Origin: Shigella phage vB_SboS_Gloob
Reading direction: 5' to 3' (one strand)
Sequence record: OL615011
DNA length: 64,000 bases
Shown here: one piece after another, positions 1 to 64,000 of the stretch
How positions within the stretch are numbered: position 1 is the first letter of the stretch
How the letters are laid out: each line of letters starts with the position of its first letter
The notes under the pieces: generated by a model
The model's database searches: none
Told to the model about the DNA's origin: nothing
The model's input: the letters and a program-made list of their open reading frames with translations, nothing else
Program-made: the position numbers and the translations under genes

Positions 1-443
1 GGTCAGGTCCATGACGTTGAGTTTCTGCTTCAGACCGGACTGGCGGATGATCTTAGGAATCAGGGTCATCCCGCGTTCCAGCGCTTTCTTAGAGAAGTTG
101 ACAGCATAGCCATCGATAGTCTTGCCAAGAGGGGTCGCCAGGAACTGCTTGGTAGCTTCGATCATGGAAGCAATAACGCGCATTGGGTTCTTGAAGCGAG
201 CGATGGCATCAGGATAGACAGAGCCGCGCTTCTGGCCGATGAAGACCTGACGAACGTTCTTGCCCAGCCCCTGAGGGGTATAGAACTGAATGCGGTATTC
301 CTTTTCATCTTCGTCGATGAAGGTGAAGAACACATCGCCTGCGTTCTTCTTGCCCATGGTCAGCTCATACGGAGCAGAGTTGAACGCTTCGTCCAACTGA
401 TCCTTTTCCTGCATGAACTGAAGGAAATTTGGCTTTGACATTT
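1..443 (-). CDS. hypothetical protein, N-terminal part (gene runs off the left window edge)
   Basis: Manual reverse translation from ATG at about 441-443 gives MSKPNFLQFMQEKDQLDEAF..., open through position 1; absent from ORF track because truncated. Confidence 0.5.
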
Positions 444-518
444 TGTATCTCCTGATGGAATTATGGCGGTTTCTTCTAATTAGCGAAACCAAAAGAGAGC
501 CGAAGCTCTCTTGTCAGA

Positions 519-890
519 TCATGCCCAGGTGGATTTACTTACGGAAAGGTAGTGATCTTTAGACTCGATCAGTTCTTTACCGGATTTGACGATGGCGTCC
601 ATGGAGTAGAATCCAATCTGGAACCCATCTTTCAGGAAGATCGTGTGGTGCATGTGGTCAACTGGCAAACCATTCACTGGGGAATTTTTGAAATTCCAAC
701 CTTCAGCCAGGAATTTTGCGTGGACCGCTTTCATCGTAGCGTCGCGATCACCGTTTGTCATGATACCCATTTCAACGTTGTCTACCAAACCACGGTCAAC
801 AATCTGACCTTCGAGGGTTACAACGCCGAAGCCAAGGGATTCAAGGATAGACATTTCTGGTTTGGTGAAATCTGTTTTGATCGCGTTCAT
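519..890 (-). CDS. hypothetical protein (start moved to the ATG preceded by AAGGA and CTATATC)
   Basis: ORF track 519..911; the track start is the TTG of the upstream TTGAAA element; sigma70-like promoter just upstream. Confidence 0.5.
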   Translation of the reverse strand: MNAIKTDFTKPEMSILESLGFGVVTLEGQIVDRGLVDNVEMGIMTNGDRDATMKAVHAKFLAEGWNFKNSPVNGLPVDHMHHTIFLKDGFQIGFYSMDAIVKSGKELIESKDHYLSVSKSTWA

Positions 891-938
891 GATATAGTTC
901 CTTCGTTTCAAGTTGGTGTCGTACTGCTTATGGAATGA

Positions 939-967
939 AGTATAGGGAAGGATATTGAAGAAGTAAA
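939..967 (-). promoter_or_regulatory. sigma70-like promoter (TTTACT, 17 nt spacer, TATACT), copy 1 of a duplicated cassette
   Basis: Hexamers read on the minus strand upstream of the gene at 519..890; overlaps an upstream hairpin at about 967..982. Confidence 0.45.
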
Positions 968-997
968 GGGGCGAAAGCCCCTTTTATTGAATTATTT

Positions 998-1636
998 TTA
1001 CGGCGTTGGGTTCACCACAGGAATATGGAATCTGATCCCGGCGATGATATCCTTCAGCTGAGGCTTCCATCCATCCACCAAACGGGGGAGAGCGATAGCA
1101 CCAGGCTGAACTAAAATGATGTCGCTGCCTGTGATATTGTGCTGAGGGAACTGGGCAAGGTACTGCTCCATGGTGACACCCTCATCAATCAGAACCGCAC
1201 CGACGTCAGACGATGCGTAGGTTGCACCCAGACCGTCAACGCCCCACGCCAAGATGCCCCAGTCAGGGATGTTGGCTTCAGATGTGATGGTGAATCCAAA
1301 CACGGTGTTCAGCGAGGTGAAGGAATAGACATCGTGAGTTATGTCATACACCAGATACCCCTTGGCCAGCATATCGGCAAAGATCGCGTCCGTATCTCCC
1401 GCCGCCAGAGTCGGTACAGTAAACAACAGCTCGCCCTCAGGAGGGGCAGGATACGTGCCGAGGGCATAGAGGCACCATGCATCAATGCACTTCTTAATGA
1501 ACGCCTCGGGTGCGACGTAATCGGCAAGGCGCACAGTCCCCGAGTACTCGGATACGATGATTCCTTCCTTCGCGCCCTGTAGAGCGATGAAGACCAAGAT
1601 ATGTTCATATCCGGTCTGAGATGGAGTGATGTTCAT
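998..1636 (-). CDS. hypothetical protein
   Basis: ORF track 998..1732; start moved to internal Met (MNITPSQ), which overlaps the stop of the upstream gene (ATGA coupling). Confidence 0.5.
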   Translation of the reverse strand: MNITPSQTGYEHILVFIALQGAKEGIIVSEYSGTVRLADYVAPEAFIKKCIDAWCLYALGTYPAPPEGELLFTVPTLAAGDTDAIFADMLAKGYLVYDITHDVYSFTSLNTVFGFTITSEANIPDWGILAWGVDGLGATYASSDVGAVLIDEGVTMEQYLAQFPQHNITGSDIILVQPGAIALPRLVDGWKPQLKDIIAGIRFHIPVVNPTP

Positions 1637-2250
1637 TATCTTGTCCTCTTCAGTTTCTCTATCGTGCGCTTGTTCATGGCGATCACCCGAGGATCTACCT
1701 CGGAGATGGTCCGGCCTTTGAAGGACACACATTTCTGAAGATATTTAGCTTTCTTCACGACGTCAGCGGCATAAGCGTTCGATGCGGGATTACGGGCGAA
1801 GCCAGCATTGTAAGAGGAGAGGGATTTGCGTACATTCTGCTTGTGATAGGTCAGCCAGAACTGCATCTCATCGAGGGCGGCTTGCGCGGCATATTCTTGG
1901 TCGGTCAGCAACTTTATGGCGACATTGGCATAGCACTTGCGATTCTTACAACCTTCGCGATCACCAACTGTCTTCACCTTGTTCTGAAAGGCTCCCATGT
2001 TGGCCGCCTTGAGACCGTAGCGCATTGACACTACATCTTCACCAGCACGGCTCTCTCGCCAAGATATGGCAGCCAGGGTGTAACCAAGATCTTGTGTCTT
2101 GCCTATGTGATAGGCAGTTGCCAGCGTATTAAGTTGTTGCTCAGAGAAATCATAAACACATTGACTTGTATTTTGGGAAGCGTGCACATTCCCGCTGGCA
2201 ATGGTAAAGGTCACGGACAAGGCCATGGCCTTCAACGTTGTCATCGTCAT
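1636..2250 (-). CDS. secreted protein with lytic-transglycosylase-like (SLT-like) ES...GL motif
   Basis: N-terminal signal-peptide-like segment (MALSVTFTIASGNVHA); ISWRESR...YGL motif; late-promoter-like motif upstream. Confidence 0.35.
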   Translation of the reverse strand: MTMTTLKAMALSVTFTIASGNVHASQNTSQCVYDFSEQQLNTLATAYHIGKTQDLGYTLAAISWRESRAGEDVVSMRYGLKAANMGAFQNKVKTVGDREGCKNRKCYANVAIKLLTDQEYAAQAALDEMQFWLTYHKQNVRKSLSSYNAGFARNPASNAYAADVVKKAKYLQKCVSFKGRTISEVDPRVIAMNKRTIEKLKRTR

Positions 2251-2328
2251 GATGGCGTTCCTTATGTGGATTGTCGACTTGCAGCTCGCTTGAGCCTCCT
2301 GACAGGGGTTAAAAGATAAAGGGCACGT

Positions 2329-2339
2329 GGTATTTAGTG
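2329..2339 (-). promoter_or_regulatory. late-promoter-like motif CACTAAATACC upstream of the SLT-like gene
   Basis: Lies within a short palindrome in the 2251..2349 intergenic region. Confidence 0.4.
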
Positions 2340-2349
2340 CCCTTTGGCC

Positions 2350-2628
2350 TCATTCATAGATGAGGTGGTAGGATTCTTCGATGCACTCCAGCCAGCCGTA
2401 GACGAACTGTAGAGGGTCATCCCAGTCACACGCCTTGCCGATCGTGAACTGACCGTCTAGACAATCCCCGCGCTCGTAGAAGTTCACGGTGCCATCAATC
2501 GTGATAACGTTTCCAGTCTGCATCACTGCTTTGACACCAACCGCAACCTTGTGGTGTTTATGTTTCGCATTCCAGGTATCAGCAGCAATCTGGCCTGCCG
2601 AAAACAGTTCAACGTTGTCTTCTTTCAT
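2350..2628 (-). CDS. hypothetical protein
   Basis: 92-aa ORF in the same-strand gene train. Confidence 0.4.
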   Translation of the reverse strand: MKEDNVELFSAGQIAADTWNAKHKHHKVAVGVKAVMQTGNVITIDGTVNFYERGDCLDGQFTIGKACDWDDPLQFVYGWLECIEESYHLIYE

Positions 2629-2938
2629 ACGTTTGTCTCAGGTGTTCAGTAAAGGATTTACCCAGCTTGCGGAATAGTTTAATACGACCAATGACTTTGA
2701 CGTAAACATCTCCGTGGCAGGGGCGTGGCTTACACCAGCACCCCAAGATCTTCCCGTCAAGCTCAAGGAGTTCATCCTCGGTGATATCCCCTTCAATCAG
2801 GCGCACATACAGGTCTTCTTCAAACAGTTCGATGCAGACGCCTCGTCCATGGTCTTTGACCTCGAACGGGTTCCCCCATTTACCAGGCCGACCAATGTAG
2901 ACATCGTATGGATCCTTCTTGAAGTGTACGACTTTCAC
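2609..2938 (-). CDS. small protein with RPGKWGNPF motif (DUF4326-like)
   Basis: VYIGRPGKWGNPF motif; proposed GTG start overlapping the upstream stop (GTGA). Confidence 0.35.
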   Translation of the reverse strand: MKVVHFKKDPYDVYIGRPGKWGNPFEVKDHGRGVCIELFEEDLYVRLIEGDITEDELLELDGKILGCWCKPRPCHGDVYVKVIGRIKLFRKLGKSFTEHLRQTYERRQR

Positions 2939-3249
2939 ATATCCTCCAGGTCGTCCCCTACCACAACCATGAATTCTAAGCCCCTGTCCATGATCAAGTC
3001 TATCGCTCTGGTGCTGCCGCTCCCCTGAACACACCAGTATTTGAATGGTCCAAAACGGTGTAGAATCTTGATGATCATCAACTGCATGCTTTTGTGGGCG
3101 TCATTGTAGCGCGACTTGTACTTCTTGGAGAACCATCCGTGGTTCAGGCTTTTGTAACGGTAAAGGAACCACAGGCGAACAGCCTTGTACAAACGCTTTT
3201 TCGCGCCTGTGGAATCCTTTGAAACCCTGATTACTTTGTTCATGATCAA
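2935..3249 (-). CDS. hypothetical basic protein
   Basis: 104-aa ORF; ATGA overlap with the gp46-like gene. Confidence 0.4.
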   Translation of the reverse strand: MIMNKVIRVSKDSTGAKKRLYKAVRLWFLYRYKSLNHGWFSKKYKSRYNDAHKSMQLMIIKILHRFGPFKYWCVQGSGSTRAIDLIMDRGLEFMVVVGDDLEDM

Positions 3250-5582
3250 TCCTTCTTGATAACTTCGGTCAGGCCGTTGCGCAGGCCATAGCGGATGTTG
3301 TGAGGGAAGTACTCTTGGAACTCCTGCTCACGCTGACTGATGACAAACAGGTTGTTCCCGCCGAACTTATGCTTCAGCATCTCAACCGATTCCTGCACCC
3401 CGCGCTCGCTCATGTTCTCAAGGATTTCGTCCAGGACAAACAGGTTACATTGCACCGATGCCTTGAGGTTAGCCACGTCGCGCAGAGCCAGTGTCACAGC
3501 CAGGTTCAGGCGGCTCCGCTGGCCAGTAGACAGGGAGAAGATGCTCTGCCCCTTGCGACCTGCTGCACTCATGGTGATCTCAAAGGTATCGTCAACAACG
3601 ATGTCCAGGAACATGTTGAGGGCTTCAAGATACTCGTTGATCTTGCTATTGAGGAATGGCAAGTACAGGGCGATGATGCGCGCCTTGGTCTGGTCATCCT
3701 TCAAGAAGAACAGCAGGTGCTGTAAGTCCTGGAGTTCCTCATCTGCATCTTCACGGAGTTCATACAGAGCCTCCAGTTCACCTTCCAATGCAGCGATAGA
3801 GTTCTCCAGGTCGGCGGTAGGCGTCGGCTGTACAGCCAGTTTACGCTCCAGATCGGCAATGGACGCCACGAGAGGAGCACGACGGGCTTTCAGCTCGGCG
3901 ATCTTATCATCGACGGCTTTAATCCCGCTGACGGCATTCTCTCGCGTCTGTTGCAGCGACGCAGTGATGTCTTCAAAACGAACGTTCAGCGCCTTGCGGA
4001 TGTCAAGGATCTTCTGTTGGCATTCACGGTTCAGCGAATTACACTCAATCGTGGCCGCTTCATGGAACCCCTGAATGTCACGGTGCAGCTGCTTGATGTT
4101 GTCAACGATTTCGTCGGCCTGCTTGCGCATTGCATCCAGTTCGGCATCTAACACAGCAATGTCAGCAACCAGCTTGTCGTCCTGAGCCTTGTGACCATCA
4201 ATCAGGGCGGTGACATCGGCAGTGACCTTATCCAGCTGATCCAACTTCGCCTGCAGTTCCTGTATCTGAGGGTTGTACTTGCTCTCAATGCGCGCCTTGG
4301 TATCATCAGACACCAGCTGGGTGCATGTTGGGCAAGTCCCCATATCGTGGAAGCGCTTGATGGCCGCTTGATGACCATCCATTTCTGTTTGGAAACGGAT
4401 ACGGAAGTTCTCACCCTGTTGGCGGCGCTGGATAGCAGCGTTCAGAGTGTCCAGGTTGGCGTTGCGTTCGGTGAGCAGGGTGTTCTTGCTCTCGGCTACT
4501 GTAAAGGCGCGGTCGCGCAATACCTGGAGATCATGCTCCGCAGTAGACACTTCGATGCGCTCATAATCGTCAGCCTTGTCCTGAGCGGCATCCTTCACCG
4601 CCTGGATCTTGGTATCAAAGTCTTTCTTGACAGCCTCGATCTCCACCATGGATTCGTCATGAAGGCGGCTTTCCACCGTCTTCATTTCCTGAGTGGCTTC
4701 GAATTCCACGGCAGTGAGACGGGTGCGCTCCTCATTCTGCGCGGCAATGTCAGCGTCCAGCGATACCAGGGCTTCCTGTTGCTGTACAAGGATATCGGCC
4801 GACTGCTGTTGGATAAGGGCATTGGATTGCTCTATCTGCTGCAGCTGCGTCTTCTTGTTGGTGTGGTCAACAACCTTCAACGCACATTCATTCGCGATCG
4901 TGTCCAGCTTTTCGTTCGCTTTCTTGATGGATGCCTTGACATCTTCGTTCATCAGGCTGAAGAAGCCCAAGTCCCAGATAGTCTCCACCATCGCGCGACG
5001 GTCGGCGGTGTACATCTCCGTGAACGGAATGAACTTCTCTTTGCCCAGCACCAGAGAGTTCTCAAACATCTTCTGGTCCACGCCGATGAGGTTCACGATG
5101 TACTTGTTCATGTCGGCTTTGGCTGCTTCATTATCGATCTGCAACCACTTGCCGTCCACCATCTGGTAGACTTCAACAAAGTCAGGTTTAATGCCACGGC
5201 GAACCTTCCATTCGCTACCACGGCAGGCAAACTCCACCTCACCCACACATTCCTTGCGGCTCTGTGAGTTTACCAGGCCTGCCTTCTTCTCCTTCTTACT
5301 GTACGTGTCGTTGTACAGTACGAAGAACAGCAGCCACACCAGCATCGTGGATTTACCCGCGCCGTTATCGTCAGACGTGACGAGGGTAGCCGGGTTGCGC
5401 TGGTAATCAATCTCCATGAACTGATTACCGATGGAGCGGAAGTTCTTGGCGCGGCCTTTGCGGAAGGTCAGTTTGTGCGTAATGTTGTCACGCACTTCAA
5501 ATGGGACTTCGACCTCAACCGGAGTGTCGGCTTCCTTCAAAAGATTGCCAAATTTGGCCAGGATATCTGTGCTCTGAGTCAT
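3246..5582 (-). CDS. 46: recombination endonuclease subunit, Rad50/SbcC-like ATPase (T4 gp46-like)
   Basis: N-terminal Walker A (NGAGKST), long coiled coil with CPTC zinc hook, C-terminal signature LSTGQRSR and Walker B (FVLDE). Confidence 0.85.
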   Translation of the reverse strand: MTQSTDILAKFGNLLKEADTPVEVEVPFEVRDNITHKLTFRKGRAKNFRSIGNQFMEIDYQRNPATLVTSDDNGAGKSTMLVWLLFFVLYNDTYSKKEKKAGLVNSQSRKECVGEVEFACRGSEWKVRRGIKPDFVEVYQMVDGKWLQIDNEAAKADMNKYIVNLIGVDQKMFENSLVLGKEKFIPFTEMYTADRRAMVETIWDLGFFSLMNEDVKASIKKANEKLDTIANECALKVVDHTNKKTQLQQIEQSNALIQQQSADILVQQQEALVSLDADIAAQNEERTRLTAVEFEATQEMKTVESRLHDESMVEIEAVKKDFDTKIQAVKDAAQDKADDYERIEVSTAEHDLQVLRDRAFTVAESKNTLLTERNANLDTLNAAIQRRQQGENFRIRFQTEMDGHQAAIKRFHDMGTCPTCTQLVSDDTKARIESKYNPQIQELQAKLDQLDKVTADVTALIDGHKAQDDKLVADIAVLDAELDAMRKQADEIVDNIKQLHRDIQGFHEAATIECNSLNRECQQKILDIRKALNVRFEDITASLQQTRENAVSGIKAVDDKIAELKARRAPLVASIADLERKLAVQPTPTADLENSIAALEGELEALYELREDADEELQDLQHLLFFLKDDQTKARIIALYLPFLNSKINEYLEALNMFLDIVVDDTFEITMSAAGRKGQSIFSLSTGQRSRLNLAVTLALRDVANLKASVQCNLFVLDEILENMSERGVQESVEMLKHKFGGNNLFVISQREQEFQEYFPHNIRYGLRNGLTEVIKKD

Positions 5583-5583
5583 G

Positions 5584-6699
5584 TTATGCGTCCAGTTTGT
5601 TCAGGCGTTGTTGGGCAGCATTGTAGAAGTGCTCTGCAAGTTTACAGACGTTTTCAGGGCGCTGGATGTTGTTCCCGGCGCGGATATCCTTCTTCAGGAC
5701 TTCCACTGCATCGGTTGCCACCATCTCTTCGGTGACCTCAACCTTCTCAGCCGCCACGGTGATAGTCCGGTCGATGAAGTTGTAGTCAATGCACTTGCAG
5801 CGCTTCATGGCATCACAGAACTTTTCATAATGCTTAGCATTGTCGCGGTTCTGTACGATAACCTTAACGATTTGCCCTTCAATACCCAAGCCTGTGTTCA
5901 GCCATTCTGGGTCGATCCAGTTACCCTCATCGTCTGAGGACAACTTGGTGTAGTCATACTCCACATAGCGGAACAACGTCTGGTGCTCGCTGTTGGGGAT
6001 GAATACCTCTCCGCCGCGCATGTCGTCCACATAGAAGCCACGGTTGGTGCCGTCTTTGTAGTCTTCCCAATTCAGGTGATACGGAGTCCCAAGATACTGA
6101 ATGTTACCTTCCATCGAACGGGTATGGAAATGCCCCGTGTCGACCCTGTCAAACTTGGAAAGGAGCGCAACGTCGATCTGACCGTGATCACAAGTAGAGG
6201 ACTGGTACATTTTGAACCCCGCCAACTCCAGATGCGCAAAACAGTACTTGGCGTCCGTAGCGTGTATCGCCGCAATAGATGCATCGTAGTTTTCCTTATT
6301 GATCCACGGTAGGAGCAGAGTCTTGACACCCTCGATCATCACTTCGGTCGGTTCGCTGTAGTAGCAGTACACATCTGGGTCGAGTTCGTTCAGGTAGGAT
6401 GGCCAGTTGATGCGGTTGGACTCTTCCAGGGTGATGTCGTGGTTGCCAACAATGCCATTCCACTTGATACCAGCCTCTTTCAGCGCCGGAGTCAGCTCAT
6501 CTTTCAACCAGTCCTTGTCACGACCGTACATGAATTTGCGGACATCAAATGTGTCACCAAACTGCCACACCTCATGGATGTCGGAGGCGACAAGTTCAGG
6601 GATGAAATAATTGATGAGGTAGTTCTTGATGAAGTCGCGAACGTAACGGGAACCATTACGGCTCCCGATATGCAGATCGCCGATTTTAGCAATCGCCAT
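5584..6699 (-). CDS. 47: recombination nuclease subunit, Mre11/SbcD-like (T4 gp47-like)
   Basis: GDLHIG, GDTFD and GNHD phosphoesterase motifs, collinear with T4 gp47. Confidence 0.85.
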   Translation of the reverse strand: MAIAKIGDLHIGSRNGSRYVRDFIKNYLINYFIPELVASDIHEVWQFGDTFDVRKFMYGRDKDWLKDELTPALKEAGIKWNGIVGNHDITLEESNRINWPSYLNELDPDVYCYYSEPTEVMIEGVKTLLLPWINKENYDASIAAIHATDAKYCFAHLELAGFKMYQSSTCDHGQIDVALLSKFDRVDTGHFHTRSMEGNIQYLGTPYHLNWEDYKDGTNRGFYVDDMRGGEVFIPNSEHQTLFRYVEYDYTKLSSDDEGNWIDPEWLNTGLGIEGQIVKVIVQNRDNAKHYEKFCDAMKRCKCIDYNFIDRTITVAAEKVEVTEEMVATDAVEVLKKDIRAGNNIQRPENVCKLAEHFYNAAQQRLNKLDA

Positions 6700-7427
6700 T
6701 ATTCTGTTTCTCCTTCGGTTTCGTCCAAATCGAATTGGGTTTTGCCGAAGTCCTGATCTGAATTGTCTTCGGCCTGCGCTGTTACCGTATTCTTAGCCTG
6801 CGCCATGTATTGAAGTATGCCTTTCGCAATCTTTTTATTCGATTCTGCGAGACGAGCTGCCTCCACCTTCTCTCGCTCCTTCTGCCTTTGAGCGTCCTTT
6901 TTGTTCTCAAAGTTGCCGATACGTTCACGGAAGTCCATGCCAATCCCTGTCGCATCAACAAAGATCTCTTGTTGGAAATCGGGATCGTCTGCCAGCCCTG
7001 CGAACCCACCCGCCTCTTCAAATGAGCGCAATTTGATGTACGTATGTTCTTCTTCGATATTCAGTTTACGAGCAAATGAGCGATCCGCACACATGGTCAC
7101 CCAAGAGAAGAAGTTGATCTTCCCTTTCTTTCCAATGTGGTCGACGTCAAAGGTGTGGAGGTAACGCAGGATGTTGACGATTGCTTCAGAGACCATGTCT
7201 TCACGGAAGGGATAGTCGCGATAGTTGTAGCGGGTGCTCATCTTGGTGATGATGCGCTGGACCTGTAGAGCAACATAGTTGGGGATCTTTGGAAGCCTGG
7301 TGCCTTCAGCCAGAGCCTTCTTACGAGCAGGGATCCAATCACGAAGGATACTGATGACACGCTCGTTATCTTCGTCCGTGAAATATTTGACGACATTCTC
7401 GCCACGATCAACATAATTCATACCCAT
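6699..7427 (-). CDS. 55: late-transcription sigma factor (T4 gp55-like)
   Basis: Segment-by-segment resemblance to T4 gp55 (ILRDW, RYNYRDY, HTFD, NFFSWVTMCADRSFARK) with an acidic C-terminal extension. Confidence 0.6.
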   Translation of the reverse strand: MGMNYVDRGENVVKYFTDEDNERVISILRDWIPARKKALAEGTRLPKIPNYVALQVQRIITKMSTRYNYRDYPFREDMVSEAIVNILRYLHTFDVDHIGKKGKINFFSWVTMCADRSFARKLNIEEEHTYIKLRSFEEAGGFAGLADDPDFQQEIFVDATGIGMDFRERIGNFENKKDAQRQKEREKVEAARLAESNKKIAKGILQYMAQAKNTVTAQAEDNSDQDFGKTQFDLDETEGETE

Positions 7428-7438
7428 TGTGGGAACCC

Positions 7439-7966
7439 TCAGATACCGATAAATTCATCAAAAGATCCAACAACCTTCTTCACTGAGATCTTGTCATTCT
7501 CAATCAGGAAGTTGCTGTCGTTTTTGGCTGCTGTGGCCCAGTCATCGGCAAGTTCGTTACCTTCGTGCCCCGCATGACCCTTAACCCATTTTAGTTCAAC
7601 TTCACAAATTGAACAAACGAGATCATAGATTCTGAACAGATCTTTGATGAGTTCAACGTTCTTGTCTGGGAAGCCCTGATACTCCCACTTCGCTCGCCAT
7701 TCGGTGACGCTCTTGATGGTGTATTGGCTGTCAGACCAAATTGTTGCCTTTGGTATTCTGCGCTCACCCTTTCCTGAGAATGCCCACAGCAGCTTCAATG
7801 CGTTGGTCACACCCAACAACTCGGCGATGTTGTTGGTGGACGGGGGAGGCAGGTGACCGAAGAACACCTTCCATTGCATACCCGATATTGGCCTGATGAC
7901 AAATGCCCATCCTGCGGCCTGGTTGGTCTTCGGGTTAGAACCCCCGTCAGAATAAATTTCTATCAT
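7439..7966 (-). CDS. rnhA: ribonuclease HI
   Basis: Strong match to the RNase HI fold: IYSDGG, TNNIAEL, WSDSQY, KWVKGHAGHEGNELADDWA; ORF track 7439..8062, start moved to MIEIY. Confidence 0.85.
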   Translation of the reverse strand: MIEIYSDGGSNPKTNQAAGWAFVIRPISGMQWKVFFGHLPPPSTNNIAELLGVTNALKLLWAFSGKGERRIPKATIWSDSQYTIKSVTEWRAKWEYQGFPDKNVELIKDLFRIYDLVCSICEVELKWVKGHAGHEGNELADDWATAAKNDSNFLIENDKISVKKVVGSFDEFIGI

Positions 7967-7968
7967 GA

Positions 7969-7976
7969 TATAAATA
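7969..7976 (+). promoter_or_regulatory. T4-type late promoter core TATAAATA
   Basis: TATAAATA about 36 nt upstream of the plus-strand ATG at 8012, in a divergent intergenic region. Confidence 0.45.
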
Positions 7977-8011
7977 TCCCAAACTGGTTTTATAGAAAGA
8001 GGAATGAAACT

Positions 8012-8779
8012 ATGGCACCCCGCGCATATCGTTTCAGTCTCACCGCCCCGCAGATTGAGCAATTGCTCCTTTCTATCAATGATGCTATCAAGTCAGAAGA
8101 TATCATCTATGATTATGCTGCAGGTGGGACTGTTGGGCAAGTCGCAGCAGCGTCTGCCGTCAAGAACATGTGGTTGAAGCTCAACGAGATGGTAACAGGC
8201 CAAGGCCTCAAAGATGCCATCAACGCTGCAGAAGACAGCAACGTGTTCACCGACTATTATAAGTCTTTACTGGATCGCGAAGGCTGGAAATTTATTGGGT
8301 CTCCGGCAGATGAACTTGAGCGAGGCGACATCGACACCGCGAACTTCACGGGTGGTGAGGTCATTCTACTTCAGAAGAACGCTTCAGGCAACCCCGAATT
8401 CCAATACTGGAAGCGTACCCCGGTTGCTGGGGGTGATCCTACCTTTGCATGGGCTTCGGTCTATGAAGGGAACTCCAATGACTCTTCCATTGAGATCCCT
8501 GTGGTTGGCACCAGCGTACTCAAGGACATCCCCAAGGCGCTCTTCCATATGATCGAGTTCAGAGTGCATGTCTACGATGAGACACTGGGTCATTGGCAGG
8601 ACACCGACGGAAAAGTAGGGTATCGTGGCGAGGATCTGTTCTACAGCGTCTACAACCATGTTCAGACCAAACCTCTCGCCACCATTGACTTCAGTCAAGA
8701 CACAGATAGCATGACAGTCTCTGTTACTTCCCTGGAGCCGAATGTCAAATGCCATCTGTCGTTTATCGCTGGTTACTAA
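8012..8779 (+). CDS. hypothetical protein, probable late gene (one of few plus-strand genes)
   Basis: ORF track 7853..8779; start moved to MAPRAY preceded by AGAGGA. Confidence 0.5.
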   Translation: MAPRAYRFSLTAPQIEQLLLSINDAIKSEDIIYDYAAGGTVGQVAAASAVKNMWLKLNEMVTGQGLKDAINAAEDSNVFTDYYKSLLDREGWKFIGSPADELERGDIDTANFTGGEVILLQKNASGNPEFQYWKRTPVAGGDPTFAWASVYEGNSNDSSIEIPVVGTSVLKDIPKALFHMIEFRVHVYDETLGHWQDTDGKVGYRGEDLFYSVYNHVQTKPLATIDFSQDTDSMTVSVTSLEPNVKCHLSFIAGY

Positions 8780-10494
8780 ACCTCGAACACGGCATCAGTA
8801 AACCAAGCGGGGAAGAACTCTGGGTTGCGCATCATCAGTGATTCAAAAGAAGAATCAAGGATGTATGTCGCAGCCCAGTCATTCACGCCCCTGACCGAAC
8901 GCCCGCACATCTGAACGATACGCAGTACCGCCATCCTGAAGTACGCCGATGGGTCTACACTGTTGACGTGAGCCACCAGAGGATCACCAAGGTAATCGTA
9001 TGGAACCTTGATCAAGATCTGAAATCGGCTGTAATCGCCTTTGAAGTCATACCCCTCTTCCATAGCCGGACTGGCGATGACACAAGGCGTCTTGGTCCGG
9101 AACGCGTGTTCCATGATGTCCATCAGAGCCTTACGAGTACGAGGAACGTGAATCATATTCCGGTACTTACTGAACTTCTGTAGAGCCAGGGCGCGGTCAT
9201 AACTTACTGTGTGAATGATGCCAGACTGCCCAGGGTGGAATGCGATGATTTCATCCACGTATTCGGCCAGCTTCTTCATCTCATAGTCACCCATGTTCGC
9301 CGTCATCTTCATGATGGGCATGTAGTTGACTTTCCGGTTCTCAATCGGGATAGGGTTTCCGATCTGAATCTTGTGGTACTCGCCCTCACGGATACCCAGT
9401 GACCGAGCGTACGAGTCAATCCCACAAATGGTCGCCGACATGTGAACGTGGTAGTCACCCTTGCGGAACAGGCCGAACTGGGATACATCAGATGCGATGA
9501 CAGGCTTGAACTGAATCATGCCCTTGTCCTTCTCCTGTACGATGAAGGTGCTGGCGTTGGTCTGCCCCATGATCCCACAGTAGTCGCTGAGGTTGTGAAG
9601 GGTGTCAATGATGTCCGACAACTTCATCACCTGGGCTTCAGTCAGGCGCTCGTCCTCTACCAGTTCCTCAAGGGTTTCCAGCAGGGCTTCAACCTTGTCA
9701 TGCAGGTCGTCAAATATCGAATGCATCTCACCAGACAGGGAATACAGCTTGCCCAATTCATAGTTCTCTGTGCGGATGATGATATCCTTGATGAGTTCCA
9801 CGATAGGCACTCCCTCGGGGATCGTAAGCAACCCTTCCACAGCCTTTATGCTGTATTCCATGATCGTGTGCTCTAGGAGCGTAGAGGGCATTTTATGGCA
9901 CTCGTCAAGGATCAGCATATCGGCGCGGTTTTCGGGCTTCATGCAGATCGTCGTGCACATCTCCACCATCATGGCGGCGTTGGTGCAGCGCAGGGAGGAG
10001 ACGTCTGTCCACTGACGACGCGCCTGAACATATGGACAACGATTCTTGTTACAGTGGCCATCTCGGCATGCCATACGGCACTGGATAGCGTTGTAATACA
10101 GGTCAGGGCTGATATGACAACGATAGTTCTTCTTGCCCTTCAGGATGTCTATCGCCACTGCCCTTTCAGCCGCATACTGATCTTGTAACCCTTTGGTCGG
10201 TGTTGTGATAGACGTGCGGAACTGACCATATGGGTTGCGCTCAAGAACCAGATGGCGAAGCACGTTATGGATGGTAGTGCCGATGAGGGATTTACCCACG
10301 CCCGTCGGCGCCTCGATGATCACGTGTTTGAATTTCTTATTCACAAGGGCATCAACGGCTTCAACGATGCACTCCATCTGGCCGGGGTTGGCGGTGTCGT
10401 ATGGGAAGGACTCAGTGGCAAGAGACTTGATGCGGTCTATGCTAACTGGTCCGACGCCATCAAGCGCCTTGGTATATTGGTTGAATGCTGTCAC
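8776..10494 (-). CDS. DinG/XPD-like Fe-S superfamily-2 DNA helicase
   Basis: Walker A (APTGVGKS), DECH box, cysteine cluster CHISPD...CRMACRDGHCNKNRC; GTG start preceded by AGGAGG. Confidence 0.75.
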   Translation of the reverse strand: MTAFNQYTKALDGVGPVSIDRIKSLATESFPYDTANPGQMECIVEAVDALVNKKFKHVIIEAPTGVGKSLIGTTIHNVLRHLVLERNPYGQFRTSITTPTKGLQDQYAAERAVAIDILKGKKNYRCHISPDLYYNAIQCRMACRDGHCNKNRCPYVQARRQWTDVSSLRCTNAAMMVEMCTTICMKPENRADMLILDECHKMPSTLLEHTIMEYSIKAVEGLLTIPEGVPIVELIKDIIIRTENYELGKLYSLSGEMHSIFDDLHDKVEALLETLEELVEDERLTEAQVMKLSDIIDTLHNLSDYCGIMGQTNASTFIVQEKDKGMIQFKPVIASDVSQFGLFRKGDYHVHMSATICGIDSYARSLGIREGEYHKIQIGNPIPIENRKVNYMPIMKMTANMGDYEMKKLAEYVDEIIAFHPGQSGIIHTVSYDRALALQKFSKYRNMIHVPRTRKALMDIMEHAFRTKTPCVIASPAMEEGYDFKGDYSRFQILIKVPYDYLGDPLVAHVNSVDPSAYFRMAVLRIVQMCGRSVRGVNDWAATYILDSSFESLMMRNPEFFPAWFTDAVFEV

Positions 10495-10549
10495 TTTCTT
10501 CCTCCTATGGGATTCACCTTTAGTTTAACCGATTCCCAGGAACGAAAAA

Positions 10550-10570
10550 GCCGGAGTACAATGCTCCGGC
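10550..10570 (-). terminator. rho-independent terminator hairpin downstream of the HU gene
   Basis: gccggagtacaatgctccggc stem-loop followed by a T-run on the minus strand. Confidence 0.55.
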
Positions 10571-10623
10571 TTTCTCTTTTGTCACGCCCCCGAGTTGCAG
10601 AGGCCGGACCGAACCAGGTTGAA

Positions 10624-10902
10624 TTACTTGCCGTTGGCAGCGTTCTTCAGACCTTCGCCCACTTTAAATTTCACAACGTTTTTCGCTTCGATCTGAATGG
10701 TCTGGCCGTTCAGAGGGTTACGACCTTCACGAGCTTCCTGGTGCTTCACTTCGAACGCGCCGAAGCCGACCAGCTGTACAGATGCGCCTGCAGCAACTGC
10801 AGTTTTAACGCCGTCGATAAAGGATGCCACTACTTTCTCCGCTTCGCCTTTGGTGATGTTCTGGGTCGAAGCAATGTGGGCAACAAATTCAGTACGATTC
10901 AT
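10624..10902 (-). CDS. HU-like histone-like DNA-binding protein
   Basis: Near-collinear with E. coli HU (VQLVGFGAFEV...REGRNPLNGQ). Confidence 0.85.
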   Translation of the reverse strand: MNRTEFVAHIASTQNITKGEAEKVVASFIDGVKTAVAAGASVQLVGFGAFEVKHQEAREGRNPLNGQTIQIEAKNVVKFKVGEGLKNAANGK

Positions 10903-10992
10903 CTGGATTTCTCCGTTGGGTTAATGTTTACTTTCATGTTCACTACAAGAGGACTACAGTTTAACTAACAAATTTTATTGAATAAAGCGGAA

Positions 10993-11277
10993 TTATTGGG
11001 TGTTTCCTTTGGAGATGAATGATTCCATGTCTTCCCGAGAAATAATCGTTTCTACACGATCTTCATCGATCAACATTTCGTTCAGAAGGTCATAGCCCAG
11101 GACTTTCACACCACGCACACCCCAAGACTTTTCCCTCAGCTCTGACTCAATACTGAGAACTCTCTGAACCGTCAGGCCACCAGAAGAGAATGGGACCGGA
11201 AAGAAAGCAGAACACACTTGGGCACACCCATTCACGCTGTATCGAACCAGCAGGACATCACACCATACGCCAGCCAT
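10993..11277 (-). CDS. hypothetical protein
   Basis: 94-aa ORF, same strand. Confidence 0.35.
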   Translation of the reverse strand: MAGVWCDVLLVRYSVNGCAQVCSAFFPVPFSSGGLTVQRVLSIESELREKSWGVRGVKVLGYDLLNEMLIDEDRVETIISREDMESFISKGNTQ

Positions 11278-11278
11278 G

Positions 11279-11962
11279 TTACACCTCCACCGCGTGAGAC
11301 TTCAGGAGTTCATCAATCGCTTTCTGTCCCATATAAGAGAATGGGGTGCGCTGGTAGAACGCCCACAGAACCAACTGAACGACAGCGCGGGAACGGGTTT
11401 CGGCCGTCATCACCAGGTCGCTGAAATGAGGAGACTGTGCCGTCCACTGAATCACTTCGCCCAGGTCTTGATTACAGGTCACGGAGATGCGGAACTTGTT
11501 GCACAGATTGTCGACTTCTTTGTACGCATCGGTAGACACCCGAAGTTGGTCTGCATGCGCCCATGGTGTCGTGACGATTCTTTCACCCATCACTTTATCA
11601 GAGATAAACCAATCAATGGATTCAACAAACTTGCCGAAATGGTCGATGCGATAAATGCAGTCTCCCCCTTCCATAGAACGCATGGCATGATAGCGAGCGT
11701 CGATTTCGTTGTTGTGCATCGCGTTGAAGTCGATGAACACGCGACGCGCCAACACAACATCTTCCGGCTCCAGAGGGATGTATTCCCCTTCGTTGCTAGA
11801 CCTCCGGATGTTCGGATAATGTAGAATGCCGCTTAAATGCCCAGTGCAATATACATAACGAGGTCCAACACCCCCGACACGAGCATGAGCGACATAGGAT
11901 GGTTCTGTGAATCGCAAGTGGCCTTGATCGGCACCGACGATAATAGAATAAAGTTTTTCCAT
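11279..11962 (-). CDS. hypothetical protein
   Basis: ORF track 11279..11977; start moved to the ATG preceded by GAGA CTATATC. Confidence 0.5.
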   Translation of the reverse strand: MEKLYSIIVGADQGHLRFTEPSYVAHARVGGVGPRYVYCTGHLSGILHYPNIRRSSNEGEYIPLEPEDVVLARRVFIDFNAMHNNEIDARYHAMRSMEGGDCIYRIDHFGKFVESIDWFISDKVMGERIVTTPWAHADQLRVSTDAYKEVDNLCNKFRISVTCNQDLGEVIQWTAQSPHFSDLVMTAETRSRAVVQLVLWAFYQRTPFSYMGQKAIDELLKSHAVEV

Positions 11963-12019
11963 GATATAGTCTCTCAAATGAAAAGGGCGACCTTATGATA
12001 AGTCGCCCGAGGTTATTGA

Positions 12020-12928
12020 TTATTGGAAATCACCAACATACATGTTCAGCTTGTCGTCCCAGTTCAGAACAACACGGATCGTTGCGGTATCTTCTGGGAA
12101 GGTCAGTTTGTCACACATGGCGCGATTAACATAAGTCCCACTCTGGTTCACGTTGTAGTCCTTGCCTTGCATGATACCAAAACGCTTGAAGTCGCGTGTC
12201 ACCATCATGTTCAGGGTCGCCCATGGGAGTGATTCACGCAATGCTTTACACAGGATAATCTTTCCATTCGGCCTGAATGATACAAACAACTCATTAGCAA
12301 CCCGGCGGCGGGTGGGTGCCTCGAGTTCACGCAGGGAGATAAATTCAGAGGGATCGTCCAATGCACCCAGGGTGATCATGTCTTCGCGAACTTTATTGAC
12401 AATTTCAGTTACTGCTGACACGACTTCAACTGCCGGATTCGTCTTAAATGGCTCAACAGTCGTGGACATCTTGGATACAGACATCCCGCTGCCGTTGCGC
12501 TTCTCCGCATATTGCTCGACGGACTTGTCACTCACTGGAGGCAGTTTGGTGGCAGGAGTTATGACCGGGCTTGCATCTGGTTTCGCCTTTGGGGTACTCC
12601 GAGCCGCACGCAGCTTTTCCTGGGCTTCCAGAATGCGCTCTTGACGAGAAAGTGGAGCCTTTGGGGTGATCTTCGTACTGAAGTCAGAAACGCCGACCCA
12701 GTCACCCTGGTCATTACGCTTGGCGACCAGAGTCAGTTTGTGGATGATGCCCTGAAGTTTGCTCTCACGCAAGTTGTCGGCATACCAGAACTTCGCACCC
12801 ATCTCGAACTTCTCGGCGAAGATCACGCGAGCGTCTTCGTGTACCAACATAACTTTGGCTGTGTTGGGGGCAAAAGCCTTATTCTTTTCGATAATCGCCG
12901 CAGCGATTGATTTGGTCAGGAGCATCAC
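12020..12928 (-). CDS. hypothetical protein
   Basis: 302-aa ORF. Confidence 0.5.
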   Translation of the reverse strand: MMLLTKSIAAAIIEKNKAFAPNTAKVMLVHEDARVIFAEKFEMGAKFWYADNLRESKLQGIIHKLTLVAKRNDQGDWVGVSDFSTKITPKAPLSRQERILEAQEKLRAARSTPKAKPDASPVITPATKLPPVSDKSVEQYAEKRNGSGMSVSKMSTTVEPFKTNPAVEVVSAVTEIVNKVREDMITLGALDDPSEFISLRELEAPTRRRVANELFVSFRPNGKIILCKALRESLPWATLNMMVTRDFKRFGIMQGKDYNVNQSGTYVNRAMCDKLTFPEDTATIRVVLNWDDKLNMYVGDFQ

Positions 12929-12976
12929 AGTGTATTCCTTCAGTTCACAATGTAGGGCTAAATTTTAACCCGAAAC

Positions 12977-13294
12977 TTATTTTTGAAATCCGACAAAGTC
13001 CTGGGCAATCCCCCGACAATACATCAGGTCTTTCTTCGTTTGTGGGCTGTTTTCGGCCGCAGACATCATCATTGGTAGGTCCAGCGCATTCTCTATCTGA
13101 TCAACACTGAACAGATCAAGGCGCTTCAGCTCTCCCTCGAAGTCAGACAGGAGGATAGATGTATCTTTGTCGTCCGGATGGAATTGCTGATACGTCTCCA
13201 TCCAGGCGGCGCAGGTATTCAGTTTAGACGGTGGTGTGGCGTTTACACACCCGGCCATCAGTAACAGCAGGAGTAGGATTTTACCTTTCATCAC
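12977..13294 (-). CDS. putative lipoprotein
   Basis: Signal peptide with lipobox (LLLLLLMAGC); ATGA overlap with the upstream gene. Confidence 0.5.
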   Translation of the reverse strand: MMKGKILLLLLLMAGCVNATPPSKLNTCAAWMETYQQFHPDDKDTSILLSDFEGELKRLDLFSVDQIENALDLPMMMSAAENSPQTKKDLMYCRGIAQDFVGFQK

Positions 13295-13977
13295 TCGTTC
13301 TCCTTCATCATATTGTCGCAGTCAACACGAGTCTGCTGGAGTTCGCGCGACATGCGAGGATCATCAAGGTTCACGCTCAGATTCGTGGCCAGGTCTTTCA
13401 GGCCGTTCTGAACCCTGTCTTCAAAGTAATAATCGTTCTCCACCAACCATGCCCTGAGGCCAAGAGCGCGAGTGCGCCATTCCTTCTTCAGGGCGCGATC
13501 AGAGGTCTGCGTAGCGCTGTATTCGAATACTTTGATGCACTGATTGCCATCGTTGATGAGGTTCAGGTGACGGCGGCCTATCTGCACACCCTTCTGTAAT
13601 GCCGGAGAAGGGAGAGAACGGCACTGTCTGACTGTCATTCGGCCTTGGGTGCCCATACGCCCAGTCATGATAAGATCGCCAGCCTCCATGCCGCCTCGAT
13701 TAAATTCGTCGTCATTGAGGTAGCCCTTGAGGTTATAGGCTCCCTGTTTGTATCGGTTGAACTCAATCCCAGCATTGACCACAGCAGTGGAGACGTTGCC
13801 CGTGTTCCAGAGTTCAGCAAAGTTCTCTATGGAACCAGACTTGTCGATGGCGACTGCCTGGGAGAACCCAGCACAGTAGGAAAGATCAGACCACAGTTTG
13901 TCACCTGTGGAGTTCAGCTTGGCGGCGGCGGGTAATGCCAGACCAGCCAGCACAACCCCGAGGATTAAACGTTTCAT
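13291..13977 (-). CDS. putative secreted (periplasmic) protein
   Basis: ORF track 13291..14043; start moved to MKRLILGVVLAGLALPAAA (cleavable signal peptide) preceded by AAGGAGA. Confidence 0.5.
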   Translation of the reverse strand: MKRLILGVVLAGLALPAAAKLNSTGDKLWSDLSYCAGFSQAVAIDKSGSIENFAELWNTGNVSTAVVNAGIEFNRYKQGAYNLKGYLNDDEFNRGGMEAGDLIMTGRMGTQGRMTVRQCRSLPSPALQKGVQIGRRHLNLINDGNQCIKVFEYSATQTSDRALKKEWRTRALGLRAWLVENDYYFEDRVQNGLKDLATNLSVNLDDPRMSRELQQTRVDCDNMMKENE

Positions 13978-14056
13978 GGTGATTCTCCTTATTTCATTGG
14001 ATGAAATGATAGGCGGCTCACCATGTTGAGTAAAGGGTTTCAATAAACTATCGTAT

Positions 14057-14515
14057 TCAGAAGCGAGCGTCAGACACGGTTCTGAACTTCACACCCTTGA
14101 ACTGCTTGGCGACCTTGACGAACTCCATCGCTGGCATGTCCACTTTGTAGACCTTGATGCGCTGTCGGTCATCCATGTTCAGGGCGGCGACATAGCGGTG
14201 TGAGCCGTCGACCACGTAGTTATCAGAAGACACCCAAACCCGACCCATGGGCTTCTTGTTTCTGATGTTCTTCATGATCTTCCAGACCTTCATCTTGTTG
14301 ATTTCGTTCTGGGTGAGACGGAGCGATTTGATAGGAACCTGGCCAGCGTCGATGGTGATGCCGAGTTCCTCCAGGTAGTCATGGAACGCCTGCTGCTTGT
14401 CATCGTCGATCTGTGGCATAGAAGAACGAGAAAGCCCGAGGTTTCCAACAGGAATCCTCAGGCCGTTGATAATGTTCAACCAGTCTATGAAGGAAGACAT
14501 GAACATGAGATTCAC
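14057..14515 (-). CDS. ParB-like nuclease domain protein
   Basis: VPIKSLRLTQNEIN ... VVDGSHRYVAA resembles the ParB/sulfiredoxin fold. Confidence 0.4.
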   Translation of the reverse strand: MNLMFMSSFIDWLNIINGLRIPVGNLGLSRSSMPQIDDDKQQAFHDYLEELGITIDAGQVPIKSLRLTQNEINKMKVWKIMKNIRNKKPMGRVWVSSDNYVVDGSHRYVAALNMDDRQRIKVYKVDMPAMEFVKVAKQFKGVKFRTVSDARF

Positions 14516-14539
14516 CTCGGGATATGGATTATCCCTTAG

Positions 14540-14650
14540 TTAGGCGTGAAATGTCTTACACAGTACGGCTCCGAGATATTCACACAACAAAACGAGCAAG
14601 ACACCCAATGAACATCCAATAAGCCAACCCCAAAATTCAATGTCCACCAT
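14540..14650 (-). CDS. small hydrophobic membrane peptide (36 aa), not in ORF track
   Basis: Manual translation MVDIEFWGWLIGCSLGVLLVLLCEYLGAVLCKTFHA; ATG overlaps the stop of the upstream gene (TGATG). Confidence 0.4.
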   Translation of the reverse strand: MVDIEFWGWLIGCSLGVLLVLLCEYLGAVLCKTFHA

Positions 14651-14937
14651 CACACCTCGTCTTCTTCAGGTCCACCGTCAATCAGGATGCGAGCGGTGTC
14701 GAAAGTTTCCCCGCCCGTGTTCAGCAGCTTGGTTAGATCGTCAAGATATCGGACCGTGCCAAGATCAGATGACCGCGATATAAACTCCAGCATACCATAC
14801 AACGCTGATTGGAATCGGCCATTGTCGATATGATTCTTGACCTCCATCAGGCGCAAGATGTTCTCTGACTGAGTATGGCCAACACACGCCTTGTCTCTGA
14901 TCATCTCCTTGATAGAACTTCTCTCTGATGGTGTCAT
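14650..14937 (-). CDS. hypothetical protein
   Basis: 95-aa ORF; ATGA-type overlap with neighbours. Confidence 0.4.
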   Translation of the reverse strand: MTPSERSSIKEMIRDKACVGHTQSENILRLMEVKNHIDNGRFQSALYGMLEFISRSSDLGTVRYLDDLTKLLNTGGETFDTARILIDGGPEEDEV

Positions 14938-15308
14938 AACGTACCCCCGACAGAGATCAAGAACTCTTCTTCAATGGTCGTGACCGGGCGGCGGTTGCGG
15001 GTTTCGATCATGAAGCCCCAGCCGCCGTCGGCGACGTTGCCAAAGGTCTTGACGCCAAAGGTCTTCTTCCCGTTGGAGCAGGCATAGAAGTCCAGGATGA
15101 ACGGGCTACCCTGATTGTCGATCCCACGGTTTACGCCGTCCGCTACACAGCGCTCAATCATCTTCCCGTTCTTATACAGAACGAGGTCTTGGCCATACGC
15201 CTTGAAAGCATAAACGCCGCTGGTAGACACTCCGGTGATGACAGGAGGAGCGGAAACAGCAGAGAAGGAAGCGCCCAGCAGGGCAACAGCGAGGATTAAC
15301 TTTTTCAT
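14934..15308 (-). CDS. putative secreted protein
   Basis: ORF track 14934..15329; start moved to MKKLILAVALLGASFSAVSA (signal peptide) preceded by AGAG CTATATC. Confidence 0.5.
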   Translation of the reverse strand: MKKLILAVALLGASFSAVSAPPVITGVSTSGVYAFKAYGQDLVLYKNGKMIERCVADGVNRGIDNQGSPFILDFYACSNGKKTFGVKTFGNVADGGWGFMIETRNRRPVTTIEEEFLISVGGTL

Positions 15309-15332
15309 GATATAGTCTCTTGGTTTCAAATG

Positions 15333-15354
15333 GGCGGGGTAATCATACCCCGCC
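15333..15354 (-). terminator. intercistronic hairpin followed by ATTTGAAA and CTATATCATG
   Basis: ggcggggtaatcataccccgcc stem-loop between two same-strand genes. Confidence 0.4.
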
Positions 15355-15367
15355 GGAGTTTATAGAA

Positions 15368-15613
15368 TTAGCTGATGTGCTTCAGAAGAGCGAAGAGGAT
15401 CGCGGCCTTGGCTTTCACCTTGCCGACGACGCCTGTCTCAACATCGACTTCTTCAGCAACCCACTCTTTGCCCTTCTTGCTGATGATAACGTCACGGCGC
15501 TGGGCATATACCTCTTTGGTCGCGTACACGCGGCGGAACCCTTTGGCGCGGAGTAGTCCCCAATTGCGGTCAATTTCTACGGAGGTTTCGACCATTTTGT
15601 TCTTATTTGACAT
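15368..15613 (-). CDS. hypothetical protein
   Basis: 81-aa ORF. Confidence 0.4.
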   Translation of the reverse strand: MSNKNKMVETSVEIDRNWGLLRAKGFRRVYATKEVYAQRRDVIISKKGKEWVAEEVDVETGVVGKVKAKAAILFALLKHIS

Positions 15614-15776
15614 CTGTGACCTCGATCACGTTAGCAACGTTGCGCCAGAATTCACGTCCTTCGGAATCAACGACCAAAATTTGTTTGTTGCTGCGAGCCT
15701 TAACTGTCAGGACAGGAGCAGTTCCGAACTCACCTACCCATTTGGTTTCTTTTACTTTCGATCCAGACATGATCAT
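15603..15776 (-). CDS. hypothetical small protein
   Basis: ORF track 15603..15791; start moved to the ATG with AAGGA spacing. Confidence 0.35.
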   Translation of the reverse strand: MIMSGSKVKETKWVGEFGTAPVLTVKARSNKQILVVDSEGREFWRNVANVIEVTDVK

Positions 15777-15899
15777 AATGTAATCCTTCATCTCAATCTG
15801 GTGAACCCCATCGTTCGCCAGTTATTGAATAATAGGATATTCCTTAGAGGAAGTAAACCCCTAAAAGTAAAAATCCCCAACAAACGTTGGGGACTTCTG

Positions 15900-16226
15900 T
15901 TATTTGCGCAGGGCAACCACGAGTTCAGCGAGTTCACCCATGGTCGGGTCATCGCCTTTACTACCCAGCCAACCGTCGTCGATTTCGACCTGAAACTCTT
16001 CTTCGAGGTCCATTACAATTTCGATAGCGTCCAGTTCATCACCGCCGAGATCCTTCTTGGCGCGGAGGCCTGCAAACTTGTCCAACGCATCGTCTGTGGC
16101 AACTTCACCGTCAATCATTTTCTTGACGTTTGGGTATTTCACCTCGTCTGCATCTAAGTTCAGATTGTCAGTGGCGTACTGAGCCAGATGACGCATGACT
16201 TCAACATATGTTGGTTTACTGCTCAT
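15900..16226 (-). CDS. acyl-carrier-protein-like protein lacking the phosphopantetheine-attachment serine (DSL replaced by DEL)
   Basis: DLGGDELDAIEIVMDLEEEFQVEIDD aligns with E. coli AcpP [26 protein letters not shown]; Glu codon GAA at the serine position. Confidence 0.6.
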   Translation of the reverse strand: MSSKPTYVEVMRHLAQYATDNLNLDADEVKYPNVKKMIDGEVATDDALDKFAGLRAKKDLGGDELDAIEIVMDLEEEFQVEIDDGWLGSKGDDPTMGELAELVVALRK

Positions 16227-16268
16227 GCTACTTCTCCCAAAGAAAGGCGGGTTGCCCCGCCCGTTGGA

Positions 16269-18512
16269 TTAGATTTTGATCTCTTTCTCTGCCAGTTCGG
16301 CAGTGACCTTGTACTTCACACCATCCACTTCAACTTCCATGGTGGACTCTTCCAGGTCGAGGTCGGTGAACCAGCCGTGGCCAGCAACGATACCATAAAC
16401 CACTTTAGACAGCGTCTTGTTCAGGGCGCGGACTTCGGTGATGGCCGCCTTGGCAGCAGCGTCGATCCAGTTTTCGATCAGCTGTTTCTGTACGGCTTCA
16501 GGCACGGCAGTGATCGCAGGAGACTTCACGAATGCTTCGTATTCCTTCAGAGCATTGGCGATGAACAAGTCACCCGCATTGAGTTTCTTGTTCTCGGCAA
16601 TCTTCTTCTGTACTGCCGCGATGCTCGGCAGAGAAGACGCTCCAGCGATCTTAACGTTCAGCTCACGGCTCATGTAGACATCCGTGGAGTCCTTCAGTTC
16701 GGTCTTCGGTGAGAAGCCGTAATCACGGATGCCGTAGGAGGACAGGAACTCAGCCGCCTCAGCGCCGTACTGTACTGCCAGGCCTTTGGCGTTGCCTTTG
16801 CCAACCAGTTCATCACGGAAGAACTTCAGCACCTTCTGCTTGCCTTTCAGGGCTTCCAGACGGACATTATCCGCAAAGAACTGAGCAGCACTGATGTTCT
16901 TGACCATGGCGCGGTTGACCAGCGGTACGCTTTCCAGGTTCAGGACAAACACTTCCGGACCACCGAACACATGGACGCCCATCTGGCACAGATTGGTTAC
17001 AACTTCAACATCAGCCCTGAACGGCAGAGTCTTCACGTTGATGATGCCGTCTTTGACGATGGTGTAGTTGCGCCATTGGAAAGTATCCAGTTCTTCAGGC
17101 AGACCGAACTTCTTCTGCACGAACTCCGGAATCGCCACAGTGCCGTGCTGGACAGTGCGTACACTGATATTAGGGCGTTCGGAGTTATAGACCAAATCGC
17201 TGATTGGCACAACACCCAGATCGTTGGTAGGTTCGAACGTCGGGTTCCACTCTTCGTGCTCGGCCAGCTTGAGAGCCAGGGCTTTGCGCTCTTCTTTGGA
17301 CTCGGCGTTCGCGATCTGTTCTGCCAGCTTGTCTTCGGTATCGTCCAGTTTCTGAGCCGTACCGCGACCGATGCTCTTGTAGGAGAACATAGGATGTTTG
17401 GTGGCAACACACACGCCAGCTTCAGCCAGATACGTCAGCACGTCAACGACGGTCGTCGCATCTTCAGCCGGGACCAGGTCATAGTCAATACCGTCAACGC
17501 CGCGCAGCTGGTCATCAACGATGGCCTGGGTCAGATCAACTTTGATGTTGGAGTAGTCCTGCTTGGTGAAGCAGTTGCTGTACTGTTTGATGAAGCGGAC
17601 GTCGCCCGTTTTCTTCAGTGCAGCCCACACCAGGTCTGCGTCCATGATGTGTACGCCGTAGAACGCCAGCACGTATGCCGCCTGGATGTCCGCCAGCGCA
17701 TCAAGTTGGTCGATCATGTTAGGATTGACGACCCACAGCTTCGTGACGCTCTCAGGGATGCTCACGTGGCCAACGGGATGCTCTGCGTCTGCCTGTACCG
17801 CCAGAACAGTTGCTACGCCGTTTTCAACGTAGATGGCATGATCATACAGCAACGGAACATCAACAACCACCTTCGGAACTGAGGACTTCAGCACGGTTTC
17901 CAGCTCGGCCTGATACTCAACCTGACCTTCGGCAAACACGTGAGTCGCACCGGAGCGCTCAGACATCAGAGCCAGCAGTTCGCGGTTACAGTACCAGCCG
18001 TATTCGATGAAAGTGACGTTGTCGAACGCGGAAGGAAGTTTTTCGGCGGTGTCCAGGATCTCATTGGAGCGCCAGCAGTTGTCATAACCATCGGTCATGA
18101 ACGCCAGGTTGTTGACGTAGCCGGGTTTCTTCAGGTCACGCGCAGTATCCATCGCCAGTTTCAATGGCTCAACAAAACCAGTACAGCCGGACGGTTGTAG
18201 GAAGCGGTCGATCAGTTTGTTCAGCTCGCTCAGGTCAGATGCTGCACTAACCTGACGGCCAGCGAACACAGTACCAAAGTCGCCACGGGATGAGAAATAC
18301 AGAACACTCACAGTGTCTTCCGGTTTCACCAGAGAAGGCAGGTTCTCCTTCAGATGCTTACGGACTTCAGGGAGCGCCCGGTACATTGAACCGGAAATGT
18401 CTACAACGATTACATGGTTGGACGGAGCAGCAGTCGCAACCACATTCTTAAATTCTAATGATTCAATCATTGTTCTCTTCGCCTTTTGCGTAAGGGTTAA
18501 GTTCAGACTCAT
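16269..18512 (-). CDS. large protein with N-terminal von Willebrand factor A (vWA) domain
   Basis: MIDAS motif VVVDISGSM near the N-terminus; 747 aa. Confidence 0.5.
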   Translation of the reverse strand: MSLNLTLTQKAKRTMIESLEFKNVVATAAPSNHVIVVDISGSMYRALPEVRKHLKENLPSLVKPEDTVSVLYFSSRGDFGTVFAGRQVSAASDLSELNKLIDRFLQPSGCTGFVEPLKLAMDTARDLKKPGYVNNLAFMTDGYDNCWRSNEILDTAEKLPSAFDNVTFIEYGWYCNRELLALMSERSGATHVFAEGQVEYQAELETVLKSSVPKVVVDVPLLYDHAIYVENGVATVLAVQADAEHPVGHVSIPESVTKLWVVNPNMIDQLDALADIQAAYVLAFYGVHIMDADLVWAALKKTGDVRFIKQYSNCFTKQDYSNIKVDLTQAIVDDQLRGVDGIDYDLVPAEDATTVVDVLTYLAEAGVCVATKHPMFSYKSIGRGTAQKLDDTEDKLAEQIANAESKEERKALALKLAEHEEWNPTFEPTNDLGVVPISDLVYNSERPNISVRTVQHGTVAIPEFVQKKFGLPEELDTFQWRNYTIVKDGIINVKTLPFRADVEVVTNLCQMGVHVFGGPEVFVLNLESVPLVNRAMVKNISAAQFFADNVRLEALKGKQKVLKFFRDELVGKGNAKGLAVQYGAEAAEFLSSYGIRDYGFSPKTELKDSTDVYMSRELNVKIAGASSLPSIAAVQKKIAENKKLNAGDLFIANALKEYEAFVKSPAITAVPEAVQKQLIENWIDAAAKAAITEVRALNKTLSKVVYGIVAGHGWFTDLDLEESTMEVEVDGVKYKVTAELAEKEIKI

Positions 18513-18678
18513 CAGCGGCTTCGATGCGCGCCTTTACAGAGTCCAGCATATTGTTGATAAACTCACGAGACTGCTCCAGCTGAGCCAAGAGCACATCCTT
18601 TGGAGCATAGTTCTGAATGCAAGCCGGAATACTTTCAGACGTCGCCTTCAGGTCGGTAAAACATTCTTTCAGTACCAT
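18463..18678 (-). CDS. hypothetical small acidic protein
   Basis: 71-aa ORF between the vWA gene and the NAMPT-like gene. Confidence 0.3.
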   Translation of the reverse strand: MVLKECFTDLKATSESIPACIQNYAPKDVLLAQLEQSREFINNMLDSVKARIEAADESELNPYAKGEENND

Positions 18679-18755
18679 TTGATCTCACTTAACAGAGACG
18701 ACGCCCTGTTGGATTTAATAGCGGTCTTCACAGACATCAGGTTTACCTCAAAACA

Positions 18756-18771
18756 GGGGAGTCTCCTCCCC
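18756..18771 (-). terminator. hairpin terminator downstream of the NAMPT-like gene
   Basis: ggggagtctcctcccc stem-loop followed by a T-run on the minus strand. Confidence 0.45.
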
Positions 18772-18779
18772 TTCGGTTA

Positions 18780-20444
18780 TCAGATTTGTGATGCCAATTC
18801 TGCCACCAGAGGAGCAGCACGAACACGCGCATCTTCCAGAGTCTGGGTGTTGAAGAACTTGCCGTCACGATACACCAGCTGGTGCTGGTTGTCGGCGTCT
18901 TGCACCTGATCAAAGGTGATACCGTCAACCAACACTAGTTTACCCTGAGAGTCTTTAATGACTTTAAGGAAACCACGCGCAGACTTTTTAGTCCCGCCTT
19001 TGTCGGTCTTCGGCTCTTTGAAGATCTCACGGAATTCGCCGTTCACTTTACCAGCCGTTGCTTTCACTGCCGTGCCAGTACTGTCACGGGTGTTCATCTG
19101 GTAGGTGTAGGAACCGATACCGAACACCACGTTGATGGAAGCAAAGTTCCGGCCAGCCAGACGACCAAAGATCTGGTCTTCACGTGCCAGGGTGATGGAG
19201 TCGCCGTAAATCAGACCGATGTGTTCGTCCAACAGGAAGTGACCAGTTTCGGTCTGGGTCCCGCCAAAGATCTCCCACAGGCGCTGGATAGAGCCGACCG
19301 CTTCTGAACGACTGATGATATTGCGGTCATCTGCCATCAGAGAGTTGATCGTGCCTTCGCCTGTAATCAGGTGATAGGTGTTCGTCTCTTCGATGTGAAT
19401 GACTTCGGTGCTGCTAGACACGCCGCTGATGTTCAGCATAGCGCGGTCTTTGAACCCCTCAATGCGGTAGCCGCCGACGATATGAACTGGGTCGCCCGAG
19501 TCAGGGCGGATCACGACTTTGCCGTTGCGTGCCATGATAATATCTTTCAGGCGCGGCAGATAGTCGTCGATGACCTGCCAGTAATCCCACGCATCAGACA
19601 CGATGCTGACGATGCCATCAGGATACACGTCCTGCACCAGGCGGCGGAAGGTTTCGAATTCACCATCCTTCGTACCCATACACATCACGGCGTGTTCGGT
19701 AGCCGCAACAGAACCAGCAACGACATAGTCTTCGTCGATGTCTGCGCCATAATACTCTTCTACGAAGTCCAGGGCAGGGTTGGTATCGGTGCCTTTGAAG
19801 AACACCAGATGACCGGAACCGGAAGACGCCGCGTCATGCCACCCACTCATACCACGGAAGGAGAAGTCGTGGCCTTGGTAGTCGATGAACCAATGGTCCG
19901 GCGACACGCCTGTAGCGAGGGCAGCTTTCACCATCAGTGCCTTGTAATGCAGAGCGATGGTGGCGTTCGTCATCGGCTTCCAGATCTCAGAGCTGAACAC
20001 AGTCTCCAGATAGTTGGTCAGCCAGTAGAACTCCGGCAGGGTGTTGAACATCACATACACCGGAACGCCATATGGGCACATGGTGCCTTCAGGCAGAGCA
20101 CGGACTTCGATAGGCAGGTAGCCGAGGTCATGCAGGGCTTCAATATGCTCTGTGCCGACGCGGCCTGGACCCAGGACTTTGTTCATGCGACGGGCATACT
20201 TCTTCAACACCTTGGCCTTTGGGCGCTGGAAGAATGCTTCGTCAAACAGTTCGTGGAACCAGGTCATGAAGCCCTGGATGCCCCAGACCACCACGCCGTT
20301 CTTCGGCAGGTGAGAGTTGAACAGTTTGTTGGAGCGCGGAGTTCCGTTGGAGAACACCAGCTCGCTGCCTTCAGGGAACTGATAGATGTGCCCTGATTTG
20401 TAGAAGTCGATTGCATGGATTGGATCTAAGTGGCGCATGCTCAT
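18780..20444 (-). CDS. nicotinamide phosphoribosyltransferase (NAMPT/NadV) family enzyme; candidate nicotinamide ADP-ribose transferase
   Basis: Collinear with human NAMPT: LPIEVRALPEG...EFYWLTNYLETV, HDFSFRG, GHLVFFKGTDT, VIRPDSGDP. Confidence 0.85.
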   Translation of the reverse strand: MSMRHLDPIHAIDFYKSGHIYQFPEGSELVFSNGTPRSNKLFNSHLPKNGVVVWGIQGFMTWFHELFDEAFFQRPKAKVLKKYARRMNKVLGPGRVGTEHIEALHDLGYLPIEVRALPEGTMCPYGVPVYVMFNTLPEFYWLTNYLETVFSSEIWKPMTNATIALHYKALMVKAALATGVSPDHWFIDYQGHDFSFRGMSGWHDAASSGSGHLVFFKGTDTNPALDFVEEYYGADIDEDYVVAGSVAATEHAVMCMGTKDGEFETFRRLVQDVYPDGIVSIVSDAWDYWQVIDDYLPRLKDIIMARNGKVVIRPDSGDPVHIVGGYRIEGFKDRAMLNISGVSSSTEVIHIEETNTYHLITGEGTINSLMADDRNIISRSEAVGSIQRLWEIFGGTQTETGHFLLDEHIGLIYGDSITLAREDQIFGRLAGRNFASINVVFGIGSYTYQMNTRDSTGTAVKATAGKVNGEFREIFKEPKTDKGGTKKSARGFLKVIKDSQGKLVLVDGITFDQVQDADNQHQLVYRDGKFFNTQTLEDARVRAAPLVAELASQI

Positions 20445-21295
20445 TTTACACGTCCTGTATTTTCAGTTTTGAAAGGAAGGCCGTCGGTGGTGATATTCTC
20501 CCACCAGACAGTGTCGGCATACACAGCATCATAGATCCCGTCGAAAACAGAGAGACCTTTGCTGAAGATGCCATGGGTGACGAAGAGCGTCATGTGCTTA
20601 GGCTCGTGCTTCTGAAGCTCTTTACCCAGCTCAACAAACGTGCGCCCGCCATCGCAGATATCATCAACCACCACCAGATAGCGGTCTTTGATCAGTTCAG
20701 GGTTTGTAATGCTCACCCCAATGATCTCACCAGTCTTGGTGTCACGGTTCTTGTGGCCGTAGACAACAGGAACACCATCCAACGACAGGCTGAGGGCTTC
20801 GGTCTTCTTCGCCGCGCCGCCGTCAGGGGCTACTAGCACAGCGTTGTTCCCACGGATGAACCAGCCCAGATACTGCCGCACGATGTAATCTTGCGGGACA
20901 ACATGGACGTTGTTGATCAGAGAAGACACGACATGGCTGTGAGGGTCTTTGATCGCCACGCGGTCAAAGTTCATGCTATTGATGAACTCAGCCGCCCACT
21001 TCACGGACAGAGGCTCGCCGAAGTCGCAATGGCGGTCCTGGCGAGCATACGGGAAGTAAGGGATATACGCATGGAAGGTCGTCAGACGGTCCACGTTACC
21101 CAGGCCGCGCACGGCGTTTACCAGAAGCGCCAGCTCAATGAAGTCGGCTGATGATTTGATGTGGGCATCAATCACAACCGTCTGAATCTTACCGACAGGA
21201 ATACCAGCCTTTTGGATCTTGATATGTTCCTCACCACCTGGGAAGGTGAAGTGTTTGTAGAACACATCTTGGTCGTTCAATTTCAAACGAAACAT
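20441..21295 (-). CDS. ribose-phosphate pyrophosphokinase (PRPP synthetase) family enzyme; candidate ADP-ribose pyrophosphate synthetase
   Basis: IPYFPYARQDRH and VVVDDICDGGRT match Prs motifs; ATGA overlap with the NAMPT-like gene. Confidence 0.8.
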   Translation of the reverse strand: MFRLKLNDQDVFYKHFTFPGGEEHIKIQKAGIPVGKIQTVVIDAHIKSSADFIELALLVNAVRGLGNVDRLTTFHAYIPYFPYARQDRHCDFGEPLSVKWAAEFINSMNFDRVAIKDPHSHVVSSLINNVHVVPQDYIVRQYLGWFIRGNNAVLVAPDGGAAKKTEALSLSLDGVPVVYGHKNRDTKTGEIIGVSITNPELIKDRYLVVVDDICDGGRTFVELGKELQKHEPKHMTLFVTHGIFSKGLSVFDGIYDAVYADTVWWENITTDGLPFKTENTGRVK

Positions 21296-21326
21296 AATGT
21301 AGCCTCATGGTGTATTGTACAGCCGT

Positions 21327-21332
21327 ATTATA
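21327..21332 (-). promoter_or_regulatory. sigma70-type -10 hexamer (TATAAT) upstream of the NAMPT/PRPS operon
   Basis: Perfect TATAAT about 30 nt upstream of the PRPS-like start; -35 is weak. Confidence 0.35.
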
Positions 21333-21401
21333 CTGTGATGCACAAATTGAAACACCCAGCAAATATACTGGGCGTCATTGATATTGAAGGAGTTTACTGA
21401 T

Positions 21402-21768
21402 TCAGGTTTTGGATTGTTCACATACCTCGGCCACCTTGCGACACATGTCGATATCGAACAAGCCAATATGACACTCACGCTTCTTTATCCCCAGCTTATG
21501 CGCCAGCCAACTGTAAGCGTCGCTCCTGCTCCTCTCTCCGCTTTTCCACAATGGGTCAAACGATCTGCTTCTCGGCACGGAGAGCGGCATTCGCCATCCT
21601 TCCCAGAGGTTGTCTGCCGTCGCCATGGGCATGGCAACCGACACGAGCGTCACATGGAGTGCATACCCAGAACTTCAGATTGCGGAGGTCAGGGCGATGA
21701 GGGTGGAGGACGTCACCACCGATGAATTCGGCTGGGAGGCCGCAGTAATCACAGATGACAGGTTTCAT
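21402..21768 (-). pseudogene. zinc-ribbon (CxxC...CxxC) phage protein interrupted by a frameshift
   Basis: N-terminal half (MKPVICDYCG...CTPCDARVG...GRMANAALRAEKQ) and C-terminal half (SFDPLWKSGERSRSDAYSWL...CHIGLFDIDMC) lie in two overlapping frames, one-nucleotide shift near 21560. Confidence 0.45.
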
Positions 21769-21787
21769 ATTCTTTGTCCAAAAGAAA

Positions 21788-21804
21788 CCCCGCACATGGC
21801 GGGG
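21788..21804 (-). terminator. hairpin terminator upstream of the zinc-ribbon gene
   Basis: ccccgcacatggcgggg stem-loop followed by a T-run on the minus strand. Confidence 0.4.
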
Positions 21805-21828
21805 TTGCTCAGGCCGAGGCCAACAGGG

Positions 21829-22200
21829 TTATTTCAGCAGCGCTTCCAGTTCTTCAACAGATTTGCCTTCCAGCTCCTGCTGTTTCTTACGCTGGATCAG
21901 CTCCAGGATAACCTGGTTGTTCGCCTTACGCTCTGCCGCGTCTTTGCTGTCGTCACGCTCTTTCAGCTTAACGCCGATGATGTGCTTGACAACGTCGAAG
22001 CGCAGCTGCAGTTCGGAGTCAACGTTGCTTTTGGTGCCGATGAAATCTTCTTCATCGGTTTCCGCTGCCTTCACCTGACGGCTCAGACCTTTCGCCATTT
22101 CGTTCAGGGCAGTCAGGCTCAGGTCCCAGACCTGCTCAACAGACAGCAGACCTTTGTTAGACTCGAAGCGCAGTTTCAGACGGGTTGCTTTATCAAACAT
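21829..22200 (-). CDS. hypothetical protein
   Basis: 123-aa ORF. Confidence 0.45.
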   Translation of the reverse strand: MFDKATRLKLRFESNKGLLSVEQVWDLSLTALNEMAKGLSRQVKAAETDEEDFIGTKSNVDSELQLRFDVVKHIIGVKLKERDDSKDAAERKANNQVILELIQRKKQQELEGKSVEELEALLK

Positions 22201-22244
22201 TTTACTATCCTCAATGATGAATGGGTTACAGTTTCAAATCAGGT

Positions 22245-24263
22245 TTAGAAAACAACTTTCACAGTGCGGTTGAAAGAGCCGCTCACCTTCACGAACACGT
22301 GGTTGCGTTGGGTGGTAGAGAAGCCCAGACCGGACAGCTGCTCAGTGCTTGGCTGTACTTTAATCTTACCGCCCAACATTTCAAAAACCTTGCGGTGTTT
22401 ATCAAGTTCCGGCTTCAGATACTCGTTATAGAAGCCACGAGTGCCGACAGGGTTAGCACAACCTTCCAGAATGAAGAACACGTGCTTGTTGCCTGTCTGT
22501 TCGCCATCCCAATGGTTTGGTGAGTTCAGAACCAGCTGTACCTTCTGGAAGACAGCGGTCTTGATACCCCAGATTTCCTGGGAGCGAGCATCGTCCTTCA
22601 GGGTAGAACGGATGTCTACCACTTGTCCAGCGCGGACATCAATCACAACAGCCAGAGTGCGATCTTTGTGCTTCAGGCCAGGATGCGAAAAACGCTTGGT
22701 CTGGCCTTTGTATTCAACTTCGATTTCGAAGCCCATATCACAGGTTTCACGCTGGCTGAAGTTAGTGACATAGAACTCGTACAGACCATCACGCAGCTTG
22801 CGTTCATCGCTGAAGAAGATGTTCTCCACCGGGCGGCGGTTGGGGTCAATACCGTCCATACCGTTCATGTCGATATCCAGGGTTGCGCCAGTTGCCGAAC
22901 GACGGTTGTGATAATACACGTGGTTGTGAAGAGGATCGTTCAGGCTCAGATCCAGGTCATCGTTGTTATGCCACGCCAGGGACACACGGAGGAAACCGTC
23001 AACGTTGCCGCCTGCCGTCTTCACGCGCTCTTTGATGGAGTCGGCCACTTCACCGTTGTATGACCAGCTGAAGCCGTTGTTCCACTTGAACAGGTTAGGA
23101 GCACCTGCCGTAGCCGGAGCGATCAGGGACATCAGGTTGCCAGTGTGAGAGTTTTCAACCAGCACTTCCAGGGAATGCGCCTTTGGCAACACGTTGGTCA
23201 GGAAGTCGTCGATGGTGATCTCTTCAACCTTGTCCAGGGACTTGGTCGGAGTCTTCACTTCAGACGCCAGCTGAGCAAACGGGTCCATCTTCTTCTGTGC
23301 TGCCAGGTCGGCAAACAGAACGTTGTTGATGGTCAGATCGTCATACACGGCATAACGGCGACCCAGTGAATCAGTCAGACCCAGCGCTTCGACTTCTTTC
23401 TGCGCGTTTTCAATCATGGACTTCGTGACCAGCGCGGTTGGGCGCTTGTAGTTCGTCGGAGCGACTTTGGCTTCAAAGGACTTCACGGCGGTTTCCAGAT
23501 CCCGACCTTCATTGAGGTCTACCAACAGAGAGCCAATCACGGTATTGCGGATGCCGTGAGGGGTGTGTCCGTTTGCACGGTAGCCAGTACGCCAAGCCCA
23601 CAGAGCGCGTTTCTCTTCTGCAGTTTGTTCGTACAGGGTCTTGCTCGTCACGAACGCCTGCACAGCAGCTTTGTGCTCTTCACCACGATACAGAGAATTC
23701 TGATCAATCAGTTCCAGAACGATTTCGGCCGATTCCAGAGACAGTTCACGCAGGCCGCGCTCAAACACTTCAATCGCCTGGCGGATTTCACCCTTCTTAG
23801 AAGCGATGGCATCAGCCCGCAGAACATAGCTGGGCAGCAGGTCGGTGTGGAAGTGGTTGTAGGTGCGGACATTACCGTCTTTCATTTCGTGATTCGACTC
23901 AACGCCGACTTTCTTGGTATCGTTGAAGTACACGTCGACGATTGCGTGTTGCTTGACATACGCAGACAGCGCCGCAGCGACAACGTCGTATTCGTTACCC
24001 AGCTGAATGTTATCCCAGATAGAGATCACGTTCAGGTCGGCGTCGATGGTCACCACACCGCCGATGTTACGGATGAATTGTTTACAGCAGGTGCAGTCGT
24101 GCTCGGTGCGCTCACGGTAGAGCGGGTTGGTGCCAGCAGGGAAAGAGTTCAGATACAGATCCCACAGAGCATCTTTATCGATGTTGGTCATGAACAGACC
24201 AGTTGCTGACATGGCCAGCACATTATTGTTTACGGCTACTGCGAAGGGCTTAAATTCTGACAT
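22245..24263 (-). CDS. large hypothetical protein (672 aa)
   Basis: No polymerase, ligase or P-loop motif recognised by eye; contains a CTCC cysteine cluster. Confidence 0.5.
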   Translation of the reverse strand: MSEFKPFAVAVNNNVLAMSATGLFMTNIDKDALWDLYLNSFPAGTNPLYRERTEHDCTCCKQFIRNIGGVVTIDADLNVISIWDNIQLGNEYDVVAAALSAYVKQHAIVDVYFNDTKKVGVESNHEMKDGNVRTYNHFHTDLLPSYVLRADAIASKKGEIRQAIEVFERGLRELSLESAEIVLELIDQNSLYRGEEHKAAVQAFVTSKTLYEQTAEEKRALWAWRTGYRANGHTPHGIRNTVIGSLLVDLNEGRDLETAVKSFEAKVAPTNYKRPTALVTKSMIENAQKEVEALGLTDSLGRRYAVYDDLTINNVLFADLAAQKKMDPFAQLASEVKTPTKSLDKVEEITIDDFLTNVLPKAHSLEVLVENSHTGNLMSLIAPATAGAPNLFKWNNGFSWSYNGEVADSIKERVKTAGGNVDGFLRVSLAWHNNDDLDLSLNDPLHNHVYYHNRRSATGATLDIDMNGMDGIDPNRRPVENIFFSDERKLRDGLYEFYVTNFSQRETCDMGFEIEVEYKGQTKRFSHPGLKHKDRTLAVVIDVRAGQVVDIRSTLKDDARSQEIWGIKTAVFQKVQLVLNSPNHWDGEQTGNKHVFFILEGCANPVGTRGFYNEYLKPELDKHRKVFEMLGGKIKVQPSTEQLSGLGFSTTQRNHVFVKVSGSFNRTVKVVF

Positions 24264-24378
24264 GATGTAGTCTTCCTGTTTCAGTTCAAATGTGCGCCCC
24301 GTTTGCCAGAGCGCTTCGTTTAAGTGAGGTCAATAATACGTTGAAAAAGGTTATTGAAGAATGAAGTAAAGGGAATCT

Positions 24379-25599
24379 TTATTCAGGTTTCTTCAAACGG
24401 TCCAGCAAATTGACGGAACCACGTTTGAGCACGACTTCATCACAGCGCTTTTTGTATTCCCCGCCGCCGTCATAGCTGACCTTGCCCCGAGGTTTTTCAC
24501 CGCGCCCAACCGCCTCAACACAGCGAGTGTACTTGCTCAGTTCACAGAACATGTTCTCCAGCTGCATGACGTTCATGCACTGATCTACAGGCTCTTCGGC
24601 TGACCAGAATTGCTCGCGAACATACCCATATTGGGAGTATACTGCGTCCTGATTATCCCGTAGCCAGAATATGCATTCTTCGTGAGTCATGCCGTCTTTG
24701 TTCAGGAACAGCAGATCAATACCTGCGCGACAGCCCGGTCCGGCTATCGTGAAGTGGTTCTCACTGAACGGATAACCAGGCATGTACGTGAAGTCAACCC
24801 AGATCTGGTATGCCAGGAATGGACCAAGACCTTCGATGTCGTCGTACATGCGCTGGTATACTTCCAGAGGAGTACCAAGGCGCAGCAGGTCATGGAAGTA
24901 ATTTGGATACTTGTTGACGAATGCCTTCAGGGAACGGATGACACGCATTGGCATGTACGGCTCCCAGCCTTCGATGGTGTAGAAGTCCGGCTCCGCTTCA
25001 GCGATGGCCTTGGCTTCCTTATAATCCATGTTCTGGGTCGAACCATCTTTGCAGATCAGGTTCACCATCATCCCACCGAAGCGCTGCTCTTTGTGGTTGA
25101 CAACCAGCTCAGGGAAAGCCAGGCATTGCTTCAGACCGCCCGTGTTGAAGGCATTGGTGAATACTTTACCGCCGTCGGCCTCGAACTTCTGAAGTCGTTC
25201 GCGGGTTGCGTCAAGGTTGATCTTGGCGAATTCTTTGATCGTCATCGCGCCGCCGATAGCCTGGATCGGATCCCAGAGGTTGAACATGCGGAACAGCACG
25301 CAGTTAAACATCTTGTCTGCCATACCCAGAGCATCGTTGTTGACGATGTTGTTGATCAGGTTAAGAGACTGCCTGTCGTGCTCTCTCCGGACGTTACAGA
25401 ACTTGACCTGCCGTAGTATAGGATTATTCGTCCAAGGGGCAGGAAGACGCTGGACGTCCTTCTTGACGTGGATCTTATAGCGCTCGCTCATCCATTCGTA
25501 AGACAGGCGGGTATGGGTCGGACTGAGAACCGGTTTGGCCGACTTTATCTTTTCTTCACGGACACCGCAGTACGGGACGTCCAGGGCTTTATCTTTCAT
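24379..25599 (-). CDS. hypothetical protein (406 aa)
   Basis: Long ORF, function not recognised. Confidence 0.5.
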   Translation of the reverse strand: MKDKALDVPYCGVREEKIKSAKPVLSPTHTRLSYEWMSERYKIHVKKDVQRLPAPWTNNPILRQVKFCNVRREHDRQSLNLINNIVNNDALGMADKMFNCVLFRMFNLWDPIQAIGGAMTIKEFAKINLDATRERLQKFEADGGKVFTNAFNTGGLKQCLAFPELVVNHKEQRFGGMMVNLICKDGSTQNMDYKEAKAIAEAEPDFYTIEGWEPYMPMRVIRSLKAFVNKYPNYFHDLLRLGTPLEVYQRMYDDIEGLGPFLAYQIWVDFTYMPGYPFSENHFTIAGPGCRAGIDLLFLNKDGMTHEECIFWLRDNQDAVYSQYGYVREQFWSAEEPVDQCMNVMQLENMFCELSKYTRCVEAVGRGEKPRGKVSYDGGGEYKKRCDEVVLKRGSVNLLDRLKKPE

Positions 25600-25668
25600 G
25601 GTATCCTCTTAGAATACGAAAAACAGAGGCCATTATAGCCTCTGTTGTTTAGTGAATAACTGTATATC

Positions 25669-26538
25669 TTAATCGATACGGGACAGCTGAGTGATAGATG
25701 ATTGCACTGGGCTGGCCACATAGATACGGACGTTGGCTTTCCACGTACCCCACAGGAGAGGCAGAGTCGGGAAGTTTACTTCGTTCAGCTCAAATACAGG
25801 GATGTAACTCTCCAGCGCTTCCCCAGAATACGCCTGGAAGCCCATCTCGGCGTACTGAAGGATCTCTTCTGGGAAATCGAAAGGTGCGTATGCAACGCCC
25901 ATGGATTCGTTCATGCCCATTCGACCCGCAGTGGCAGTGCCCGTCAGAATGATTTCGGTGATCTGGCGCTTAGGCTCGGTGGTCAACATATCAGAGAAGT
26001 CCGGCTCTTTGAATGCTGCCATGTTCTTCAGGAACTTGCCAGCCGGGTACTCTTTGCCGTCGACGGTGATGGTGTCTACCACTTTGATGCACGCCTGAGG
26101 GAATTCCCCTTCGATGCGTAGACTTTCGCGTGGGAAGCCTTTGTTGTAGTAGTAATCCAGTGCAGGCACAACTTCACCTTCATTACGGATGAACTTGCTC
26201 ATGTTGGAAGCATAAACGCGCTGTAGGCACTCATCGCCGTCGAAACCAGCAATGTGAGCCACGCCGTCATTGACGGTGGTGATATCACCCTGAGCGTCCA
26301 TGATGTCCTTCAGGATTTCCTGAATGGTTCTGGTCTGGTAAGGTTCTTGTTTAGGTGTGAGCACCAGATCCAGTTTCACATCGCAATCGTAGTACGCCGC
26401 CTCCAACAGTTCGCGGGTCTCTTCCAGCACCAGTTTCGCCTGATTGCGAATCTTACCAAAGTCGGGCGATGTGACATCGCCCTTTGCATTACCGAAAGCC
26501 AGATTCAGATTCACGTTCTTAGAAAATGTAGTTGTCAT
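25669..26538 (-). CDS. hypothetical protein (289 aa), possible MazG-like N-terminal helix
   Basis: LVLEETRELLEAA acidic helix; weak. Confidence 0.4.
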   Translation of the reverse strand: MTTTFSKNVNLNLAFGNAKGDVTSPDFGKIRNQAKLVLEETRELLEAAYYDCDVKLDLVLTPKQEPYQTRTIQEILKDIMDAQGDITTVNDGVAHIAGFDGDECLQRVYASNMSKFIRNEGEVVPALDYYYNKGFPRESLRIEGEFPQACIKVVDTITVDGKEYPAGKFLKNMAAFKEPDFSDMLTTEPKRQITEIILTGTATAGRMGMNESMGVAYAPFDFPEEILQYAEMGFQAYSGEALESYIPVFELNEVNFPTLPLLWGTWKANVRIYVASPVQSSITQLSRID

Positions 26539-26554
26539 GATTTAGCGACTCCAG

Positions 26555-27019
26555 TTATTCGCTTTTGGCCTTTGTAGGCCGGATAATGTATTTTGGGACC
26601 AGCTTCCATTCAGGAACCTGATCGTGTTTAACCACTTTAATGCGTGACATATCGGCGGCTTCGGTGACCTGCTCGGGGTGAATGACCTTCACCATGTTCC
26701 ACTGCTCAAGCAGCTTGATGATGCGGTTCATCCTCAGGACATCTTCGCGGTTAAACCCGTTGTAATGCCCGTCCAGCATAAACAGATGCTTGAAGTGGAC
26801 GATATAATACTTGCCATACTTATGAAGAATATGACAAGTCTGATACAGAGTATTCGGCTCTTGGCGCGTGTTTACCCCAATTCGGCTCAGTGTTTCCTTG
26901 ATCCCCAGGAATATTCCTGGCCGATCTTGGTTCAATTGAACTTCAACCATACAATCAACGATGCTGGCCTCATCGTTGACGGCTGAAATGTTCAATATGT
27001 CTAGCGTATTGCGCGCCAT
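26555..27019 (-). CDS. regA: translational repressor RegA
   Basis: Collinear with T4 RegA (LYQTCHILHKYGKYYIVHFKHLFMLDG ... EWKLVPKYIIRP); the true start may be the internal Met at 26950. Confidence 0.85.
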   Translation of the reverse strand: MARNTLDILNISAVNDEASIVDCMVEVQLNQDRPGIFLGIKETLSRIGVNTRQEPNTLYQTCHILHKYGKYYIVHFKHLFMLDGHYNGFNREDVLRMNRIIKLLEQWNMVKVIHPEQVTEAADMSRIKVVKHDQVPEWKLVPKYIIRPTKAKSE

Positions 27020-27048
27020 GACTCATTCCCCTTTTACAATAGTTTGAA

Positions 27049-27471
27049 CTACTTAGCCTTGCGCGGTTTCGCTTTGGCGTTCAGCTCAGTACGTCCCATC
27101 TTCTCGCGTATCTCGGCCAGGACTTCCTTCGGCAAGAAACGGACGTACTCGGATGCCTTCTCCATGCTGATGTAGAAGTACTCGGAGAGTAACTTCACGT
27201 CAGGATCAATCGGACCTTTCTTAGACCATTTGTCGTAGCGTTTCCGCGCCGGAATGGTGTGAAAGGCATATGACCATTGCATCCATGGAGTGACAGCATG
27301 CAGCTTGTTCATCTGCTGTGCAGTCACCAGAGTGTCTTTGCTCTGAGCTAAACCACGCCGCGTCATAAACGGGTCGAATCCTTTCAACACTTCTGGGTCA
27401 TCAGACTGCAGAAGGTTTTCTTTGCTGCTGTTCAGAGCAGCCAGGTAATCGAACAATCCAGGGGCGGCCAT
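27049..27471 (-). CDS. 62: clamp loader small subunit (T4 gp62-like)
   Basis: TIPARKRYDKWSK matches T4 gp62 AVPRGKRYGKWAK; positioned between gp44 and regA as in T4. Confidence 0.7.
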   Translation of the reverse strand: MAAPGLFDYLAALNSSKENLLQSDDPEVLKGFDPFMTRRGLAQSKDTLVTAQQMNKLHAVTPWMQWSYAFHTIPARKRYDKWSKKGPIDPDVKLLSEYFYISMEKASEYVRFLPKEVLAEIREKMGRTELNAKAKPRKAK

Positions 27472-27475
27472 AGTA

Positions 27476-28465
27476 TCACTTCCACTTGATGTTGAGCATG
27501 ACGTTTGTCAGGAAAAACACAGCATGCAGCCAGACATCGCCGACCTGACGGTGTTCAATCTGAGACTGACCACATACGCATACCAGATCAGGGATAGACT
27601 CATTCTGAACCAGCATCGGCTTCTCTTTATCCTGTGGTACACAGAACTGGAAGAAGCGGGAATAGAAGTCTTCGGTGATGTAGTTCTGGTTGTCAGTCAC
27701 CCACTGCTTCATGCCAGCCCAGTCATTGCCTTTCAGCATATCAACCAACACACCCATGTCGGCAGATTTCAATACGGCGAGGGCGCGTTCATCGATCTTG
27801 CCGTAGGTGGTGACGTTATCCTGTAGGGCACCCATGATGCGGCGGTTATCGGGGAAATGACGTTTGACAATAGCAGCCAACACAGGAGGGTCATACTCAA
27901 CACCTTCGCTGCGAAGGATTTCAGCACAGCGGCGCATGAACTGAAGTTTTACCTCATCAGCCTCGGTCTCATTCCAGATAAAGTCGATTTCACGACAACG
28001 AGAACGCAAAGGTTCGTTCACGCGCTGCTTGGCGTTGGTGGTCAGGATGAACGAGCAGTTCTTGGAGACCTTCTCCACAATACCCTTCAGCGACTCCTGT
28101 GCCGCCATAGACAGACGCTCTACTTCGTCGAGGATAACGACTTTGCGACCACCGAATACACTCACACCAGTAGAGTACTGAATCACGCGGTCACGGATAA
28201 CGTCGATGCTGTTGTCCAGGGATGCGTTGATCATCAGTGGTTGCTTACAGCCGATTTCATTACACACGGCCAGGGCAGAGGTAGTCTTGCCAGTACCAGG
28301 CTGAGGGGAGTAGAACAGCATAGACGGGATGTTGCCGTTGCCGCTGGTAATGTAGCCATGGATTTTAGCGCGGACGTCTTGAGGGATGATGATCTCGTCC
28401 AGGTTGTCAGGGCGGTACTTGTTTTCCCATGCGTACTGGTCGGAAACGATAGTGATATTAGACAT
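27476..28465 (-). CDS. 44: clamp loader AAA+ ATPase subunit (T4 gp44-like)
   Basis: ENKYRP, SPQPGTGKTT Walker A, SRC motif; ORF track 27476..28519, start moved to MSNITIV. Confidence 0.85.
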   Translation of the reverse strand: MSNITIVSDQYAWENKYRPDNLDEIIIPQDVRAKIHGYITSGNGNIPSMLFYSPQPGTGKTTSALAVCNEIGCKQPLMINASLDNSIDVIRDRVIQYSTGVSVFGGRKVVILDEVERLSMAAQESLKGIVEKVSKNCSFILTTNAKQRVNEPLRSRCREIDFIWNETEADEVKLQFMRRCAEILRSEGVEYDPPVLAAIVKRHFPDNRRIMGALQDNVTTYGKIDERALAVLKSADMGVLVDMLKGNDWAGMKQWVTDNQNYITEDFYSRFFQFCVPQDKEKPMLVQNESIPDLVCVCGQSQIEHRQVGDVWLHAVFFLTNVMLNIKWK

Positions 28466-28496
28466 TTCAGCCTCGTGTAGAAGAATCATTTCAAAT

Positions 28497-28515
28497 GGGC
28501 GGGAAACCCCCGCCC
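28497..28515 (-). terminator. intercistronic hairpin between the gp45 and gp44 genes
   Basis: gggcgggaaacccccgccc stem-loop followed by ATTTGAAATG. Confidence 0.4.
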
Positions 28516-28544
28516 ACACATTATAACATCAGGCTGGAGATTGA

Positions 28545-29213
28545 TTACTCAATCTGTGCGCCGACGAAGTAATTGATCGTCGCGTCGGATGATTGGAAGT
28601 TCACCATCTGCAGCTCAGCGCAGGCACGCAGAGTGTAGTTGCCTTCGATCATCTTCAGGTTAGCAACGTCCAGTGGCATGACGAAGTCCGGCAGCGCGGT
28701 TTCACCCAGCTCAACGGTGTAGTTGTTGGAGTTGTCCAGGGTAGTGGTGGTTGCAACCAGGCGAGTTTTGCCACCCTGAGCAACCAGGCGCACAGTCTTG
28801 TGACCGAGGGTAGAACAGGCGCGGGTCAGTTCTTTCATCTTCTCTGGAGTGATGATCGCTTCAAAGTCGACAGACGGCAGTTCAATGGTGTCAGCCGGAA
28901 CAACAGTGAGTTCTTTAGCAGAACGCCAGAATTGCAGCTGAGAGCTTTCGCCTTTCAACAGGATGTAGTCCTGATGGAATTCGGCTTTACCGCCTTTGAA
29001 GGAAGGCAGGCGCTGGATGGCCAGAAGTTTGGTCAGGTCCAGGATAGGGAACTCAAACGGGAAGTCTTCTTCGATCTGAGCCACGGCGATAACAGTAGAC
29101 GAATCGTTAATGCTGCGCAGCATCTTACCCGGTGTCAGAACGATAGATGGGTTGATGGTCTCAAAGTTGGCCAGCAACTGGAGTGTACGTTCGGAGAGAG
29201 TGATCTCTTGCAT
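28545..29213 (-). CDS. 45: sliding clamp (T4 gp45-like)
   Basis: Size (222 aa) and position immediately upstream of gp44/gp62/regA as in T4; N-terminus resembles T4 gp45. Confidence 0.7.
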   Translation of the reverse strand: MQEITLSERTLQLLANFETINPSIVLTPGKMLRSINDSSTVIAVAQIEEDFPFEFPILDLTKLLAIQRLPSFKGGKAEFHQDYILLKGESSQLQFWRSAKELTVVPADTIELPSVDFEAIITPEKMKELTRACSTLGHKTVRLVAQGGKTRLVATTTTLDNSNNYTVELGETALPDFVMPLDVANLKMIEGNYTLRACAELQMVNFQSSDATINYFVGAQIE

Positions 29214-29403
29214 TTATGTATCCTCAAAATATAGTGGGGTTCAAGTCATGTTTGACGCAATCTAGTATCGCTGTGTTGTGCTTATAGAACAAGTGGCAAA
29301 TTGCGCTACGCGTTATTAATAAATGCCTTCGGCATTTATGGACTTTATTAAAGATAATAACCTTTATTAATCCTATTCGCTTCGCTCATAAAACAAATAC
29401 TCG

Positions 29404-29433
29404 TTGTTCGTTAACACTCACAACTCGTATAAT
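29404..29433 (+). promoter_or_regulatory. sigma70-like promoter (TTGTTC, 18 nt spacer, TATAAT) for the plus-strand gene at 29554
   Basis: Hexamers read directly in the 340-bp AT-rich divergent intergenic region. Confidence 0.4.
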
Positions 29434-29553
29434 ACCACGCCATTTGTTCAACAGGAAAGCAATTTTTATTCAACAGCAAAATTAATTTATTTGGTCTAAA
29501 CATGCACGCGAAATAATATGTATGTCATGTTAACCAACACACGAGAGTAATAT

Positions 29554-29931
29554 ATGAAACAGTTCGTAGGATTATATGCGGTCGGATGCAGTAAGCCAGA
29601 CGCCATCCTCACCGCAGGGCAATTTGTCACAGGCACCCCAGTTTATCTGGCGCAGCTGGCGTCAGACAAGAACTTACCATCGGAGCCGCGATTTGTCCCT
29701 CTGGGTTTGATGGCAGGCCTGAAAGTTGGTCTGTATGTCGGTGTGGTGACGTTTGAAAACGGCGTCGAAGCGAAGGTTCTGCCATTTAAATTGGGCAGCG
29801 AACAAATGCTGAAGGACACTATCAGTGAACACCTGAACGCACAATGTCTGGTTTCTCTGGACAAATTGTTCGGCACAGTATCTGATGAAGGCGAGGCCAC
29901 CCCCGCCTATGTGAATCAAGATCAGTCGTGA
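29554..29931 (+). CDS. hypothetical protein
   Basis: 125-aa plus-strand ORF starting MKQFVGLYAV. Confidence 0.5.
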   Translation: MKQFVGLYAVGCSKPDAILTAGQFVTGTPVYLAQLASDKNLPSEPRFVPLGLMAGLKVGLYVGVVTFENGVEAKVLPFKLGSEQMLKDTISEHLNAQCLVSLDKLFGTVSDEGEATPAYVNQDQS

Positions 29932-31430
29932 TTACCCAGCGCCACCTTCATGAACTCCACAGGGTGGCGCTCTGTCAGGTAGAACTTGTAACGCTCATGA
30001 GAGTGCCTGATAGCGTGGTTCGTGCTGGCGTTGTACGACACATCATCCACTAAGTCCCATATCCACGCGACGTCCTTGGAGGAGTGCTGACGCATCAGAC
30101 GACCCAATGTCTGTATGACGCGGATATATGACTTGCTCGGGTGCGCCAGTACAAGGTGGTGTAGCTTCTTGATTGACACACCCTGTTGCATTGTCCCGTA
30201 TGAAGCCAACAACGTGATATCCTCTCCATCCTCCATCGCTTTCTGTATGCGGCGGCGGTCTTCGATCTTCACTTCCCCGTTGATGACAAACACGTTGGGC
30301 TTGACTGCGCTCAGCATATCGTACACAACCATCATGTGGGCGTCAATACGCTCGAACATGATGGCCACGTTCCCTTTCAGATTCAGTGCCATCTTGGCGA
30401 TCAGTTCGTTGCGGGACTGGTGTGTAATAAGGTATTCTATTTCCTTGGCATAATCCCCGTCCAGACCAACAGCATCCGCCGGAGTGTGCTTCAGCTGAAT
30501 CATCTTCACTTTGATGTCAGTGGCGTACCCGAGATTGATAAGGTCGCGAGCTGTGATGATCTTATGGTACGCCCCGAAGTGAGCCACCACCTGAAGCCCG
30601 GCAACTTTGGTGTTCGACAGCGTACCTGTAACCCCCAGGCGCTGGTCGGCGTAGATGCAGTTGTTGAGGATGTAGGACAGTTTCTCAGACTTGGAGGTAT
30701 GCACTTCATCCACCACGATGTCACCGAACTGGTGGAACCATTCTTTCGGCTGGTCTTGAATGCCCTGCCATGTACTGATGACGATTGGTTTGCTGATTTC
30801 CTTTGTCGCGCCCTCAAAGATCAACTGAGTGTTGACAACGGGCTTCCAATCACTGCCGTGTGCGTACTCTTCAAAGTTGTCGTACAGCTGAGTGACCAGG
30901 TGAATCGACGGCACCACGATAAGCGTCTTCAGAGGACTTTCGAGAGCTTCTCTGCGCTGCCTGTAGTACCGCGCCATGACATACAGAATAAAGGACTTAC
31001 CAGCACTTGTAGCCAGTTCACAGACGCATCTGGTTTGACGCATAGCCTTGGCGATGGTGTCGTACTGATAGTCACGGGTCTCAGCATCGATGTATTCGTG
31101 ATTTTCGGTGCGGATCTTTGGATGGAGACTGTCGATGAAGTCATGGATTTCTTGATCTGGGATGTCCTGAATGTACTTCAGAGCCGGATCCAGTTCAATG
31201 GTGTATTTGTTGTTCTTGCAGAACTTGAACACCTCAAACAGTAGGCCGATATCAATCAGGCCGGATGACTTGGTGAATAAGCGAACAACCCCGTCCCATT
31301 TAGAGAAGGGGTTGGGAACGAAGTTCGGGTCTTCGAATTTGAAGTAGTCATTCAGCTCTTCCCTGATAGAAAGATCTGCGATGCAACGCATGCGGACTTC
31401 GTTAACCTTAACAATCTGAATGTCTGCCAT
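29922..31430 (-). CDS. uvsW: UvsW-like SF2 DNA helicase
   Basis: Collinear with T4 UvsW (ATSAGKS, DEVH, WQGIQDQPKEWFHQFG, KKLHHLVLAHPSKSYIRVIQTLGRLMR); ORF track 29922..31523, start moved to MADIQIV. Confidence 0.9.
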   Translation of the reverse strand: MADIQIVKVNEVRMRCIADLSIREELNDYFKFEDPNFVPNPFSKWDGVVRLFTKSSGLIDIGLLFEVFKFCKNNKYTIELDPALKYIQDIPDQEIHDFIDSLHPKIRTENHEYIDAETRDYQYDTIAKAMRQTRCVCELATSAGKSFILYVMARYYRQRREALESPLKTLIVVPSIHLVTQLYDNFEEYAHGSDWKPVVNTQLIFEGATKEISKPIVISTWQGIQDQPKEWFHQFGDIVVDEVHTSKSEKLSYILNNCIYADQRLGVTGTLSNTKVAGLQVVAHFGAYHKIITARDLINLGYATDIKVKMIQLKHTPADAVGLDGDYAKEIEYLITHQSRNELIAKMALNLKGNVAIMFERIDAHMMVVYDMLSAVKPNVFVINGEVKIEDRRRIQKAMEDGEDITLLASYGTMQQGVSIKKLHHLVLAHPSKSYIRVIQTLGRLMRQHSSKDVAWIWDLVDDVSYNASTNHAIRHSHERYKFYLTERHPVEFMKVALGNHD

Positions 31431-31451
31431 ACAAAATCTCCCAAGATATAT

Positions 31452-31462
31452 GGGGTATTTAG
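31452..31462 (-). promoter_or_regulatory. late-promoter-like motif CTAAATACCCC upstream of uvsW
   Basis: Minus-strand CTAAATACCCC about 22 nt upstream of the uvsW ATG, followed by GGGAGA. Confidence 0.5.
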
Positions 31463-32232
31463 CGATCCGGCCAGACTCCGTTCTGTTCTTTATCCATGCG
31501 ATGGTACAGACGAACACGCTCAAACATCTTTGTCAGGATGTCATCGCGGTTGAACTCTATGATGGTTGGCGTCAACGATGACTCGTTGGCAATCACATTG
31601 ATGAGGCGGGTGATCTTGACACCGAACATCTGCTGGAACATAACAGAGTACAAGCACAGCTGGATACTGTAGTCCTCGATCATTCCCCGCGTCTTCATGG
31701 TGTTCGATGTCTTGAAGTCGATGATAGCAGGCTTACCCTCATAAACCCCGATAAGGTCCACTCGACCTGCGAGACCAAGCACCTCGCTATATAACGGGAT
31801 CTCCTGAGCATAGATCTTTGTCATCTTGTTCAGATAGGGGAACAGCTGCTTGAACATGAACATGTATTCGCCAGCCGCTTCCAACACTTCTTTCATTGGG
31901 CGGTTCTTCAAATACAGTTCACATGCAAGGTGCAGCTTCTCCCCTCGGTCAGCGCAACGCATGGTCTCAAGGTCGGCGGCCTCTGCACCCAGCTTCTCCC
32001 TCCAAGCCTCAAGCCATTCATGATCACCAGTACGCCCCAGCATCGTCGTTACAGACGTCAGCTTGACACCAGTTGGTGACACATAATGACGACCGTTCTC
32101 CGTCGTCACACACTCCAGTTCCTTATGAGGAAGTTCGTACTGCTGGAATGTGTAATGACGATTTTCGAAGTCGTTCAGCTTGCGCAGGGCTTGGAGAGAT
32201 GCCATCAGGAACCATCCATATATTTTCGCCAA
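31459..32232 (-). CDS. putative PD-(D/E)xK-type nuclease
   Basis: GRVDLIG ... EGKPAIIDFKTS resembles the D...E-x-K nuclease core. Confidence 0.4.
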   Translation of the reverse strand: MAKIYGWFLMASLQALRKLNDFENRHYTFQQYELPHKELECVTTENGRHYVSPTGVKLTSVTTMLGRTGDHEWLEAWREKLGAEAADLETMRCADRGEKLHLACELYLKNRPMKEVLEAAGEYMFMFKQLFPYLNKMTKIYAQEIPLYSEVLGLAGRVDLIGVYEGKPAIIDFKTSNTMKTRGMIEDYSIQLCLYSVMFQQMFGVKITRLINVIANESSLTPTIIEFNRDDILTKMFERVRLYHRMDKEQNGVWPDR

Positions 32233-32657
32233 TCAATGGCATTCTTCACTTCGTATCCCAGCTTGTTCAGGCGATCCAAACAAGTCTCGATGAACTTGAC
32301 TTTTGCTTTCTGCTCTTGCAACAGAACAGACAGCTCTACATAGTCATCGTCGGCTTTGACCCATGTATCCAGGTCAGACTTCAGGGGGCGAACCTTCAGG
32401 GGGCGCTCTGCGTAGATGTTCGGGGGTAACTCCCCTGCATAGTAGCGGCGCAGATAGAGATCGATCTGGCGGAAGCGCCCGTTGAGGAATTCAAGATAAC
32501 GCCCCTCACGCAGATAATGTCGTTGTACGGCCATCCAAGAGCGCCCGATTTTCAGTGAGATCTGGTCAAGGTTCATGTCTTCTGGGTCCACTGTAATCAG
32601 CGGCTCCAGTTCGTTCATGATGTCCTCGGTTGCCATTGTCTGTAGTTGTTCTTTCAT
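32205..32657 (-). CDS. uvsY: UvsY-like recombination mediator
   Basis: Similar size and motif pattern to T4 UvsY (RRYYAGE ... KNAIDWRKYMDG). Confidence 0.5.
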   Translation of the reverse strand: MKEQLQTMATEDIMNELEPLITVDPEDMNLDQISLKIGRSWMAVQRHYLREGRYLEFLNGRFRQIDLYLRRYYAGELPPNIYAERPLKVRPLKSDLDTWVKADDDYVELSVLLQEQKAKVKFIETCLDRLNKLGYEVKNAIDWRKYMDGS

Positions 32658-32699
32658 AAAATATCCCAGCTTGTCAATGTCATAGAATTATACCGTATT

Positions 32700-33200
32700 T
32701 CATGGATTAGAATCAATCACCTTCCCACCAGATAGTGGGACCAGCTGCTGGAACTTGAACGTCACTGTCGTCACCAGCTGAGGTACAGCCGCATCCACAT
32801 CCACCAGTACGTTGTCCAGAGCAGTCGGACGGGCTTCCTCCAGCACGAGAGTGAGGCCAATCGGTCGGTTGAGGTTATCCAGTAATTCAATGGTAATGTC
32901 CTTGGAGACAGCCAAATCCTTGCCGACGTTGCTGGTGATCCATTGGTGGATCTGTAACCACGATTTCCAGTCCTCGTCTATAACGAAAGTAAATACGACG
33001 GGATCATAGGTTAAACGTTCTGAAGGGATAGAAACCAGTACGTCGCCAGGAGACGGACCATCGATGCCTTCGGAGTACACTCCTGGTATACTGAAGTCGT
33101 GGATGTTACGGGTTAGGAGTACAAGGTCTCCGATAGTCAGACGCCACTTATCGGACGCCGCGAAATTAGGGTTTTCGTTCTTGAATTGTACGTCGGACAT
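32700..33200 (-). CDS. hypothetical protein
   Basis: 166-aa ORF. Confidence 0.45.
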   Translation of the reverse strand: MSDVQFKNENPNFAASDKWRLTIGDLVLLTRNIHDFSIPGVYSEGIDGPSPGDVLVSIPSERLTYDPVVFTFVIDEDWKSWLQIHQWITSNVGKDLAVSKDITIELLDNLNRPIGLTLVLEEARPTALDNVLVDVDAAVPQLVTTVTFKFQQLVPLSGGKVIDSNP

Positions 33201-33238
33201 AATAGCACCTTTTGCTGTGGAGATATTTTGTGACCCTG

Positions 33239-33883
33239 ATGCGCGGGATCAGTAGATTGTTGTTGTTGGCATGCGCGATGCTCTTGCTTACGAGCTGTCG
33301 CATCTTTGTCACGCCAATAATTTCTGTTTCCGAACTCTGGAACCCAGAAGTACGCACCGTACCTGTGACGTTGTCGGCCAGTGTTCCTACTTGTAACAAG
33401 GGTATGCTGGACATCATCGTGCAAGAGTTCCAGACCTTCCAGAAGCTCGTGCCTTTGGGTTGCTTCGAGGAGAACACGAGCACCCTCAAGCCATACTGGA
33501 AGACCACGATTCCCCTCCTGCGTCGTGGCGATGAAGGGAAGATTCCATACCTATCAGCAAGTATTTATTACTCTCAGAACAACAGCATCATCATCACTTT
33601 TAATCCATCATTCTACGCCAAGCTGAAGCAACACATGGTTGGGCGACTGAGTGAAACGTCGGATATAATCGTGACGTTCAAAATCATGAATGACTCAGAC
33701 AAGCCAGTACGAATCGCAACTCAGGGTGTGTTCGTCAACAACGACGCAGTTGGGAATGAGATGAATATCTTTGAAGTTAACCCAGGGGGAACCATCTGGA
33801 TTAGACTGAGTAATGTGGGTGTGAACTCCCTACTGTTGGATGGCATCGAACCAGTGGGAGTTCTTCCGGCGCGGGAGCGCTGA
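33239..33883 (+). CDS. putative outer-membrane lipoprotein (plus-strand)
   Basis: MRGISRLLLLACAMLLLTSC signal peptide with lipobox; ORF track 33212..33883 begins at an upstream TTG. Confidence 0.5.
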   Translation: MRGISRLLLLACAMLLLTSCRIFVTPIISVSELWNPEVRTVPVTLSASVPTCNKGMLDIIVQEFQTFQKLVPLGCFEENTSTLKPYWKTTIPLLRRGDEGKIPYLSASIYYSQNNSIIITFNPSFYAKLKQHMVGRLSETSDIIVTFKIMNDSDKPVRIATQGVFVNNDAVGNEMNIFEVNPGGTIWIRLSNVGVNSLLLDGIEPVGVLPARER

Positions 33884-33885
33884 GA

Positions 33886-34614
33886 TTACTTCAGGGCGCT
33901 CTTCAGATTATCAGAACCTATGTTGTTGATAACGCCACCAGCGCACAGGTCTTTAGCCCACTCAGACAGTACATTGGCGAACGAGAAGTTCAGACACTTG
34001 CTGACCATGTCTTGGATGTGGGCTAACTCTGAGGCAATACCATTGGCGATATCCTGACCGATTTGCGCCACCTGAGCAATAGCATCGTTGATATATCCGG
34101 TAACTTCGGCGGCCAGCGCCTGGATCTTTGCTAGGCCAGCGCTTACGCCCTGCGCAACTAACTCAGCCAGTTCGGCCATCTTGGCAGTAACAGTGCTGAG
34201 AGCACCCTCCATAGCCCCGATCCACTGGCGCCCAAGAGTCTGTATGACGCCGAAGGCATTGTTGATCAGATCACAGTTGGTCGGCTCGCGCTCGATTGAC
34301 TTCAGGCCAGATTTGTACGACACGGAAGTCCCGATGCGGGAATACGCTTCGTTCACAGTCTGATCACCATAGTTGTTCAGCGTGGTGAGGCTGGTGTCGG
34401 CAGAGGTGAACATCGTGTTCGTTTCATTGAGTTTGGCTGTGGTTAGACCGCCTGCCGTCAGAGCGCCCTGGATTTGCGTATTTCCGGTGTTTGCCAGTGC
34501 AGCTGTAGTCGCCTTGCCGCTGGTGATTAAACCCTGAGACGTGCTGCTGAGGGACGGGAGAGGATTGTTAAATGCGTTACCCTGCTCAAGGGCGTCATAG
34601 ATCTGTGCGTTCAT
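33886..34614 (-). CDS. hypothetical protein, probable late gene
   Basis: Late-promoter-like motif upstream; alternative ATG at 34629. Confidence 0.5.
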   Translation of the reverse strand: MNAQIYDALEQGNAFNNPLPSLSSTSQGLITSGKATTAALANTGNTQIQGALTAGGLTTAKLNETNTMFTSADTSLTTLNNYGDQTVNEAYSRIGTSVSYKSGLKSIEREPTNCDLINNAFGVIQTLGRQWIGAMEGALSTVTAKMAELAELVAQGVSAGLAKIQALAAEVTGYINDAIAQVAQIGQDIANGIASELAHIQDMVSKCLNFSFANVLSEWAKDLCAGGVINNIGSDNLKSALK

Positions 34615-34636
34615 AGAAAATACCCCCATGGATGAT

Positions 34637-34648
34637 GGGGGTATTTAG
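34637..34648 (-). promoter_or_regulatory. late-promoter-like motif CCTAAATACCCCC within a 12-bp inverted repeat
   Basis: Promoter motif is one arm of the palindrome AAATACCCCCAT / ATGGGGGTATTT that also contains the first ATG. Confidence 0.45.
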
Positions 34649-34861
34649 GGGATCATGGCAGTTTGTAAACGAAGTTGGACCAGAACTTGCGAGCGAACTT
34701 CTTGGCATAGACCTTCCAGTCGGCGTATTCGCCCTCCTTCAGGTCATTGTAGGTCTCGAACCCTACTGCTCCCAAGAAGTACGCCGTGAAGATATAGCAG
34801 AACAGATTGACGACAAACATGATGTATCTCCGCTGTGTGAACTCAAATTATTTATGGTATG

Positions 34862-35284
34862 TTATAAAAGGCGCTTGGTCTTCGGCTTGCCCATTAGAGT
34901 GATGTCCACAGGGAGGCCAGTTTTCTTGCAACGGTTGATCATATCCAGAGTGCCAGTAGACGAGCCGTCCCACATCGCAATCGGATACACTTCCAGCCTG
35001 GTCTGCCTGACGAGTTCCAATGCCTTGTCTAACATGTCCTGATTGCGTTTGTTACCCATCCCTTTCCCATACCTTTCATAATAGCTCGGAGGGATTGGCA
35101 TAGGAGTGATATGAACATAATTGATTTCAGCCCAATCACGGCAAATCGTGTCGACACCCGTGGCCTCACCCTCGATCAACGTATAGACTTCATGAGGATC
35201 GAGAAGTTCGTCCAGCTTGGCGAATACCTTATCCCGCTCGGTGATTGAGCGGGAACCTGTAACGAGTACGATATACTTCTTCAT
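34862..35284 (-). CDS. SLOG-type Rossmann-like protein (YpsA/DprA-like, DUF2493-like)
   Basis: VLVTGSRS ... GEATGVDTICRDWA motif pattern; ORF track 34862..35329, start moved to MKKYIV. Confidence 0.4.
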   Translation of the reverse strand: MKKYIVLVTGSRSITERDKVFAKLDELLDPHEVYTLIEGEATGVDTICRDWAEINYVHITPMPIPPSYYERYGKGMGNKRNQDMLDKALELVRQTRLEVYPIAMWDGSSTGTLDMINRCKKTGLPVDITLMGKPKTKRLL

Positions 35285-35289
35285 AGAAC

Positions 35290-35634
35290 TCACAGCGCCC
35301 CAAGATTGCCGATGACATACAGGGAGCACAGAGGAGTGCCTGACGAACGGGGTTCGATTGTCATCCCGCTCAGGCGGATCAGTTCCAGTAAGCCGTCAGT
35401 GGTTTGATACGCGCGTGTCGAACCGTTCGGACGGTATAGCTCCAGCTCGGTTCGCCCTTCCTTTAATGCGTTACGAATGCGAGTGAACACACTGTGGCCG
35501 CCGAACTTCTGCTTCAGAAGGTCCAGCTTGGTGACCAGACGGCGCGATTTGCGCGGCTTACGCTTGTTTGGCTTTTCTAATTTGACGATGTGGGGGATCT
35601 CCACACGGTTGGTCATTTTGGTATCGCATGCCAT
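35290..35634 (-). CDS. hypothetical basic protein
   Basis: 114-aa ORF. Confidence 0.4.
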   Translation of the reverse strand: MACDTKMTNRVEIPHIVKLEKPNKRKPRKSRRLVTKLDLLKQKFGGHSVFTRIRNALKEGRTELELYRPNGSTRAYQTTDGLLELIRLSGMTIEPRSSGTPLCSLYVIGNLGAL

Positions 35635-35703
35635 GGTAAAGTCCTCTATTTGTAGGGGATAGGGTATGCGCTTAACATACCCCGTTCAAAGGTTTAGAAC
35701 AAA

Positions 35704-36012
35704 TCAAGAAAAATTGAACTTGTTGTCAACGAAGGTCAGGCGGGAGCATACTTCTTCAACTGCATCAACCATCATAAAATCTTTGAATGCTTCATGCAAG
35801 GCATTCAGGAAGGAAGCTGGGACTAAACCACAAGCCGGGTTGTCAAACAGAGCTGAAGCAACTACTGCGTTGTAAGTTGAATCAGGAGTAGCAGACTGGC
35901 ACAACATCATGGCTTCAGCGTTCTTTACCGCATGGTATTTAAAGGTGTTAACCACAGTGGTTTTGTTGGATTTTGCCAGTTGAGCTTCGAATTGTTCTTT
36001 GGTGATTGTCAT
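35704..36012 (-). CDS. hypothetical protein
   Basis: ORF track 35704..36033; same upstream cassette as the gene at 519..890. Confidence 0.5.
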   Translation of the reverse strand: MTITKEQFEAQLAKSNKTTVVNTFKYHAVKNAEAMMLCQSATPDSTYNAVVASALFDNPACGLVPASFLNALHEAFKDFMMVDAVEEVCSRLTFVDNKFNFS

Positions 36013-36059
36013 GATATAGTTCCTTCGCTTCAAGTTGGTATTGTGTTGCTTGTCCTTGA

Positions 36060-36087
36060 AGTATACGGGGTTTATTGAAGAAGTAAA
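36060..36087 (-). promoter_or_regulatory. sigma70-like promoter (TTTACT, 16 nt spacer, TATACT), copy 2 of a duplicated cassette
   Basis: Hexamers read on the minus strand; about 70 bp of similarity with the cassette at 893..982. Confidence 0.45.
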
Positions 36088-36112
36088 CCCCGTTTATTGA
36101 ATAAATTTAAAA

Positions 36113-36349
36113 TTATTTGAAGCGATCCGGAAGGGTGTCGTGAACCTCGGCGCTCAGCACCAGGTACTTGCCGTCTTTAGTGGGGAAGCAATAGTCTTTC
36201 TTGATGTGTCGCATGTGTTCAGCCGTGGCCGCCACGCAGTCTTCGGTCACATCAGTCTTCTCACCGACCCACATGCTGGTCTTGGTGTTCAGGGTGCCCT
36301 GGAAGATTGTCCCAGTGAGTGGGCTTGCGCCGATCTTTTTAATTCTCAT
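36113..36349 (-). CDS. hypothetical protein
   Basis: Start at the ATG preceded by GGGAGA; ATGA overlap with the upstream gene. Confidence 0.4.
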   Translation of the reverse strand: MRIKKIGASPLTGTIFQGTLNTKTSMWVGEKTDVTEDCVAATAEHMRHIKKDYCFPTKDGKYLVLSAEVHDTLPDRFK

Positions 36350-36723
36350 AATTTCTCCCAAGTCCAGGTTTGAGCTTTAGCCTTTCCGATGACAGGAATA
36401 TCCCGGTGCATATTCCGGAATGACCCAGTCTGATAGAAACTGATCTTCACCCGTTCATGGTTGACGCTCTGAGCCCACACATGATGGCCGTCTGGGTAAA
36501 ATTCACGTTCGTTACCGCCGTCTTTGGCCACCCGAGTTACGACATAAGTGTCGATCAGATAATCGAATACCGTGTTAGAATCCGGGGTGGCTTCGCCCTG
36601 GCTTGTGGTCCAATCACCAACGCAATTTGAGTAAAGAAGATGATTCGGAACCTCAGTCAGGACAGTCATTCCTTCTTTGATTTCGAACACATCACCAACT
36701 TGAAGCAGGGGTAAATTGCTCAT
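36346..36723 (-). CDS. hypothetical protein
   Basis: 125-aa ORF. Confidence 0.45.
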   Translation of the reverse strand: MSNLPLLQVGDVFEIKEGMTVLTEVPNHLLYSNCVGDWTTSQGEATPDSNTVFDYLIDTYVVTRVAKDGGNEREFYPDGHHVWAQSVNHERVKISFYQTGSFRNMHRDIPVIGKAKAQTWTWEKL

Positions 36724-36731
36724 AACAGACC

Positions 36732-37172
36732 TCAGCTAATGCGGAACAGATGTGGATAACCACCAGGATGGCCCTGACCCGTAACGAACACATCGAACTT
36801 AGATCCTTTGATCAGGCCGGGGAGATTACCAGAGTCCAGCAGTTCGCGGATCTGATCCATCGCCAGCATCCAGTTCTTAGCAGGTTCAGCTTCAGCCTCT
36901 CCACGATTGAGGACGAGTTCACCTTCAGAATAATACTTCCCGCTGTCTTTCATATAGTACAGCTTGATATGGATGTACTGAGGGGACGGGACCAAACGCC
37001 AGCCATCGTCAATCAGATCCTGGCGATCATTATCCAGGGACTGGTAATCGATCTCACCAGACGCCAGACCATAGCTGCGCATGTAGCGGAACTTCTCAAC
37101 ACGGTCTTTTACGTCAGAGATGAAGAACTCCTTCGTGGCAGGACTGATGAAAATGTATTTCTCTTTTGACAT
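36732..37172 (-). CDS. hypothetical protein
   Basis: ORF track 36732..37193; start moved to the ATG preceded by AGGAAGG and CTATATC. Confidence 0.5.
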   Translation of the reverse strand: MSKEKYIFISPATKEFFISDVKDRVEKFRYMRSYGLASGEIDYQSLDNDRQDLIDDGWRLVPSPQYIHIKLYYMKDSGKYYSEGELVLNRGEAEAEPAKNWMLAMDQIRELLDSGNLPGLIKGSKFDVFVTGQGHPGGYPHLFRIS

Positions 37173-37189
37173 GATATAGATCCTTCCTT

Positions 37190-37414
37190 TCAAAGAATGA
37201 TGTGTTCGTCGATATCGGACTGCGTTGCAATCTCCCAGCGGACGACATTTTCGGTTGTGATGAAATCACGGTTCAGGTGAGAGGCTGGCACATACACCAT
37301 CGTGTCGACCATGAAGTAACGCTGCTCGTTGTTCCAGGAGTCAACATAAGCCTCAATAAGGCATACTTCGATCACTTCGCCTTTCGGCTTCTTCACAGTC
37401 TTTTTCAGGTACAT
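37190..37414 (-). CDS. hypothetical small protein
   Basis: Start at the ATG preceded by GAGGG. Confidence 0.4.
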   Translation of the reverse strand: MYLKKTVKKPKGEVIEVCLIEAYVDSWNNEQRYFMVDTMVYVPASHLNRDFITTENVVRWEIATQSDIDEHIIL

Positions 37415-37474
37415 GGCACAGCCCTCGGATAGTAGACGGGGCAATAATACCTCTCGCCCCGTTATTGAAAACTG

Positions 37475-37675
37475 TTATCCTTCTTGTTCTTCCCAACCCC
37501 ATTCATCTTCCCAAGACTGGCGAGGGGTCTTGCCCGCTTCGTAATCATCACGCCAGGCGTCGGCGTCGGCGGCCGAACCACCCTGACTTTTCGCGACTTT
37601 GCACAATACGTCGTGCCACTCACGGAAAGTGGAGTTGGCGACTGTGGTGTTTACAGAATCTTCTTTCAGGCTCAT
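37475..37675 (-). CDS. hypothetical small acidic protein
   Basis: Start at the ATG preceded by GAGGAA. Confidence 0.4.
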   Translation of the reverse strand: MSLKEDSVNTTVANSTFREWHDVLCKVAKSQGGSAADADAWRDDYEAGKTPRQSWEDEWGWEEQEG

Positions 37676-37734
37676 TGTGATTTCCTCGATTAATAGAGAG
37701 GGTATTATTACCCTCATGCAATCTTTGAAACTCT

Positions 37735-38067
37735 TTATCCAGCCAAAGTCATATTCTGGGAACCAACCCCATCTTCACATTCTGGATGACATGAAGTGCC
37801 CAGTTTTTCATGGATTACATCCAGATGGGTAAAGATAGCGTCGATGATATCGTCTTGGTCAGACTGGACGTCAATCACCAAGCCGACCAGACCAGGCGCG
37901 GCCATTTCTTTATCTTCACCTTTCTGAGCGGTTGGGTAATCACCGTCGAGTTGGATACGGATGTTTCTGATATTGGTGAGGAGGTTGCACAAACGCTCTT
38001 TATGAGAACGAGCATTGACCAAGATTTGGGACACGGATTGTGTTGGTGATACGAGGTTACTTGACAT
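37735..38067 (-). CDS. hypothetical protein
   Basis: Start at the ATG preceded by AGGAG. Confidence 0.4.
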   Translation of the reverse strand: MSSNLVSPTQSVSQILVNARSHKERLCNLLTNIRNIRIQLDGDYPTAQKGEDKEMAAPGLVGLVIDVQSDQDDIIDAIFTHLDVIHEKLGTSCHPECEDGVGSQNMTLAG

Positions 38068-38159
38068 GATTTGTACTCCTGTTGTATGGTTGACTGTACA
38101 AGCATACAACAGGCAGGTGTATTGAACAACGCGGGTATTAAATCGACACGATAAAGGAA

Positions 38160-38387
38160 TTAACTCGGAATGTGCCTAGCGATCTTCTTGTTGATGTCGT
38201 CTAGCAGAATATTCATCGTATCTTTGTAGACCTCTACAGCCAATATCGATTTGGAATTCATGAATGAGCTGAAGATACCAGATTTCAAACGCCTCAACTC
38301 CTTTTCCGCTTCTTCAATCTGTCTCATGATGTATTTCTTCGCGCCCTGTAGCTCTATAGCACGGATGTCTATTTCTTTATCGTTCAT
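38160..38387 (-). CDS. hypothetical small coiled-coil protein
   Basis: Start at the ATG preceded by GGAGG. Confidence 0.4.
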   Translation of the reverse strand: MNDKEIDIRAIELQGAKKYIMRQIEEAEKELRRLKSGIFSSFMNSKSILAVEVYKDTMNILLDDINKKIARHIPS

Positions 38388-38440
38388 GATGGCCTCCAAT
38401 TAGTTTGGCACATCATATAGCGAATCCCCATAATGAAAAA

Positions 38441-38456
38441 CCCCGCCGAAGCGGGG
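38441..38456 (-). terminator. rho-independent terminator downstream of the major capsid gene
   Basis: ccccgccgaagcgggg stem flanked by an A-run and a T-run. Confidence 0.6.
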
Positions 38457-38479
38457 TTTTGTAGGACCAGCCTGTTAGA

Positions 38480-39811
38480 TTAGAACAGACCTTTGATCAG
38501 ACCTTTACGGAAGTAAGGGTTGCTGTCCTGAGCGATACCATCGGCAGTCACGTAAACCTGTGGGTCCTGGTTCGCTGGGATCTGTACGAATGGGTTCGCG
38601 CAGATGCCGTAACGAGTTTTGAACGCCATACGTGGGCTGAAGGTGGTTTCACCCTGGGTGCGGTACATTTCCAGCGGCACATACGGCGCGAAGAAGATAC
38701 CAGCATCCAGCGCGGTTGCGCCTTTGTACGCCAGGGTGATGTATTCAGCAACCGCATACGGGTCGATGTATACACGCATACCGTTGGACAGTACACCAGC
38801 GAAGGTCTGGCCAGTTGGGTCGATCGCCAGCTTGGTGTTTTCCTGCAGCGCCGGAGCGTAATCCAGCATGCCGGACATTGCCAGAGCGGATGCTACGTTC
38901 GGAGAACACAGAACACGGTTGCCTTTACCACGACGGGTGTCAACACCGATGCCGTTCGCTTCAACTTCCAGCATGAAAGTCATGTACTTCCATTTTTCCA
39001 GCGCCCAACGACCGGAGATGTCGGTGGAGATGTCTACAACGCCGTTTGCGCCGAATTTTTTGAAGCGTACTGCACTGAAGTTCATGGTACGGATGAACTC
39101 ACGGTTCATTTCCGCCTGAATTTCAGTTACCATCACGTCGGACAGGATGCTGTCAACGTCTTCGCCGTGGATCGCCATCATGTCCTGGCGCAGTTCATGG
39201 CTGTAGTCAGCGTACAGGCCACGAGACTTCGCAGTCACGGTTGCTTTCTGAACGGTGATACCAACACGCGCCCATGGGTTGGTGGTGGTGCCCAGCAGTT
39301 CAGCGTCGGTGGTTGGCATGCCTTTACCGATGGTGGTCACGCCAGCGCCGGAACCTTCGATCTCGGCCTGAGTAAAGCCAGATGGATCGCCAGCCTGTAC
39401 AGTACCGTCACCAGAGTAGCCGGAATCAGCTTCCTGCATGAACAGTTCTTTACGGGACTGTTGGGTGTTGGATGAGTCGCCGACGCCCTGGCGAGCACGC
39501 AGAGCAAAGATCTGACCGTCAGGACCAGACAGCGGCTGTACGCCGAAGAAGTCCATCGCGATGTTGATCGGAGCCAGACGTTTTGCCATGTCGATCAGGA
39601 CTGGCTGCCATTTGCCCACAGAGTTGTTCACAGAACCAGGAGCGTCAGATTCGCCCAGGTTTTTGGCGTTCCACTCAGCCTGGTTTTGCAGCAGGCGGAC
39701 AGCAACGTTTTCGGCAGAAAGCGGCTGGATACTTTCAGATTCTTTCTGAAGAACTGGCAGCCACTGCTCGCGCATTTGTTCGGTAACAAGTTTCTTAGCC
39801 ATGATGGTCAT
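38480..39811 (-). CDS. 23: major capsid protein (T4 gp23-like)
   Basis: Strong C-terminal collinearity with T4 gp23 (FAGVL...RVYIDPYA, YKG...DAGIFFAPYV, KTRYGI.ANPF). Confidence 0.92.
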   Translation of the reverse strand: MTIMAKKLVTEQMREQWLPVLQKESESIQPLSAENVAVRLLQNQAEWNAKNLGESDAPGSVNNSVGKWQPVLIDMAKRLAPINIAMDFFGVQPLSGPDGQIFALRARQGVGDSSNTQQSRKELFMQEADSGYSGDGTVQAGDPSGFTQAEIEGSGAGVTTIGKGMPTTDAELLGTTTNPWARVGITVQKATVTAKSRGLYADYSHELRQDMMAIHGEDVDSILSDVMVTEIQAEMNREFIRTMNFSAVRFKKFGANGVVDISTDISGRWALEKWKYMTFMLEVEANGIGVDTRRGKGNRVLCSPNVASALAMSGMLDYAPALQENTKLAIDPTGQTFAGVLSNGMRVYIDPYAVAEYITLAYKGATALDAGIFFAPYVPLEMYRTQGETTFSPRMAFKTRYGICANPFVQIPANQDPQVYVTADGIAQDSNPYFRKGLIKGLF

Positions 39812-39893
39812 TCCTTACATTGATATTCAGTTAAGTTGAAATTACTTAGTAGTTCAAAATCAAGCCCCCTTTCGAGGGCTGTGGCTGCTAAAA

Positions 39894-40766
39894 TTAGCCG
39901 TTGATGCCGAAGCGACGATTATAGTCGGCCAACTGACGCTTGATAGATTCTTTCAGCTCTTTGTCTGTTTCATCTTCATCGTCTTTGCCATCATCGTCGC
40001 CATCATCGCCTTCTTTCTTAGACTTTTTGCCTTCGTCGACTTTGTCTTTGTCGCCTTTGTTGTCGTCGTCACCGTCTTTGCCGCCGACTTTGTCCTGGAA
40101 GTCGTCATCGTCATCGCCTTCTTTCTTAGCAGACTTACCTTCTACCAGGTTGCGGAAGGTGTGTACGCGGGAAGCGAATTCGCTTTCGGTGGTGAACTGC
40201 ACCGCTTCCAGCAGATTGACAACCGTTGCTTTCTTGGTGTCGACCATGCCTTCACAGATACGGGCGATCACAGAGTCGCGCAGAGTCGCATTCGCGGCTT
40301 CTTTGATTTGACGGTTTTCGCTTTCAGCAGCCGCAGCGCGTTGTTCTGCTTCGGTCAGGCGGGCAGTCAGCGCAGCGATCTGGCCGTTTTCGTCAGTCGC
40401 AAAGTTGATACCAGCTTCTTTCAGAACGCCAGTCAGGCCAGTCAGCAGGTTTTCAGCTGCTTCACGCTTGATCTGAGCATCGATTGCAGGAGCGTTGGTG
40501 TTAGCCCACTCTTCTACAACAGCGTTCAGGAAGCTGTCAACTTTGGTTGCGATCTCCATCAAGTGAGACTCTTTCAGCTGAGCAATCTCAGACTGATGAG
40601 CTTCAACCAGACGCAGGCGCTCGACGTTGGCAGCGTTTTCGGTTTCTTGAATAGCGGTCAGGCGAGCGGCTTCTACTTTAGATTCCAGCAGGCCAGACAC
40701 TTTATCCAGGAAGTCGGGGCTGAGGCCGTTAACGCCCTCAAACAGTTTTTGCAATTCAGGTTTCAT
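39894..40766 (-). CDS. 22: prohead scaffold protein (T4 gp22-like)
   Basis: Coiled-coil protein with acidic C-terminal tail, located between the protease and major capsid genes. Confidence 0.7.
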   Translation of the reverse strand: MKPELQKLFEGVNGLSPDFLDKVSGLLESKVEAARLTAIQETENAANVERLRLVEAHQSEIAQLKESHLMEIATKVDSFLNAVVEEWANTNAPAIDAQIKREAAENLLTGLTGVLKEAGINFATDENGQIAALTARLTEAEQRAAAAESENRQIKEAANATLRDSVIARICEGMVDTKKATVVNLLEAVQFTTESEFASRVHTFRNLVEGKSAKKEGDDDDDFQDKVGGKDGDDDNKGDKDKVDEGKKSKKEGDDGDDDGKDDEDETDKELKESIKRQLADYNRRFGING

Positions 40767-40790
40767 GATTGTTTCCTTCTGAACGATTTT

Positions 40791-40802
40791 CAGTATTTAG
40801 TG
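40791..40802 (-). promoter_or_regulatory. late-promoter-like motif CACTAAATACTG upstream of the scaffold gene
   Basis: Read on the minus strand in the protease-scaffold intergenic region. Confidence 0.45.
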
Positions 40803-40811
40803 AGGCTGAAT

Positions 40812-41480
40812 TCAGCCCAGATGTCTCAATGCGATATCGAGGCGGCGCAGGAAGTCGTCTTCGAACTGAATATTGGTTTTCACCAATGAATCGACCACTT
40901 GCCCTTTGATGTCTTTAGGAACCCAAATCCCCGAAGATTCATCAAGCTGCCATTCAACAGATTCGCTCACAGCCTTTACATAACAAACTTGTCCAGAAGG
41001 ACGGTCGACTGCATCAACAGCAGTGAGCATAAAGCCAGGTTGAACGTCGTCATAACCGTTCACCGACTTGGTCTCACCAAGGCCACGTGTAGACACGGCC
41101 AAGTTGAAGTCTGCTTCAGCCAGAGCACGAATGATCTGGCCTTTTGGTGTATTTAGCACACGCGCTCGACCGATTGCGTTTGTACCCTCCCAACGGAGGC
41201 TCTCGGTCTTCAGCGCAGCTTCAGCAATATCTGGGAAAGGGTAGTCGGGATGTTTGAGTTCACCGATTGCGCGACGATCCTGAACATACTCTTTGTCATA
41301 TGCTTCGACAGCTGGTATGCCCACTTTCTGGAGATCGTAGTTGCGTCCATTACGGTTCACCTGATTACACATCACGAATGGACCTTCGATGAACATAGCC
41401 TTACCCCCGGTGGAGGTCGTGCTTTCACCAATTTGGAGGTCTTTCCCTATCGCCGTGATCTCACGCAACAGTTTCATCAT
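40812..41480 (-). CDS. 21: prohead protease (T4 gp21-like)
   Basis: Collinear with T4 gp21 (NRNGRNY, GELKHPDY, AVSTRGLGE, AVDRPSG). Confidence 0.9.
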   Translation of the reverse strand: MMKLLREITAIGKDLQIGESTTSTGGKAMFIEGPFVMCNQVNRNGRNYDLQKVGIPAVEAYDKEYVQDRRAIGELKHPDYPFPDIAEAALKTESLRWEGTNAIGRARVLNTPKGQIIRALAEADFNLAVSTRGLGETKSVNGYDDVQPGFMLTAVDAVDRPSGQVCYVKAVSESVEWQLDESSGIWVPKDIKGQVVDSLVKTNIQFEDDFLRRLDIALRHLG

Positions 41481-41487
41481 TCGCTCC

Positions 41488-41793
41488 TTAACTCAGTCCC
41501 ATCATTTTGCGGAACTTCATCGCTTTCTTCTTACGACGCTCAATCTTGCGACTGTAGCCCATACCCATGCGTTTCTTGGCTCGGATTGCCTTGCGGTTGC
41601 CCAGCTTGCGGGTACGGCGCTCACTGGCGACCATAACCTCACAACGAGAACCATCCGCAGACAGTTTGAAACCAGGAGCGCACTGCAGGCGACGGCGGCG
41701 TTTACCTTTTGCATTCACCTTGTCAATGACTTTCTGCTCGTCCATGCGGGAAGCCAGGAAATCAGCGAATGTTGCAACTTCTTCGATTTCCAT
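41488..41793 (-). CDS. small highly basic protein, possible prohead core/internal protein
   Basis: Arg/Lys-rich 101 aa; sits between the portal and protease genes where T4 has gp67/gp68. Confidence 0.3.
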   Translation of the reverse strand: MEIEEVATFADFLASRMDEQKVIDKVNAKGKRRRRLQCAPGFKLSADGSRCEVMVASERRTRKLGNRKAIRAKKRMGMGYSRKIERRKKKAMKFRKMMGLS

Positions 41794-41803
41794 GATGCTC
41801 TCC

Positions 41804-41974
41804 TTATTCGTCTTGCGCAGGAGACATGTCTTGACTCAGAGAGTTCATGACATATGCGGTGCCCTGTTGAACGAGTTCCTGGGCGCGAGCGGACAGTTCA
41901 GTTTGACATTCAGCAACAGCAGCATCGGTGTCACCAGCGATGATTGCTTTTACCAGATCGATAGCGGCCATGTT
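41804..41974 (-). CDS. small acidic protein, possible prohead core component
   Basis: Short ORF; start moved to an internal ATG preceded by GAGGA; coordinates approximate. Confidence 0.3.
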   Translation of the reverse strand, partial: NMAAIDLVKAIIAGDTDAAVAECQTELSARAQELVQQGTAYVMNSLSQDMSPAQDE

Positions 41975-42008
41975 CATATCCTCTAAATGTTTTCTATACT
42001 TAGTCGAA

Positions 42009-43700
42009 TTATTCTTCACCACCAGGAGGGTTAGTCGCTGGGATGACGTTAGGTCTGAATTTCAGTGGGCTGACTTCACCGCCGCCGAAGCCGCCTGATT
42101 CATCTGCCTGCACTTCAGGATATTTGCCTTCTTTCTTCTCTTGCGCGATCTTCTCTTGCTGATCTTTGATGTCTTCGTCAGACATACGCAGCAGATTGCG
42201 CTGAGCAAAATCGATAGAGAACAGGGTGCCAATGTACGGTTCGATCTGACCAAGAGCAGACATGCGTTGTGCCAGGATTTCGTTTTCCTGCTGCTCACGA
42301 ATGAAGCTGTCAGATGTAAATTCGAACTTGACAAACGGCTTGATCTTTTCGTTCCAATCAGTCTGGTCAGTGATGTTCTTCAGGATCAGCTGGCGACGAA
42401 GAAGTTCAAGGAAGAATCCTGAATAACGACGGCGCAGGCCTGCGCAGAATTTGTTGAAGCGCAGTTCTTCCTGGGTGATTTCGGCAAGATTGGAACCACC
42501 GATGTTGATGGAACCTTCCTCTTGGAGGCGGCTCTTAGGGATCATCAGAGCCTCGTAGAGCTTCTCGCGGAAGTATACCACATGATCCATTTGACCCAGT
42601 TGATCGCCGCCACCTACGTTGGATATCTCCGTTGCGTTCTGCCCTTCGCGGCGCGGCAACCAGTAGTCTTCAGCGATACCCATCAGATGGGTGTTGCCTG
42701 CTACTTTACCAGTGGTGCGATCATACGCCAGACGGTTCTTGAATTTACCCATCATCGCCTGCATATACTCTTCCGCAGACTTCTTACCCAGAGTACCCAC
42801 GTCGAGATAGAACGCTCGCTTCTCTGGGGCACGCGTGATGGCGTAGATGACCGTCGCATCCTCAGTTGTAACGAGGTTGTTCAGGGGACGGATAGCAGGG
42901 TTCAACAAGCCTGGGATAACCCCATTGGCCAACGGATCTTCACCACTGTCGATGTAGACAACGCTTTCTTCATCAAACACCAGTTCCTGCTGTGACGGCT
43001 GGAAGTTCTGAGACGTGCCCGATTGCCCAGTAAACTGATTGCGGTTGTAGTTCGGGTTGTAGTAGTATTGAAGTTTGACTTCTCCAATTACCTCGATACC
43101 GTCGCGAACTTCTTTCTTCACGATGTATACAGGGCGGATGCAGCGCGAATCCAGCATCACCAGTTTGGCAATACCACCTTTCTTGTTCTTTGGATCTACG
43201 ACAACATGGTATGCTTGACGACCTTCTACATACCAACGACGGATCTTTTGATATGCGGTGTTATTGAAGTCCATGAGTTCAAGAACTTCCTTGAAGGCAT
43301 CATTGATCTTTTCTTTGATGGAGTCGTCGATGCCTTCAACCTTTTCCAGATTGATTGTGACAGGAGTCTCATCCTCTTCACAGGTGACGACGTCGTTCAC
43401 GATAATATCGACAGCCTTACGGATCTCAGGTTGCTGAGCCATAGACTGATATTCTTCGACGACTTGTTTGACGCTGAGTAGTTCACTCTCAACGCCTACG
43501 AAATTGAATGTGTTGGCACCGCCCTGCAAGATGATAGAACCATCCTGAGCATCGTCCAGCGCAACAACAGCCGCTTTTGAAAGCAACTTCTCTTCTTGGT
43601 TCGTTACCAGTTTGTCGGTGTCTACCGGGGCTTCAATCTTCCCGCCAGTACCGAACAGACCGAAGAACCCGTTACCGAATGCACCATTACCGAATGCCAT
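42009..43700 (-). CDS. 20: portal protein (T4 gp20-like)
   Basis: Size and position between the tail tube and prohead genes as in T4. Confidence 0.8.
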   Translation of the reverse strand: MAFGNGAFGNGFFGLFGTGGKIEAPVDTDKLVTNQEEKLLSKAAVVALDDAQDGSIILQGGANTFNFVGVESELLSVKQVVEEYQSMAQQPEIRKAVDIIVNDVVTCEEDETPVTINLEKVEGIDDSIKEKINDAFKEVLELMDFNNTAYQKIRRWYVEGRQAYHVVVDPKNKKGGIAKLVMLDSRCIRPVYIVKKEVRDGIEVIGEVKLQYYYNPNYNRNQFTGQSGTSQNFQPSQQELVFDEESVVYIDSGEDPLANGVIPGLLNPAIRPLNNLVTTEDATVIYAITRAPEKRAFYLDVGTLGKKSAEEYMQAMMGKFKNRLAYDRTTGKVAGNTHLMGIAEDYWLPRREGQNATEISNVGGGDQLGQMDHVVYFREKLYEALMIPKSRLQEEGSINIGGSNLAEITQEELRFNKFCAGLRRRYSGFFLELLRRQLILKNITDQTDWNEKIKPFVKFEFTSDSFIREQQENEILAQRMSALGQIEPYIGTLFSIDFAQRNLLRMSDEDIKDQQEKIAQEKKEGKYPEVQADESGGFGGGEVSPLKFRPNVIPATNPPGGEE

Positions 43701-43730
43701 GATTAAGTCCTCAACATTTTCTTGTAATTA

Positions 43731-43759
43731 GTGCTGGGGGAATAAGATTCCCCCAGCAC
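43731..43759 (-). terminator. hairpin between the tail tube and portal genes
   Basis: gtgctgggggaataagattcccccagcac stem-loop; no clear T-run. Confidence 0.35.
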
Positions 43760-43767
43760 TGAGGACA

Positions 43768-44301
43768 TTACAGAGACTTATCAGAAATGGCCTGGAAGTA
43801 ACGCAGATCGACAGTGAACTGAGTATATGAGTCCATTGCAGACATATCCAGTTCCAGCTGGCCGAGGTTCTGAGGCCAACCCCCCTGCAGAGTCCAGGTC
43901 TTAGTGACGTTGTCGTTCGCATCCAGTAACTCCATGATCACGTCACGGAAATAATCATCTGGATTCGCCGCCGCACGGTTGCTGTTGCTTCCGTTAATGT
44001 ACTGCTGCCAAACTTCAAAGGCGTTGTAAGCAGAGTTGTTCACGACGTTGATGAACGTAATAGGAAGCGCTTCGAAGCGACGATCACCAGGGAATGGAAG
44101 TTCACGACCACCCCAAGGCACAAGGATCTCACCCAGCTGGCCAGTAGGAGTGTTGGTTGTTACTGCCAACAGAGACACGTCGCGAATGGTATCCGCGCCA
44201 GCTACGAATGCTGGGAAGTTGACGGTCACACGCCAGCGGTGCTGACGTTGTACGCCGCCCCCACGTGACATGGCCGCGCGAAATTCATTAACTGTAGCCA
44301 T
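43768..44301 (-). CDS. 19: tail tube protein (T4 gp19-like)
   Basis: C-terminal GGWPQNLGQLELD ... FTVDLRY matches T4 gp19 GLWPTNVGELQLD ... FEVTLALDY. Confidence 0.85.
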   Translation of the reverse strand: MATVNEFRAAMSRGGGVQRQHRWRVTVNFPAFVAGADTIRDVSLLAVTTNTPTGQLGEILVPWGGRELPFPGDRRFEALPITFINVVNNSAYNAFEVWQQYINGSNSNRAAANPDDYFRDVIMELLDANDNVTKTWTLQGGWPQNLGQLELDMSAMDSYTQFTVDLRYFQAISDKSL

Positions 44302-44355
44302 TATAGATTCTCCAAAAAGAGTTACACAATTCTAATTAGTGCCTTCAATGAAATT

Positions 44356-44371
44356 GCCCTCCGAAGAGGGC
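44356..44371 (-). terminator. hairpin terminator downstream of the sheath gene
   Basis: gccctccgaagagggc stem-loop; the same sequence recurs at 57146..57163. Confidence 0.5.
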
Positions 44372-44379
44372 ATGTTCCA

Positions 44380-46275
44380 TCAGGAAGCGGCTACGATGCC
44401 ACCGCCAGTTTCGATCTCGCTGAACTCCATGTCCGGACGTACTGCAGCAAAGTCCAGATACACCCAGTTGATGGAGTATTCTGGTTTCAGCCAGATACCC
44501 GCAACCATCTGGTTCGCAGCGATGATGTCGGCGGTGTTGTTGTCGGCGTCGCACTTCACCTGACCATCGTAGATCGCACCCATGTTGGCCAGCTGGCGGA
44601 TATACGGGCGTACAGCGTTGCTGAACAGGCTACGAGTGAATTCATCGTTGTTCTCACCAAGGTAGTATTTGGCGATTGCAGCGATGTTCTGCTCGGCCAT
44701 GATGAACAGGCCGCGAACGTTGATGCGGTCAAACGCAGACGGGCGAGTCAGACCAGTCTTGTCGCCGTACAACACGATGCCTTCGTTGGAGAAGGTGACG
44801 ATGCTGTTGATCTGGTTGCGATACAGCACAGCACGCTCATCAGAAGACGCAGACCACGCCATGCGGTTATAGTTGTTGTATTTGCCACGGTTGTGGAACG
44901 CAGGGGATTTGTAGATGCCCGCGATCTCAATGCTGCGTGCCCAAACACCCGCCGTACCACCACAAGCAGGGATCCAGCGCATCTTGTCGTTGTACTTGTC
45001 GTACACATACGCCCAGTTGTCGTCCATGAAGAAGTAGGAAGAGTCACGTACCAGGCTTTCACGCCAGGCCACAACATCTTCCATCTCACGACCACGGTTG
45101 CCGACCACAACGTCACGCAGAGGAGACACGAAGGACACAGTGTCTTTGCGCTCGGTGGAGAGATCAATCAGCGTCTGTTGCTCAATGAGTTCTTCGCAGA
45201 ATGCAAACACAGGCTTGGCGTCATACGCTTCGGCATTGTTCAGGGCTTCAATGGCCGCCACACGGTTGCCAGTGTAATCGTCTACACCACCTTCGAGTTC
45301 AGTGACGCCAGCAGCCAGGGTAGTGGCGAAGGTGTACACCCAATTTGAGGTGTCGTTGATCACGTCTTTGAAGTACGCATTGGAGCCATCGGATTTCTTA
45401 GAACCCTGAGTGGCCTGCATCAGTTCATATTTTTCGATAATAGAACCGGAAGCACCAACAGTGGTGGTCACTGCAGTCGCAGTCAGACCGTTCGCATCAG
45501 GAACGATAGCAGTCACAGCCTGAGGACCGATTGCTTTGTGAGTGACGGTGACGGTGTTGGACTTCACGACAACAGAAGAATACACGTCAGTCAGAGCCGT
45601 CAACGCAGTGCCGATTTTGGTCGCCAGGGTGGCCGGGGTGTCAGTATCAGTGTACGCCACGTCTTCGCCAGCAACAGAGATTGAGCCTGCACCAGTAGCC
45701 GTACCGGATACAGAGATACGATCAACCTGACCAACAGCGCCAGAAGAATCTGTGATGCGACCGACTTTGTCAACGATGACGATGTGGTATTCGCCAGCCT
45801 GTGGAGCATAGGCGAAGTTGTTACGGAATTCCCAAGTCGGGAATCCAGCAGCATCACACACGTTGATCGCAACGTCGTTACCCAGGGAGCCAGCATAGCG
45901 GCCTGTCCAGGTAATAGACGCAGATGGGGACGCGGTTTCGAAGTCCAGTTTGTTACGGATAAGGATTGCAGTCTGACCTTTGGTTACAGCGTTACGTGCC
46001 GCCGGACCGACCACACGGGTCACCCATGCAACAGAGCTGTAAGACAGGAAGTCAGCAATCACCAGGAAGTCGGTGGCAGTTGCATCGTTTGGCTTGAAGA
46101 ATTTCTTCACCAGACCAGTTTCACCACCAGTGACCAACACAGGGAGTTCTGCTTCACCCCATTGGAATTTACCGACGGTCGCACCCTGAACAACAACGGA
46201 TGGAGACGTCTGAAGCGTGGCATCACGCTCAGTCCACTGTACGGACGGCGCAACGCTGAAGCTTTGAGTTGCCAT
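44380..46275 (-). CDS. 18: tail sheath protein (T4 gp18-like)
   Basis: GKFQWGEA near the N-terminus and LYGDKTGLTRPSAFDRINVRGLF near the C-terminus match T4 gp18; ORF track 44380..46308, start moved to MATQSF. Confidence 0.92.
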   Translation of the reverse strand: MATQSFSVAPSVQWTERDATLQTSPSVVVQGATVGKFQWGEAELPVLVTGGETGLVKKFFKPNDATATDFLVIADFLSYSSVAWVTRVVGPAARNAVTKGQTAILIRNKLDFETASPSASITWTGRYAGSLGNDVAINVCDAAGFPTWEFRNNFAYAPQAGEYHIVIVDKVGRITDSSGAVGQVDRISVSGTATGAGSISVAGEDVAYTDTDTPATLATKIGTALTALTDVYSSVVVKSNTVTVTHKAIGPQAVTAIVPDANGLTATAVTTTVGASGSIIEKYELMQATQGSKKSDGSNAYFKDVINDTSNWVYTFATTLAAGVTELEGGVDDYTGNRVAAIEALNNAEAYDAKPVFAFCEELIEQQTLIDLSTERKDTVSFVSPLRDVVVGNRGREMEDVVAWRESLVRDSSYFFMDDNWAYVYDKYNDKMRWIPACGGTAGVWARSIEIAGIYKSPAFHNRGKYNNYNRMAWSASSDERAVLYRNQINSIVTFSNEGIVLYGDKTGLTRPSAFDRINVRGLFIMAEQNIAAIAKYYLGENNDEFTRSLFSNAVRPYIRQLANMGAIYDGQVKCDADNNTADIIAANQMVAGIWLKPEYSINWVYLDFAAVRPDMEFSEIETGGGIVAAS

Positions 46276-46315
46276 AATCTTATTCCTTCTCGGTAGAGTT
46301 TCGCTCAATTTGAAA

Positions 46316-46326
46316 GTTATTTAGTG
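46316..46326 (-). promoter_or_regulatory. late-promoter-like motif CACTAAATAAC upstream of the sheath gene
   Basis: Read on the minus strand between the terminase stop and the sheath start. Confidence 0.45.
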
Positions 46327-46327
46327 A

Positions 46328-48547
46328 TCACCGTCTCAGCCATTCTTCCATGGACATGCCAGAGCGTTCGTCATACACCTGAACTCCACCAAACCCTGGG
46401 ATACTCTCTATAGAGTGAGGATCTGGTGTTGAAAGCACACCCCCGAAAGGTAACATCTGAGATTCTTCCATCGCAGATAATCTTCCTCTCATGTCCACAG
46501 AGATACTTGAGTTTGTGAGATCACTAAACCATTCTTGTTTCACCGCCCATGCATAGAGCACGAGAGGCATCACACAGTCATCATGACAACCATCATCGGC
46601 TTCATACCTTGTCCCAGTCCATACGAATGTACTGAGTTCATCTATCGTGTCCTGGTCATCAACCACCAGCATCTCACGTTCGATAAGCGCCTTGAGGTTA
46701 GCACAACCATTCGAACGCACTTTCTTGTTCGTGTTGATGCCAGGCTCAGGGCGGCGACCACCAATTCGTTTGCCAGTACCCTTCGCATCTGTGGTAGTGA
46801 AGATGATCTCTGGGTATTCAATTTCCTGGTATAGAATTGTGATTACCTGGCCGCCCACGTCGTTGTTGGTTTCAACCAGCATCGGACACGTGCCATATTT
46901 CTCGCCCATGTCGGCGATAGTGTATGCATACATCATTGGAGGTATCGTGTTGTTCCGATACTTGGCCGCAATCTTGTGAGGATAGTCTGTGATGTCCAAG
47001 ATGGTAAGGACAGAGTAATCCCCCTCCACGCCTTTGCCTGTATCGGCGATACCCATGTAGATGCGCTTCGGATCGTAATCGTGATAGATCTTGGTGAACT
47101 CGTTCGGCTCCTGATAGAGTTTCGAGGTCATCTTGTCTAAGCACTTGGCCGGAATCAATGAACCGACGGAACCACGGAACTTGATACCGAATTCCTGATC
47201 GAAACGTGCATCGCCCAGCTTCGCCCTCTGTTTGGATTCCCAGTTCGGATCCTTGGTGTATGTTGGAACACGATACCAAGGCACCTCTGTGAGTTTGAAG
47301 TCGTTGTACTGAGGGTGTTCTGGGTTCGCCTTGGTGACGATGTCGTAGAACAACCCGCGCTGGCCTTTCGGCGTACTGGTCAAGATACAACGTGAAGTCT
47401 CTGCAGATGCAATCGCAGGGAATGTTGACTCCCAGAATTCAAAGTCATTTTCGATGAACGCCACTTCGTCCACATACAGGAGCGATACAGATCGACCACG
47501 GATAGAGTCAGAAGATGTCGCATAAGCATAGATCTTCGATCCGTTTTCGAACTCGATGAGCGTGGAGCCGAACTTCTCACAACCCTGCTGGAGGAAGAAT
47601 GGCAAATCCTGGTATGCCTTGCGGATACGGTCTAGGATTTCAATCGCCTGCTTCTCTTTGTTCGCCAGTACCGCGATCTCTTTGTCAGAGTGGAACATCG
47701 CATACCAGAGCAGGAACGCTGCTACGACTGTCGTGTTGTGGCTGAGGAAGCCGTTGGTGTAGTAGCGCTGATCACTAGATTTCACCTGTAGGTCATACAT
47801 GTGATGCATCTCACCAGTCTGCCATACCTCAACGACTTCTTCTAGACCTTCTTCGGTCATCAGCCGTGAACCAGCAACCAGATCTTTAGCAAACACTTCC
47901 TTCATGTTCTGATTGAAGAACATGTGATCATCGGCCACGTTGATACGACGACCACTGGAAGTGATGACAACGTACTCTTGGTACAGCTTGGTCTTGTGCG
48001 CGGCGATGACAGGCACCCAGCCTTTGTCACAGCGAACAAAATAACGCTTGCCGAAGCGGCTGTCTACGAACTTATCGTGTTTGCCAAAGGCATTCAGTGG
48101 CTCGGCGTGATTTGGTCCCTCGAAGCGGCTGTGAAGCTCCTCGATGGTGACTTTAAACTCTTCTTGGCTGAACGTATCGTAAACCTCGACGATGCTGTCA
48201 CCCTTCACACACTTGCCAGACTGACGCGCCTGGACTACGGCGTTGAAGCGGTGATCCTGGAAGTCATGGAACAGCTGCTTCTGATAATCATGCATATCGA
48301 AGAGGATGAAGCCCTTATCGATGGTCGTGATCTTGTAGTAGTTGGCGGCGAAGTAATGAGCGTCCATCGCGCACTCAACGAACTCCGATTCTTGATCGTC
48401 GGTCAACATCAACTCTACACGAGGAGCACGCACAGACGGCTTGCGCATGAACGTCTGGTCCATACGCAATCTGACATCATCAATCTTGAATCCCGTCTTT
48501 ATCGGGGCATATTCAATATCACGCTTCTGATACGCCATCGTCTTCAC
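46328..48547 (-). CDS. 17: terminase large subunit (T4 gp17-like), interrupted by a mini-intein in the Walker A P-loop
   Basis: Extein reads ARQSGK | TTVVAAF, matching T4 gp17 SRQLGKTTVVA; 739 aa including a 159-aa insert. Confidence 0.9.
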   Translation of the reverse strand: MKTMAYQKRDIEYAPIKTGFKIDDVRLRMDQTFMRKPSVRAPRVELMLTDDQESEFVECAMDAHYFAANYYKITTIDKGFILFDMHDYQKQLFHDFQDHRFNAVVQARQSGKCVKGDSIVEVYDTFSQEEFKVTIEELHSRFEGPNHAEPLNAFGKHDKFVDSRFGKRYFVRCDKGWVPVIAAHKTKLYQEYVVITSSGRRINVADDHMFFNQNMKEVFAKDLVAGSRLMTEEGLEEVVEVWQTGEMHHMYDLQVKSSDQRYYTNGFLSHNTTVVAAFLLWYAMFHSDKEIAVLANKEKQAIEILDRIRKAYQDLPFFLQQGCEKFGSTLIEFENGSKIYAYATSSDSIRGRSVSLLYVDEVAFIENDFEFWESTFPAIASAETSRCILTSTPKGQRGLFYDIVTKANPEHPQYNDFKLTEVPWYRVPTYTKDPNWESKQRAKLGDARFDQEFGIKFRGSVGSLIPAKCLDKMTSKLYQEPNEFTKIYHDYDPKRIYMGIADTGKGVEGDYSVLTILDITDYPHKIAAKYRNNTIPPMMYAYTIADMGEKYGTCPMLVETNNDVGGQVITILYQEIEYPEIIFTTTDAKGTGKRIGGRRPEPGINTNKKVRSNGCANLKALIEREMLVVDDQDTIDELSTFVWTGTRYEADDGCHDDCVMPLVLYAWAVKQEWFSDLTNSSISVDMRGRLSAMEESQMLPFGGVLSTPDPHSIESIPGFGGVQVYDERSGMSMEEWLRR
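47735..48211 (-). mobile_element. mini-intein (Hint domain, no homing-endonuclease domain) inside the terminase large subunit gene
   Basis: Begins with Cys (CVKGDSIVEV), ends ...MYDLQV...NGFLSHN, followed by Thr +1; 159 aa placed by codon arithmetic from the ORF start. Confidence 0.8.
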
Positions 48548-49226
48548 CTTCTTCCTTCGGCTCTGCCTGAACTTCGATTACATCTTCTTCGGGATCAGGT
48601 CCTTTGGACGCAGCTTTCGCTGCAGTACGTTCTTCAGCACGTTTACGGGCGTCTTCGATGGTCTTCAGTAGATCACGGGAAGACCTGGCCTGTTTGCCGA
48701 CGTTGACCGTGGTTGTACCATCAGGGGACGTGGTGACCTCGACAGTTGTTTCGTCCCCAGGAGGTGGCTCTTTGTCGCCTGTAACGGCCTTGATGGTCTT
48801 CTGGTTCTCCATCAGGTCTTTGTTCAGACCGCGCATGAGTTCGCCCAACTCTTTGAAGACTGTGAACGCGCGGGGTGCTTCAGTCGTCGTCGCGAGTTTG
48901 GCCGCCTGTCCCATCATGAACATCGTGGCTTCCTGCATGGCATAAGTCGTGTCACGGATGCGTTTGTAGTCGGTGGTGGCGTCCGTGTCTTCGAAGTCTG
49001 GAACCTTAGACTCCTTGGACTTCAGCTCTTCTGGGTCCAGAGAAGGAGGGAACACCACAGGCTCATACCCTGCAGGCTTTTCACCCAACCATTCGCCTGT
49101 ATCCGGATCATAATCTTTTCCAGCCACAGGCGAGGTCTTCTCCATGACTTCTTGAGCGACCTCATCCCGCGCTTGGATAGCACCGAGGGTGGACAATAGG
49201 CGTTCTGACATAGCACTCATAATCAA
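48519..49226 (-). CDS. 16: terminase small subunit (T4 gp16-like)
   Basis: DYKRIRDTTYAMQEATMFMMGQAAKL resembles T4 gp16 [22 protein letters not shown]; immediately upstream of the terminase large subunit. Confidence 0.7.
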   Translation of the reverse strand: MIMSAMSERLLSTLGAIQARDEVAQEVMEKTSPVAGKDYDPDTGEWLGEKPAGYEPVVFPPSLDPEELKSKESKVPDFEDTDATTDYKRIRDTTYAMQEATMFMMGQAAKLATTTEAPRAFTVFKELGELMRGLNKDLMENQKTIKAVTGDKEPPPGDETTVEVTTSPDGTTTVNVGKQARSSRDLLKTIEDARKRAEERTAAKAASKGPDPEEDVIEVQAEPKEEGEDDGVSEA

Positions 49227-49918
49227 TCTCCAGGATGATGTACACCGTCTTTGTCAACACGGAACCATTCTGGTAGTTCCGTCCACGGCGTTTTCAAATC
49301 ATTAGACATTTCGATAATTATCTCTTTGATCCCGTTAGGATCCCCGCCACCACCATTGTCCACCCAATAGTCGTACCCATAGATGAAGCCGCTCAGCTGG
49401 AACATGAAGGAGCAGTCGACGTGTGGTGAATCAGAAGCATCCCCTTCCCAGTTATCGGACATCTGGTGGTTAATCAGTTGGATCTTGATCTTCTGGTCTT
49501 GCTGTAGTGTATCGTTGTCCTTGATGCCACAGTCTAGAGAGGGGGTGAATACCGAATAAACCTGCTCTAGCACCTGTAACATCTCAACCAATTTCTTGGT
49601 TCGGATATTGTACTCAAAATCGATAATCAGGGGAATTCGCTGCTTCGCCCCGGCTGTTGGCGTCGATTGTCGATTGTGGTACGTCTTCGTCACCTGTTTG
49701 TTGATCTCAAACTGACCAAAAGAGAAGGTCGCAAATGGGAGCATGTTGGATGGCACGTTCCTGTTGAGGTCATTGCGTCTCCCGATGGCCATGTGTAATG
49801 GGACTTCCATAAGGCCACGCTCTGTGTTCACCTTCAGATCAGACATAATGGTGGCAAACAGATTGATGTATTTCATCAATGAATCATGGTAGAAGTAATT
49901 TTCAAATGGTCTGGCCAT
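49223..49918 (-). CDS. 15: tail sheath stabiliser / tail completion protein (T4 gp15-like)
   Basis: N-terminal YFYHDSLMKYINLFATIMSDL resembles T4 gp15; synteny. Confidence 0.75.
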   Translation of the reverse strand: MARPFENYFYHDSLMKYINLFATIMSDLKVNTERGLMEVPLHMAIGRRNDLNRNVPSNMLPFATFSFGQFEINKQVTKTYHNRQSTPTAGAKQRIPLIIDFEYNIRTKKLVEMLQVLEQVYSVFTPSLDCGIKDNDTLQQDQKIKIQLINHQMSDNWEGDASDSPHVDCSFMFQLSGFIYGYDYWVDNGGGGDPNGIKEIIIEMSNDLKTPWTELPEWFRVDKDGVHHPGD

Positions 49919-49920
49919 GA

Positions 49921-50571
49921 TTATTCTCCAAAGTCGATCTTCATCTTGTCTACTGCAAGCCCCTTCTCAAGCACATCCGCCAAAGCATTGTCGGTCTGCA
50001 GAGAAGAATCCTTGTACACGTCCGGTTCGTTCTCTTCGTCCAAGATGGACAGACGTTTGTCGATATCGTCGATCTCCGGAACGCCTGTATCGAAGTTTTC
50101 GTTGCCGTACTGGAACAACGTGCACGGCAGAGAGAACGTATACCATTTGCCAAATTGCATGAAGTCTTCATCGTTGTTTGGGTTGTTGACCTTGAAGATC
50201 TTGTTCGCCAGGGGCAGGTAGATCAGGTCACCTTCCTGAGGTTGTTGTTCAATCCCAACACCGTTGCCTATCACCTCAGCAAAGCGACGGCGCGAGATAG
50301 AGAACGTCACCTCATCCTGTAGATTAATACCCCCGAACTTCTCCCACATCTGGGTGTTGAAGCCCTGGTAATCCTGCATGTAAACTTCGATGTCGAACGC
50401 TTGGTCGAATCGATGGTTTGCATCGTTGGTAACTGGGAATTTTTCAACGATGGAACGTGGTATATACTTGACGTCTATCCCACGCAACTGAATCATTTCT
50501 TGCACCAAATCTTCAATCAGCTTCTGTGTGCCTTGGTGATTGGTGGCGTTGAAATATTTTGAAGTGGCCAT
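49921..50571 (-). CDS. 14: neck protein (T4 gp14-like)
   Basis: EMIQLRGIDVKYIPRS and EGDLIYLPLANKIFKVN match T4 gp14. Confidence 0.85.
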   Translation of the reverse strand: MATSKYFNATNHQGTQKLIEDLVQEMIQLRGIDVKYIPRSIVEKFPVTNDANHRFDQAFDIEVYMQDYQGFNTQMWEKFGGINLQDEVTFSISRRRFAEVIGNGVGIEQQPQEGDLIYLPLANKIFKVNNPNNDEDFMQFGKWYTFSLPCTLFQYGNENFDTGVPEIDDIDKRLSILDEENEPDVYKDSSLQTDNALADVLEKGLAVDKMKIDFGE

Positions 50572-50591
50572 ATCGATACCCTCAATTTTGA

Positions 50592-50603
50592 AGGTATTTA
50601 GTC
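50592..50603 (-). promoter_or_regulatory. late-promoter-like motif GACTAAATACCTT upstream of the gp14-like gene
   Basis: Read on the minus strand about 20 nt upstream of the ATG, followed by GAGGG. Confidence 0.45.
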
Positions 50604-50630
50604 GAAGTTTATTCTTTTGAGGAATAACTC

Positions 50631-50843
50631 ATGCAAGTGGAAGACATCAAAGAAGTTCGCAGCGGTCGTCGCGTCCGAATCATCTGTGTGGACGCCAAGA
50701 TTGGAGGCGGTGATTACGACATCGTCGGTCTGGTGAAGGAAGTGGATGGCACAGACTTCATTGAGTGGTGGAACTCCAACGACAAGACCGAAGACGGCCT
50801 GCTGCGTGGTAGTGGTAACGGAAACCTGGATTTGAAAATCTAA
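50631..50843 (+). CDS. hypothetical small protein (plus-strand)
   Basis: 70-aa ORF preceded by GAGGAA, in the gap between the gp13-like and gp14-like genes. Confidence 0.4.
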   Translation: MQVEDIKEVRSGRRVRIICVDAKIGGGDYDIVGLVKEVDGTDFIEWWNSNDKTEDGLLRGSGNGNLDLKI

Positions 50844-50870
50844 AAGAAGGGCGGGGGAACCCGCCTTTCC

Positions 50871-51623
50871 TTATCCCATAAAGAAGTCAATCGGGTACTG
50901 CTGACCAGTACGCAGTTCTTCCTCTAAACGCTCGATCTCGCTTTCGGCTTCACTGAACATAGTATCGCCATCCAGCTCGATACCACCTGGGAGACGGATG
51001 CCTCTTGCCTTCTTGAGTACTTCAGCCCAGCGGCGCTTGACCAACGCAGTTGCATACGCCTTCAGCCACATGTCATTCCATGCTTCTTCATTACCCTCTA
51101 CCTCTGGGTCGATGTTCTGGAAACATTTGAACGCCAAAGCCTCGTCCTTTGTCAGGGCGAATTGTGGGTAGAGTTTACGCTGGAATTTCTTGTACACGAA
51201 GGTGCGCTTCACGTTCAACACACTGGTGATGTCGGATAAACGCTGTTGCATTGAAACATAGTCGATCAAGCGGATGGAAACGAGGGCGGCCTTTGGCACC
51301 AACATGGCTTGGGCCATCTGCCATTGAGGAGTTGCCCAGTTACCGATCGATTCAATCGGAGGACCGACGATGACTTCAACCACGTCGTCGATGTCTTTGG
51401 GGAATTCGATGTAACCGTTGGCGATAGTTTCTTCAGTCACCTGGTGAACAAAGAATGCGTCCTGACTGCCATCACGATGATACTCCCAAAACTTCTGTAG
51501 AGCGTCATCGACAGCGTCGGATACCTGTGATGGGTCGAGGTTGATCTGAATTACGGGTGCCCCCAATTTCTTGAGGATGTAATTCATAAACCCCTTGCGG
51601 TCTCTGATAGAATTAACGGCCAT
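50871..51623 (-). CDS. 13: neck protein (T4 gp13-like, assigned mainly by synteny)
   Basis: Position upstream of gp14; ORF track 50871..51641, start moved to the ATG preceded by AAGGGGA. Confidence 0.5.
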   Translation of the reverse strand: MAVNSIRDRKGFMNYILKKLGAPVIQINLDPSQVSDAVDDALQKFWEYHRDGSQDAFFVHQVTEETIANGYIEFPKDIDDVVEVIVGPPIESIGNWATPQWQMAQAMLVPKAALVSIRLIDYVSMQQRLSDITSVLNVKRTFVYKKFQRKLYPQFALTKDEALAFKCFQNIDPEVEGNEEAWNDMWLKAYATALVKRRWAEVLKKARGIRLPGGIELDGDTMFSEAESEIERLEEELRTGQQYPIDFFMG

Positions 51624-51951
51624 TGACGTTCCCCTTACCACTCTGGAGGTCAGATACCGTAATCCGCAGAGTTCGCACGTCGTCGGACAGACTGCTGCTA
51701 TTGAGTTTTAATTCAGCAACGTTCTGCTTGACGTAGTTGACGTCTGTGTTTAATACAGCGATCTTCTCACTCATATCGTTGACTTTGACAAGGATCTGGT
51801 CAACCTTGTTGGAATCCCGCTCAACCACATCAAGACGGTTTTCGAACTTACCCATCATCCAAACAACCGAGCCAACAGAGACTATCGCCGCCGTCAGCAC
51901 CCCGGTGAGGATCGCTTTCACATCGATCACAGTGTTAGTTTGAGTTGTCAT
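51613..51951 (-). CDS. membrane-anchored coiled-coil protein
   Basis: N-terminal hydrophobic helix (ILTGVLTAAIVSVGSVVWMMG) then coiled coil; start at the ATG preceded by AGGAGG. Confidence 0.45.
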   Translation of the reverse strand: MTTQTNTVIDVKAILTGVLTAAIVSVGSVVWMMGKFENRLDVVERDSNKVDQILVKVNDMSEKIAVLNTDVNYVKQNVAELKLNSSSLSDDVRTLRITVSDLQSGKGNVNGR

Positions 51952-52183
51952 CTTGGCCTCCTGACGGGAGTTCAATCCCGAGGTGTTCCGCCATGAGTTG
52001 TACCGTCGCTGTCAGTTGATCGATTTGCGCTGCCTGCGCTGCAATAGTTCTGTCCTTTTCTTCCTGATTTCGACGGGCGTTCAGAGCCGCTAAACCAGCA
52101 GCACTGTCTGTGCAGATGATAGCCCCAGGGCAAGAGCTACTTCTCATCATCGATGCATGCCCCTGTACTTTTACACCACGCAT
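51935..52183 (-). CDS. hypothetical small protein
   Basis: 82-aa ORF. Confidence 0.35.
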   Translation of the reverse strand: MRGVKVQGHASMMRSSSCPGAIICTDSAAGLAALNARRNQEEKDRTIAAQAAQIDQLTATVQLMAEHLGIELPSGGQDDNSN

Positions 52184-52234
52184 GATAATATCCTCTGTTG
52201 ATGGGCGGGGTTTCCCCCGCCTTGGTATTACTAC

Positions 52235-55200
52235 TTATGCCAGAGCAATCAAACGGAAATCTTTGAATGATGGCGGCGCTGTACGGTTGCCTCTCACCAG
52301 CAGGCGGATCTTCAGGCCAACAAACGGATTGGTGCTGTCCACAGTCTTGTCATATTCGTATTCAAAGAATGTGGAACCATCGTTGACCAGAGGGGATGTT
52401 GGAGTCACGGTTTCCCATGCCACGTCATCCATCTCCTGACCAGCGCGGAGCAGTTTCACCTGTACAGTCATTGAAGACTGAGAAGGCAGCATCGCACCGA
52501 AGTATTGCTTCAGGGTGGTGCAAGGGTTATCGAAGCCGATATCCTTGGTCACATAACTGAACACGTCTTCAAACGGATCCACCCCGTAGGTGTTGAAGAT
52601 GATAGTGAAATCATCTCCATCGATCATCGGAGCCGTGTACACGTTGCTTTCGTTACGCGTCATTGTCGCCCGCACCTGGAAGTCACCCACTTGACGATAG
52701 ATCCCTTCCGTCGGCAGCGGTACGTCCGTATCGGATTCGAACTCAGCCCAATCAGAGAATGAGTTGGAGGTCGCATCGCGGTAACGGTATTCCAGTTTCA
52801 ACACAGATCCTTCCAGCGCAGAGTTGGTGACACTTGCATAGAACATGTCCACCAAGTAGTTACCCAGGAACGACGCCTCTTCCCCGCCGATCTGGCCGTC
52901 AGAGTCCGCGTTGGAACTCAGCACGACTTTGAAGCTGGTGAATGAAGCATCAGTTACAGTGTGCTGGGTGTTCAGCTGCTCCGGTGTGAATCCACAGCCG
53001 CCAGTCAGACCAGACAGCGTCACACTCTCACCAGCAGTCAGGCCATGGCCTGGTGCGTACACGGTAACAGTGGAAGAACCGCTCACGCAGTTGACCATGT
53101 TCAAGCCCAGCGGACGGATCTTCGGACCGACCTTGGCATCGAAGGTCACGATGTTATCACCAGCACTGAAGTTGCAGCGATATACACGGAACTTCATATC
53201 GGCAGTCTGGTTTGGAGTCCAGGTCGTACCGTTTGAAGATGTGAAGAACACGCCAGTGTACGGCTGTTTGGCAATGAACTCGTTGGTCAGCAGGTTTTTC
53301 TTGCCCATCTCGGCGATGTACGCGTTGTAATCCTGGGTGTTGGCCAGTAGTACAATCGCGAATTCAGTCTGAGCCTGCAGATACACAGGGTAATCGAACT
53401 TGAACATCGTCGGCACAGAAGAGTCCGTGGAGATGGAGACTTCTGATGGGTTCAACGTCTTACGAGTGACCACAGTTGTCGCTGGAAGCCCGTTGCTCAT
53501 TTCACGTATTTCCAGAGTGATCGGGATATCTCGTGACTTGGTGGAGAAGAACACTTCGATCCCTTCGATGTACTCACCACCAATATTGGTAGCAACCATG
53601 AAGGATTGAGCAATCGGGTCTTTCCACTTCGCAACTTCAACCGTCTCCGTCTTGTTCTCTGTGGACTTGGTCGCAGTGTAACCCAGGACGCGAGTGTTGA
53701 CATAGGTCTTTTGAATGCCCTGTTTCTTACCGAAGGATTTGTGAACCGCTTCAGCATTGGTCAGGGTATCATCAGCAGACTTGCTGTCAACAGGGCTGTC
53801 GGTCAGACGGAAGACGTTGTCGCCCGTGTTGAACTTAACAGTCTCGTTCTGAGGAACTGCGAACACGCCTTTGATGTTGCCGTTGGCGTCAGTATTCAAC
53901 GCACCACCCAGGGAGCCGCCGTTGGGTGTACAGTACGCGCTAACATCACGTCCAGAGAAGAACGGATACACGCGAGTAAACGGACGCAGACCTGTGGCTT
54001 CGAAGTTGATGTTCGTTTTGCGCATGTATGGGATTACCTGCGTTTCAACGATCTGCTCGCCAGTCAGGGTAGTGGTCGTCTTGTCGGTGTACGTGTACGT
54101 GGTGACGTCACGGGTAGACACAGTCGTGCGGTAGCGGTAGCCCCACCATACGCCGCCTGCGCCATGCGGTTCCCACACACGCTCAGACACAGACACAGTA
54201 CGCCATGTGCCATACACGGAACCTTCTTTGATCGCGCCGCGTGTGTTGATCGTTTCGTTGATTACACGTGGAGCAACATAGTAGTTCTCGAACCAGTAGT
54301 CGGTGGTTGGGTTCAGTTTCAGGAAACCTTCCCAGTTGAACACCGCATATGGGTTCACGTTGATGGTCGTGGTCGCATAATCCTGGCGCACAGAGATCTC
54401 ACGGGTGTAGTTGCATACAACCATGCCATCCTGAACGTTGTTCCAGCCCACTGGCGTCAGGTCAACCGCATTCTGCTGAACGAACGGGCGTAGGCGACCA
54501 TTGTCAGTGTCGATTGAACCTACCCAGTCAGCGGACAAATCGTCGATCAGACGGAAGTCTTTGAACGGGTCGGCAGCGATACCGTTTTTGAAGCGCGGGT
54601 TGCCAGTGATCGGGTCGAACACCTGCTGAGTCATAGCTGAAGATTCCAGCTGTGACAGTGAGGTGTAGTATTCAACATTGGAGATACGGGTCTCCAGTTT
54701 ACCGATATCACGCATCGTGTAACGACGGTTGTCGATGGTACGAATCTGAATATCGTCGATGTTGGCCGTGTAAGGCGGGATCATCAATTCGTACAGACGC
54801 ATGCCGTTGTCTGGGATCGCAGGCGAAGCCAGGTTGTTGGAACTCACACCACGCGCAACGTTAAACACGCCGTTGTCGGCCAGATACACGGCATCAATAC
54901 GAGGCAGATAGTACTCCGCATCGAGGACGATGGCAGTGTTCGGGCGAACCATGTCCGTGTCGGACGCTCCGCTGGTGATCTTAGGACGGAAGTCCAGGCT
55001 GTCTGCCAGACCATACACAGTACCAGAACTGGATGAAACATAGTTCGGGATGTCTTGGTAGTCGATAGACGAATAGGAGTCCGCCGTAAAGAAGTCACCG
55101 GAGCTGTGGGCGAAATACTGATACACCACCGTGAACACGCCTGAGATGGCTCCAGTAGACGATACGAGGTTAGAACGGTAGTACGCCGCATCGCGCTGGC

Positions 55201-57073
55201 CGCCGTCCAGAGTGAAGTTCGAGGTGACGTCAGCGCCATTTGCGTTCTTCACGCTGACCAGTTTGTAGCCGTCGTGATTGTTCAGCTGTACGCTGGCCGC
55301 CGAAGTGAACGTTGCGGTCTCGGTGACTTCGGTCACAGTCTTTGTCTTGATCGTTGCTGTGGTACGCACCATCAGAGCCAACAGGTTGATGGATTGGTTG
55401 GCATAGCCAGCACCCAAAGAGATCTGGAGAGCAGAACCCACTGGTGTACCTGTCAGAGACAGTCCTGAAGAAATATCGAACTGAGCTGCAGTGCCATCTG
55501 CCTTCGCCGCCGAATACAAAGAGAATTCAGGACTGAAGCTGTAGCCCAGAGGAGCAGAGATAGAGCCTGTGCCTGCCGCACTCAACGTGATCTTGTTTGA
55601 CCGCAGGACGGTGTAGTTGATATCAATGGTTCCAGTAGGAGCCAAGGTCTTCACGCCGAATACAGGCAGAGGGAAGATCAGGTCAATCGCCGAACTCTGG
55701 CTGAACTGATTAGACTCCAGTTCGCAAGAGAACATTGTTGTACCGCTTTCTTCATAAGCGACTTTGGTCACCGTGCCCATGTCCCCAGTCACGACCAGAT
55801 CACGCATGTACAGACGGAATTCAGTACCGGAGCGCTCTGCTGAAATCAGCAGCGCCGTTGCCTGGGTCACGCTCGAAGCGTTCAGGAACTTGTAACGGAT
55901 TGTGCGAGAGACAACCGGAACCCCTTTGGAGTTCTTGGACACCAGATAGTTGCCAGTCGCAACAGCCACAGGGTTGTTGTTCAGGGTATCAGTGTCACGG
56001 GCTTTATCAATGGTGACCAGCTCTTCGCCGAGGTTTTCGATACGACGGCCACGAACGTAGGAGATCCCTGGCTTCATGACCGCCACGAATTTGCTTGCGT
56101 CACCACCTTCAGCCGGAGTGTACACGCCGCCGTTGTTGTTCTCTTTCAGATGTTCACGCAGGTCGATCTGATGCGTAGACACGTTGTAGTCACCATTGGT
56201 CTCATAGGTACGCTGAGCCATGGTGTCTTCGAGGATGTTGTACGTTGACTGGGTGACCATGGACTGAATGCGACCGTCTTTCACCTTCGCCAGTTCAACG
56301 AAGTCGGCCACTTCTTCATCATAACCGTAGCGAGACAACACGAGGTCGACGCGCAGGCGATGCGCGCCAGGCGCTTTAGAGTTCGGAGTACCCTGCGCAT
56401 TGGAATACAGGCTTTCGTCTTCTGCTTCTGTAACAATGGTTTCTGTTACTTTGAATCCAACGCGGTGTGAAGTAGAGTTGGACGCGTTATCTACGATCAG
56501 AGTAGCTGGTTCAACATCTAGGAACATACCACGAACAAAATAAACACCCTTTGTCATGCGAGCAACAATCGAACCGCCAACAGTAGCAGCCACACCATAG
56601 CCGACGCGGATGAAGTTATCGTTCACGTCGTAGGTGTTGAAGTACAGGTTATCCCCAGCTTCGAAACCGTCTGAACTACCACTCTCAGTCATCTCTAAGA
56701 TGGCATACATTGTATCCGGCTCAGCCAGGTAACGTTCCAGAGACAGGACGCGTGCTTTCGCATTGTTGTCCTTGCCCAGAACATAGAGTTCGGAGATACC
56801 TTCCAGATCAGTGAACTCGCTACCACCAGCCAGAGTGAACTTCATGGACACTGCGGTGTTGGTGATTGTCAGACCGCCGGGAATAACCATAGATCCTTCT
56901 TTGAAAAGATGGTTGCCGATCTTTTCAAGCTGGTCTTGGAAGATAGTCTGAAGCTGGTTCAGTTCACGCGTCTGTACTTTGATAGGAGCCGGACGGAACA
57001 GGATGCGTGAAAAACGCTTCTCTGGATTCCAGTCATCCCAGTACGGGCGGCGGTTGAGGTTCATTTCTTGCAT
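52235..57073 (-). CDS. giant virion structural protein (1613 aa), probable tail or baseplate-associated fibre component
   Basis: ORF track 52235..57337 runs upstream into the neighbouring gene; start moved to MQEMNLN preceded by GGAG; Thr/Ser/Gly-rich low-complexity stretches. Confidence 0.6.
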   Translation of the reverse strand: MQEMNLNRRPYWDDWNPEKRFSRILFRPAPIKVQTRELNQLQTIFQDQLEKIGNHLFKEGSMVIPGGLTITNTAVSMKFTLAGGSEFTDLEGISELYVLGKDNNAKARVLSLERYLAEPDTMYAILEMTESGSSDGFEAGDNLYFNTYDVNDNFIRVGYGVAATVGGSIVARMTKGVYFVRGMFLDVEPATLIVDNASNSTSHRVGFKVTETIVTEAEDESLYSNAQGTPNSKAPGAHRLRVDLVLSRYGYDEEVADFVELAKVKDGRIQSMVTQSTYNILEDTMAQRTYETNGDYNVSTHQIDLREHLKENNNGGVYTPAEGGDASKFVAVMKPGISYVRGRRIENLGEELVTIDKARDTDTLNNNPVAVATGNYLVSKNSKGVPVVSRTIRYKFLNASSVTQATALLISAERSGTEFRLYMRDLVVTGDMGTVTKVAYEESGTTMFSCELESNQFSQSSAIDLIFPLPVFGVKTLAPTGTIDINYTVLRSNKITLSAAGTGSISAPLGYSFSPEFSLYSAAKADGTAAQFDISSGLSLTGTPVGSALQISLGAGYANQSINLLALMVRTTATIKTKTVTEVTETATFTSAASVQLNNHDGYKLVSVKNANGADVTSNFTLDGGQRDAAYYRSNLVSSTGAISGVFTVVYQYFAHSSGDFFTADSYSSIDYQDIPNYVSSSSGTVYGLADSLDFRPKITSGASDTDMVRPNTAIVLDAEYYLPRIDAVYLADNGVFNVARGVSSNNLASPAIPDNGMRLYELMIPPYTANIDDIQIRTIDNRRYTMRDIGKLETRISNVEYYTSLSQLESSAMTQQVFDPITGNPRFKNGIAADPFKDFRLIDDLSADWVGSIDTDNGRLRPFVQQNAVDLTPVGWNNVQDGMVVCNYTREISVRQDYATTTINVNPYAVFNWEGFLKLNPTTDYWFENYYVAPRVINETINTRGAIKEGSVYGTWRTVSVSERVWEPHGAGGVWWGYRYRTTVSTRDVTTYTYTDKTTTTLTGEQIVETQVIPYMRKTNINFEATGLRPFTRVYPFFSGRDVSAYCTPNGGSLGGALNTDANGNIKGVFAVPQNETVKFNTGDNVFRLTDSPVDSKSADDTLTNAEAVHKSFGKKQGIQKTYVNTRVLGYTATKSTENKTETVEVAKWKDPIAQSFMVATNIGGEYIEGIEVFFSTKSRDIPITLEIREMSNGLPATTVVTRKTLNPSEVSISTDSSVPTMFKFDYPVYLQAQTEFAIVLLANTQDYNAYIAEMGKKNLLTNEFIAKQPYTGVFFTSSNGTTWTPNQTADMKFRVYRCNFSAGDNIVTFDAKVGPKIRPLGLNMVNCVSGSSTVTVYAPGHGLTAGESVTLSGLTGGCGFTPEQLNTQHTVTDASFTSFKVVLSSNADSDGQIGGEEASFLGNYLVDMFYASVTNSALEGSVLKLEYRYRDATSNSFSDWAEFESDTDVPLPTEGIYRQVGDFQVRATMTRNESNVYTAPMIDGDDFTIIFNTYGVDPFEDVFSYVTKDIGFDNPCTTLKQYFGAMLPSQSSMTVQVKLLRAGQEMDDVAWETVTPTSPLVNDGSTFFEYEYDKTVDSTNPFVGLKIRLLVRGNRTAPPSFKDFRLIALA

Positions 57074-57106
57074 TTTGATGCTCCATCGATAGGTGCCATT
57101 ATAGAC

Positions 57107-57116
57107 ATATTTAGTA
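57107..57116 (-). promoter_or_regulatory. late-promoter-like motif (weaker variant TACTAAATAT) upstream of the giant structural gene
   Basis: Lies between a terminator hairpin and the GGAG-ATG start. Confidence 0.35.
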
Positions 57117-57145
57117 TACAGCCAACCGAGGAATAGAAAGAAATA

Positions 57146-57163
57146 AGCCCTCCGAAGAGGGCT
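57146..57163 (-). terminator. rho-independent terminator downstream of tailspike gene A
   Basis: agccctccgaagagggct stem-loop followed by TATTTCTTTC on the minus strand. Confidence 0.55.
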
Positions 57164-57168
57164 CTGAT

Positions 57169-59631
57169 TTAGTTGACAGAATCCAGCATCGACAAACATT
57201 TCAGCTGAACTTGCACAACACTTTCGTTGGTCACGGCTGGAACAGTCAACCCAGATGCAGATATGCCGAAATTCGCTATGAAGCCTGTGGTCTGACTCCG
57301 CACGACATCTGTACCCGTGCCGCTCCCACCGTTGCAAGCAAACTGGGTCTGTTTCGAACCGAAAGCATCACCATTACCACTTACACATAACTGCCAAACT
57401 CCGCGAGGAAGAGTTCCCGGTATTGTTATGGAAGCCGCCCCCGCAGGCCTGGTGAATTTAATATTTTCAAAGAAAATAGTATCTTCAATTGTAGCCGTGT
57501 TTCGTGTTCCGAAACTCAGTGCCTGGTTTCCAACAAAACTGATGGATGTGCGACTGTCAAGAACAAAGCTAGACAAAAGCCCAGTCTGTGCTGTGACGTT
57601 ACAGTCGACGATGTTGCCGTGTGCAGTGACCGCTTTCGGAATACCCTGAATTTTGTAACCAACAGTCCGGTAATTCAGAGAAAGGTTATTCAATTGTTTA
57701 ACAGTATTCCCGATCATCTTGACTTTCTGGCCGCGATAAACCTGACCAGAAGTTGCCCCCGCATTAACGCAAATCCCCTCCGTTTTGTTATTAGAGGTAT
57801 TGCATTTCATGACCACGGTATTATGGCTGATGTCTATATCGTTGTAAACAAAGTACGAGCTGTCCCCCGCACCAGTTGCTATGGAAACACCGTCGACAGA
57901 ACGGAGTTCGCAATAGTTGTTTAGCACTTTCACGAAAGGTTCAGGATAAGTTGTGCTCGTGGGTTCACCCCCGCCCCCGACGTCGATAGACCTGGTATAC
58001 TTCGCCCCAATCAATGGACCCGTGGTCTCACTGTCTGGAATGTCGCGAGAACGGACGTAGTTGTTTGCAATTATCAGGTTATACGGCTCATAATTTGGAC
58101 TCCAGCCGACGCCACATTTGGCATAAATACCCACAACGCCGTGTTCTAAACATTGGTTTCCCGTGATGATCGCTTGTCCACCACCATGGAAATCAATACA
58201 TTTTCTACGACAATTTTGGATCTGATTGTTGGTGACTGTAACGTTTCTGACTCGGCGGTTTCGGCCGTGTGTAATGCCATACCCAGGGTCATAACTGGCG
58301 TTGACCAAGTCATCACCGGATGGATGCCCGATATCATTAATGACGTTGGCGTCGTAGTTCAGGCGATAACCAGATAGCACATAAATGCCGCCACTGTAGC
58401 ATTTACTGATAGTAGAATTGACCACCAAAATACCGTTCGGTACGTCTGAATCCACGGTGTAGTCGGCTGTCCCATAAGCAACAGCGGCGTTCCTGATACC
58501 GATACCAACCCCAGCAAAGTTGAATCCGGTTATATGACAGTTATTAATCAAAATGCCACGACATGCTCTCTGCACTTTAATCCCACACGCCCAGCTTCCG
58601 ATGTAACCACCAAGGAAAGTGCCCCAAGTGCTCCTCCAACCCGCAATTTGGGTGCCTGCGGAGTCGTAGGAAGGGAACTGCCCAGATACACCAGAATAAG
58701 CACCACTAGTGTAAGCAGAACTGTCAACTGAATTGTTGGGTCCTGTGATTTGAGCTGAATCATACCCAAAGCCAGTTTCACCTTTCTCTGCATACCCGGT
58801 GGTTGGGTCTATCGCTGGGAAAATGCTGGGTCCGGTTATCGTCAGTTGCACAGTAACGTTTTCACAATTAACTAATGATAAAGCGTCAAGTCCGTGTGTA
58901 TTGACTTTAATCGAACCATTGAATACCTTTATCCCTTTCTTGTTCACGAGCGCTAAACAAGGGCTGAAGTTTCTTGTTCCATCAGAAAAGTCAGATTCAC
59001 CGGGATATTTGTTAGCCAACGCAGGATTTTTGGACACGAGGTAATTTCCTCCACCCAAATTCAAATCCCCAGAAACTGATTCAAAGAAAGCTTGGAGGGC
59101 TAACGTGTCGTCCGTGCTACCATCACCGATAGCACCGAAGTCTTTTGGAGTCAAAATTCTTTTGGCTGGGTTAGATTGTAAAACCCAGGTAGAAGAAGAA
59201 ATGCCTCCTGTGTTAGAGACTGTGTCGTTCGCCGATACCGTCTTCGGCAGAGAACCCGCCCAACGATACAATTCCTTCCCGTCACTCACCAATTCGTTCT
59301 TGACGCGGATAGTGAATCCAGACGTAAAGTTTTCGACCAGAGTAACGAACTCCCCACGTATTACAGCCAAAGCACCCAGGTCGACAGTGCCCGTATTGTG
59401 TACAAGAATGCCGTCTGTCAGGCTGGTGATGGTAGCGCCAGCAGGCAGGTTAGAAGGTAGTGCATAGGAGCGCTGAGTGACCTTATCGTAGATTACCTTG
59501 TAACCAGTCAGGGTGGAACCTGGTTTAGCATACAGAACTTCGGACTTCTTGCATCCAAACTTGCGAGCAATGGAGTCCTTGTTTGTCTCTTTGGAGACAG
59601 AGCCTTTCGGCTGTGAAAATTGCGGATTCAT
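57169..59631 (-). CDS. tailspike protein A with pectate-lyase-like right-handed beta-helix
   Basis: DFGAIGDGSTDDTLALQ motif after the shared YRWAGSLPKTV...TGGI...W segment; ORF track 57169..59670, start moved to the ATG preceded by AGGAGA. Confidence 0.7.
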   Translation of the reverse strand: MNPQFSQPKGSVSKETNKDSIARKFGCKKSEVLYAKPGSTLTGYKVIYDKVTQRSYALPSNLPAGATITSLTDGILVHNTGTVDLGALAVIRGEFVTLVENFTSGFTIRVKNELVSDGKELYRWAGSLPKTVSANDTVSNTGGISSSTWVLQSNPAKRILTPKDFGAIGDGSTDDTLALQAFFESVSGDLNLGGGNYLVSKNPALANKYPGESDFSDGTRNFSPCLALVNKKGIKVFNGSIKVNTHGLDALSLVNCENVTVQLTITGPSIFPAIDPTTGYAEKGETGFGYDSAQITGPNNSVDSSAYTSGAYSGVSGQFPSYDSAGTQIAGWRSTWGTFLGGYIGSWACGIKVQRACRGILINNCHITGFNFAGVGIGIRNAAVAYGTADYTVDSDVPNGILVVNSTISKCYSGGIYVLSGYRLNYDANVINDIGHPSGDDLVNASYDPGYGITHGRNRRVRNVTVTNNQIQNCRRKCIDFHGGGQAIITGNQCLEHGVVGIYAKCGVGWSPNYEPYNLIIANNYVRSRDIPDSETTGPLIGAKYTRSIDVGGGGEPTSTTYPEPFVKVLNNYCELRSVDGVSIATGAGDSSYFVYNDIDISHNTVVMKCNTSNNKTEGICVNAGATSGQVYRGQKVKMIGNTVKQLNNLSLNYRTVGYKIQGIPKAVTAHGNIVDCNVTAQTGLLSSFVLDSRTSISFVGNQALSFGTRNTATIEDTIFFENIKFTRPAGAASITIPGTLPRGVWQLCVSGNGDAFGSKQTQFACNGGSGTGTDVVRSQTTGFIANFGISASGLTVPAVTNESVVQVQLKCLSMLDSVN

Positions 59632-59664
59632 AACGAATCTCCTGTTGTTATTCTCAATGGAAAG

Positions 59665-59687
59665 CCCCACTTAGTTAATAAGTGGGG
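59665..59687 (-). terminator. hairpin between tailspike genes B and A
   Basis: ccccacttagttaataagtgggg stem-loop in the intergenic region. Confidence 0.4.
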
Positions 59688-59709
59688 AAAGGAAAGGTGT
59701 AAAATTAAT

Positions 59710-61932
59710 TTAAGAAGATGCAGACCATTGTGGCATGCTGAGTGTCCACTTACCAATTGACGTCCAATAAGTAGCAGTAAATGTAGCAGTCTTAGTTGTG
59801 GCAGTATTCGCACCCGTAACATCAACAGGAACACCTGCAAAACTCAAAGATGCAATGTTACTACCACGAACCAACATATTAATTTTTTGCCCGTTATACG
59901 GTGTTCCAGACACTGTGATATTCAAACCGGAAGTCACATTTAGATAATATAATGCGTATCCCTGTCGGACATCTATAGGAAGTGTTCCAGCTGTATATTG
60001 TGCAAAGGATTGTGTACCACGGTCTACAGCCAAGCCGTCTGTGTTACCTATTGGGATAACGGTTCCGCCAGGGAATGCCCTAGCCCTTGGAATATAGGCG
60101 TAACATTGGCTTGCCCCAGAGAAATCAAACCAACGGGTTCTCAGTCCATTATTAGGAGCATGGATCACAGCCCCAACACAACCACGACCTCGATACATAC
60201 AGTCACCGATGGAATGACTATGATTTATACCGGCACAATAAAAGTCCCGGCTTCCTCCGCTTAGGTTGATATCAGCAATATCATTACGCTCAAAGTACAT
60301 TCCGTAGACGTTTGTTCCGTCTGCGCTGTCGTAAAGTCCAAACTGACTGGTGTTCTGGCTAAATCCACCTGTAATGCACACGGCAGATGTGGAAAAGGTA
60401 TTCACGTAATCGACATCAGTGCTTCCGTCAGTGCTGTTAAAAACTACGATGCCATAATCGCACTTGTTAGCAGGGTCGCCAGAGTATCCTCGATGGTCTT
60501 TAATCGTAATAGCATTCGGGCCATTAAGGACAAACAGACGTTTACCACCTATTCCACCGTTCAAAACCTCAGAGTTAGATATAATAACCCCATAACTCAT
60601 AAACTCGATTCTAATTCCGGTGTTTCCTGTTCCTAGCCCCATATCAATCCAAGGGTCGAAAACACCAGTGTTGTTTCTGGCGCTGTATAAATGCAAGCCG
60701 ATACAGTTGTTAAACCCAGAAAGGTCAATACGTATATCGTGAGTCTTACAGTTTCGAATAAAGGCGCTATTAACGTCTAATGAAGAAGCTCGTGCTACAG
60801 TGACTCCATCCGCCCCAGCTTTAATTTTTGCATTGGGATGGAAAAATACTTGGGTGTTCTGACCGAATTTAATGGTTTCTGCTGCCGTTGATACGGTGTA
60901 GTCTCCTGCATTGAAATAAATCCCACCACCAGCGGCCAAAATTGTGTTGATTTCCGCGTTGGTCATCGTCGGATAGATGTTTTTCAACGGGAAAACGCCG
61001 GTTTTAACGGCATAATCATCGAAAATAGTACCACCATACCCGCTGCCAATTAATTTAGTTCCTATATCAGAAGCCAATTGGTCACGTAAAGAATTTTGGT
61101 CTACTCGTACCCAAGCATCAACATCAATACCACCAGTGGTAACTGGAGTAGATCCGGCTACCACAGTTTTAGGCAGCGTGCCTGCCCAACGATACAATTT
61201 ACCTTCTGCCTTATATCCGACAGACTGAGAAGCCGTAATAACAGTAGCACCAGCTTCAAACGTGCCTACCATAGGCAAACCAGATTCGGCAGCTAATCGA
61301 CTCAGGATAGGATCGAGAGCACCACTGAAATTACCAGAGGCTTGTTTAAGTGTATTAATCTCCTCTTGCACCGTCTGCCCAGAAGACGTACCAATCAGAC
61401 TTGCTCCTCCATCGGAAGAGAGCGCCAGGTAATTTTGTTTGATGGACATCTCGGCCACGACCCAAACCCCAGCCGCTGGTGAACCTGTAAGGAAACTCAC
61501 AACTCCTGTTGTGCTATTGTAGGTGTAGTCAACCCCAGGAACCTGGAACTTACCATCGATATACAGGGTCTGCACACCATATGTGGTGAAGTCGGGTGTG
61601 AACGTTGTTTCGTTGCCAACGGCCTGGAACTTGTAGATTCGGATCCCGTTTTCATAATCTTCTGGGGACAGGATCTTGTCAAACAGACAGTACACAACGT
61701 CTTCTGGTTCAAGAGATCGACCGAGGTTGACAGTGTTACCATCGATTTCATAATTGTCGACAGGAACCTGGACGCCGCCGTTGATGGTGATGAAGCCCGT
61801 AACAGGATAGAACGGGAGGGAGATAAACGTCTCTCCGCCCGTTGCGGTATAAGTGTATGGAATCTGGTGCGGGGCTGTTACAACCGCTCCAAAGATACTC
61901 TCGACGTTTCTGGTCATTTGAAGATACCCCAT
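59710..61932 (-). CDS. tailspike protein B
   Basis: Contains the shared KLYRWAGTLPKTV...TTGGIDVDAW segment; alternative ATG 15 nt downstream. Confidence 0.65.
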   Translation of the reverse strand: MGYLQMTRNVESIFGAVVTAPHQIPYTYTATGGETFISLPFYPVTGFITINGGVQVPVDNYEIDGNTVNLGRSLEPEDVVYCLFDKILSPEDYENGIRIYKFQAVGNETTFTPDFTTYGVQTLYIDGKFQVPGVDYTYNSTTGVVSFLTGSPAAGVWVVAEMSIKQNYLALSSDGGASLIGTSSGQTVQEEINTLKQASGNFSGALDPILSRLAAESGLPMVGTFEAGATVITASQSVGYKAEGKLYRWAGTLPKTVVAGSTPVTTGGIDVDAWVRVDQNSLRDQLASDIGTKLIGSGYGGTIFDDYAVKTGVFPLKNIYPTMTNAEINTILAAGGGIYFNAGDYTVSTAAETIKFGQNTQVFFHPNAKIKAGADGVTVARASSLDVNSAFIRNCKTHDIRIDLSGFNNCIGLHLYSARNNTGVFDPWIDMGLGTGNTGIRIEFMSYGVIISNSEVLNGGIGGKRLFVLNGPNAITIKDHRGYSGDPANKCDYGIVVFNSTDGSTDVDYVNTFSTSAVCITGGFSQNTSQFGLYDSADGTNVYGMYFERNDIADINLSGGSRDFYCAGINHSHSIGDCMYRGRGCVGAVIHAPNNGLRTRWFDFSGASQCYAYIPRARAFPGGTVIPIGNTDGLAVDRGTQSFAQYTAGTLPIDVRQGYALYYLNVTSGLNITVSGTPYNGQKINMLVRGSNIASLSFAGVPVDVTGANTATTKTATFTATYWTSIGKWTLSMPQWSASS

Positions 61933-61949
61933 AGAGGATTTGCCAATAT

Positions 61950-61962
61950 GGGGTATTTAGTG
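61950..61962 (-). promoter_or_regulatory. late-promoter-like motif CACTAAATACCCC upstream of tailspike B
   Basis: Motif forms one arm of an inverted repeat (ATACCCCAT / ATGGGGTAT) that includes the first ATG. Confidence 0.5.
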
Positions 61963-61971
61963 AATGGATAA

Positions 61972-61987
61972 GGAGTCGCAGGACTCC
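61972..61987 (-). terminator. hairpin downstream of tailspike gene C
   Basis: ggagtcgcaggactcc stem-loop just upstream of the late-promoter motif. Confidence 0.4.
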
Positions 61988-62116
61988 CACTTGTTTTATA
62001 TGATTACGAATTTACCCAGGCTGATATCGTTAATCAGCGTAGCCACTATGTTTGCCAGTTGGGTGGTTGTTAACGTGTTCACATGACCACGCAATTGCTG
62101 GCTACAACAATGATTG

Positions 62117-64000
62117 TTAGCTTAGATTTAGACTAAACCCACCATTTGACTTGCTTATCATACCACGAACAGTTTTGTTGCCTCCACCGCTGTATTCGTC
62201 ATATTGCATTTTGACATTTACAGCGATGTTGGCGTCAATTGAATCCCATCCAGCAAAGTTCAGGAACACATTTCCGCTAGTGTCTACTGATATTGTTGGC
62301 GTGGCGGCTGTTCCTTTTGTGAACGTACTTTGCACTGAACCTTCCATTGTGCTTGCTGCTGGAGTTGTGCCCATCACCAATGTTCCCTGCAATCGCCCAT
62401 GCCATGCGCTAGAAACACCTGAAACCGGGGAGTTGGCTACAACATCAACCGTCCACAAACTTACGTTTCGGTACGTACTCACAGTGCCAATTTTAAAATT
62501 CCTGGAATCTCCAGCGGCTTTAATGAACAGCATTGAACCCGTAGCGCATTTACTTGAATCAGGCGCTGCACCTACAGATGCAAAATCAGAGAATGTGCAA
62601 TTATCAAATTTTACTTTGCTATAATCGGTAGCTGTTAACTTAGCTTCTGGCGCATTAACATTTTCGAATTTAACTCCGCCATAGTTCGCCACTGCGCCTG
62701 TAAGCTGATTGGTATTGACATATACATCACCACCATTCAGCTTTCGGACCACCAGGTCACGACAGATAAATCCGTTAATAGAATCTCCCGACGTCCAGTT
62801 GTCGTTGGTGTTGAAGTTAAAGAACCATGCATGGTTACCAGAGTCTCCGCCGCCAAGTTCTATGCGTCCGGTGATCACAATATTTGAATAACCATATCCA
62901 CGCGGGTTATTATCTGCTACAGACTCGTCAATCAGCTTTGTTGCGCCAATAACACTTCCCCAATTCCCCCCGACGACATCATAATTGATGGTTATGTTAC
63001 GCATCAGTCCGGCAATCATCGTCTCTGTTATGGTGCTGTCCCAACCCCAATCCAGCCATATTGGTGCTACGCGGTACGGAAGCGTGTAACGCCCTGTGCT
63101 ACGATATTTGTAATTGACTGTAAGATTAGATATTTGATTATCCATGTTACCGTTATAGAAATACATTTTGATTGGCGTACCCTGTTGAGTATCAATGGCA
63201 TCAACAGTTATCTGGCCACCACCACAATTGTTCGTCAGAAAGAAATCACGACGGCAACCATTATTAACTGTATGGATGTCAACTACACCAACATTACCAA
63301 GGAGATGTGGATAGCGAGTGTCATTGTTCACACTGCGAGCAAAAAGATTTTTTACATTAGTACATTCGTAGCCCTGATAGCACTTGTTAGTCTTGCCAAT
63401 AAATGTGAAATTATTGCATCCATTCAGGCGCAGCGGGGTTAGTCCGCGTTTGTCATCACCGACATACTCAAGGGTGGAAGAAGCATCCACTTCAAACACC
63501 AGATTGGTGATATTCGTCAGGTCGAACACGCGCGTCAGGTCAAATGCACCGGAGTAAAGCAGGGTGTCCCTGATAACCAGTCCGCGAATTTCAAGGCAGT
63601 CCATATTACTTAAAGTAAAGATGGTACTAAGACCGCCACTACCAGGACCAAAGTTCACAACCTGGTCAAAAATAATTTCAACACTTTTTAGGTTGTTAGA
63701 CGTGATGTAAGACTGTAAAGATTGCAGTGTACCGAATCGGGAGAAGTAAAGGACACGTTTGTTTACAACCGAATCAAGAGCATCTTTTACTGTAGATGAT
63801 TCGTATCCGACAAGACTTGCCTTTTCACCCGTCAGCAGTTCAGAACCCAGCGTTTTGCTTTCAACGCTAACCCATGCTGAAGATGATACACCACCAGTTG
63901 ATTGTGGTGTTGAGTTTTTGTCTACAGTCTTGGGCAAAGACCCACCCCAGGTATAACACTGGGCACCATTGATGTGCCACACGGCGTCGGTTGCGGTCGT
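62117..64000 (-). CDS. tailspike protein C, 5' end beyond the right window edge
   Basis: ORF track 62117..63982 begins at a GTG inside the shared motif (VWHINGAQCYTWGGSLPKTV); the frame stays open to position 64000. Confidence 0.6.
   Translation of the reverse strand, partial: TTATDAVWHINGAQCYTWGGSLPKTVDKNSTPQSTGGVSSSAWVSVESKTLGSELLTGEKASLVGYESSTVKDALDSVVNKRVLYFSRFGTLQSLQSYITSNNLKSVEIIFDQVVNFGPGSGGLSTIFTLSNMDCLEIRGLVIRDTLLYSGAFDLTRVFDLTNITNLVFEVDASSTLEYVGDDKRGLTPLRLNGCNNFTFIGKTNKCYQGYECTNVKNLFARSVNNDTRYPHLLGNVGVVDIHTVNNGCRRDFFLTNNCGGGQITVDAIDTQQGTPIKMYFYNGNMDNQISNLTVNYKYRSTGRYTLPYRVAPIWLDWGWDSTITETMIAGLMRNITINYDVVGGNWGSVIGATKLIDESVADNNPRGYGYSNIVITGRIELGGGDSGNHAWFFNFNTNDNWTSGDSINGFICRDLVVRKLNGGDVYVNTNQLTGAVANYGGVKFENVNAPEAKLTATDYSKVKFDNCTFSDFASVGAAPDSSKCATGSMLFIKAAGDSRNFKIGTVSTYRNVSLWTVDVVANSPVSGVSSAWHGRLQGTLVMGTTPAASTMEGSVQSTFTKGTAATPTISVDTSGNVFLNFAGWDSIDANIAVNVKMQYDEYSGGGNKTVRGMISKSNGGFSLNLS

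Follow-up and report, generated by a model that had tools for sequence, protein, structure and literature searches.

Two near-identical stretches of ~110 bases, both on the minus strand and each lying directly before a small gene, belong to a small family of intergenic cassettes, each a composite of several elements, and the family is conserved across the whole of the ViI-like phages (Ackermannviridae). We found them in a 64,000-nt stretch of Shigella phage vB_SboS_Gloob (OL615011; the window), an Agtrevirus-like Ackermannviridae phage whose nearest relatives are Agtrevirus. We think it fairly likely that each cassette joins an insulator of the kind found in the promoter-early stem-loop (PeSL) cassettes of the T4-like phages RB49/phi1, T4/PST and KVP40/nt-1 (Arbiol et al. 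2010, PMC2839356; Comeau et al. 2014, PMC4122927) to a T4-early-type promoter for the host RNA polymerase and a translation-start unit, and that the whole also serves as portable homology for the exchange of ORFs.

Reading and aligning both regions showed that copies A and B have in common ATTCAATAAA, a GGGG/CCCC hairpin, the blocks TTTACTTCTTCAATA (the -35 plus part of the spacer) and TATACTTCA (the -10), and a 29-nt block of leader, Shine-Dalgarno sequence and ATG (Table 1). This 29-mer, CCAACTTGAAACGAAGGAACTATATCATG at 888-916 in copy A and CCAACTTGAAGCGAAGGAACTATATCATG at 36010-36038 in copy B, has two occurrences in the window when up to 3 mismatches are allowed, against 0.00 expected from 100 shuffles, and only these two copies match TTTACT-N15-18-TATACT with at most 1 mismatch. 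The earlier note had described a duplicated regulatory module ahead of two unrelated small genes, in the order hairpin, TTTACT, spacer, TATACT, leader, ATG. The duplication is real and the module is conserved at both loci across Ackermannviridae genera; the downstream proteins have no BLASTP match to each other and fall into different PHROGs. Minus-strand reading and alignment bear out the proposed order in copy A. In copy B the series from TTTACT through a 16-nt spacer and TATACT to leader and ATG is as described, but the hairpin is not 5' of the -35; instead its arms flank the -35 and spacer and abut the -10. The extents given in that note, 893-982 and 36013-36091, do cover shared sequence, but the shared block reaches further upstream, to ATTCAATAAA.

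Table 1. Cassettes, their parts, their relatives and the adjoining ORFs in the window.
Feature	Position	Strand	Basis or measure
Cassette A, whole: A/T-rich block, hairpin, -35, spacer, -10, leader, Shine-Dalgarno (SD), ATG	888-1000	-	read, aligned
Cassette B, whole	36010-36112	-	read, aligned
ATTCAATAAA motif, A/T-rich upstream block, UP-element-like position	copy A 983-992; copy B 36094-36103	-	
Hairpin A, AAAGGGGC-TTTC-GCCCCTTT	965-984	-	-13.5 kcal/mol, z = -4.5
TTTACTTCTTCAATA in copy A: -35 TTTACT (962-967) and invariant 5' spacer half	953-967	-	
-10 TATACT of copy A, 17 nt past the -35; predicted start ~931-933	939-944	-	
Leader A, unstructured, conserved; SD GAAGGA (899-904), ATG (888-890)	888-938	-	
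Slot-A ORF, 123 aa, phrog_31745, replaced by other ORFs in relatives	519-890	-	
Terminator-like hairpin closing slot A; homology with relatives resumes there	493-512	-	scan and comparison
Hairpin B, arms ACGGGGTTTA (36084-36093) and TAAACCCCGT (36065-36074), 9-nt loop	36065-36093	-	-14.0 kcal/mol, z = -4.6
Promoter B: TTTACT 36082-36087, 16-nt spacer, TATACT 36060-36065	36060-36087	-	
Leader B: window-specific middle AAGGACAAGCAACACAAT, A/X-type 3' part, ATG 36010-36012	36010-36059	-	
Slot-B ORF, 102 aa, phrog_24635, mobile cargo gene	35704-36012	-	
Cassette C, diverged third copy	15774-15893	-	nhmmer profile search, E = 2.9e-5 (matched 15774-15862)
Parts of cassette C: terminator hairpin 15874-15893, TTTACT 15852-15857, N17, TATTAT 15829-15834, ATG 15774-15776	15774-15893	-	
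Degenerate fourth relative: TTTACTTCATTCTTCAATAA ... TATTAT, non-canonical spacing	~24333-24370	-	
Half cassette: TAATTCTATAAA, GC hairpin, conserved leader TTTGAAACCAAGAGACTATATCATG, promoter absent	15306-15371	-	
Half cassette: TCAATAA, GC hairpin, ...GAGAGACTATATCATG	11960-12026	-	
Leader-only copy: TTGAAAGGAAGGATCTATATCATG	37170-37196	-	

Several further relatives of the cassette occur in the window. The diverged cassette C precedes a 57-aa ORF (15603-15776); the Ag3 copy syntenic to it is the published Porf138, and window segment 15605-15863 is without a homolog in Ag3. Neither cassette A nor cassette B is annotated in the published description of the Ag3 genome. A cassette following the capsid gene ("slot X") was also sought in the window, where only a terminator lies 3' of that gene.

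Conservation of the cassette extends well beyond the nearest relatives. A 121-nt cassette query matched 559 places in 273 phage records, mostly two per genome and in some cases three or four, and the hosts of these phages include Salmonella, Klebsiella, Escherichia, Dickeya, Shigella and Serratia, among others. Copies A and B sit at syntenic sites in Agtrevirus, Kuttervirus, Limestonevirus and Taipeivirus. Cassette A has a perfect counterpart in MK-13 (100% identity), its identity in Ag3, aagejoakim, RC-2014 and Magnus is 86-100%, and the core of cassette B, ACGGGGTTTACTTCTTCAATAAACCCCGTATACTTCA, is 100% identical in six genomes of four genera; mean pairwise identity is 0.98 in a 30-nt stretch over the B promoter, as against 0.72-0.81 in the upstream ORF. 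The invariant blocks are TTTACTTCTTCAATA and TATAMT, between which the 3' half of the spacer is free to vary while spacer length stays constant at 16-17 nt; the -10 is TATAAT or TATTAT in other family members, and the TTTACT...TATAMT pattern is kept even in the distant Miltonvirus phiMAM1. With up to 2 mismatches, TTTACTTCTTCAATA matches 19 times in 9 genomes, 18 of these in intergenic, sense-strand promoter contexts; a scan of IMG/VR with the same 15-mer gave at least 120 matches, mostly chance hits on unrelated contigs.

Are these promoters for the host polymerase? The earlier note called the element a good sigma70-like promoter, a description that does not survive scoring: TTTACT agrees with TTGACA at 4/6 positions and TATACT with TATAAT at 5/6, and the sigma-70 score of 9/12 is about as frequent as chance in the same regions. 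For the same reason the generic sigma-70/terminator scan is unusable as promoter evidence, although it recovered both promoters. What does speak, indirectly, for a promoter is the pattern of conservation, with invariant blocks at a spacing of 16-17 nt in intergenic, sense-strand positions, together with a close fit to the PeSL early-promoter consensus of T4/PST, TTTACW-N17-TAYWAT (PMC4122927), whose TTTACW is matched at 6/6 positions. The cassette is also similar to T4 early promoters, which are read by the host sigma-70 holoenzyme and have a GTTTAC-type -35 with A/T-rich sequence upstream: it carries a GTTTACT -35, a spacer of 16-17 nt and a TATAMT -10, and, in copy B, a block rich in A/T around -40 to -60. 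It departs from them in having C at position 5 of the -10 in most copies, and in a template hypermodified with 5-NeOmdU as opposed to the glucosyl-hmC of T4. From their sequence, the cassette promoters are predicted to be active and to act early; the literature on Ackermannviridae transcriptomes and promoters yielded in-silico lists only (Ag3, LIMEstone1), with no transcript-start, timing or reporter data found.

Two other promoter classes of T4 were considered and rejected, the middle class (MotA/AsiA) on a poor MotA-box match and wrong spacing, and the late class on the absence of TATAAATA, a motif from which the cassette -10 differs. A tblastn search with T4 AsiA gave only T4-like phages among the matches listed.

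In ViI-like virions, 5-NeOmdU replaces ~40% of thymidines (PMC5889632), and its presence in a T-rich cassette promoter on injected DNA counts against the reading as a host-polymerase promoter.

The conserved block is ~16 nt long, beyond the needs of a -35 hexamer, and this raises the possibility of a factor-dependent promoter class, in which the invariant TCTTCAATAA within the spacer would be the site of a phage or host DNA-binding activator or repressor and the promoters would not be simple constitutive early ones. An inverted TTATTGAA lies ~13 nt upstream in many copies, the inverted pair TTATTGAA...TTCAATAA flanks the -35 in the C, X and third-locus copies and in phiMAM1, and copy B has a perfect 10-bp inverted repeat running from -35 to -10, which overlaps the promoter as an operator might. 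We nevertheless regard such a class as improbable: the upstream motif is direct, not inverted, in copies A and B themselves, TTCAATAA also stands 5' of plain, promoterless terminator hairpins, GGGG/CCCC hairpins are a usual feature of PeSLs (PMC2839356), and no candidate regulator was found, with no AsiA-type system among the matches listed. In the window, TTCAATAA has 8 occurrences on the minus strand and 1 on the plus strand, compared with ~0.8 expected per strand, and the ATTCAATAAA motif likewise occurs 5' of other hairpins.

Both hairpins are stable (Table 1). The stems of hairpin A, which includes GGGGCTTTCGCCCC at 968-981, are invariant between genera, and its loop differs (TTTC, AAAC, TTCG). 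This hairpin may act as an insulator or, for the DUF7270 gene upstream of it, as a weak intrinsic terminator. It is followed by TTTACTTCTTC, and the scan called it terminator-like on the plus strand and not on the minus strand. Because hairpin B is without a U-tract and that of hairpin A is weak, a terminator function is doubtful.

Downstream of the promoter, leader A is essentially unfolded (minimum free energy -0.7 kcal/mol; 195 of 200 shuffles fold as well or better), which rules out a structured 5' UTR or riboswitch. Could the conserved unit still act at the level of RNA? The leader (...GAAGGAACTATATCATGA) might serve as a translational operator, bound for instance by the phage's RegA repressor (26555-27019), with the hairpins as mRNA 3'-end or processing structures and the hexamers incidental. 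A RegA homolog is indeed present (PF01818, E = 1.9e-34), TATATCATG stands at six gene starts, on the sense strand in all six, a YAYAYY-ATG context is found at ~11 of ~76 starts, and there are leader-only and hairpin-plus-leader copies without a promoter. We find this account very hard to credit as a replacement for the promoter, since it leaves unexplained the invariant TTTACT...TATAMT blocks, at fixed spacing, 5' of the leader; the leader presents neither structure nor covariation to test, and an Rfam search of the whole window gave 0 matches. It is, moreover, compatible with the PeSL-like reading and not a true alternative to it.

The genes behind the cassettes differ between close relatives. 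In slot A, homology with Ag3, aagejoakim, RC-2014 and Magnus is lost at 886-888 and returns at 486-508, and in slot B homology with four relatives ends at ~35982-36009 and is regained exactly at 35704, so that in both slots the 5' breakpoint falls at the ATG and the 3' breakpoint at or just past the stop codon. Eight different, unrelated PHROGs without assigned function fill the two slots in six genomes, singly or paired (slot B of MK-13 has two ORFs), and the slot-A ORF of the window is present in just 27 phage records. The family of the slot-B ORF is found behind cassette copies at three loci in different phages: beyond the slot-B site itself, it adjoins the DNA polymerase gene in A221, PH4, YX22 and SP-9-14, and follows the major capsid gene directly (3') in ERZ26604xx metagenome contigs; it also has homologs in Dhillonvirus siphophages at 55-60% amino-acid identity. 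The slot-A ORF of aagejoakim is homologous to a Magnus ORF behind an extra post-capsid cassette (35% identity, E = 5e-16). Neither of the two window ORFs had a match in Pfam, PADLOC or a PDB sequence search, and the AF2 model of the slot-B ORF (pLDDT 86) had no Foldseek PDB neighbour at E <= 0.001. Compared with Ag3, 8 window segments in 40 kb are without a homolog, and three of them are the ORFs right behind cassettes A, B and C, for which a rough estimate over ~57 genes gives P ~0.002.

A simpler account would be a plain duplicated early promoter and leader with no role in gene exchange, the variable ORFs then reflecting general plasticity of accessory regions through illegitimate recombination or exchange via flanking genes. 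The five other segments replaced relative to Ag3 lie away from cassettes, so ORFs also turn over without one; at their 3' junctions the swaps have ordinary sequence in place of a cassette, so that a cassette can supply at most one of the two crossovers; and the copies are few and far apart. We still consider this account unlikely, as in four of four comparisons, and at both sites, the 5' breakpoint falls at the cassette end, the eight replaced segments include all three ORFs that adjoin a cassette, one ORF family is found behind cassette copies at three unrelated loci, and the leaders are mosaic, with A-type as well as B-type segments.

These mosaics occur in copy B of the window, of Ag3 and of Magnus, each of which mixes diagnostic segments of both types. 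In relatives the B leader is ACTGACTCTGAAATGAAGG, and in Gloob it is the A/X type ACCAACTTGAAGCGAAGG, so the near-identity of the 3' leaders of copies A and B is peculiar to Gloob. An A/X-type leader at copy B points to a recombinant cassette that arrived together with its ORF; homology of the window's slot B to the A221-type locus starts inside the leader and continues through the ORF.

Under the PeSL-like reading that we favour, a cassette runs, 5' to 3', from the A/T-rich ATTCAATAAA through a GGGG/CCCC hairpin and TTTACT, 16-17 nt, TATAMT to a leader free of structure, in which the Shine-Dalgarno sequence and the start context are strong. The hairpin would shield the slot from upstream transcription, the host sigma-70 holoenzyme would fire the promoter shortly after DNA entry, and the standard leader, judging from its sequence and fold, should allow efficient translation of any small ORF in the slot. 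The ~100 nt of conserved cassette would at the same time be homology common to different phages and loci, and recombination within it during co-infection could swap the downstream ORF with part of the leader, which is our proposed mechanism for the pattern observed in the genome comparisons.

A fixed promoter platform that expresses interchangeable promoterless ORFs is reminiscent of integron gene cassettes. One could imagine that the invariant 16-nt core TTTACTTCTTCAATAA and the GGGG/CCCC hairpin form the recognition site of a dedicated phage DNA-binding or recombination function, making an integron-like capture platform that moves small early ORFs among at least 4-5 fixed slots (A, B, C, the post-capsid site and the site beside the polymerase gene) and imports ORFs from unrelated phages such as Dhillonvirus. 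We hold this to be quite improbable. Unlike integrons, the cassettes have no integrase, attC/attI sites or arrays, and exchange presumably proceeds by general homologous recombination. The way in which promoter, small accessory ORF and terminator form one self-contained and patchily distributed unit also recalls the morons of lambdoid phages, which bring their own promoter and terminator and are inserted between conserved genes.

The two slots represent fixed genomic addresses for interchangeable small genes in Ackermannviridae, probably expressed early, and it is among genes of this kind that host-takeover and anti-defence functions usually hide. Members of the family are being developed for biocontrol and therapy against Salmonella, E. 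coli O157, Shigella, Klebsiella and Dickeya. A simple profile of the cassette would retrieve the cargo genes from any Ackermannviridae genome, and anyone engineering these phages would find in the cassettes a ready-made promoter/leader module and natural sites for insertion. The idea of PeSLs as regulatory cassettes that double as recombination linkers would also extend beyond T4-like phages.

The resemblance to PeSLs has limits. Both are ~100-nt intergenic composites of an A/T-rich block, a GGGG...CCCC stem-loop, a sigma-70-like -35/-10, a Shine-Dalgarno sequence and an ATG; both are repeated within a genome (two strong copies, one diverged and one degenerate in the Gloob window, far fewer than in RB49), adjoin small ORFs without assigned function that differ between close relatives, and include copies that look chimeric. 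PeSLs, however, belong to T4-like myoviruses (Tevenvirinae/Straboviridae), and as the closest relatives of the window are Agtrevirus, in the Ackermannviridae, we class its cassettes as PeSL-like and not as homologs of the RB49/T4 elements. Whereas PeSLs come in dozens, clustered in hyperplastic regions, an Ackermannviridae genome has only 2-4 cassettes, and their fixed, syntenic sites are separated by 15-35 kb; with so few copies at such distances, RB49-style mini-circle excision between adjacent cassettes is impossible for A and B. Promoter and terminator activity and mini-circles have been demonstrated experimentally for RB49 PeSLs, whereas the promoter activity of the Gloob cassettes is a prediction from sequence. 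The PeSL hairpin precedes the promoter, unlike that of copy B, which encloses the -35 and spacer, and those of the C-type and phiMAM1 copies, which lie in the 5' UTR. A final difference is that the TCTTCAATA half of the spacer is invariant across Ackermannviridae cassette copies, to a degree that exceeds the needs of a sigma-70 promoter and that the PeSL-like model does not account for.

Two cassettes in the window, each made of a hairpin, a promoter, a leader and an ATG and here called copies A and B, appear from their sequence to be a conserved regulatory and translation-start element of the promoter-early stem-loop (PeSL) type, one that in Ackermannviridae, the family to which this ViI-like myovirus belongs, would define hot slots where small accessory genes are found. 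The duplication proposed in an earlier note is confirmed by alignment of A with B (83% identity across 136 columns, pairwise), by a 29-nt block of leader and start that occurs exactly twice in the window with ≤3 mismatches allowed (0 expected), and by the full promoter pattern TTTACT-N15-18-TATACT, found in the window with ≤1 mismatch only at A and B. The shared block starts further upstream than that note had it, at ATTCAATAAA, and the proposed order, with the hairpin first, does not describe copy B, where the -35 and spacer lie inside the inverted repeat ACGGGGTTTA / TAAACCCCGT, not after it. Hairpins A and B are stable (-13.5 and -14.0 kcal/mol, z ~ -4.5), the leaders are essentially unfolded (MFE -0.7 kcal/mol; 195/200 and 181/200 shuffles fold at least as well), and an A/T-rich block occupies the UP-element position in copy B. 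On the plus strand (962-988) the T-tract that follows hairpin A, TTTTATTGAATTATTTT, is much better than its coding-strand counterpart, and the hairpin may be mainly a terminator of antisense transcription, or bidirectional.

Almost all genes here lie on the minus strand. Cassette A is preceded by a DUF7270 gene whose homologs in relatives are annotated as virion structural protein, and the Shigella phages MK-13 and ChubbyThor match its surroundings at 99.8% identity. Cassette B lies within a series of small ORFs flanked by the major capsid gene and a homolog of the gp3 tail-completion gene (the latter by Ag3 synteny), in surroundings 94-96% identical, gaps excepted, to Ag3, MK-13 and P46FS4; the window's arrangement at B occurs in no record of a 50,697-phage collection. 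Two Enterococcus faecium-labelled records ('Enterococcus phage Efm 3-10'; OR844944.1, OR844942.1) share 90-96% identity with this Ackermannviridae sequence and are probably contaminating or mislabelled contigs.

Positions of the cassettes and associated features (window coordinates unless a genome fragment is named)
Feature	Position	Strand	Detail
Copy A	888-1000	minus	TAAAAATAATTCAATAAAA-GGGGCTTTCGCCCC-TTTACT-TCTTCAATATCCTTCCC-TATACT-TCATTCCATAAGCAGTACGACACCAACTTGAAACGAAGGAACTATATC-ATG
Copy B	36010-36112	minus	TTTTAAATTTATTCAATAAAC-GGGG-TTTACT-TCTTCAATAAACCCCG-TATACT-TCAAGGACAAGCAACACAATACCAACTTGAAGCGAAGGAACTATATC-ATG
Copy C, diverged	15774-15862	minus	profile search
Degenerate cassette relative	near 24333-24370		
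Half cassettes	15306-15371, 11960-12026, 37170-37196		hairpin-plus-leader or leader-only
phiMAM1 copies	L136 26148-26251, 40728-40835		GC hairpin downstream of -10
C-type copies	L124 19740-19838 (Ag3); L127 26080-26185		GC hairpin downstream of -10
TTCAATAA sites, examples	990, 12019, 15828, 24357, 36078, 36100, 37468	minus	
TATATCATG starts	888-896, 7964-7972, 11960-11968, 15306-15314, 36010-36018, 37170-37178	minus	
Major capsid gene	38480-39802		Pfam Gp23
RegA translational-repressor homolog	26555-27019		PF01818, E = 1.9e-34
Segments without Ag3 homolog or adjoining cassette	36346-36723, 2935-3243, 18475-18724, 19767-20630		other variable accessory ORFs/segments
phrog_9866 ORF	L124:4195-4530, L126:3805-4140, L127:41533-41868		MTQLKNF...
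ORFs with L/I-x-E	L124:40192-40473 (Ag3 orf178), window 519-890, L125:40834-41193		

Is the cassette peculiar to this phage? A 121-nt copy A query matched 559 places in 273 phage records, mostly 2 per record and 3-4 in some, the hosts being Salmonella, Klebsiella, Escherichia, Dickeya, Shigella, Serratia and Enterobacter. We compared 40-45 kb from Ag3 (Agtrevirus), aagejoakim (Kuttervirus), RC-2014 (Limestonevirus), Magnus (Taipeivirus) and phiMAM1 (Miltonvirus), and the first four carry A and B copies at the same syntenic positions. A six-genome alignment gives the B promoter window a mean pairwise identity of 0.98, against 0.72-0.81 for the upstream ORF, with an invariant 37-nt B core, ACGGGGTTTACTTCTTCAATAAACCCCGTATACTTCA; the stems of hairpin A are likewise invariant and its loop varies (TTTC, AAAC, TTCG). 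Searching with a profile built from 15 copies recovered copy C, a copy upstream of Ag3 orf138 already published as 'Porf138', an additional Magnus copy after the capsid gene, and a third-locus copy in A221 and SP-9-14; neither A nor B is included in the Ag3 paper's promoter and terminator lists. With ≤2 mismatches allowed, nine genomes or fragments contain 19 occurrences of the motif TTTACTTCTTCAATA, 18 of them intergenic and on the sense strand. The phiMAM1 and C-type copies are the same building blocks in a different order, their hairpin sitting within the 5' UTR, immediately ahead of the TTGAA...AGGA leader, and not upstream of the -35. In copy C itself, the sequence following the -10 (15829-15815), TATTATTCAATAACTGGCG, is a repeat of the spacer found in the third-locus cassette of A221, TTCAATAACTGGCG, and looks like what recombination left of a second cassette overlapping this one.

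All copies hold TTTACTTCTTCAATA and TATAMT constant at 16-17 nt spacing, the 3' half of the spacer drifting freely, and phiMAM1 has the same layout with TATTAT or TATAGT as its -10. The hexamers fit the PeSL promoter consensus of T4 and PST, TTTACW-N17-TAYWAT (PMC4122927), the sigma-70 score is 9/12, which is not above chance matches nearby, and the spacer motif TCTTCAATA is invariant, beyond sigma-70 needs. The cassette is almost certainly a selected functional element; it is very probably a promoter for the host polymerase, and there is a good chance that this promoter is early. The literature searched gave no transcription start sites or timing data. A T4-late promoter was rejected, the -10 differing from the late motif TATAAATA; for late transcription the family has homologs of gp55, gp33 and gp45 (PMC3121705). 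We see no sign of a MotA/AsiA middle mode, since tblastn with T4 AsiA gave only T4-like phages among the matches listed. In ViI-like virion DNA, 5-NeOmdU replaces ~40% of thymidines (PMC5889632), which may affect how the promoter is recognised.

Behind each cassette lies a replaceable ORF position, slot A or slot B. BLAST homology with four relatives stops at the ATG of slot A (886-888) and restarts at 486-508, just beyond the stop codon, at the 493-512 hairpin; at slot B it stops at ~35982-36009 and restarts precisely where the stop codon ends, at 35704. Slot A holds a 123-aa phrog_31745 ORF in the window and in MK-13, phrog_5704 then phrog_9866 in Ag3, phrog_9866 in RC-2014 and Magnus, and phrog_13016 in aagejoakim, and slot B holds a 102-aa phrog_24635 ORF in the window, phrog_16902 then phrog_10263 in MK-13, phrog_10263 in Ag3 and RC-2014, homologs of phrog_16902 and phrog_17538 in Magnus, and phrog_17538 in aagejoakim. 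Slots with two ORFs have a hairpin-plus-leader half cassette between them. Only 8 segments of at least 80 nt lack an Ag3 homolog in 40 kb, and three of these are the ORFs that immediately follow cassettes A, C and B (P ~0.002, a rough estimate over ~57 genes, that all three cassette-adjacent genes fall among those replaced). The earlier reading, of co-regulated early genes or a duplicated regulatory module, concerned something real and non-random and was broadly right, but it was incomplete: the cassette is family-wide and marks exchangeable ORF slots.

The cargo is found at other sites as well. Homologs of the slot-B ORF (80-82% amino-acid identity) occur in eight Ackermannviridae records including A221, PH4, YX22 and SP-9-14; in the two inspected, A221 and SP-9-14, the homolog lies outside slot B, adjoining the DNA polymerase gene (in A221 ~75 kb from cassette A). 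It is preceded there by a cassette copy, TTATTGAATAAAG-TTTACT-TCTTCAATAACTGGCG-TATACT-...CTGAAGAGAAGGAAATACATC-ATG, and followed by a GCCCCTCCGGGGGC hairpin and leader module, which also closes the MK-13 and Magnus slot-B ORFs. In metagenomic Ackermannviridae contigs (up to 159 kb) a 77%-identical homolog, P0003, directly follows the major capsid gene, with a cassette copy before it and a phrog_17538-type ORF after. Nucleotide homology between the window's slot B and the A221 locus begins within the leader (query position 20, ~36047) and spans the ORF; the window's B leader carries an A/X-type 3' segment (X being the post-capsid site) where relatives have the B-type, and the Ag3 B and Magnus B leaders are other segment mixtures. 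In Magnus, the ORF that follows the post-capsid cassette is a homolog of the ORF in slot A of aagejoakim (35% identity, E = 5e-16). Exchange must be inter-genomic, because the 35 kb separating A from B contains essential genes, and the cassette is able to supply the 5' crossover only; that it mediates ORF exchange is a reading we favour slightly. About 60 Dhillonvirus-type E. coli siphophages and two Pantoea phages also have members of the slot-B family phrog_24635 (55-60% amino-acid identity), a case of a small gene transferred horizontally across families. The phrog_9866 ORF is 96-98% identical in amino acids between Magnus, a Taipeivirus, and the Aglimvirinae Ag3 and RC-2014, its flanking DNA being only ~75% identical between these lineages, which suggests that genera have exchanged this cargo recently.

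Among described systems the nearest is the PeSL of T4-like phages, a ~100-nt conserved composite motif of A/T-rich block, GGGG/CCCC stem-loop, sigma-70-like promoter, SD and ATG, which flanks ORFans differing between close relatives, has measured promoter and terminator activity, and recombines into mini-circles (PMC2839356; PMC4122927). Our cassette resembles it in its anatomy, in being repeated, in lying next to variable ORFs and in having chimeric copies, but differs in belonging to Ackermannviridae, in having few copies, at syntenic sites that are fixed and far apart, in where the hairpin sits (across the promoter in B, within the 5' UTR in C-type and phiMAM1 copies) and in its invariant spacer motif. 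We therefore call it PeSL-like, an element that would work like a PeSL, and not a homolog of the T4/RB49 elements; the literature searched contained no report of PeSLs outside T4-like phages.

No slot protein of the six genomes has a Pfam domain, and neither window slot ORF has a match in PADLOC or PDB sequence searches. AF2 modelled the slot-B ORF with confidence (pLDDT 86; helical bundle plus beta-hairpin), and Foldseek gave no match to the model at E ≤ 0.001. Some slot ORFs carry L/I-x-E near the N-terminus (MTTKAQLIE|A, ...SILE|S, ...ILKE|A), recalling the motif by which T4 internal proteins are targeted to the capsid and cleaved, and head genes surround slot B and the post-capsid slot; that some cargo proteins might be packaged is pure speculation.

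TTCAATAA occurs 8 times on the sense (minus) strand of the window and once antisense (plus), against ~0.8 expected per strand. It stands in the spacers of promoters and directly precedes GC-rich terminator hairpins (TCAATAA-[A/C]-GGGG...), plain ones included, and its bias and placement suggest an orientation-specific signal of its own. Six genes in the window share the identical start context TATATCATG (~0.5 expected by chance), which may be a common translational operator; YAYAYY-ATG is common to ~11 of the ~76 putative starts.

Follow-up and report, generated by a model that had tools for sequence, protein, structure and literature searches.

Genes and features of the locus

The stretch of DNA analysed here, referred to as the window, comprises 64,000 nucleotides from Shigella phage vB_SboS_Gloob (sequence record OL615011). 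On its minus strand, the ORF list places a coding sequence of 108 amino acids at positions 15900 to 16226. The encoded protein has a predicted acyl carrier protein (ACP) fold without the serine that bears the phosphopantetheine and is called the pseudo-ACP here. Its Shine-Dalgarno sequence, GGGAGAAG, can be read on the same strand at 16230 to 16237, 4 nt before the ATG. Upstream, a gene for a 733-residue protein with a match to the vWA domain is located at 16269 to 18470 (minus strand) and is probably co-transcribed with the pseudo-ACP gene. The listed ORF of this vWA protein extends to 18512, which is 14 codons too early, as its homologues begin at Met15. A further ORF of 71 residues on the minus strand (18463 to 18678), which matches phrog_20065, overlaps the vWA start by 8 nt and is possibly the first gene of the same unit; equivalent small ORFs precede the vWA gene at other loci. 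NadV of the NAD module is encoded at 18780 to 20444, and both neighbours named in the original prediction, the large vWA-domain protein and the NAD module, are therefore indeed present.

The region between positions 15000 and 19000 matches 260 phage records, from phages of Salmonella, Klebsiella, Escherichia, Dickeya and Shigella, and is 90–96% identical to the Agtrevirus phages (Ackermannviridae) P46FS4, ChubbyThor, MK-13 and Ag3. Among these closest matches, P46FS4 is a Salmonella phage and the other three are Shigella phages. In P46FS4 the equivalent gene is labelled 'acyl carrier protein' and sits among genes for replication and nucleotide metabolism in an early/middle block.

Sequence comparison relates the 108-residue protein to ACPs at several levels. 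It matches the Pfam PP-binding model (PF00550) with an E-value of 1.1e-5 and 26.1 bits against a gathering score of 20.8, and phrog_4154, which is annotated as 'acyl carrier protein', with an E-value of 1e-54. Matches to the NCBIfam ACP models (E = 4e-8) reach 17–33 bits and fall far under the equivalog cut-offs of 66–106, and therefore the protein is not an AcpP equivalog. In a phmmer search against the PDB, every one of the 60 matches listed (94 had an E-value of at most 1) is an acyl carrier protein or a mitochondrial ACP subunit, the best of them being B. subtilis ACP (7.8e-6). BLASTP against E. coli AcpP aligns phage residues 58–84 (KDLGGDELDAIEIVMDLEEEFQVEIDD) with AcpP residues 31–57 and yields 17 identities out of 27. 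The resemblance to ACPs greatly exceeds what chance would produce. Alignment of the C-terminal 60 residues with AcpP, as described in the original prediction, is a fair account of the HMM alignments, which cover residues 33–85 and 39–107, and a generous one of BLASTP, which spans 27 residues. The isoelectric point of the protein is 4.2, and 26 of the 108 residues are acidic.

Replacement of the phosphopantetheine serine

Ser36 of AcpP, the residue that bears the phosphopantetheine, pairs with Glu64 of the pseudo-ACP in the BLASTP, phmmer and family alignments alike. The codon for Glu64 was read directly as GAA at 16035 to 16037 (minus strand), in agreement with the earlier claim that the serine of the DSL motif is replaced by glutamate through this codon. 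In searches across 5.8 billion clustered proteins and 1.84 billion representatives, members of the family turned up in Ackermannviridae-like contexts only. About 50 distinct relatives, the most divergent at 33% identity, have Glu or Asp at the position, and none has Ser. The same holds for the 28 cluster representatives, all of which have Glu here except for two with Asp, and for all 21 loci examined at the nucleotide level. Kuttervirus phages read GGDDLD at this site, and the divergent relatives with 33–50% identity (P0029–P0036, P0048 and an unannotated ORF of Erwinia phage Bue1) have D-E-L or D-D-L. The codons in 20 distinct nucleotide sequences are GAA (14), GAT (4), GAG (1) and GAC (1), each of which is at least two mutations away from any serine codon.

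Pairwise dN/dS values against the window gene range from 0.06 to 0.39 overall and are about 0.06 outside a variable cassette (described below), and the reading frame is intact at every locus examined. Since Glu or Asp is found family-wide, is specified by four codons and is accompanied by dN/dS values well below 1, loss of the serine is an ancient and fixed feature of a functional gene. An error of sequencing or assembly was ruled out by the recurrence of the change in about 50 independent sequences with four codons. The dN/dS values and the intact frames likewise rule out that the gene is a host acpP that was captured and is now in decay. We see practically no chance that either explanation holds, and the description of the protein as an ACP look-alike without the phosphopantetheine serine is thus strongly supported, with the loss fixed throughout the family and the gene under purifying selection.

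Phosphopantetheinyl transferases require the hydroxyl group of a serine. In the pseudo-ACP family, neither the attachment position nor the residues adjoining it are Ser, Thr or Cys in any member. No Ser or Cys is invariant anywhere in the family alignment, and the sole invariant hydroxyl residue is T95, which caps helix IV. Because the transfer needs a serine hydroxyl that is absent here, the chemistry implies that the pseudo-ACP could not be phosphopantetheinylated and would not carry acyl groups. It may be argued that the protein is still a carrier whose loading is non-canonical in the residue used or in the group attached, as it passes the Pfam PP-binding threshold and the family is annotated as 'acyl carrier protein' by both RefSeq and PHROGs. 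We consider this very unlikely in view of the missing hydroxyl and thiol residues and the low NCBIfam scores. Moreover, the annotation of P46FS4, the closest complete genome, has 212 features, many of them hypothetical, and includes neither a phosphopantetheinyl transferase nor an acyl-handling enzyme; AcpS is supplied by the host. The defining feature of a carrier being absent, the phage protein should not be annotated as an acyl carrier protein.

The restriction of the site to carboxylates does not by itself discriminate between the possible functions of the protein discussed below. Asp or Glu at the N-terminus of a helix is explicable by helix capping alone, and a preference for Ser, Asp or Glu as the N-cap residue could account for the pattern.

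Predicted fold and docking surface

An AlphaFold2 model of the pseudo-ACP was built from 28 family sequences and is of moderate confidence (pLDDT 70.8, pTM 0.68), low at residues 21–70 and between 76 and 85 from residue 71 onward, where helix II and helix IV are found. A Foldseek search of the PDB with this model returned nearly exclusively ACPs, with target-normalised TM-scores of up to 0.68. The predicted structure thus has the four-helix fold of carrier proteins, and the structure prediction proposed earlier as a check yielded an ACP fold, at moderate confidence. Helix I comprises residues 7–21, two helices in the loop I insert residues 32–38 and 45–52, helix II residues 67–78 and helix IV residues 96–107. 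Helix III is replaced in the model by a conserved, non-helical segment, W86-x-G88...D92-D-P-T95.

The acidic residues of helix II constitute the established partner-docking surface of AcpP. In the pseudo-ACP this surface is formed by residues 58–84 (15975 to 16055, minus strand), comprising helix II and the following loop, as judged from the BLASTP alignment and the invariant columns of the family. The invariant acidic residues D63, D66, E69, E75 and D84 correspond to D35, D38, E41, E47 and D56 of AcpP, and the nearly invariant E76 and E77 to E48 and E49. The invariant or nearly invariant hydrophobic positions L65, I68, V71, M72, L74, F78 and I82 correspond to L37, V40, V43, M44, L46, F50 and I54. 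The two proteins accordingly share the helix II motif D-x-L-D-x-[IV]-E-[LI]-V-M-x-L-E-E-E-F in addition to the homologous four-helix fold (PF00550) and a pI of about 4. Over the 27-residue helix II segment the family has a median of 17 identities to E. coli AcpP and serine-type ACPs a median of 18, the latter set being biased because it was retrieved by similarity to the phage profile. D35 and D38 of AcpP have been reported to be experimentally required for docking to IscS (PMC13343975).

Unlike AcpP, every member of the phage family has Glu or Asp in place of Ser36 and hence presumably no prosthetic group. The phage protein is also 30 residues longer than AcpP, with a variable insert in loop I, has the conserved W-x-G...DDPT loop in place of helix III and fails all of the NCBIfam ACP equivalog cut-offs. 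A set of residues is invariant in the family and absent from AcpP, namely Y7, N21, R55, K57, W86, G88 and DDPT at 92–95.

From these features we are confident of a general reading in which the pseudo-ACP is an ACP fold with a conserved docking helix and no attachment site that is maintained under selection. It would descend from an ACP of type II fatty-acid synthesis, having retained its four-helix fold together with the acidic surface of helix II and gained an elaboration of the N-terminus and of loop I with a hypervariable cassette. As the protein does not shuttle acyl groups, it most likely acts by binding other proteins.

The loop I cassette

The insert in loop I is about 28 residues long and is exchanged as a cassette between close relatives. 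Within it, residues 24–47 (16086 to 16157, minus strand) are hypervariable. Comparison of the window with P46FS4 gives a nucleotide identity of 91% over codons 1–23, 53% over codons 24–47 and 90% over codons 48–108. There are no non-synonymous changes in codons 1–23 and four in codons 48–108, whereas synonymous sites in codons 24–47 are saturated. On this sequence comparison, residues 24–47 are best described as a replaced cassette. The adjoining vWA proteins of the same two phages are 97.7% identical despite this swap, and in general the pseudo-ACP diverges 2–8 times faster than the vWA protein, the exceptions being a very close locus (L005) and a Kuttervirus locus (L008).

The presence of a recombining, hypervariable cassette inside an otherwise strongly conserved gene raises the possibility that the pseudo-ACP is an acidic binding module aimed at something other than the usual clients of ACP, such as a host defence protein, a host DNA-binding protein or another phage protein. 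The cassette would then set the specificity and the ACP fold would serve as a stable scaffold. The low pI and high acidic content are reminiscent of acidic phage decoys, the gene belongs to an early/middle region and borders on an NAD-salvage module, which is variable too, and the family-specific invariant residues missing from AcpP could form part of such a module. However, the conserved acidic residues are exactly the ACP docking set and not a general pattern of charge. The cassette is of low pLDDT in the AlphaFold2 model and may be an unconstrained linker, and PADLOC models gave no match for the pseudo-ACP, or for the vWA protein and the 71-residue ORF. A target outside the ACP clients therefore seems unlikely to us.

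The vWA neighbour and the probable transcription unit

The pair formed by the vWA gene and the pseudo-ACP gene is found in Agtrevirus, Kuttervirus, Taipeivirus, Limestonevirus and Salmonella phage CRW-SP2. Three metagenomic lineages have it too, as does Erwinia phage Bue1, whose pseudo-ACP ORF lacks an annotation. The gap between the two genes is 38–52 nt in every family member that could be placed. Synteny extends to the next gene (79 aa) throughout the family and, since the whole block is conserved in this way, the adjacency of the pair is weak evidence for a functional link. NadV is absent or degraded beside a persisting pair in Kuttervirus S118 and Dickeya phage RC-2014, and PRPP synthetase is likewise not a constant neighbour. 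A functional link of the pseudo-ACP to the NAD module was ruled out on the basis of the missing or fragmented NadV in these two phages.

Between the vWA stop and the pseudo-ACP start, a terminator-like site is predicted at 16245 to 16262 (minus strand). It consists of a GC-rich hairpin, GGGCGGG-GCAA-CCCGCCT, followed by TTTCTTT. Such a hairpin, about 15–23 nt before the ATG and with a T-rich run after it, is kept in every genus with compensatory changes in the stem (GGCGGG/CCCGCC, GCCGGG/CCCGGC and GGGGGC/GCCCCC). Directly after the pseudo-ACP stop, a strong intrinsic terminator, TCCCCAAC-GTTT-GTTGGGGA followed by TTTTTACTTTT, is predicted at 15863 to 15893 (minus strand). The predicted terminator has about -25 kcal/mol in most lineages; at the Klebsiella-type and Erwinia Bue1 loci the 3' structure differs or is weaker. 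Past the terminator, a sigma-70-like promoter would restart transcription in most lineages. No sigma-70-like site for the pseudo-ACP gene was found on the minus strand between 16227 and 16400, and inspection of the sequence revealed no T4-type late box TATAAATA. Because no promoter was found between the two genes and a terminator with a promoter restart follows the second, they are probably co-transcribed. In that case the pseudo-ACP gene probably closes the vWA transcription unit and is expressed by read-through of the hairpin.

The vWA protein has an ArnB/Sec24-like module of a vWA domain and a beta-sandwich, and the residues of its MIDAS motif (DxSxS...T...D), D24, S26, S28, T97 and D127, are invariant across 63 homologues. 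In integrin I-domains, acidic residues of the ligand complete the metal coordination of the MIDAS, and modules of vWA and beta-sandwich such as ArnB and Sec23/24 function as heteromers. It is conceivable that the vWA protein has the pseudo-ACP as its dedicated subunit or ligand. The ACP fold would in this case be a scaffold for an acidic knob at the tip of helix II, and Glu/Asp64, flanked by D63 and D66, would complete the coordination of the MIDAS metal. The constant spacing of the genes, the lack of a promoter between them, the conserved hairpin, the strong terminator after the second gene, the invariant MIDAS and the tolerance of carboxylates alone at the serine site are all consistent with such a partnership.

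Several observations argue against it, besides the conserved synteny of the block and the capping explanation of the carboxylate given above. The vWA homologues of the T4-like phages Yersinia JC221 and Vibrio VmeM-32 and of a Paraburkholderia contig keep the invariant MIDAS but have no ACP-like neighbour, and a profile search at maximum sensitivity found none beside vWA homologues outside Ackermannviridae. The vWA family thus also exists without the pseudo-ACP. The pseudo-ACP diverges faster than the vWA protein, its cassette is exchanged beside an almost unchanged vWA protein, and serine-less ACP look-alikes occur elsewhere with no vWA gene nearby (see the following section). We consider a dedicated vWA partnership somewhat unlikely. 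The likeness to integrin I-domains, ArnA-ArnB and Sec23/24 extends to the MIDAS and the vWA and beta-sandwich architecture as read from the genes and to the exposed Glu/Asp offered by the pseudo-ACP; the contact between the two proteins is hypothetical.

Serine-less ACP look-alikes elsewhere

Among 67 other viral loci examined, D-S-L is found in 51 and D-E-L in four (L024, L031, L043 and L084), and five contigs share a 79-residue D-A-L protein that is 46% identical to E. coli AcpP. No vWA homologue was found near the serine-less look-alikes of these viral loci. As far as sequences can tell, independent serine-less look-alikes of AcpP clearly exist in other viruses. The representative search also returned many non-phage ACP-like proteins with D-[DE]-L. 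The search profile and one search pattern favour Asp or Glu at the serine position, and the frequencies given here, those of the viral loci included, are therefore biased. Several of these non-phage proteins bear lipoprotein signal peptides and would therefore be exported, out of the reach of AcpS.

A possible decoy of host AcpP

The explanation that we tentatively place first is that the pseudo-ACP is a non-modifiable look-alike of host AcpP, a decoy that would bind the client proteins of AcpP in the host. During infection it would occupy the basic ACP-docking site of host proteins that are indifferent to the phosphopantetheine arm, the candidates being PlsB, MukB, AcpS and enzymes of fatty-acid synthesis. 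The carboxylate of Glu/Asp64 would sit at the place of the phosphodiester of holo-ACP, and the ACP hub would be blocked or re-tuned. This possible role is suggested by the retention of exactly the docking residues of AcpP, with a helix II as close to E. coli AcpP as that of true ACPs, and by the recurrence of serine-less look-alikes in viral contigs without a vWA gene. Rapid divergence relative to the vWA protein and swapping of the cassette are also typical of host-facing factors.

Some features of the family are less readily explained by a decoy. AcpP is nearly invariant among the hosts, and a hypervariable cassette is not needed for a pure decoy of such a protein. The invariant residues outside the AcpP set point to a specialised surface, and the gene lacks its own promoter, follows a terminator-like hairpin and in every case stands at the end of the vWA unit. 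The AlphaFold2 model, moreover, is only moderately confident. The host pool of AcpP amounts to about 100 µM (PMC8602292), and to compete with it a stoichiometric decoy would have to be expressed at a very high level or bind with much higher affinity.

Precedents for an effect of unmodified ACP come from E. coli. According to a review (PMC3896788), apo-ACP strongly inhibits both glycerol-3-phosphate acyltransferase and growth, and MukB is activated by apo-AcpP and holo-AcpP equally (PMC8602292). By analogy, an ACP without the prosthetic group could be inhibitory in the hosts of these phages; the inhibition by apo-ACP, however, is an artefact that arises when the host's own protein is overexpressed. 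SpoT and IscS are unlikely targets since both need the modified serine, as reported for SpoT (PMC3896788) and for IscS (PMC13343975).

The suggestion in the original prediction that an ACP mimic titrates ACP-binding host partners is thus plausible, given the docking residues and the apo-ACP precedents, but unproven, and the vWA partnership is about equally well supported. We rank the decoy of host AcpP slightly above the vWA partnership. A wider proposal would be that non-modifiable AcpP mimics are used by Ackermannviridae and have arisen independently in other, uncultivated phages that encode D-E-L or D-A-L proteins, serving to jam or re-wire the hub, including phospholipid synthesis through PlsB and MukBEF, with Glu or Asp imitating the holo phosphate. 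We regard this generalisation as somewhat unlikely.

Relation to known systems

The closest functional analogue of the pseudo-ACP is the mitochondrial ACP (mACP) of apicomplexans, in which the ACP fold is likewise retained under selection after loss of the serine. Plasmodium mACP has lost the phosphopantetheine serine and been kept as a binding subunit of Isd11-Nfs1, and Phe113, which replaces the serine, contributes to the interface with the partner (Falekun et al. 2021, PMC8547962). The replacement residues in apicomplexans are Phe, Cys or Gly, which are hydrophobic and mimic the acyl chain for the LYR protein Isd11, and beyond Apicomplexa serine-less mACPs were reported only from the chromerid Vitrella (PMC8547962). 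In contrast to this protein of a eukaryotic organelle with its hydrophobic replacement, the phage protein has a carboxylate. Serine-less ACPs, which had been held to be an apicomplexan oddity, are now also seen in a lineage of bacterial viruses, with further viral and exported bacterial examples. Genuine phage ACPs, namely phrog_5934 and the 'acyl carrier protein' genes of jumbo phages and cyanophages, are small ACP homologues as well; these keep the serine and are presumably loadable, unlike the Ackermannviridae family phrog_4154, in which the serine is never present.

More than 270 sequenced phages carry this gene under the misleading label 'acyl carrier protein', and many of them have been put forward as agents of biocontrol or therapy, with Salmonella, E. 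coli O157, Shigella, Klebsiella and Dickeya as targets. If the pseudo-ACP is a decoy of AcpP, it would represent a new class of phage takeover effector, a cofactor-less mimic of a hub protein. It would also provide a natural, genetically encoded probe or inhibitor of the interactions of AcpP with its partners, including an antibiotic target pathway and the link between AcpP and MukBEF. If it is instead a partner of the vWA protein, it would offer a first handle on a 733-residue protein conserved in Ackermannviridae and in many T4-like phages.

In the open-access literature searched, no paper was found on the missing serine or on the function of the gene. Its mentions there are confined to annotation tables (PhiSH19, 2011) and to a virion mass-spectrometry study that recorded one peptide each of the vWA and ACP-like proteins.

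The vWA protein and its junction with the ACP-like gene

The family of the 733-aa vWA protein, encoded directly upstream of the ACP-like gene, is far broader than Ackermannviridae, with members also encoded by T4-like phages infecting Yersinia, Pantoea, Pectobacterium, Vibrio and Shewanella, and by one Paraburkholderia contig. Its metal-site (MIDAS) residues are invariant throughout the family, and so are the C-terminal motifs R432-P-N434 and D474-G-I476. The vWA ORF as listed (window 16269-18512, minus strand) begins 14 codons earlier than the Met at 18470 where the homologues start; from this Met, the gene overlaps the upstream 71-aa ORF by 8 nt.

A hairpin between the vWA and ACP-like genes (window 16245-16262, minus strand) is kept across all genera, with equivalent sites in the fetched loci L001-L017 and L085-L089. 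Compensatory changes are seen in its stem (GGCGGG/CCCGCC, GCCGGG/CCCGGC and GGGGGC/GCCCCC), which is followed by a T-rich tail. The hairpin may set the ratio of the vWA protein to the ACP-like protein, either as a terminator that attenuates transcription or as an element affecting mRNA stability.

In Erwinia phage vB_EamM-Bue1 (MG973030), a 99-aa ORF located directly 3' of the vWA gene (L089:5316-5615, plus strand) was identified as a divergent member of the serine-less family (profile E=5e-12), with AMDELDYIE at the motif position. This ORF is unannotated, having no called gene in the fetched copy of MG973030.

Variation within and around the ACP-like gene

Codons 24-47 of the ACP-like gene (window 16086-16157, minus strand) share 53% nucleotide identity with Salmonella phage P46FS4, as compared to ~90% in both flanks. 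Judging from this comparison, the segment is a swapped cassette; closely related phages of the genera Agtrevirus and Limestonevirus carry at least three types of it.

The NadV/ribose-phosphate pyrophosphokinase module upstream of the gene pair (window 18780-21295, minus strand) is variable when compared with L002 and L004. The window and Taipeivirus have it intact, Kuttervirus S118 lacks it at this site, and in Dickeya phage RC-2014 all that is left of it is a 110-aa 'NadV' fragment.

Immediately downstream of the terminator of the ACP-like gene lies a sigma-70-like promoter (TTTACT-17-TATTAT; window 15829-15857, minus strand), and its TTTACTTC element occupies the same position in the other genera. 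Transcription of the following early unit, made up of the 62-aa and 81-aa ORFs, probably begins at this promoter. Downstream of the ACP-like gene, at a distance of a few genes, P46FS4 (L001:12322-12777), S118 and RC-2014 encode endonuclease V (denV), whereas the window's ORF list contains no denV-sized ORF at the corresponding place (15368-15900); this gap in the list suggests a local indel.

Serine-less ACP-like proteins in other viruses and in bacteria

Independent serine-less AcpP look-alikes are present in other uncultivated viral contigs. A 79-aa D-A-L protein, 46% identical to E. coli AcpP, is encoded in L034 (4361-4600), L040 (5923-6162), L035, L038 and L041, and its gene is preceded by a 137-aa ORF in both of the two loci examined. 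Four further viral proteins, in L024, L031, L043 and L084, contain D-E-L. None of these contigs has a vWA neighbour beside the look-alike, and no close matches were found in cultured phages.

The representative search also returned many bacterial ACP-like proteins combining D-[DE]-L in place of D-S-L with an N-terminal lipoprotein-type signal peptide (P0063, which has three ACP-like repeats, P0074, P0103, P0104, P0107, P0109, P0121 and P0134). From their sequences, these look like an exported serine-less class that would be unable to meet the phosphopantetheinyl transferase AcpS.

What the first reader, a model, noticed from the sequence alone, without database searches (positions are those of the whole stretch)
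16269..18512. 747-aa protein with an N-terminal vWA/MIDAS domain next to the ACP-like gene
A von Willebrand A domain (DISGSM MIDAS motif) is followed by about 500 aa of unassigned sequence. vWA proteins in phages often partner with AAA+ ATPases or act in virion or host-protein interactions; none of the expected partners is adjacent, so its role is unclear.
Basis: partly seen in the sequence, partly recalled or inferred. Interest (0 to 1): 0.4.

Follow-up and report, generated by a model that had tools for sequence, protein, structure and literature searches.

The report
Conserved phage vWA protein, function unknown
This is the local copy of a widespread, already catalogued protein of large tailed phages that joins a metal-dependent "sticky" vWA domain to a conserved module of about 380 residues with no known relatives; its role is still unknown, so it is a real but ordinary open question.

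Summary
A 747-codon ORF lies at 16269..18512 on the minus strand. It has a vWA domain above Pfam's thresholds and a complete MIDAS (D38, S40, S42, T111, D141), invariant in 34 homologues of 35-89% identity. Translation probably starts at Met15, giving 733 aa. The window is an Agtrevirus-like Ackermannviridae phage. The protein is the orthologue (93-98%) of LIMEstone1 ORF108 and CBA120 orf143, and belongs to PHROG 2426, annotated "unknown function".

AlphaFold2 (pLDDT 86.5) gives a vWA fold followed by a beta-sandwich. This resembles ArnB, PDB 4fx5 and Sec23/24-type vWA proteins.

Residues 366-747 have no relative in PDB, BFVD or Pfam outside the family. That module occurs in at least 1361 protein clusters, almost always behind a vWA-sized N-terminus.

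No AAA+ partner was found, and no neighbouring gene is conserved across 32 lineages. The adjacent "ACP" is confined to Ackermannviridae and has lost its phosphopantetheine-attachment serine (Ser to Glu/Asp).

Virion mass spectrometry in relatives conflicts: 6 peptides in LIMEstone1, 1 spectrum in Sajous1. The gene also lacks the late-promoter motif found before structural genes.

Best guess: an early/middle cytoplasmic adaptor that binds a partner through MIDAS. This is an ordinary member of a known, uncharacterised family.

The parts
16269..18470 (-). Probable coding sequence of the vWA protein (733 aa from Met15, stop included). The open frame extends upstream to an ATG at 18512 (747 codons).
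   Evidence: ORF list and translation. Start inferred from homologue lengths, the PHROG match from residue 15, a near-invariant Met, the ATGATTGA overlap with the upstream ORF, and pLDDT below 50 for the first residues of the model.
17886..18422 (-). vWA (von Willebrand factor A) domain, ORF residues about 31-209.
   Evidence: Pfam PF00092 and PF13768 above their gathering scores. AlphaFold2 alternating beta/alpha pattern. Foldseek matches to solved vWA domains: E as low as 4e-10, and TM-score normalised to the target up to 0.76.
18387..18401 (-). MIDAS motif D38-I-S40-G-S42 (DxSxS).
   Evidence: Read directly from the sequence. D, S and S are invariant in 34 homologues.
18180..18182 (-). MIDAS threonine T111.
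   Evidence: Invariant column in alignment A1 (T110 in A1 numbering, which is ORF numbering minus 1).
18090..18092 (-). MIDAS aspartate D141, within the invariant DGYDN motif.
   Evidence: Invariant column in alignment A1.
17418..17885 (-). Beta-sandwich (about residues 214-262) and helical region (about 264-365) following the vWA domain.
   Evidence: Secondary structure of the AlphaFold2 models. The full-length model matches 4fx5, ArnB (8s05), ArnE (5a8j), ITIH1 and Sec24 over 350-520 columns; TM-score normalised to the query is 0.31 for 4fx5 against about 0.21 for vWA-only hits. The ArnB architecture is described in PMC12852372. The similarity of the helical part is not shown independently.
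16272..17417 (-). Family-specific C-terminal alpha/beta module (residues 366-747), with conserved motifs RPNIS 446-450, RNYTIVKDGI 481-490, GIRDYGFSPK 594-603, SSLPS 626-630 and a conserved C-terminus EKEIKI.
   Evidence: Confident model (pLDDT 88.7) with no PDB match (best E 0.43). Only family members match in BFVD. No Pfam hit and no PDB sequence-profile hit. Conservation profile. 1361 clusters carry the module.
18463..18678 (-). Upstream 71-codon ORF whose stop overlaps the Met15 start (ATGATTGA); it is probably co-translated with the vWA gene.
   Evidence: Sequence. phrog_20065 E=4e-11. Weak similarity to the C-terminus of LIMEstone1 ORF109 and none to the upstream gene in Miro. A similar overlapping small ORF is annotated in MK-13.
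18750..18771 (-). Terminator-like hairpin GGGGAG-GAGA-CTCCCC followed by TGTTTT, directly after the NAMPT stop codon and upstream of the 71-codon ORF and vWA unit.
   Evidence: Read from the sequence. The equivalent hairpin is annotated as a terminator in LIMEstone1.
16245..16262 (-). Terminator-like hairpin between the vWA stop codon and the ACP-like start.
   Evidence: Terminator scan: 7-pair stem, 6 of them G-C, then a T-rich tail. A terminator is annotated at the same place in LIMEstone1.
15900..16226 (-). ACP-like protein (108 aa) whose phosphopantetheine-attachment Ser is replaced by Glu (DLGGD-E-LD). It is a neighbour, not shown to be a partner.
   Evidence: Pfam and PHROG hits. Alignment to B. 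subtilis ACP places DSLD opposite DELD. Glu or Asp sits at this site in four Ackermannviridae genera.

Best explanation
The gene encodes the Agtrevirus orthologue of a large family found almost only in phages (PHROG 2426; LIMEstone1 ORF108; CBA120 orf143). The product is a soluble, acidic protein of about 81 kDa with three parts:
1. An N-terminal vWA domain with a complete MIDAS.
2. A beta-sandwich and helical region, packed on the vWA as in ArnB, 4fx5 and Sec23/24-type proteins.
3. A family-specific alpha/beta module of about 380 residues.

Most likely mechanism (inferred, not shown): the protein is made from a non-late (early or middle) transcription unit and acts inside the infected cell as a metal-ion-dependent protein-binding adaptor. 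A divalent cation held by D38, S40, S42, T111 and D141 would be completed by a carboxylate (Asp/Glu) or a phosphate group of a partner protein. The strongly conserved orphan module would supply the family-specific second binding surface or activity.

The family keeps one architecture in phages of Gram-negative and Gram-positive hosts and has no conserved neighbouring gene. The partner is therefore probably a universal host component or a core phage protein encoded elsewhere in the genome. Small amounts may be carried in virions.
For: Shown by tool results:
- vWA fold and above-threshold Pfam hits.
- All five MIDAS residues are invariant across 34 sequences with 35-89% identity to the window protein.
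- No hydrophobic stretch looks like a signal peptide or membrane helix (maximum Kyte-Doolittle 1.45 over 19 residues).
- pI is 5.0-6.1 across the family.
- The full-length model superposes on vWA plus beta-sandwich proteins (4fx5, ArnB, ITIH1) beyond the vWA domain alone.
- The orphan module is strongly conserved, with many invariant polar residues, and sits behind a vWA-sized N-terminus in nearly all of the 150 listed hits out of 1361.
- Family members occur in phages of Enterobacteria, Pseudomonas, Rhizobium, Vibrio, Shewanella and Bacillus.
- No neighbouring gene family is shared by more than 5 of 32 lineages (and 17-20).
- The protein is expressed in three phages according to mass spectrometry.

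Evidence for non-late expression:
- The late-type motif CTAAATA occurs 10 times against 3.25 expected, always on the minus strand. It sits just upstream of several structural and other genes: scaffold, tail sheath, a 740-aa ORF in the tail-spike region and DUF7217.
- There is no copy between 2.3 and 31.4 kb, so none precedes the unit formed by the 71-codon ORF and the vWA gene.
- A variant (CTAACTA) does precede the nearby 152-aa ORF, which sits at the position of the 150-aa LIMEstone1 ORF annotated as a confirmed structural protein.
- In Sajous1 virions purified on CsCl, the protein gave 1 spectrum, the same level as thymidylate synthase and dUTPase.
Against: - LIMEstone1 virion mass spectrometry recovered 6 unique peptides (11.4% coverage). 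That equals the gp27 hub and exceeds gp5, which suggests a genuine low-copy virion component.
- The promoter argument rests on a motif alone; no transcript data exist.
- No partner was identified.
- No ligand-binding or metal-binding experiment exists for any family member.
- The many invariant polar residues in the orphan module could equally mean an enzyme rather than an adaptor.
- Coordinates of the model were not available to me, so the packing of the beta-sandwich and its N-terminal strand is inferred from the secondary structure and from Foldseek scores.
Confidence: 0.42

Rival explanations
1. It is a genuine low-copy virion protein, either head-internal and injected like T4 Alt or a tail/baseplate accessory. 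It would be packaged in the particle and delivered to, or acting at, the next host cell, with the MIDAS anchoring it to another virion protein or to a host target on entry.
For: - The LIMEstone1 orthologue (93% identical) gave 6 unique peptides and is annotated as a confirmed structural protein.
- Other scattered virion proteins are encoded in the same region of LIMEstone1.
- The Thanatos-1 homologue TH1_124 was found in the virion preparation.
- In one metagenomic clade the gene lies within 5 kb of gp23 and the prohead protease. In Miro and pf16 it lies within 3-5 kb of baseplate genes.
- Its size and its position outside the structural module recall T4 alt.
Against: - Only 1 spectrum in CsCl-purified Sajous1 virions, a level the authors flag as possible contamination.
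- The Thanatos preparation also contained ligase, polynucleotide kinase and lysis inhibitors.
- No late-type promoter motif lies upstream, although bona fide structural genes have one.
- PBS1 gene 259 is not among the genes annotated as virion structural proteins.
- The N-terminus forms a predicted beta-strand (residues 16-20) directly before the vWA domain and does not look like a detachable targeting peptide.
- No deposited virion structure matches the C-terminal model.
Confidence: 0.3
2. It binds the ACP mimic encoded next to it. The acidic residue that replaces the attachment serine on helix II of the ACP-like protein would be the MIDAS ligand, and the complex would interfere with host ACP-dependent processes.
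For: - The gene order vWA then ACP-like is conserved in the Ackermannviridae examples examined, spanning four genera.
- The attachment Ser is Glu or Asp in all four genera checked.
- MIDAS sites typically take a ligand carboxylate (established knowledge of integrin I domains and of midasin with Rsa4).
Against: - The ACP-like gene is confined to Ackermannviridae (271 records), whereas the vWA family is far wider and has no such neighbour elsewhere.
- A terminator-like hairpin separates the two genes.
- No interaction test was possible.
Confidence: 0.07
3. It is the vWA partner of a MoxR-type AAA+ ATPase, hijacking a host enzyme such as RavA because the phage has none. It would act as the substrate adaptor in an ATP-driven remodelling reaction.
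For: Cytoplasmic prokaryotic vWA proteins with an intact MIDAS commonly work with MoxR ATPases (established knowledge; RavA-ViaA, PMC9489729, listed). The MIDAS is intact here.
Against: - No MoxR-type gene was found among the larger window ORFs scanned, nor among recurrent neighbours in 74 related loci.
- The vWA is N-terminal, unlike ViaA, NorD and CoxE (recalled, not tested).
- No sequence similarity to those families was found.
Confidence: 0.06
4. It is a Ku-like DNA-end-binding protein (vWA plus beta-barrel ring) that protects or joins phage genome ends.
For: An N-terminal vWA followed by beta-rich and helical regions is superficially the domain order of Ku70/80. The gene lies among replication and recombination genes.
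Against: - The C-terminal model has no match to Ku or to anything else in the PDB (best E 0.43).
- Ku is absent from the top 50 matches to the full-length model.
- The protein is acidic throughout, pI about 5.
- Ackermannviridae already encode a gp2-type end protector.
Confidence: 0.03
5. It is an extracellular adhesin displayed on the particle, like pilus-tip vWA adhesins or Hoc, binding a host-surface or environmental ligand.
For: Foldseek matches to the pilus adhesins PitA and SpaC. Some database records call it a minor tail protein.
Against: - Those matches rest on the shared vWA domain; the TM-scores are no higher than for vWA-only hits.
- One architecture and 26-48% identity are kept between phages of Bacillus, Rhizobium, Pseudomonas and enterobacteria, which is unlike fast-evolving receptor binders.
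- The gene is not in the tail-spike module.
- There is no late promoter motif.
Confidence: 0.04

Closest known systems
PHROG 2426: LIMEstone1 ORF108 'vWa containing protein', CBA120 orf143, Miro gp241
   Same: Full-length match to the PHROG profile (E=0, residues 15-747). 92.8% identity to LIMEstone1, 97.6% to P46FS4 and 48.6% to Miro over the whole length. Same gene order with the ACP-like gene in Ackermannviridae.
   Different: Nothing of substance; it is an orthologue. The family itself has no assigned function.
ArnB/ArnE of Sulfolobus, Catenulispora vWA protein 4fx5, and the Sec23/Sec24 core (vWA + split beta-sandwich + helical domain)
   Same: Best extended structural matches of the full-length model: 4fx5 E=3.7e-10, TM-score 0.31 normalised to the query and 0.50 to the target over 406 columns; 8s05 ArnB E=1e-9; 5a8j; Sec24 2nut_B and 3eh2 over about 515 columns. 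The order is the same: an N-terminal strand, vWA, beta-sandwich, then helices. The MIDAS is intact, as in ArnB.
   Different: 10-16% sequence identity. No zinc-finger/FHA partner (ArnA) and no gelsolin domain. The C-terminal part alone finds no ArnB or Sec24 match. An extra module of about 380 residues is absent from all of them. Phospho-regulation is not indicated.
Inter-alpha-trypsin inhibitor heavy chains (ITIH1, PDB 6fpy)
   Same: The only significant sequence-profile match in the PDB (E=3.7e-5, profile positions 13-222), and a top Foldseek hit. vWA with MIDAS.
   Different: Extracellular eukaryotic protein with an N-terminal VIT domain. The match covers the vWA and little else.
MoxR-associated vWA proteins (ViaA, NorD, CoxE, CbbO)
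   Same: Cytoplasmic prokaryotic vWA proteins that use a MIDAS to engage a partner.
   Different: No AAA+ MoxR gene nearby. Different domain order. No sequence similarity detected.
T4 Alt (an injected capsid protein encoded outside the structural module)
   Same: Similar size. Encoded among non-structural genes. Detected in virion preparations of some relatives.
   Different: No ADP-ribosyltransferase fold or any other known fold in the C-terminal part. No late promoter motif. The N-terminus does not look like a cleavable capsid-targeting peptide.

Membership tests
vWA domain superfamily (Pfam PF00092 / PF13768) | Profile score above the curated gathering threshold | tested here: met
   PF00092 scores 28.5 bits against 23.8; PF13768 scores 27.6 against 27; both cover residues 34-197.
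vWA domain superfamily (Pfam PF00092 / PF13768) | Rossmann-like alpha/beta fold of the A domain | tested here: met
   AlphaFold2 model with pLDDT 86.5. Foldseek to solved vWA domains gives E down to 4e-10. CLCA1 6pyo has TM-score 0.76 normalised to the target and rmsd 3.1 A.
vWA domain superfamily (Pfam PF00092 / PF13768) | Complete MIDAS: DxSxS, then T, then D | tested here: met
   D38, S40, S42, T111 and D141 are present and invariant in 34 of 34 aligned homologues. Metal binding itself was not tested.
PHROG 2426 / Ackermannviridae 'vWA containing protein' | Full-length similarity to family members | tested here: met
   phrog_2426 E=0, 1227 bits, profile positions 2-736 of 736. tblastn gives 75-98% identity to all Ackermannviridae genera.
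ArnB / Sec23-24-type vWA core | Beta-sandwich packed on the vWA domain in the same relative orientation | tested here: met
   4fx5 has TM-score 0.31 normalised to the query (about 230 residue-equivalents), against about 0.21 for vWA-only hits. ArnB scores 0.26-0.28. Six strands at about residues 214-262.
ArnB / Sec23-24-type vWA core | Sandwich topology split by the vWA insertion (N-terminal strands contribute to the sandwich) | tested here: inconclusive
   The model has a strand at residues 16-20 before the vWA.
ArnB / Sec23-24-type vWA core | Following helical bundle homologous to the ArnB_C domain or the Sec23/24 helical domain | tested here: inconclusive
   Helices are present at about residues 264-365, but the C-terminal model alone finds no ArnB or Sec24 match (best E 0.43).
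ArnB / Sec23-24-type vWA core | Zinc-finger element or partner (ArnA ZnF; Sec23/24 ZnF), and a gelsolin domain in Sec23/24 | tested here: not met
   No zinc-finger or gelsolin hit in Pfam. No matching neighbour.
MoxR AAA+ / vWA pair | MoxR-type AAA+ ATPase gene adjacent or in the same operon | tested here: not met
   Neighbours are a 71-codon ORF, NAMPT, Prs and the ACP-like gene. Among the larger window ORFs scanned, the only AAA-type hits are the gp44-like clamp loader and an SMC_N/AAA_23 (gp46-like) protein. No recurrent AAA+ neighbour in 74 related loci.
Ku70/Ku80 | Ku beta-barrel/bridge core following the vWA domain | tested here: not met
   The confident C-terminal model has no PDB match at E below 0.4. 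Ku is not among the top 50 full-length matches.
Virion structural protein | Reproducible detection in purified particles above contaminant level | tested here: inconclusive
   Literature only: 6 peptides in LIMEstone1; 1 spectrum in Sajous1; present in a Thanatos preparation that also held ligase and polynucleotide kinase.
Virion structural protein | Late-gene promoter upstream | tested here: not met
   No CTAAATA or CTAANTA motif lies between the NAMPT terminator and the gene, and none lies anywhere between 14.6 and 27 kb. The motif does precede structural genes. This is motif-level evidence only.
Anti-phage defence or known counter-defence families (PADLOC) | Match to a defence-system profile | tested here: not met
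   No PADLOC family at E<=0.01.
Acyl carrier protein (the neighbouring gene) | Conserved Ser of the DSL motif, the site of 4'-phosphopantetheine attachment | tested here: not met
   DSLD of B. subtilis ACP aligns with DELD here. Glu or Asp occupies this site in Agtrevirus, Limestonevirus, Kuttervirus and Taipeivirus.

The most novel reading that the evidence does not exclude
The most novel reading my evidence does not exclude has three parts. First, residues 366-747 are a previously undescribed fold carrying a new activity. Second, the whole protein is a new class of phage effector: an ArnB/Sec23-24-like vWA core fused to this module. Third, it is conserved in over a thousand lineages of large myoviruses of Gram-negative and Gram-positive hosts because it targets a universal bacterial component, being either injected with the DNA or made early. 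In Ackermannviridae it may work with the serine-less ACP mimic encoded next to it.
Probability: 0.15. Interest if true: 0.6.

Novelty: new member of a known kind. Interest (0 to 1): 0.3.

Why it matters
The family appears to be a core gene of Ackermannviridae: the tblastn identity bands of 60-99% cover 269 phage records. It is also frequent in other large virulent myoviruses used for biocontrol and therapy. At least 1361 clusters at 50% identity exist, yet no function is known for any of them.

A confident model with no structural relative for about 380 residues marks a real gap in phage protein annotation. Finding the MIDAS ligand would show whether this is a host-takeover factor, an assembly factor or an injected protein.

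For this particular window nothing new is added beyond what GenBank and PHROG already record, so it is a useful target for experiments but not a surprise.

Tried and rejected
1. Ku-like reading: rejected, because the C-terminal model matches no fold.
2. MoxR partner: searched among the larger window ORFs and in 74 related loci; none found.
3. Known fold for the C-terminal 538 residues: Foldseek against PDB (best E 0.43); Foldseek against BFVD (only family members plus an uncharacterised SP-15 protein); Pfam at E<=10 on three fragments; profile against PDB sequences (best E=1). All negative.
4. Defence or counter-defence profiles (PADLOC): none. NCBIfam gave only sub-threshold vWA-type hits.
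5. Guilt by association: annotated context in Miro, pf16, PBS1 and a Rhizobium phage, then all-against-all clustering of ORFs in 74 IMG/VR loci representing 32 lineages. No neighbour is shared by more than 5 lineages. The most widely shared clusters lying at the gene itself were antisense shadow ORFs inside the vWA gene.
6. Upstream small ORF as a conserved partner: only a weak local match to LIMEstone1 ORF109 and none to Miro.
7. Cellular homologue: the Paraburkholderia hit sits on a 629-kb contig in a phage-like context (RecJ, CCA-adding enzyme, PTH2), not in a cellular operon.
8. T4-type late promoter TATAAATA: only 1 hit, at chance level. The phage's own motif is CTAAATA.
9. Literature: no functional study of the family turned up in six full-text searches. 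Band-based proteomes of phiD3 and EspM4VN are uninformative for low-copy proteins.
10. Positional analogy with T4 alt: considered but not supported by any fold or sequence similarity.
11. A profile search of the T4 genome for a diverged homologue was considered and not run.
Full report
**1. The observation**

The window has an open frame of 747 codons at 16269..18512 on the minus strand. The plus-strand reading of the same coordinates is full of stops. DISGSM lies at residues 38-43.

Pfam places a vWA domain at residues 34-197 above the curated thresholds: PF00092 scores 28.5 against 23.8 bits, and PF13768 scores 27.6 against 27. The gene immediately downstream (15900..16226, same strand) is ACP-like.

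Translation most likely starts at Met15 (ATG 18470), giving 733 aa:
- Homologues are 732-738 aa long.
- The PHROG profile aligns from residue 15.
- That Met is nearly invariant.
- The first residues of the model have pLDDT below 50.
- The ATG overlaps the stop of an upstream 71-codon ORF (ATGATTGA) and follows GAAGAG.

Numbering below is that of the 747-codon ORF. The alignment A1 and the full-length AlphaFold2 model lack Met1, so their numbers are one lower.

**2. Where it comes from and what family it belongs to**

The region is 94-96% identical in DNA to Agtrevirus phages (P46FS4, MK-13, Ag3, SKML-39), which belong to the Ackermannviridae.

The protein matches PHROG 2426 ("unknown function") end to end. 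tblastn finds it in 503 phage records:
- Ackermannviridae genera: 75-98% identity. The 60-99% identity bands cover 269 records.
- Slopekvirus and other T4-like phages of Klebsiella, Citrobacter, Cronobacter and Enterobacter: about 48%.
- Pseudomonas phage pf16: 36%.
- Bacillus phage PBS1: 26%.
- Rhizobium phages: 27%.

GenBank already annotates it as "vWA containing protein" in LIMEstone1, Maynard, EspM4VN and others.

A profile of the C-terminal part alone, run against 1.84 billion cluster representatives, finds 1361 proteins at E<=0.001 and 873 at E<=1e-30. In nearly all of the 150 listed, the module starts at residue about 200-240 of a 700-800 aa protein. The shorter hits look like truncated gene calls. 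The architecture is therefore fixed.

The one apparently cellular member (Paraburkholderia, on a 629-kb contig) sits in a phage-like neighbourhood.

**3. Anatomy**

The vWA domain spans residues about 31-209. All five MIDAS positions (D38, S40, S42, T111, D141) are invariant in 34 sequences with 35-89% identity to the window protein.

AlphaFold2 with this alignment gives a confident full-length model (pLDDT 86.5, pTM 0.75).

The best matches are not bare vWA domains but vWA plus beta-sandwich proteins:
- Catenulispora 4fx5: E 3.7e-10, 406 columns, TM-score 0.31 normalised to the query, against about 0.21 for vWA-only hits.
- ITIH1.
- The archaeal regulator ArnB (8s05) and its paralogue ArnE (5a8j).
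- More weakly, Sec24.

[quoted passage not shown] The model has the same order: a strand at 16-20, the vWA, six strands at about 214-262, then helices at about 264-365. I accept the vWA plus sandwich resemblance. The helical part and the split topology remain unproven, because I had no coordinates and because the C-terminal model alone does not hit ArnB or Sec24.

Residues 366-747 are the real unknown. A separate model of residues 210-747 is confident (pLDDT 88.7, pTM 0.77). Even so, the searches found nothing outside the family:
- PDB by fold: best E 0.43, probability 0.04.
- BFVD: only family members and an uncharacterised 361-aa protein of Bacillus phage SP-15.
- Pfam: nothing even at E<=10.
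- PDB sequences by profile: best E=1.

The module is strongly conserved, with motifs NCFTKQDYS 313-321, RPNIS 446-450, RNYTIVKDGI 481-490, GIRDYGFSPK 594-603, SSLPS 626-630 and a conserved C-terminus EKEIKI.

The protein is acidic (pI about 5, and 4.9-6.1 across the family). It has no hydrophobic segment that could be a signal peptide or membrane helix.

**4. Context**

On the minus strand the order is: Prs, NAMPT, a terminator-like hairpin (18750-18771), the 71-codon ORF, the vWA gene, a terminator-like hairpin (16245-16262), the ACP-like gene, another hairpin. LIMEstone1 has terminators annotated at the same places.

No MoxR-type AAA+ gene was found among the larger window ORFs scanned; the only AAA-type hits are the gp44-like clamp loader and a gp46-like SMC protein.

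Distant family members have entirely different neighbours. I fetched 74 IMG/VR loci, grouped them into 32 lineages by vWA identity, and clustered all neighbouring ORFs. No family is shared by more than five lineages. The gene stands alone. Its partner, if any, is encoded elsewhere or by the host.

The ACP-like gene is confined to Ackermannviridae (271 records), so it cannot be the universal partner.

**5. Is it a virion protein?**

- LIMEstone1: the 93%-identical ORF108 gave 6 unique peptides and 11.4% coverage. That equals the gp27 hub and exceeds gp5. The non-structural proteins the authors flagged as unexpected gave 1 peptide each (PMC3296691).
- Sajous1 (Kuttervirus, CsCl-purified): a single spectrum, like thymidylate synthase, dUTPase and the ACP-like protein. 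The authors warn that low counts may be contamination (PMC10892097).
- Shewanella phage Thanatos-1: the homologue TH1_124 is in the virion preparation, but so are DNA ligase, polynucleotide kinase and lysis inhibitors (PMC7530303 supplement).
- PBS1: gene 259 is annotated as a hypothetical protein, whereas several neighbouring genes are annotated as virion structural proteins.

From the sequence, this phage's late-type promoter motif appears to be CTAAATA. It occurs 10 times against 3.25 expected, always on the minus strand. It lies just upstream of the scaffold, tail-sheath, a 740-aa ORF in the tail-spike region and DUF7217 genes, and variants (CTAAGTA, CTAATTA) lie before gp23, the portal gene and the ORF at 43768-44301. 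There is no copy between 2.3 and 31.4 kb, and no variant between the NAMPT terminator and the vWA gene. A variant (CTAACTA, at 14543) does precede the nearby 152-aa ORF. That ORF sits at the position of the 150-aa LIMEstone1 ORF annotated as a confirmed structural protein.

This is motif-level evidence, but it argues that the vWA gene is not a late gene. I put genuine virion membership at about 0.3.

**6. Most likely mechanism**

Shown:
- A complete, invariant MIDAS on a vWA fold.
- A soluble, acidic protein.
- A fixed fusion to a conserved orphan module.
- A distribution almost entirely in phages, across hosts with very different envelopes.
- No conserved neighbour.
- Expression confirmed by mass spectrometry in three phages.

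Inferred: the protein acts in the cytoplasm from an early or middle transcript as a metal-dependent adaptor. A carboxylate or phosphate group of a partner would complete the MIDAS cation, as in integrin I domains and in midasin with Rsa4 (established knowledge of the vWA superfamily). The orphan module would provide the family-specific second surface or activity. Conservation from Bacillus phages to enterobacterial phages argues for a universal target and against a receptor-binding role.

Confidence is about 0.4 for this general mechanism. The identity of the partner is unknown.

Rivals, with my confidence in each:
- Low-copy injected or structural protein: 0.3.
- Binder of the adjacent ACP mimic: 0.07.
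- Adaptor for a host MoxR ATPase: 0.06.
- Surface adhesin: 0.04.
- Ku-like DNA-end binder: 0.03.

**7. Comparison with known systems, and novelty**

This is an orthologue of an already annotated family: PHROG 2426, and the LIMEstone1 "vWa containing protein" described in 2012. As a vWA protein it passes every membership test I could run. As an ArnB/Sec23-24-type core it passes the sandwich test, fails on the zinc-finger and gelsolin elements, and is inconclusive on the rest. It is not a Ku, not a MoxR-paired vWA protein, and not in PADLOC.

The gene is therefore a new member of a known, uncharacterised kind. The part worth attention is the 380-residue orphan module, which is conserved in more than a thousand clusters.

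**8. Verdict**

Interest 0.3.

The most novel reading still open is a new effector fold that targets a universal host component, possibly working with the serine-less ACP mimic in Ackermannviridae. I give it about 0.15 probability and 0.6 interest if true.

Noticed in passing
window 15900-16226 (minus strand): The 'acyl carrier protein' next to the vWA gene cannot carry phosphopantetheine. The Ser of the DSL motif is Glu here (DLGGDELD), and Glu or Asp in Limestonevirus, Kuttervirus and Taipeivirus homologues. The gene is confined to Ackermannviridae (271 records) and directly followed the vWA gene in every record examined. It looks like an ACP mimic rather than a carrier.
   Followed up: partly
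window 18780-21295 (minus strand): Nicotinamide phosphoribosyltransferase (554 aa) and ribose-phosphate pyrophosphokinase (284 aa) lie directly upstream. This is an NAD+ salvage pair of the kind reported to counter NAD-depleting defence systems (from memory, not checked here).
   Followed up: no
window 24379-25599 (minus strand): 5-hmdU DNA kinase (PF18723, E=8e-82), a marker of thymidine hypermodification in Ackermannviridae. A MazG-like pyrophosphatase lies next to it at 25669-26538.
   Followed up: no
window, minus strand, motif starts (plus-strand coordinate of the first base) at 1748, 2337, 31462, 34648, 40800, 41156, 46324, 50601, 57114, 61960: The motif CTAAATA occurs 10 times (3.25 expected), always on the minus strand. 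Several copies lie just upstream of structural genes, with variants CTAAGTA and CTAATTA before the gp23 and portal genes. It looks like this phage's late promoter, in place of the T4 motif TATAAATA (1 hit, at chance level). No copy lies between 2.3 and 31.4 kb.
   Followed up: partly
window 46328-48547 (minus strand): The large terminase subunit is 739 aa and has a sub-threshold Intein_splicing hit at residues 126-230 (E=2e-6, 28.1 bits against a 35.8 cut-off). This may be an intein or its remnant.
   Followed up: no
window 22245-24263 (minus strand): A 672-aa ORF with no Pfam, NCBIfam or PADLOC hit. It matches phrog_1735 (unknown function) over its full length, so it is another large conserved unknown close to the vWA gene.
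   Followed up: no
window 14934-15329 (minus strand) compared with L007 2862-3368: At the position where Shigella phage MK-13 has a 168-aa 'RNA polymerase ADP-ribosylase' (phrog_832), this window has an unrelated 131-aa ORF (phrog_5474, unknown function). This is a variable cassette in an otherwise collinear region.
   Followed up: partly
L072 3310-5157 and L072 12604-14502: In a metagenomic relative, the ORF carrying the prohead protease domain also has a sub-threshold Intein_splicing hit, and the ORF carrying the PhoH domain has LAGLIDADG and Hom_end hits. These may be inteins inside phage morphogenesis and PhoH genes.
   Followed up: no
L006 (Paraburkholderia sp. EG287A, contig JBFRCE010000009, 629 kb): The only family member labelled as bacterial sits among phage-like genes (RecJ, CCA-adding enzyme, PTH2, Q_salvage, an FtsH-like protease). 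The contig may be a very large phage or a phage-derived element.
   Followed up: no
BFVD hit A0A127AX08 (Bacillus phage SP-15, 361 aa): This uncharacterised protein matches the C-terminal model (E=1.4e-9, TM-score 0.54 normalised to the target) and is too short to include a vWA domain. The orphan module may exist on its own, or the gene may be split, in SP-15.
   Followed up: no
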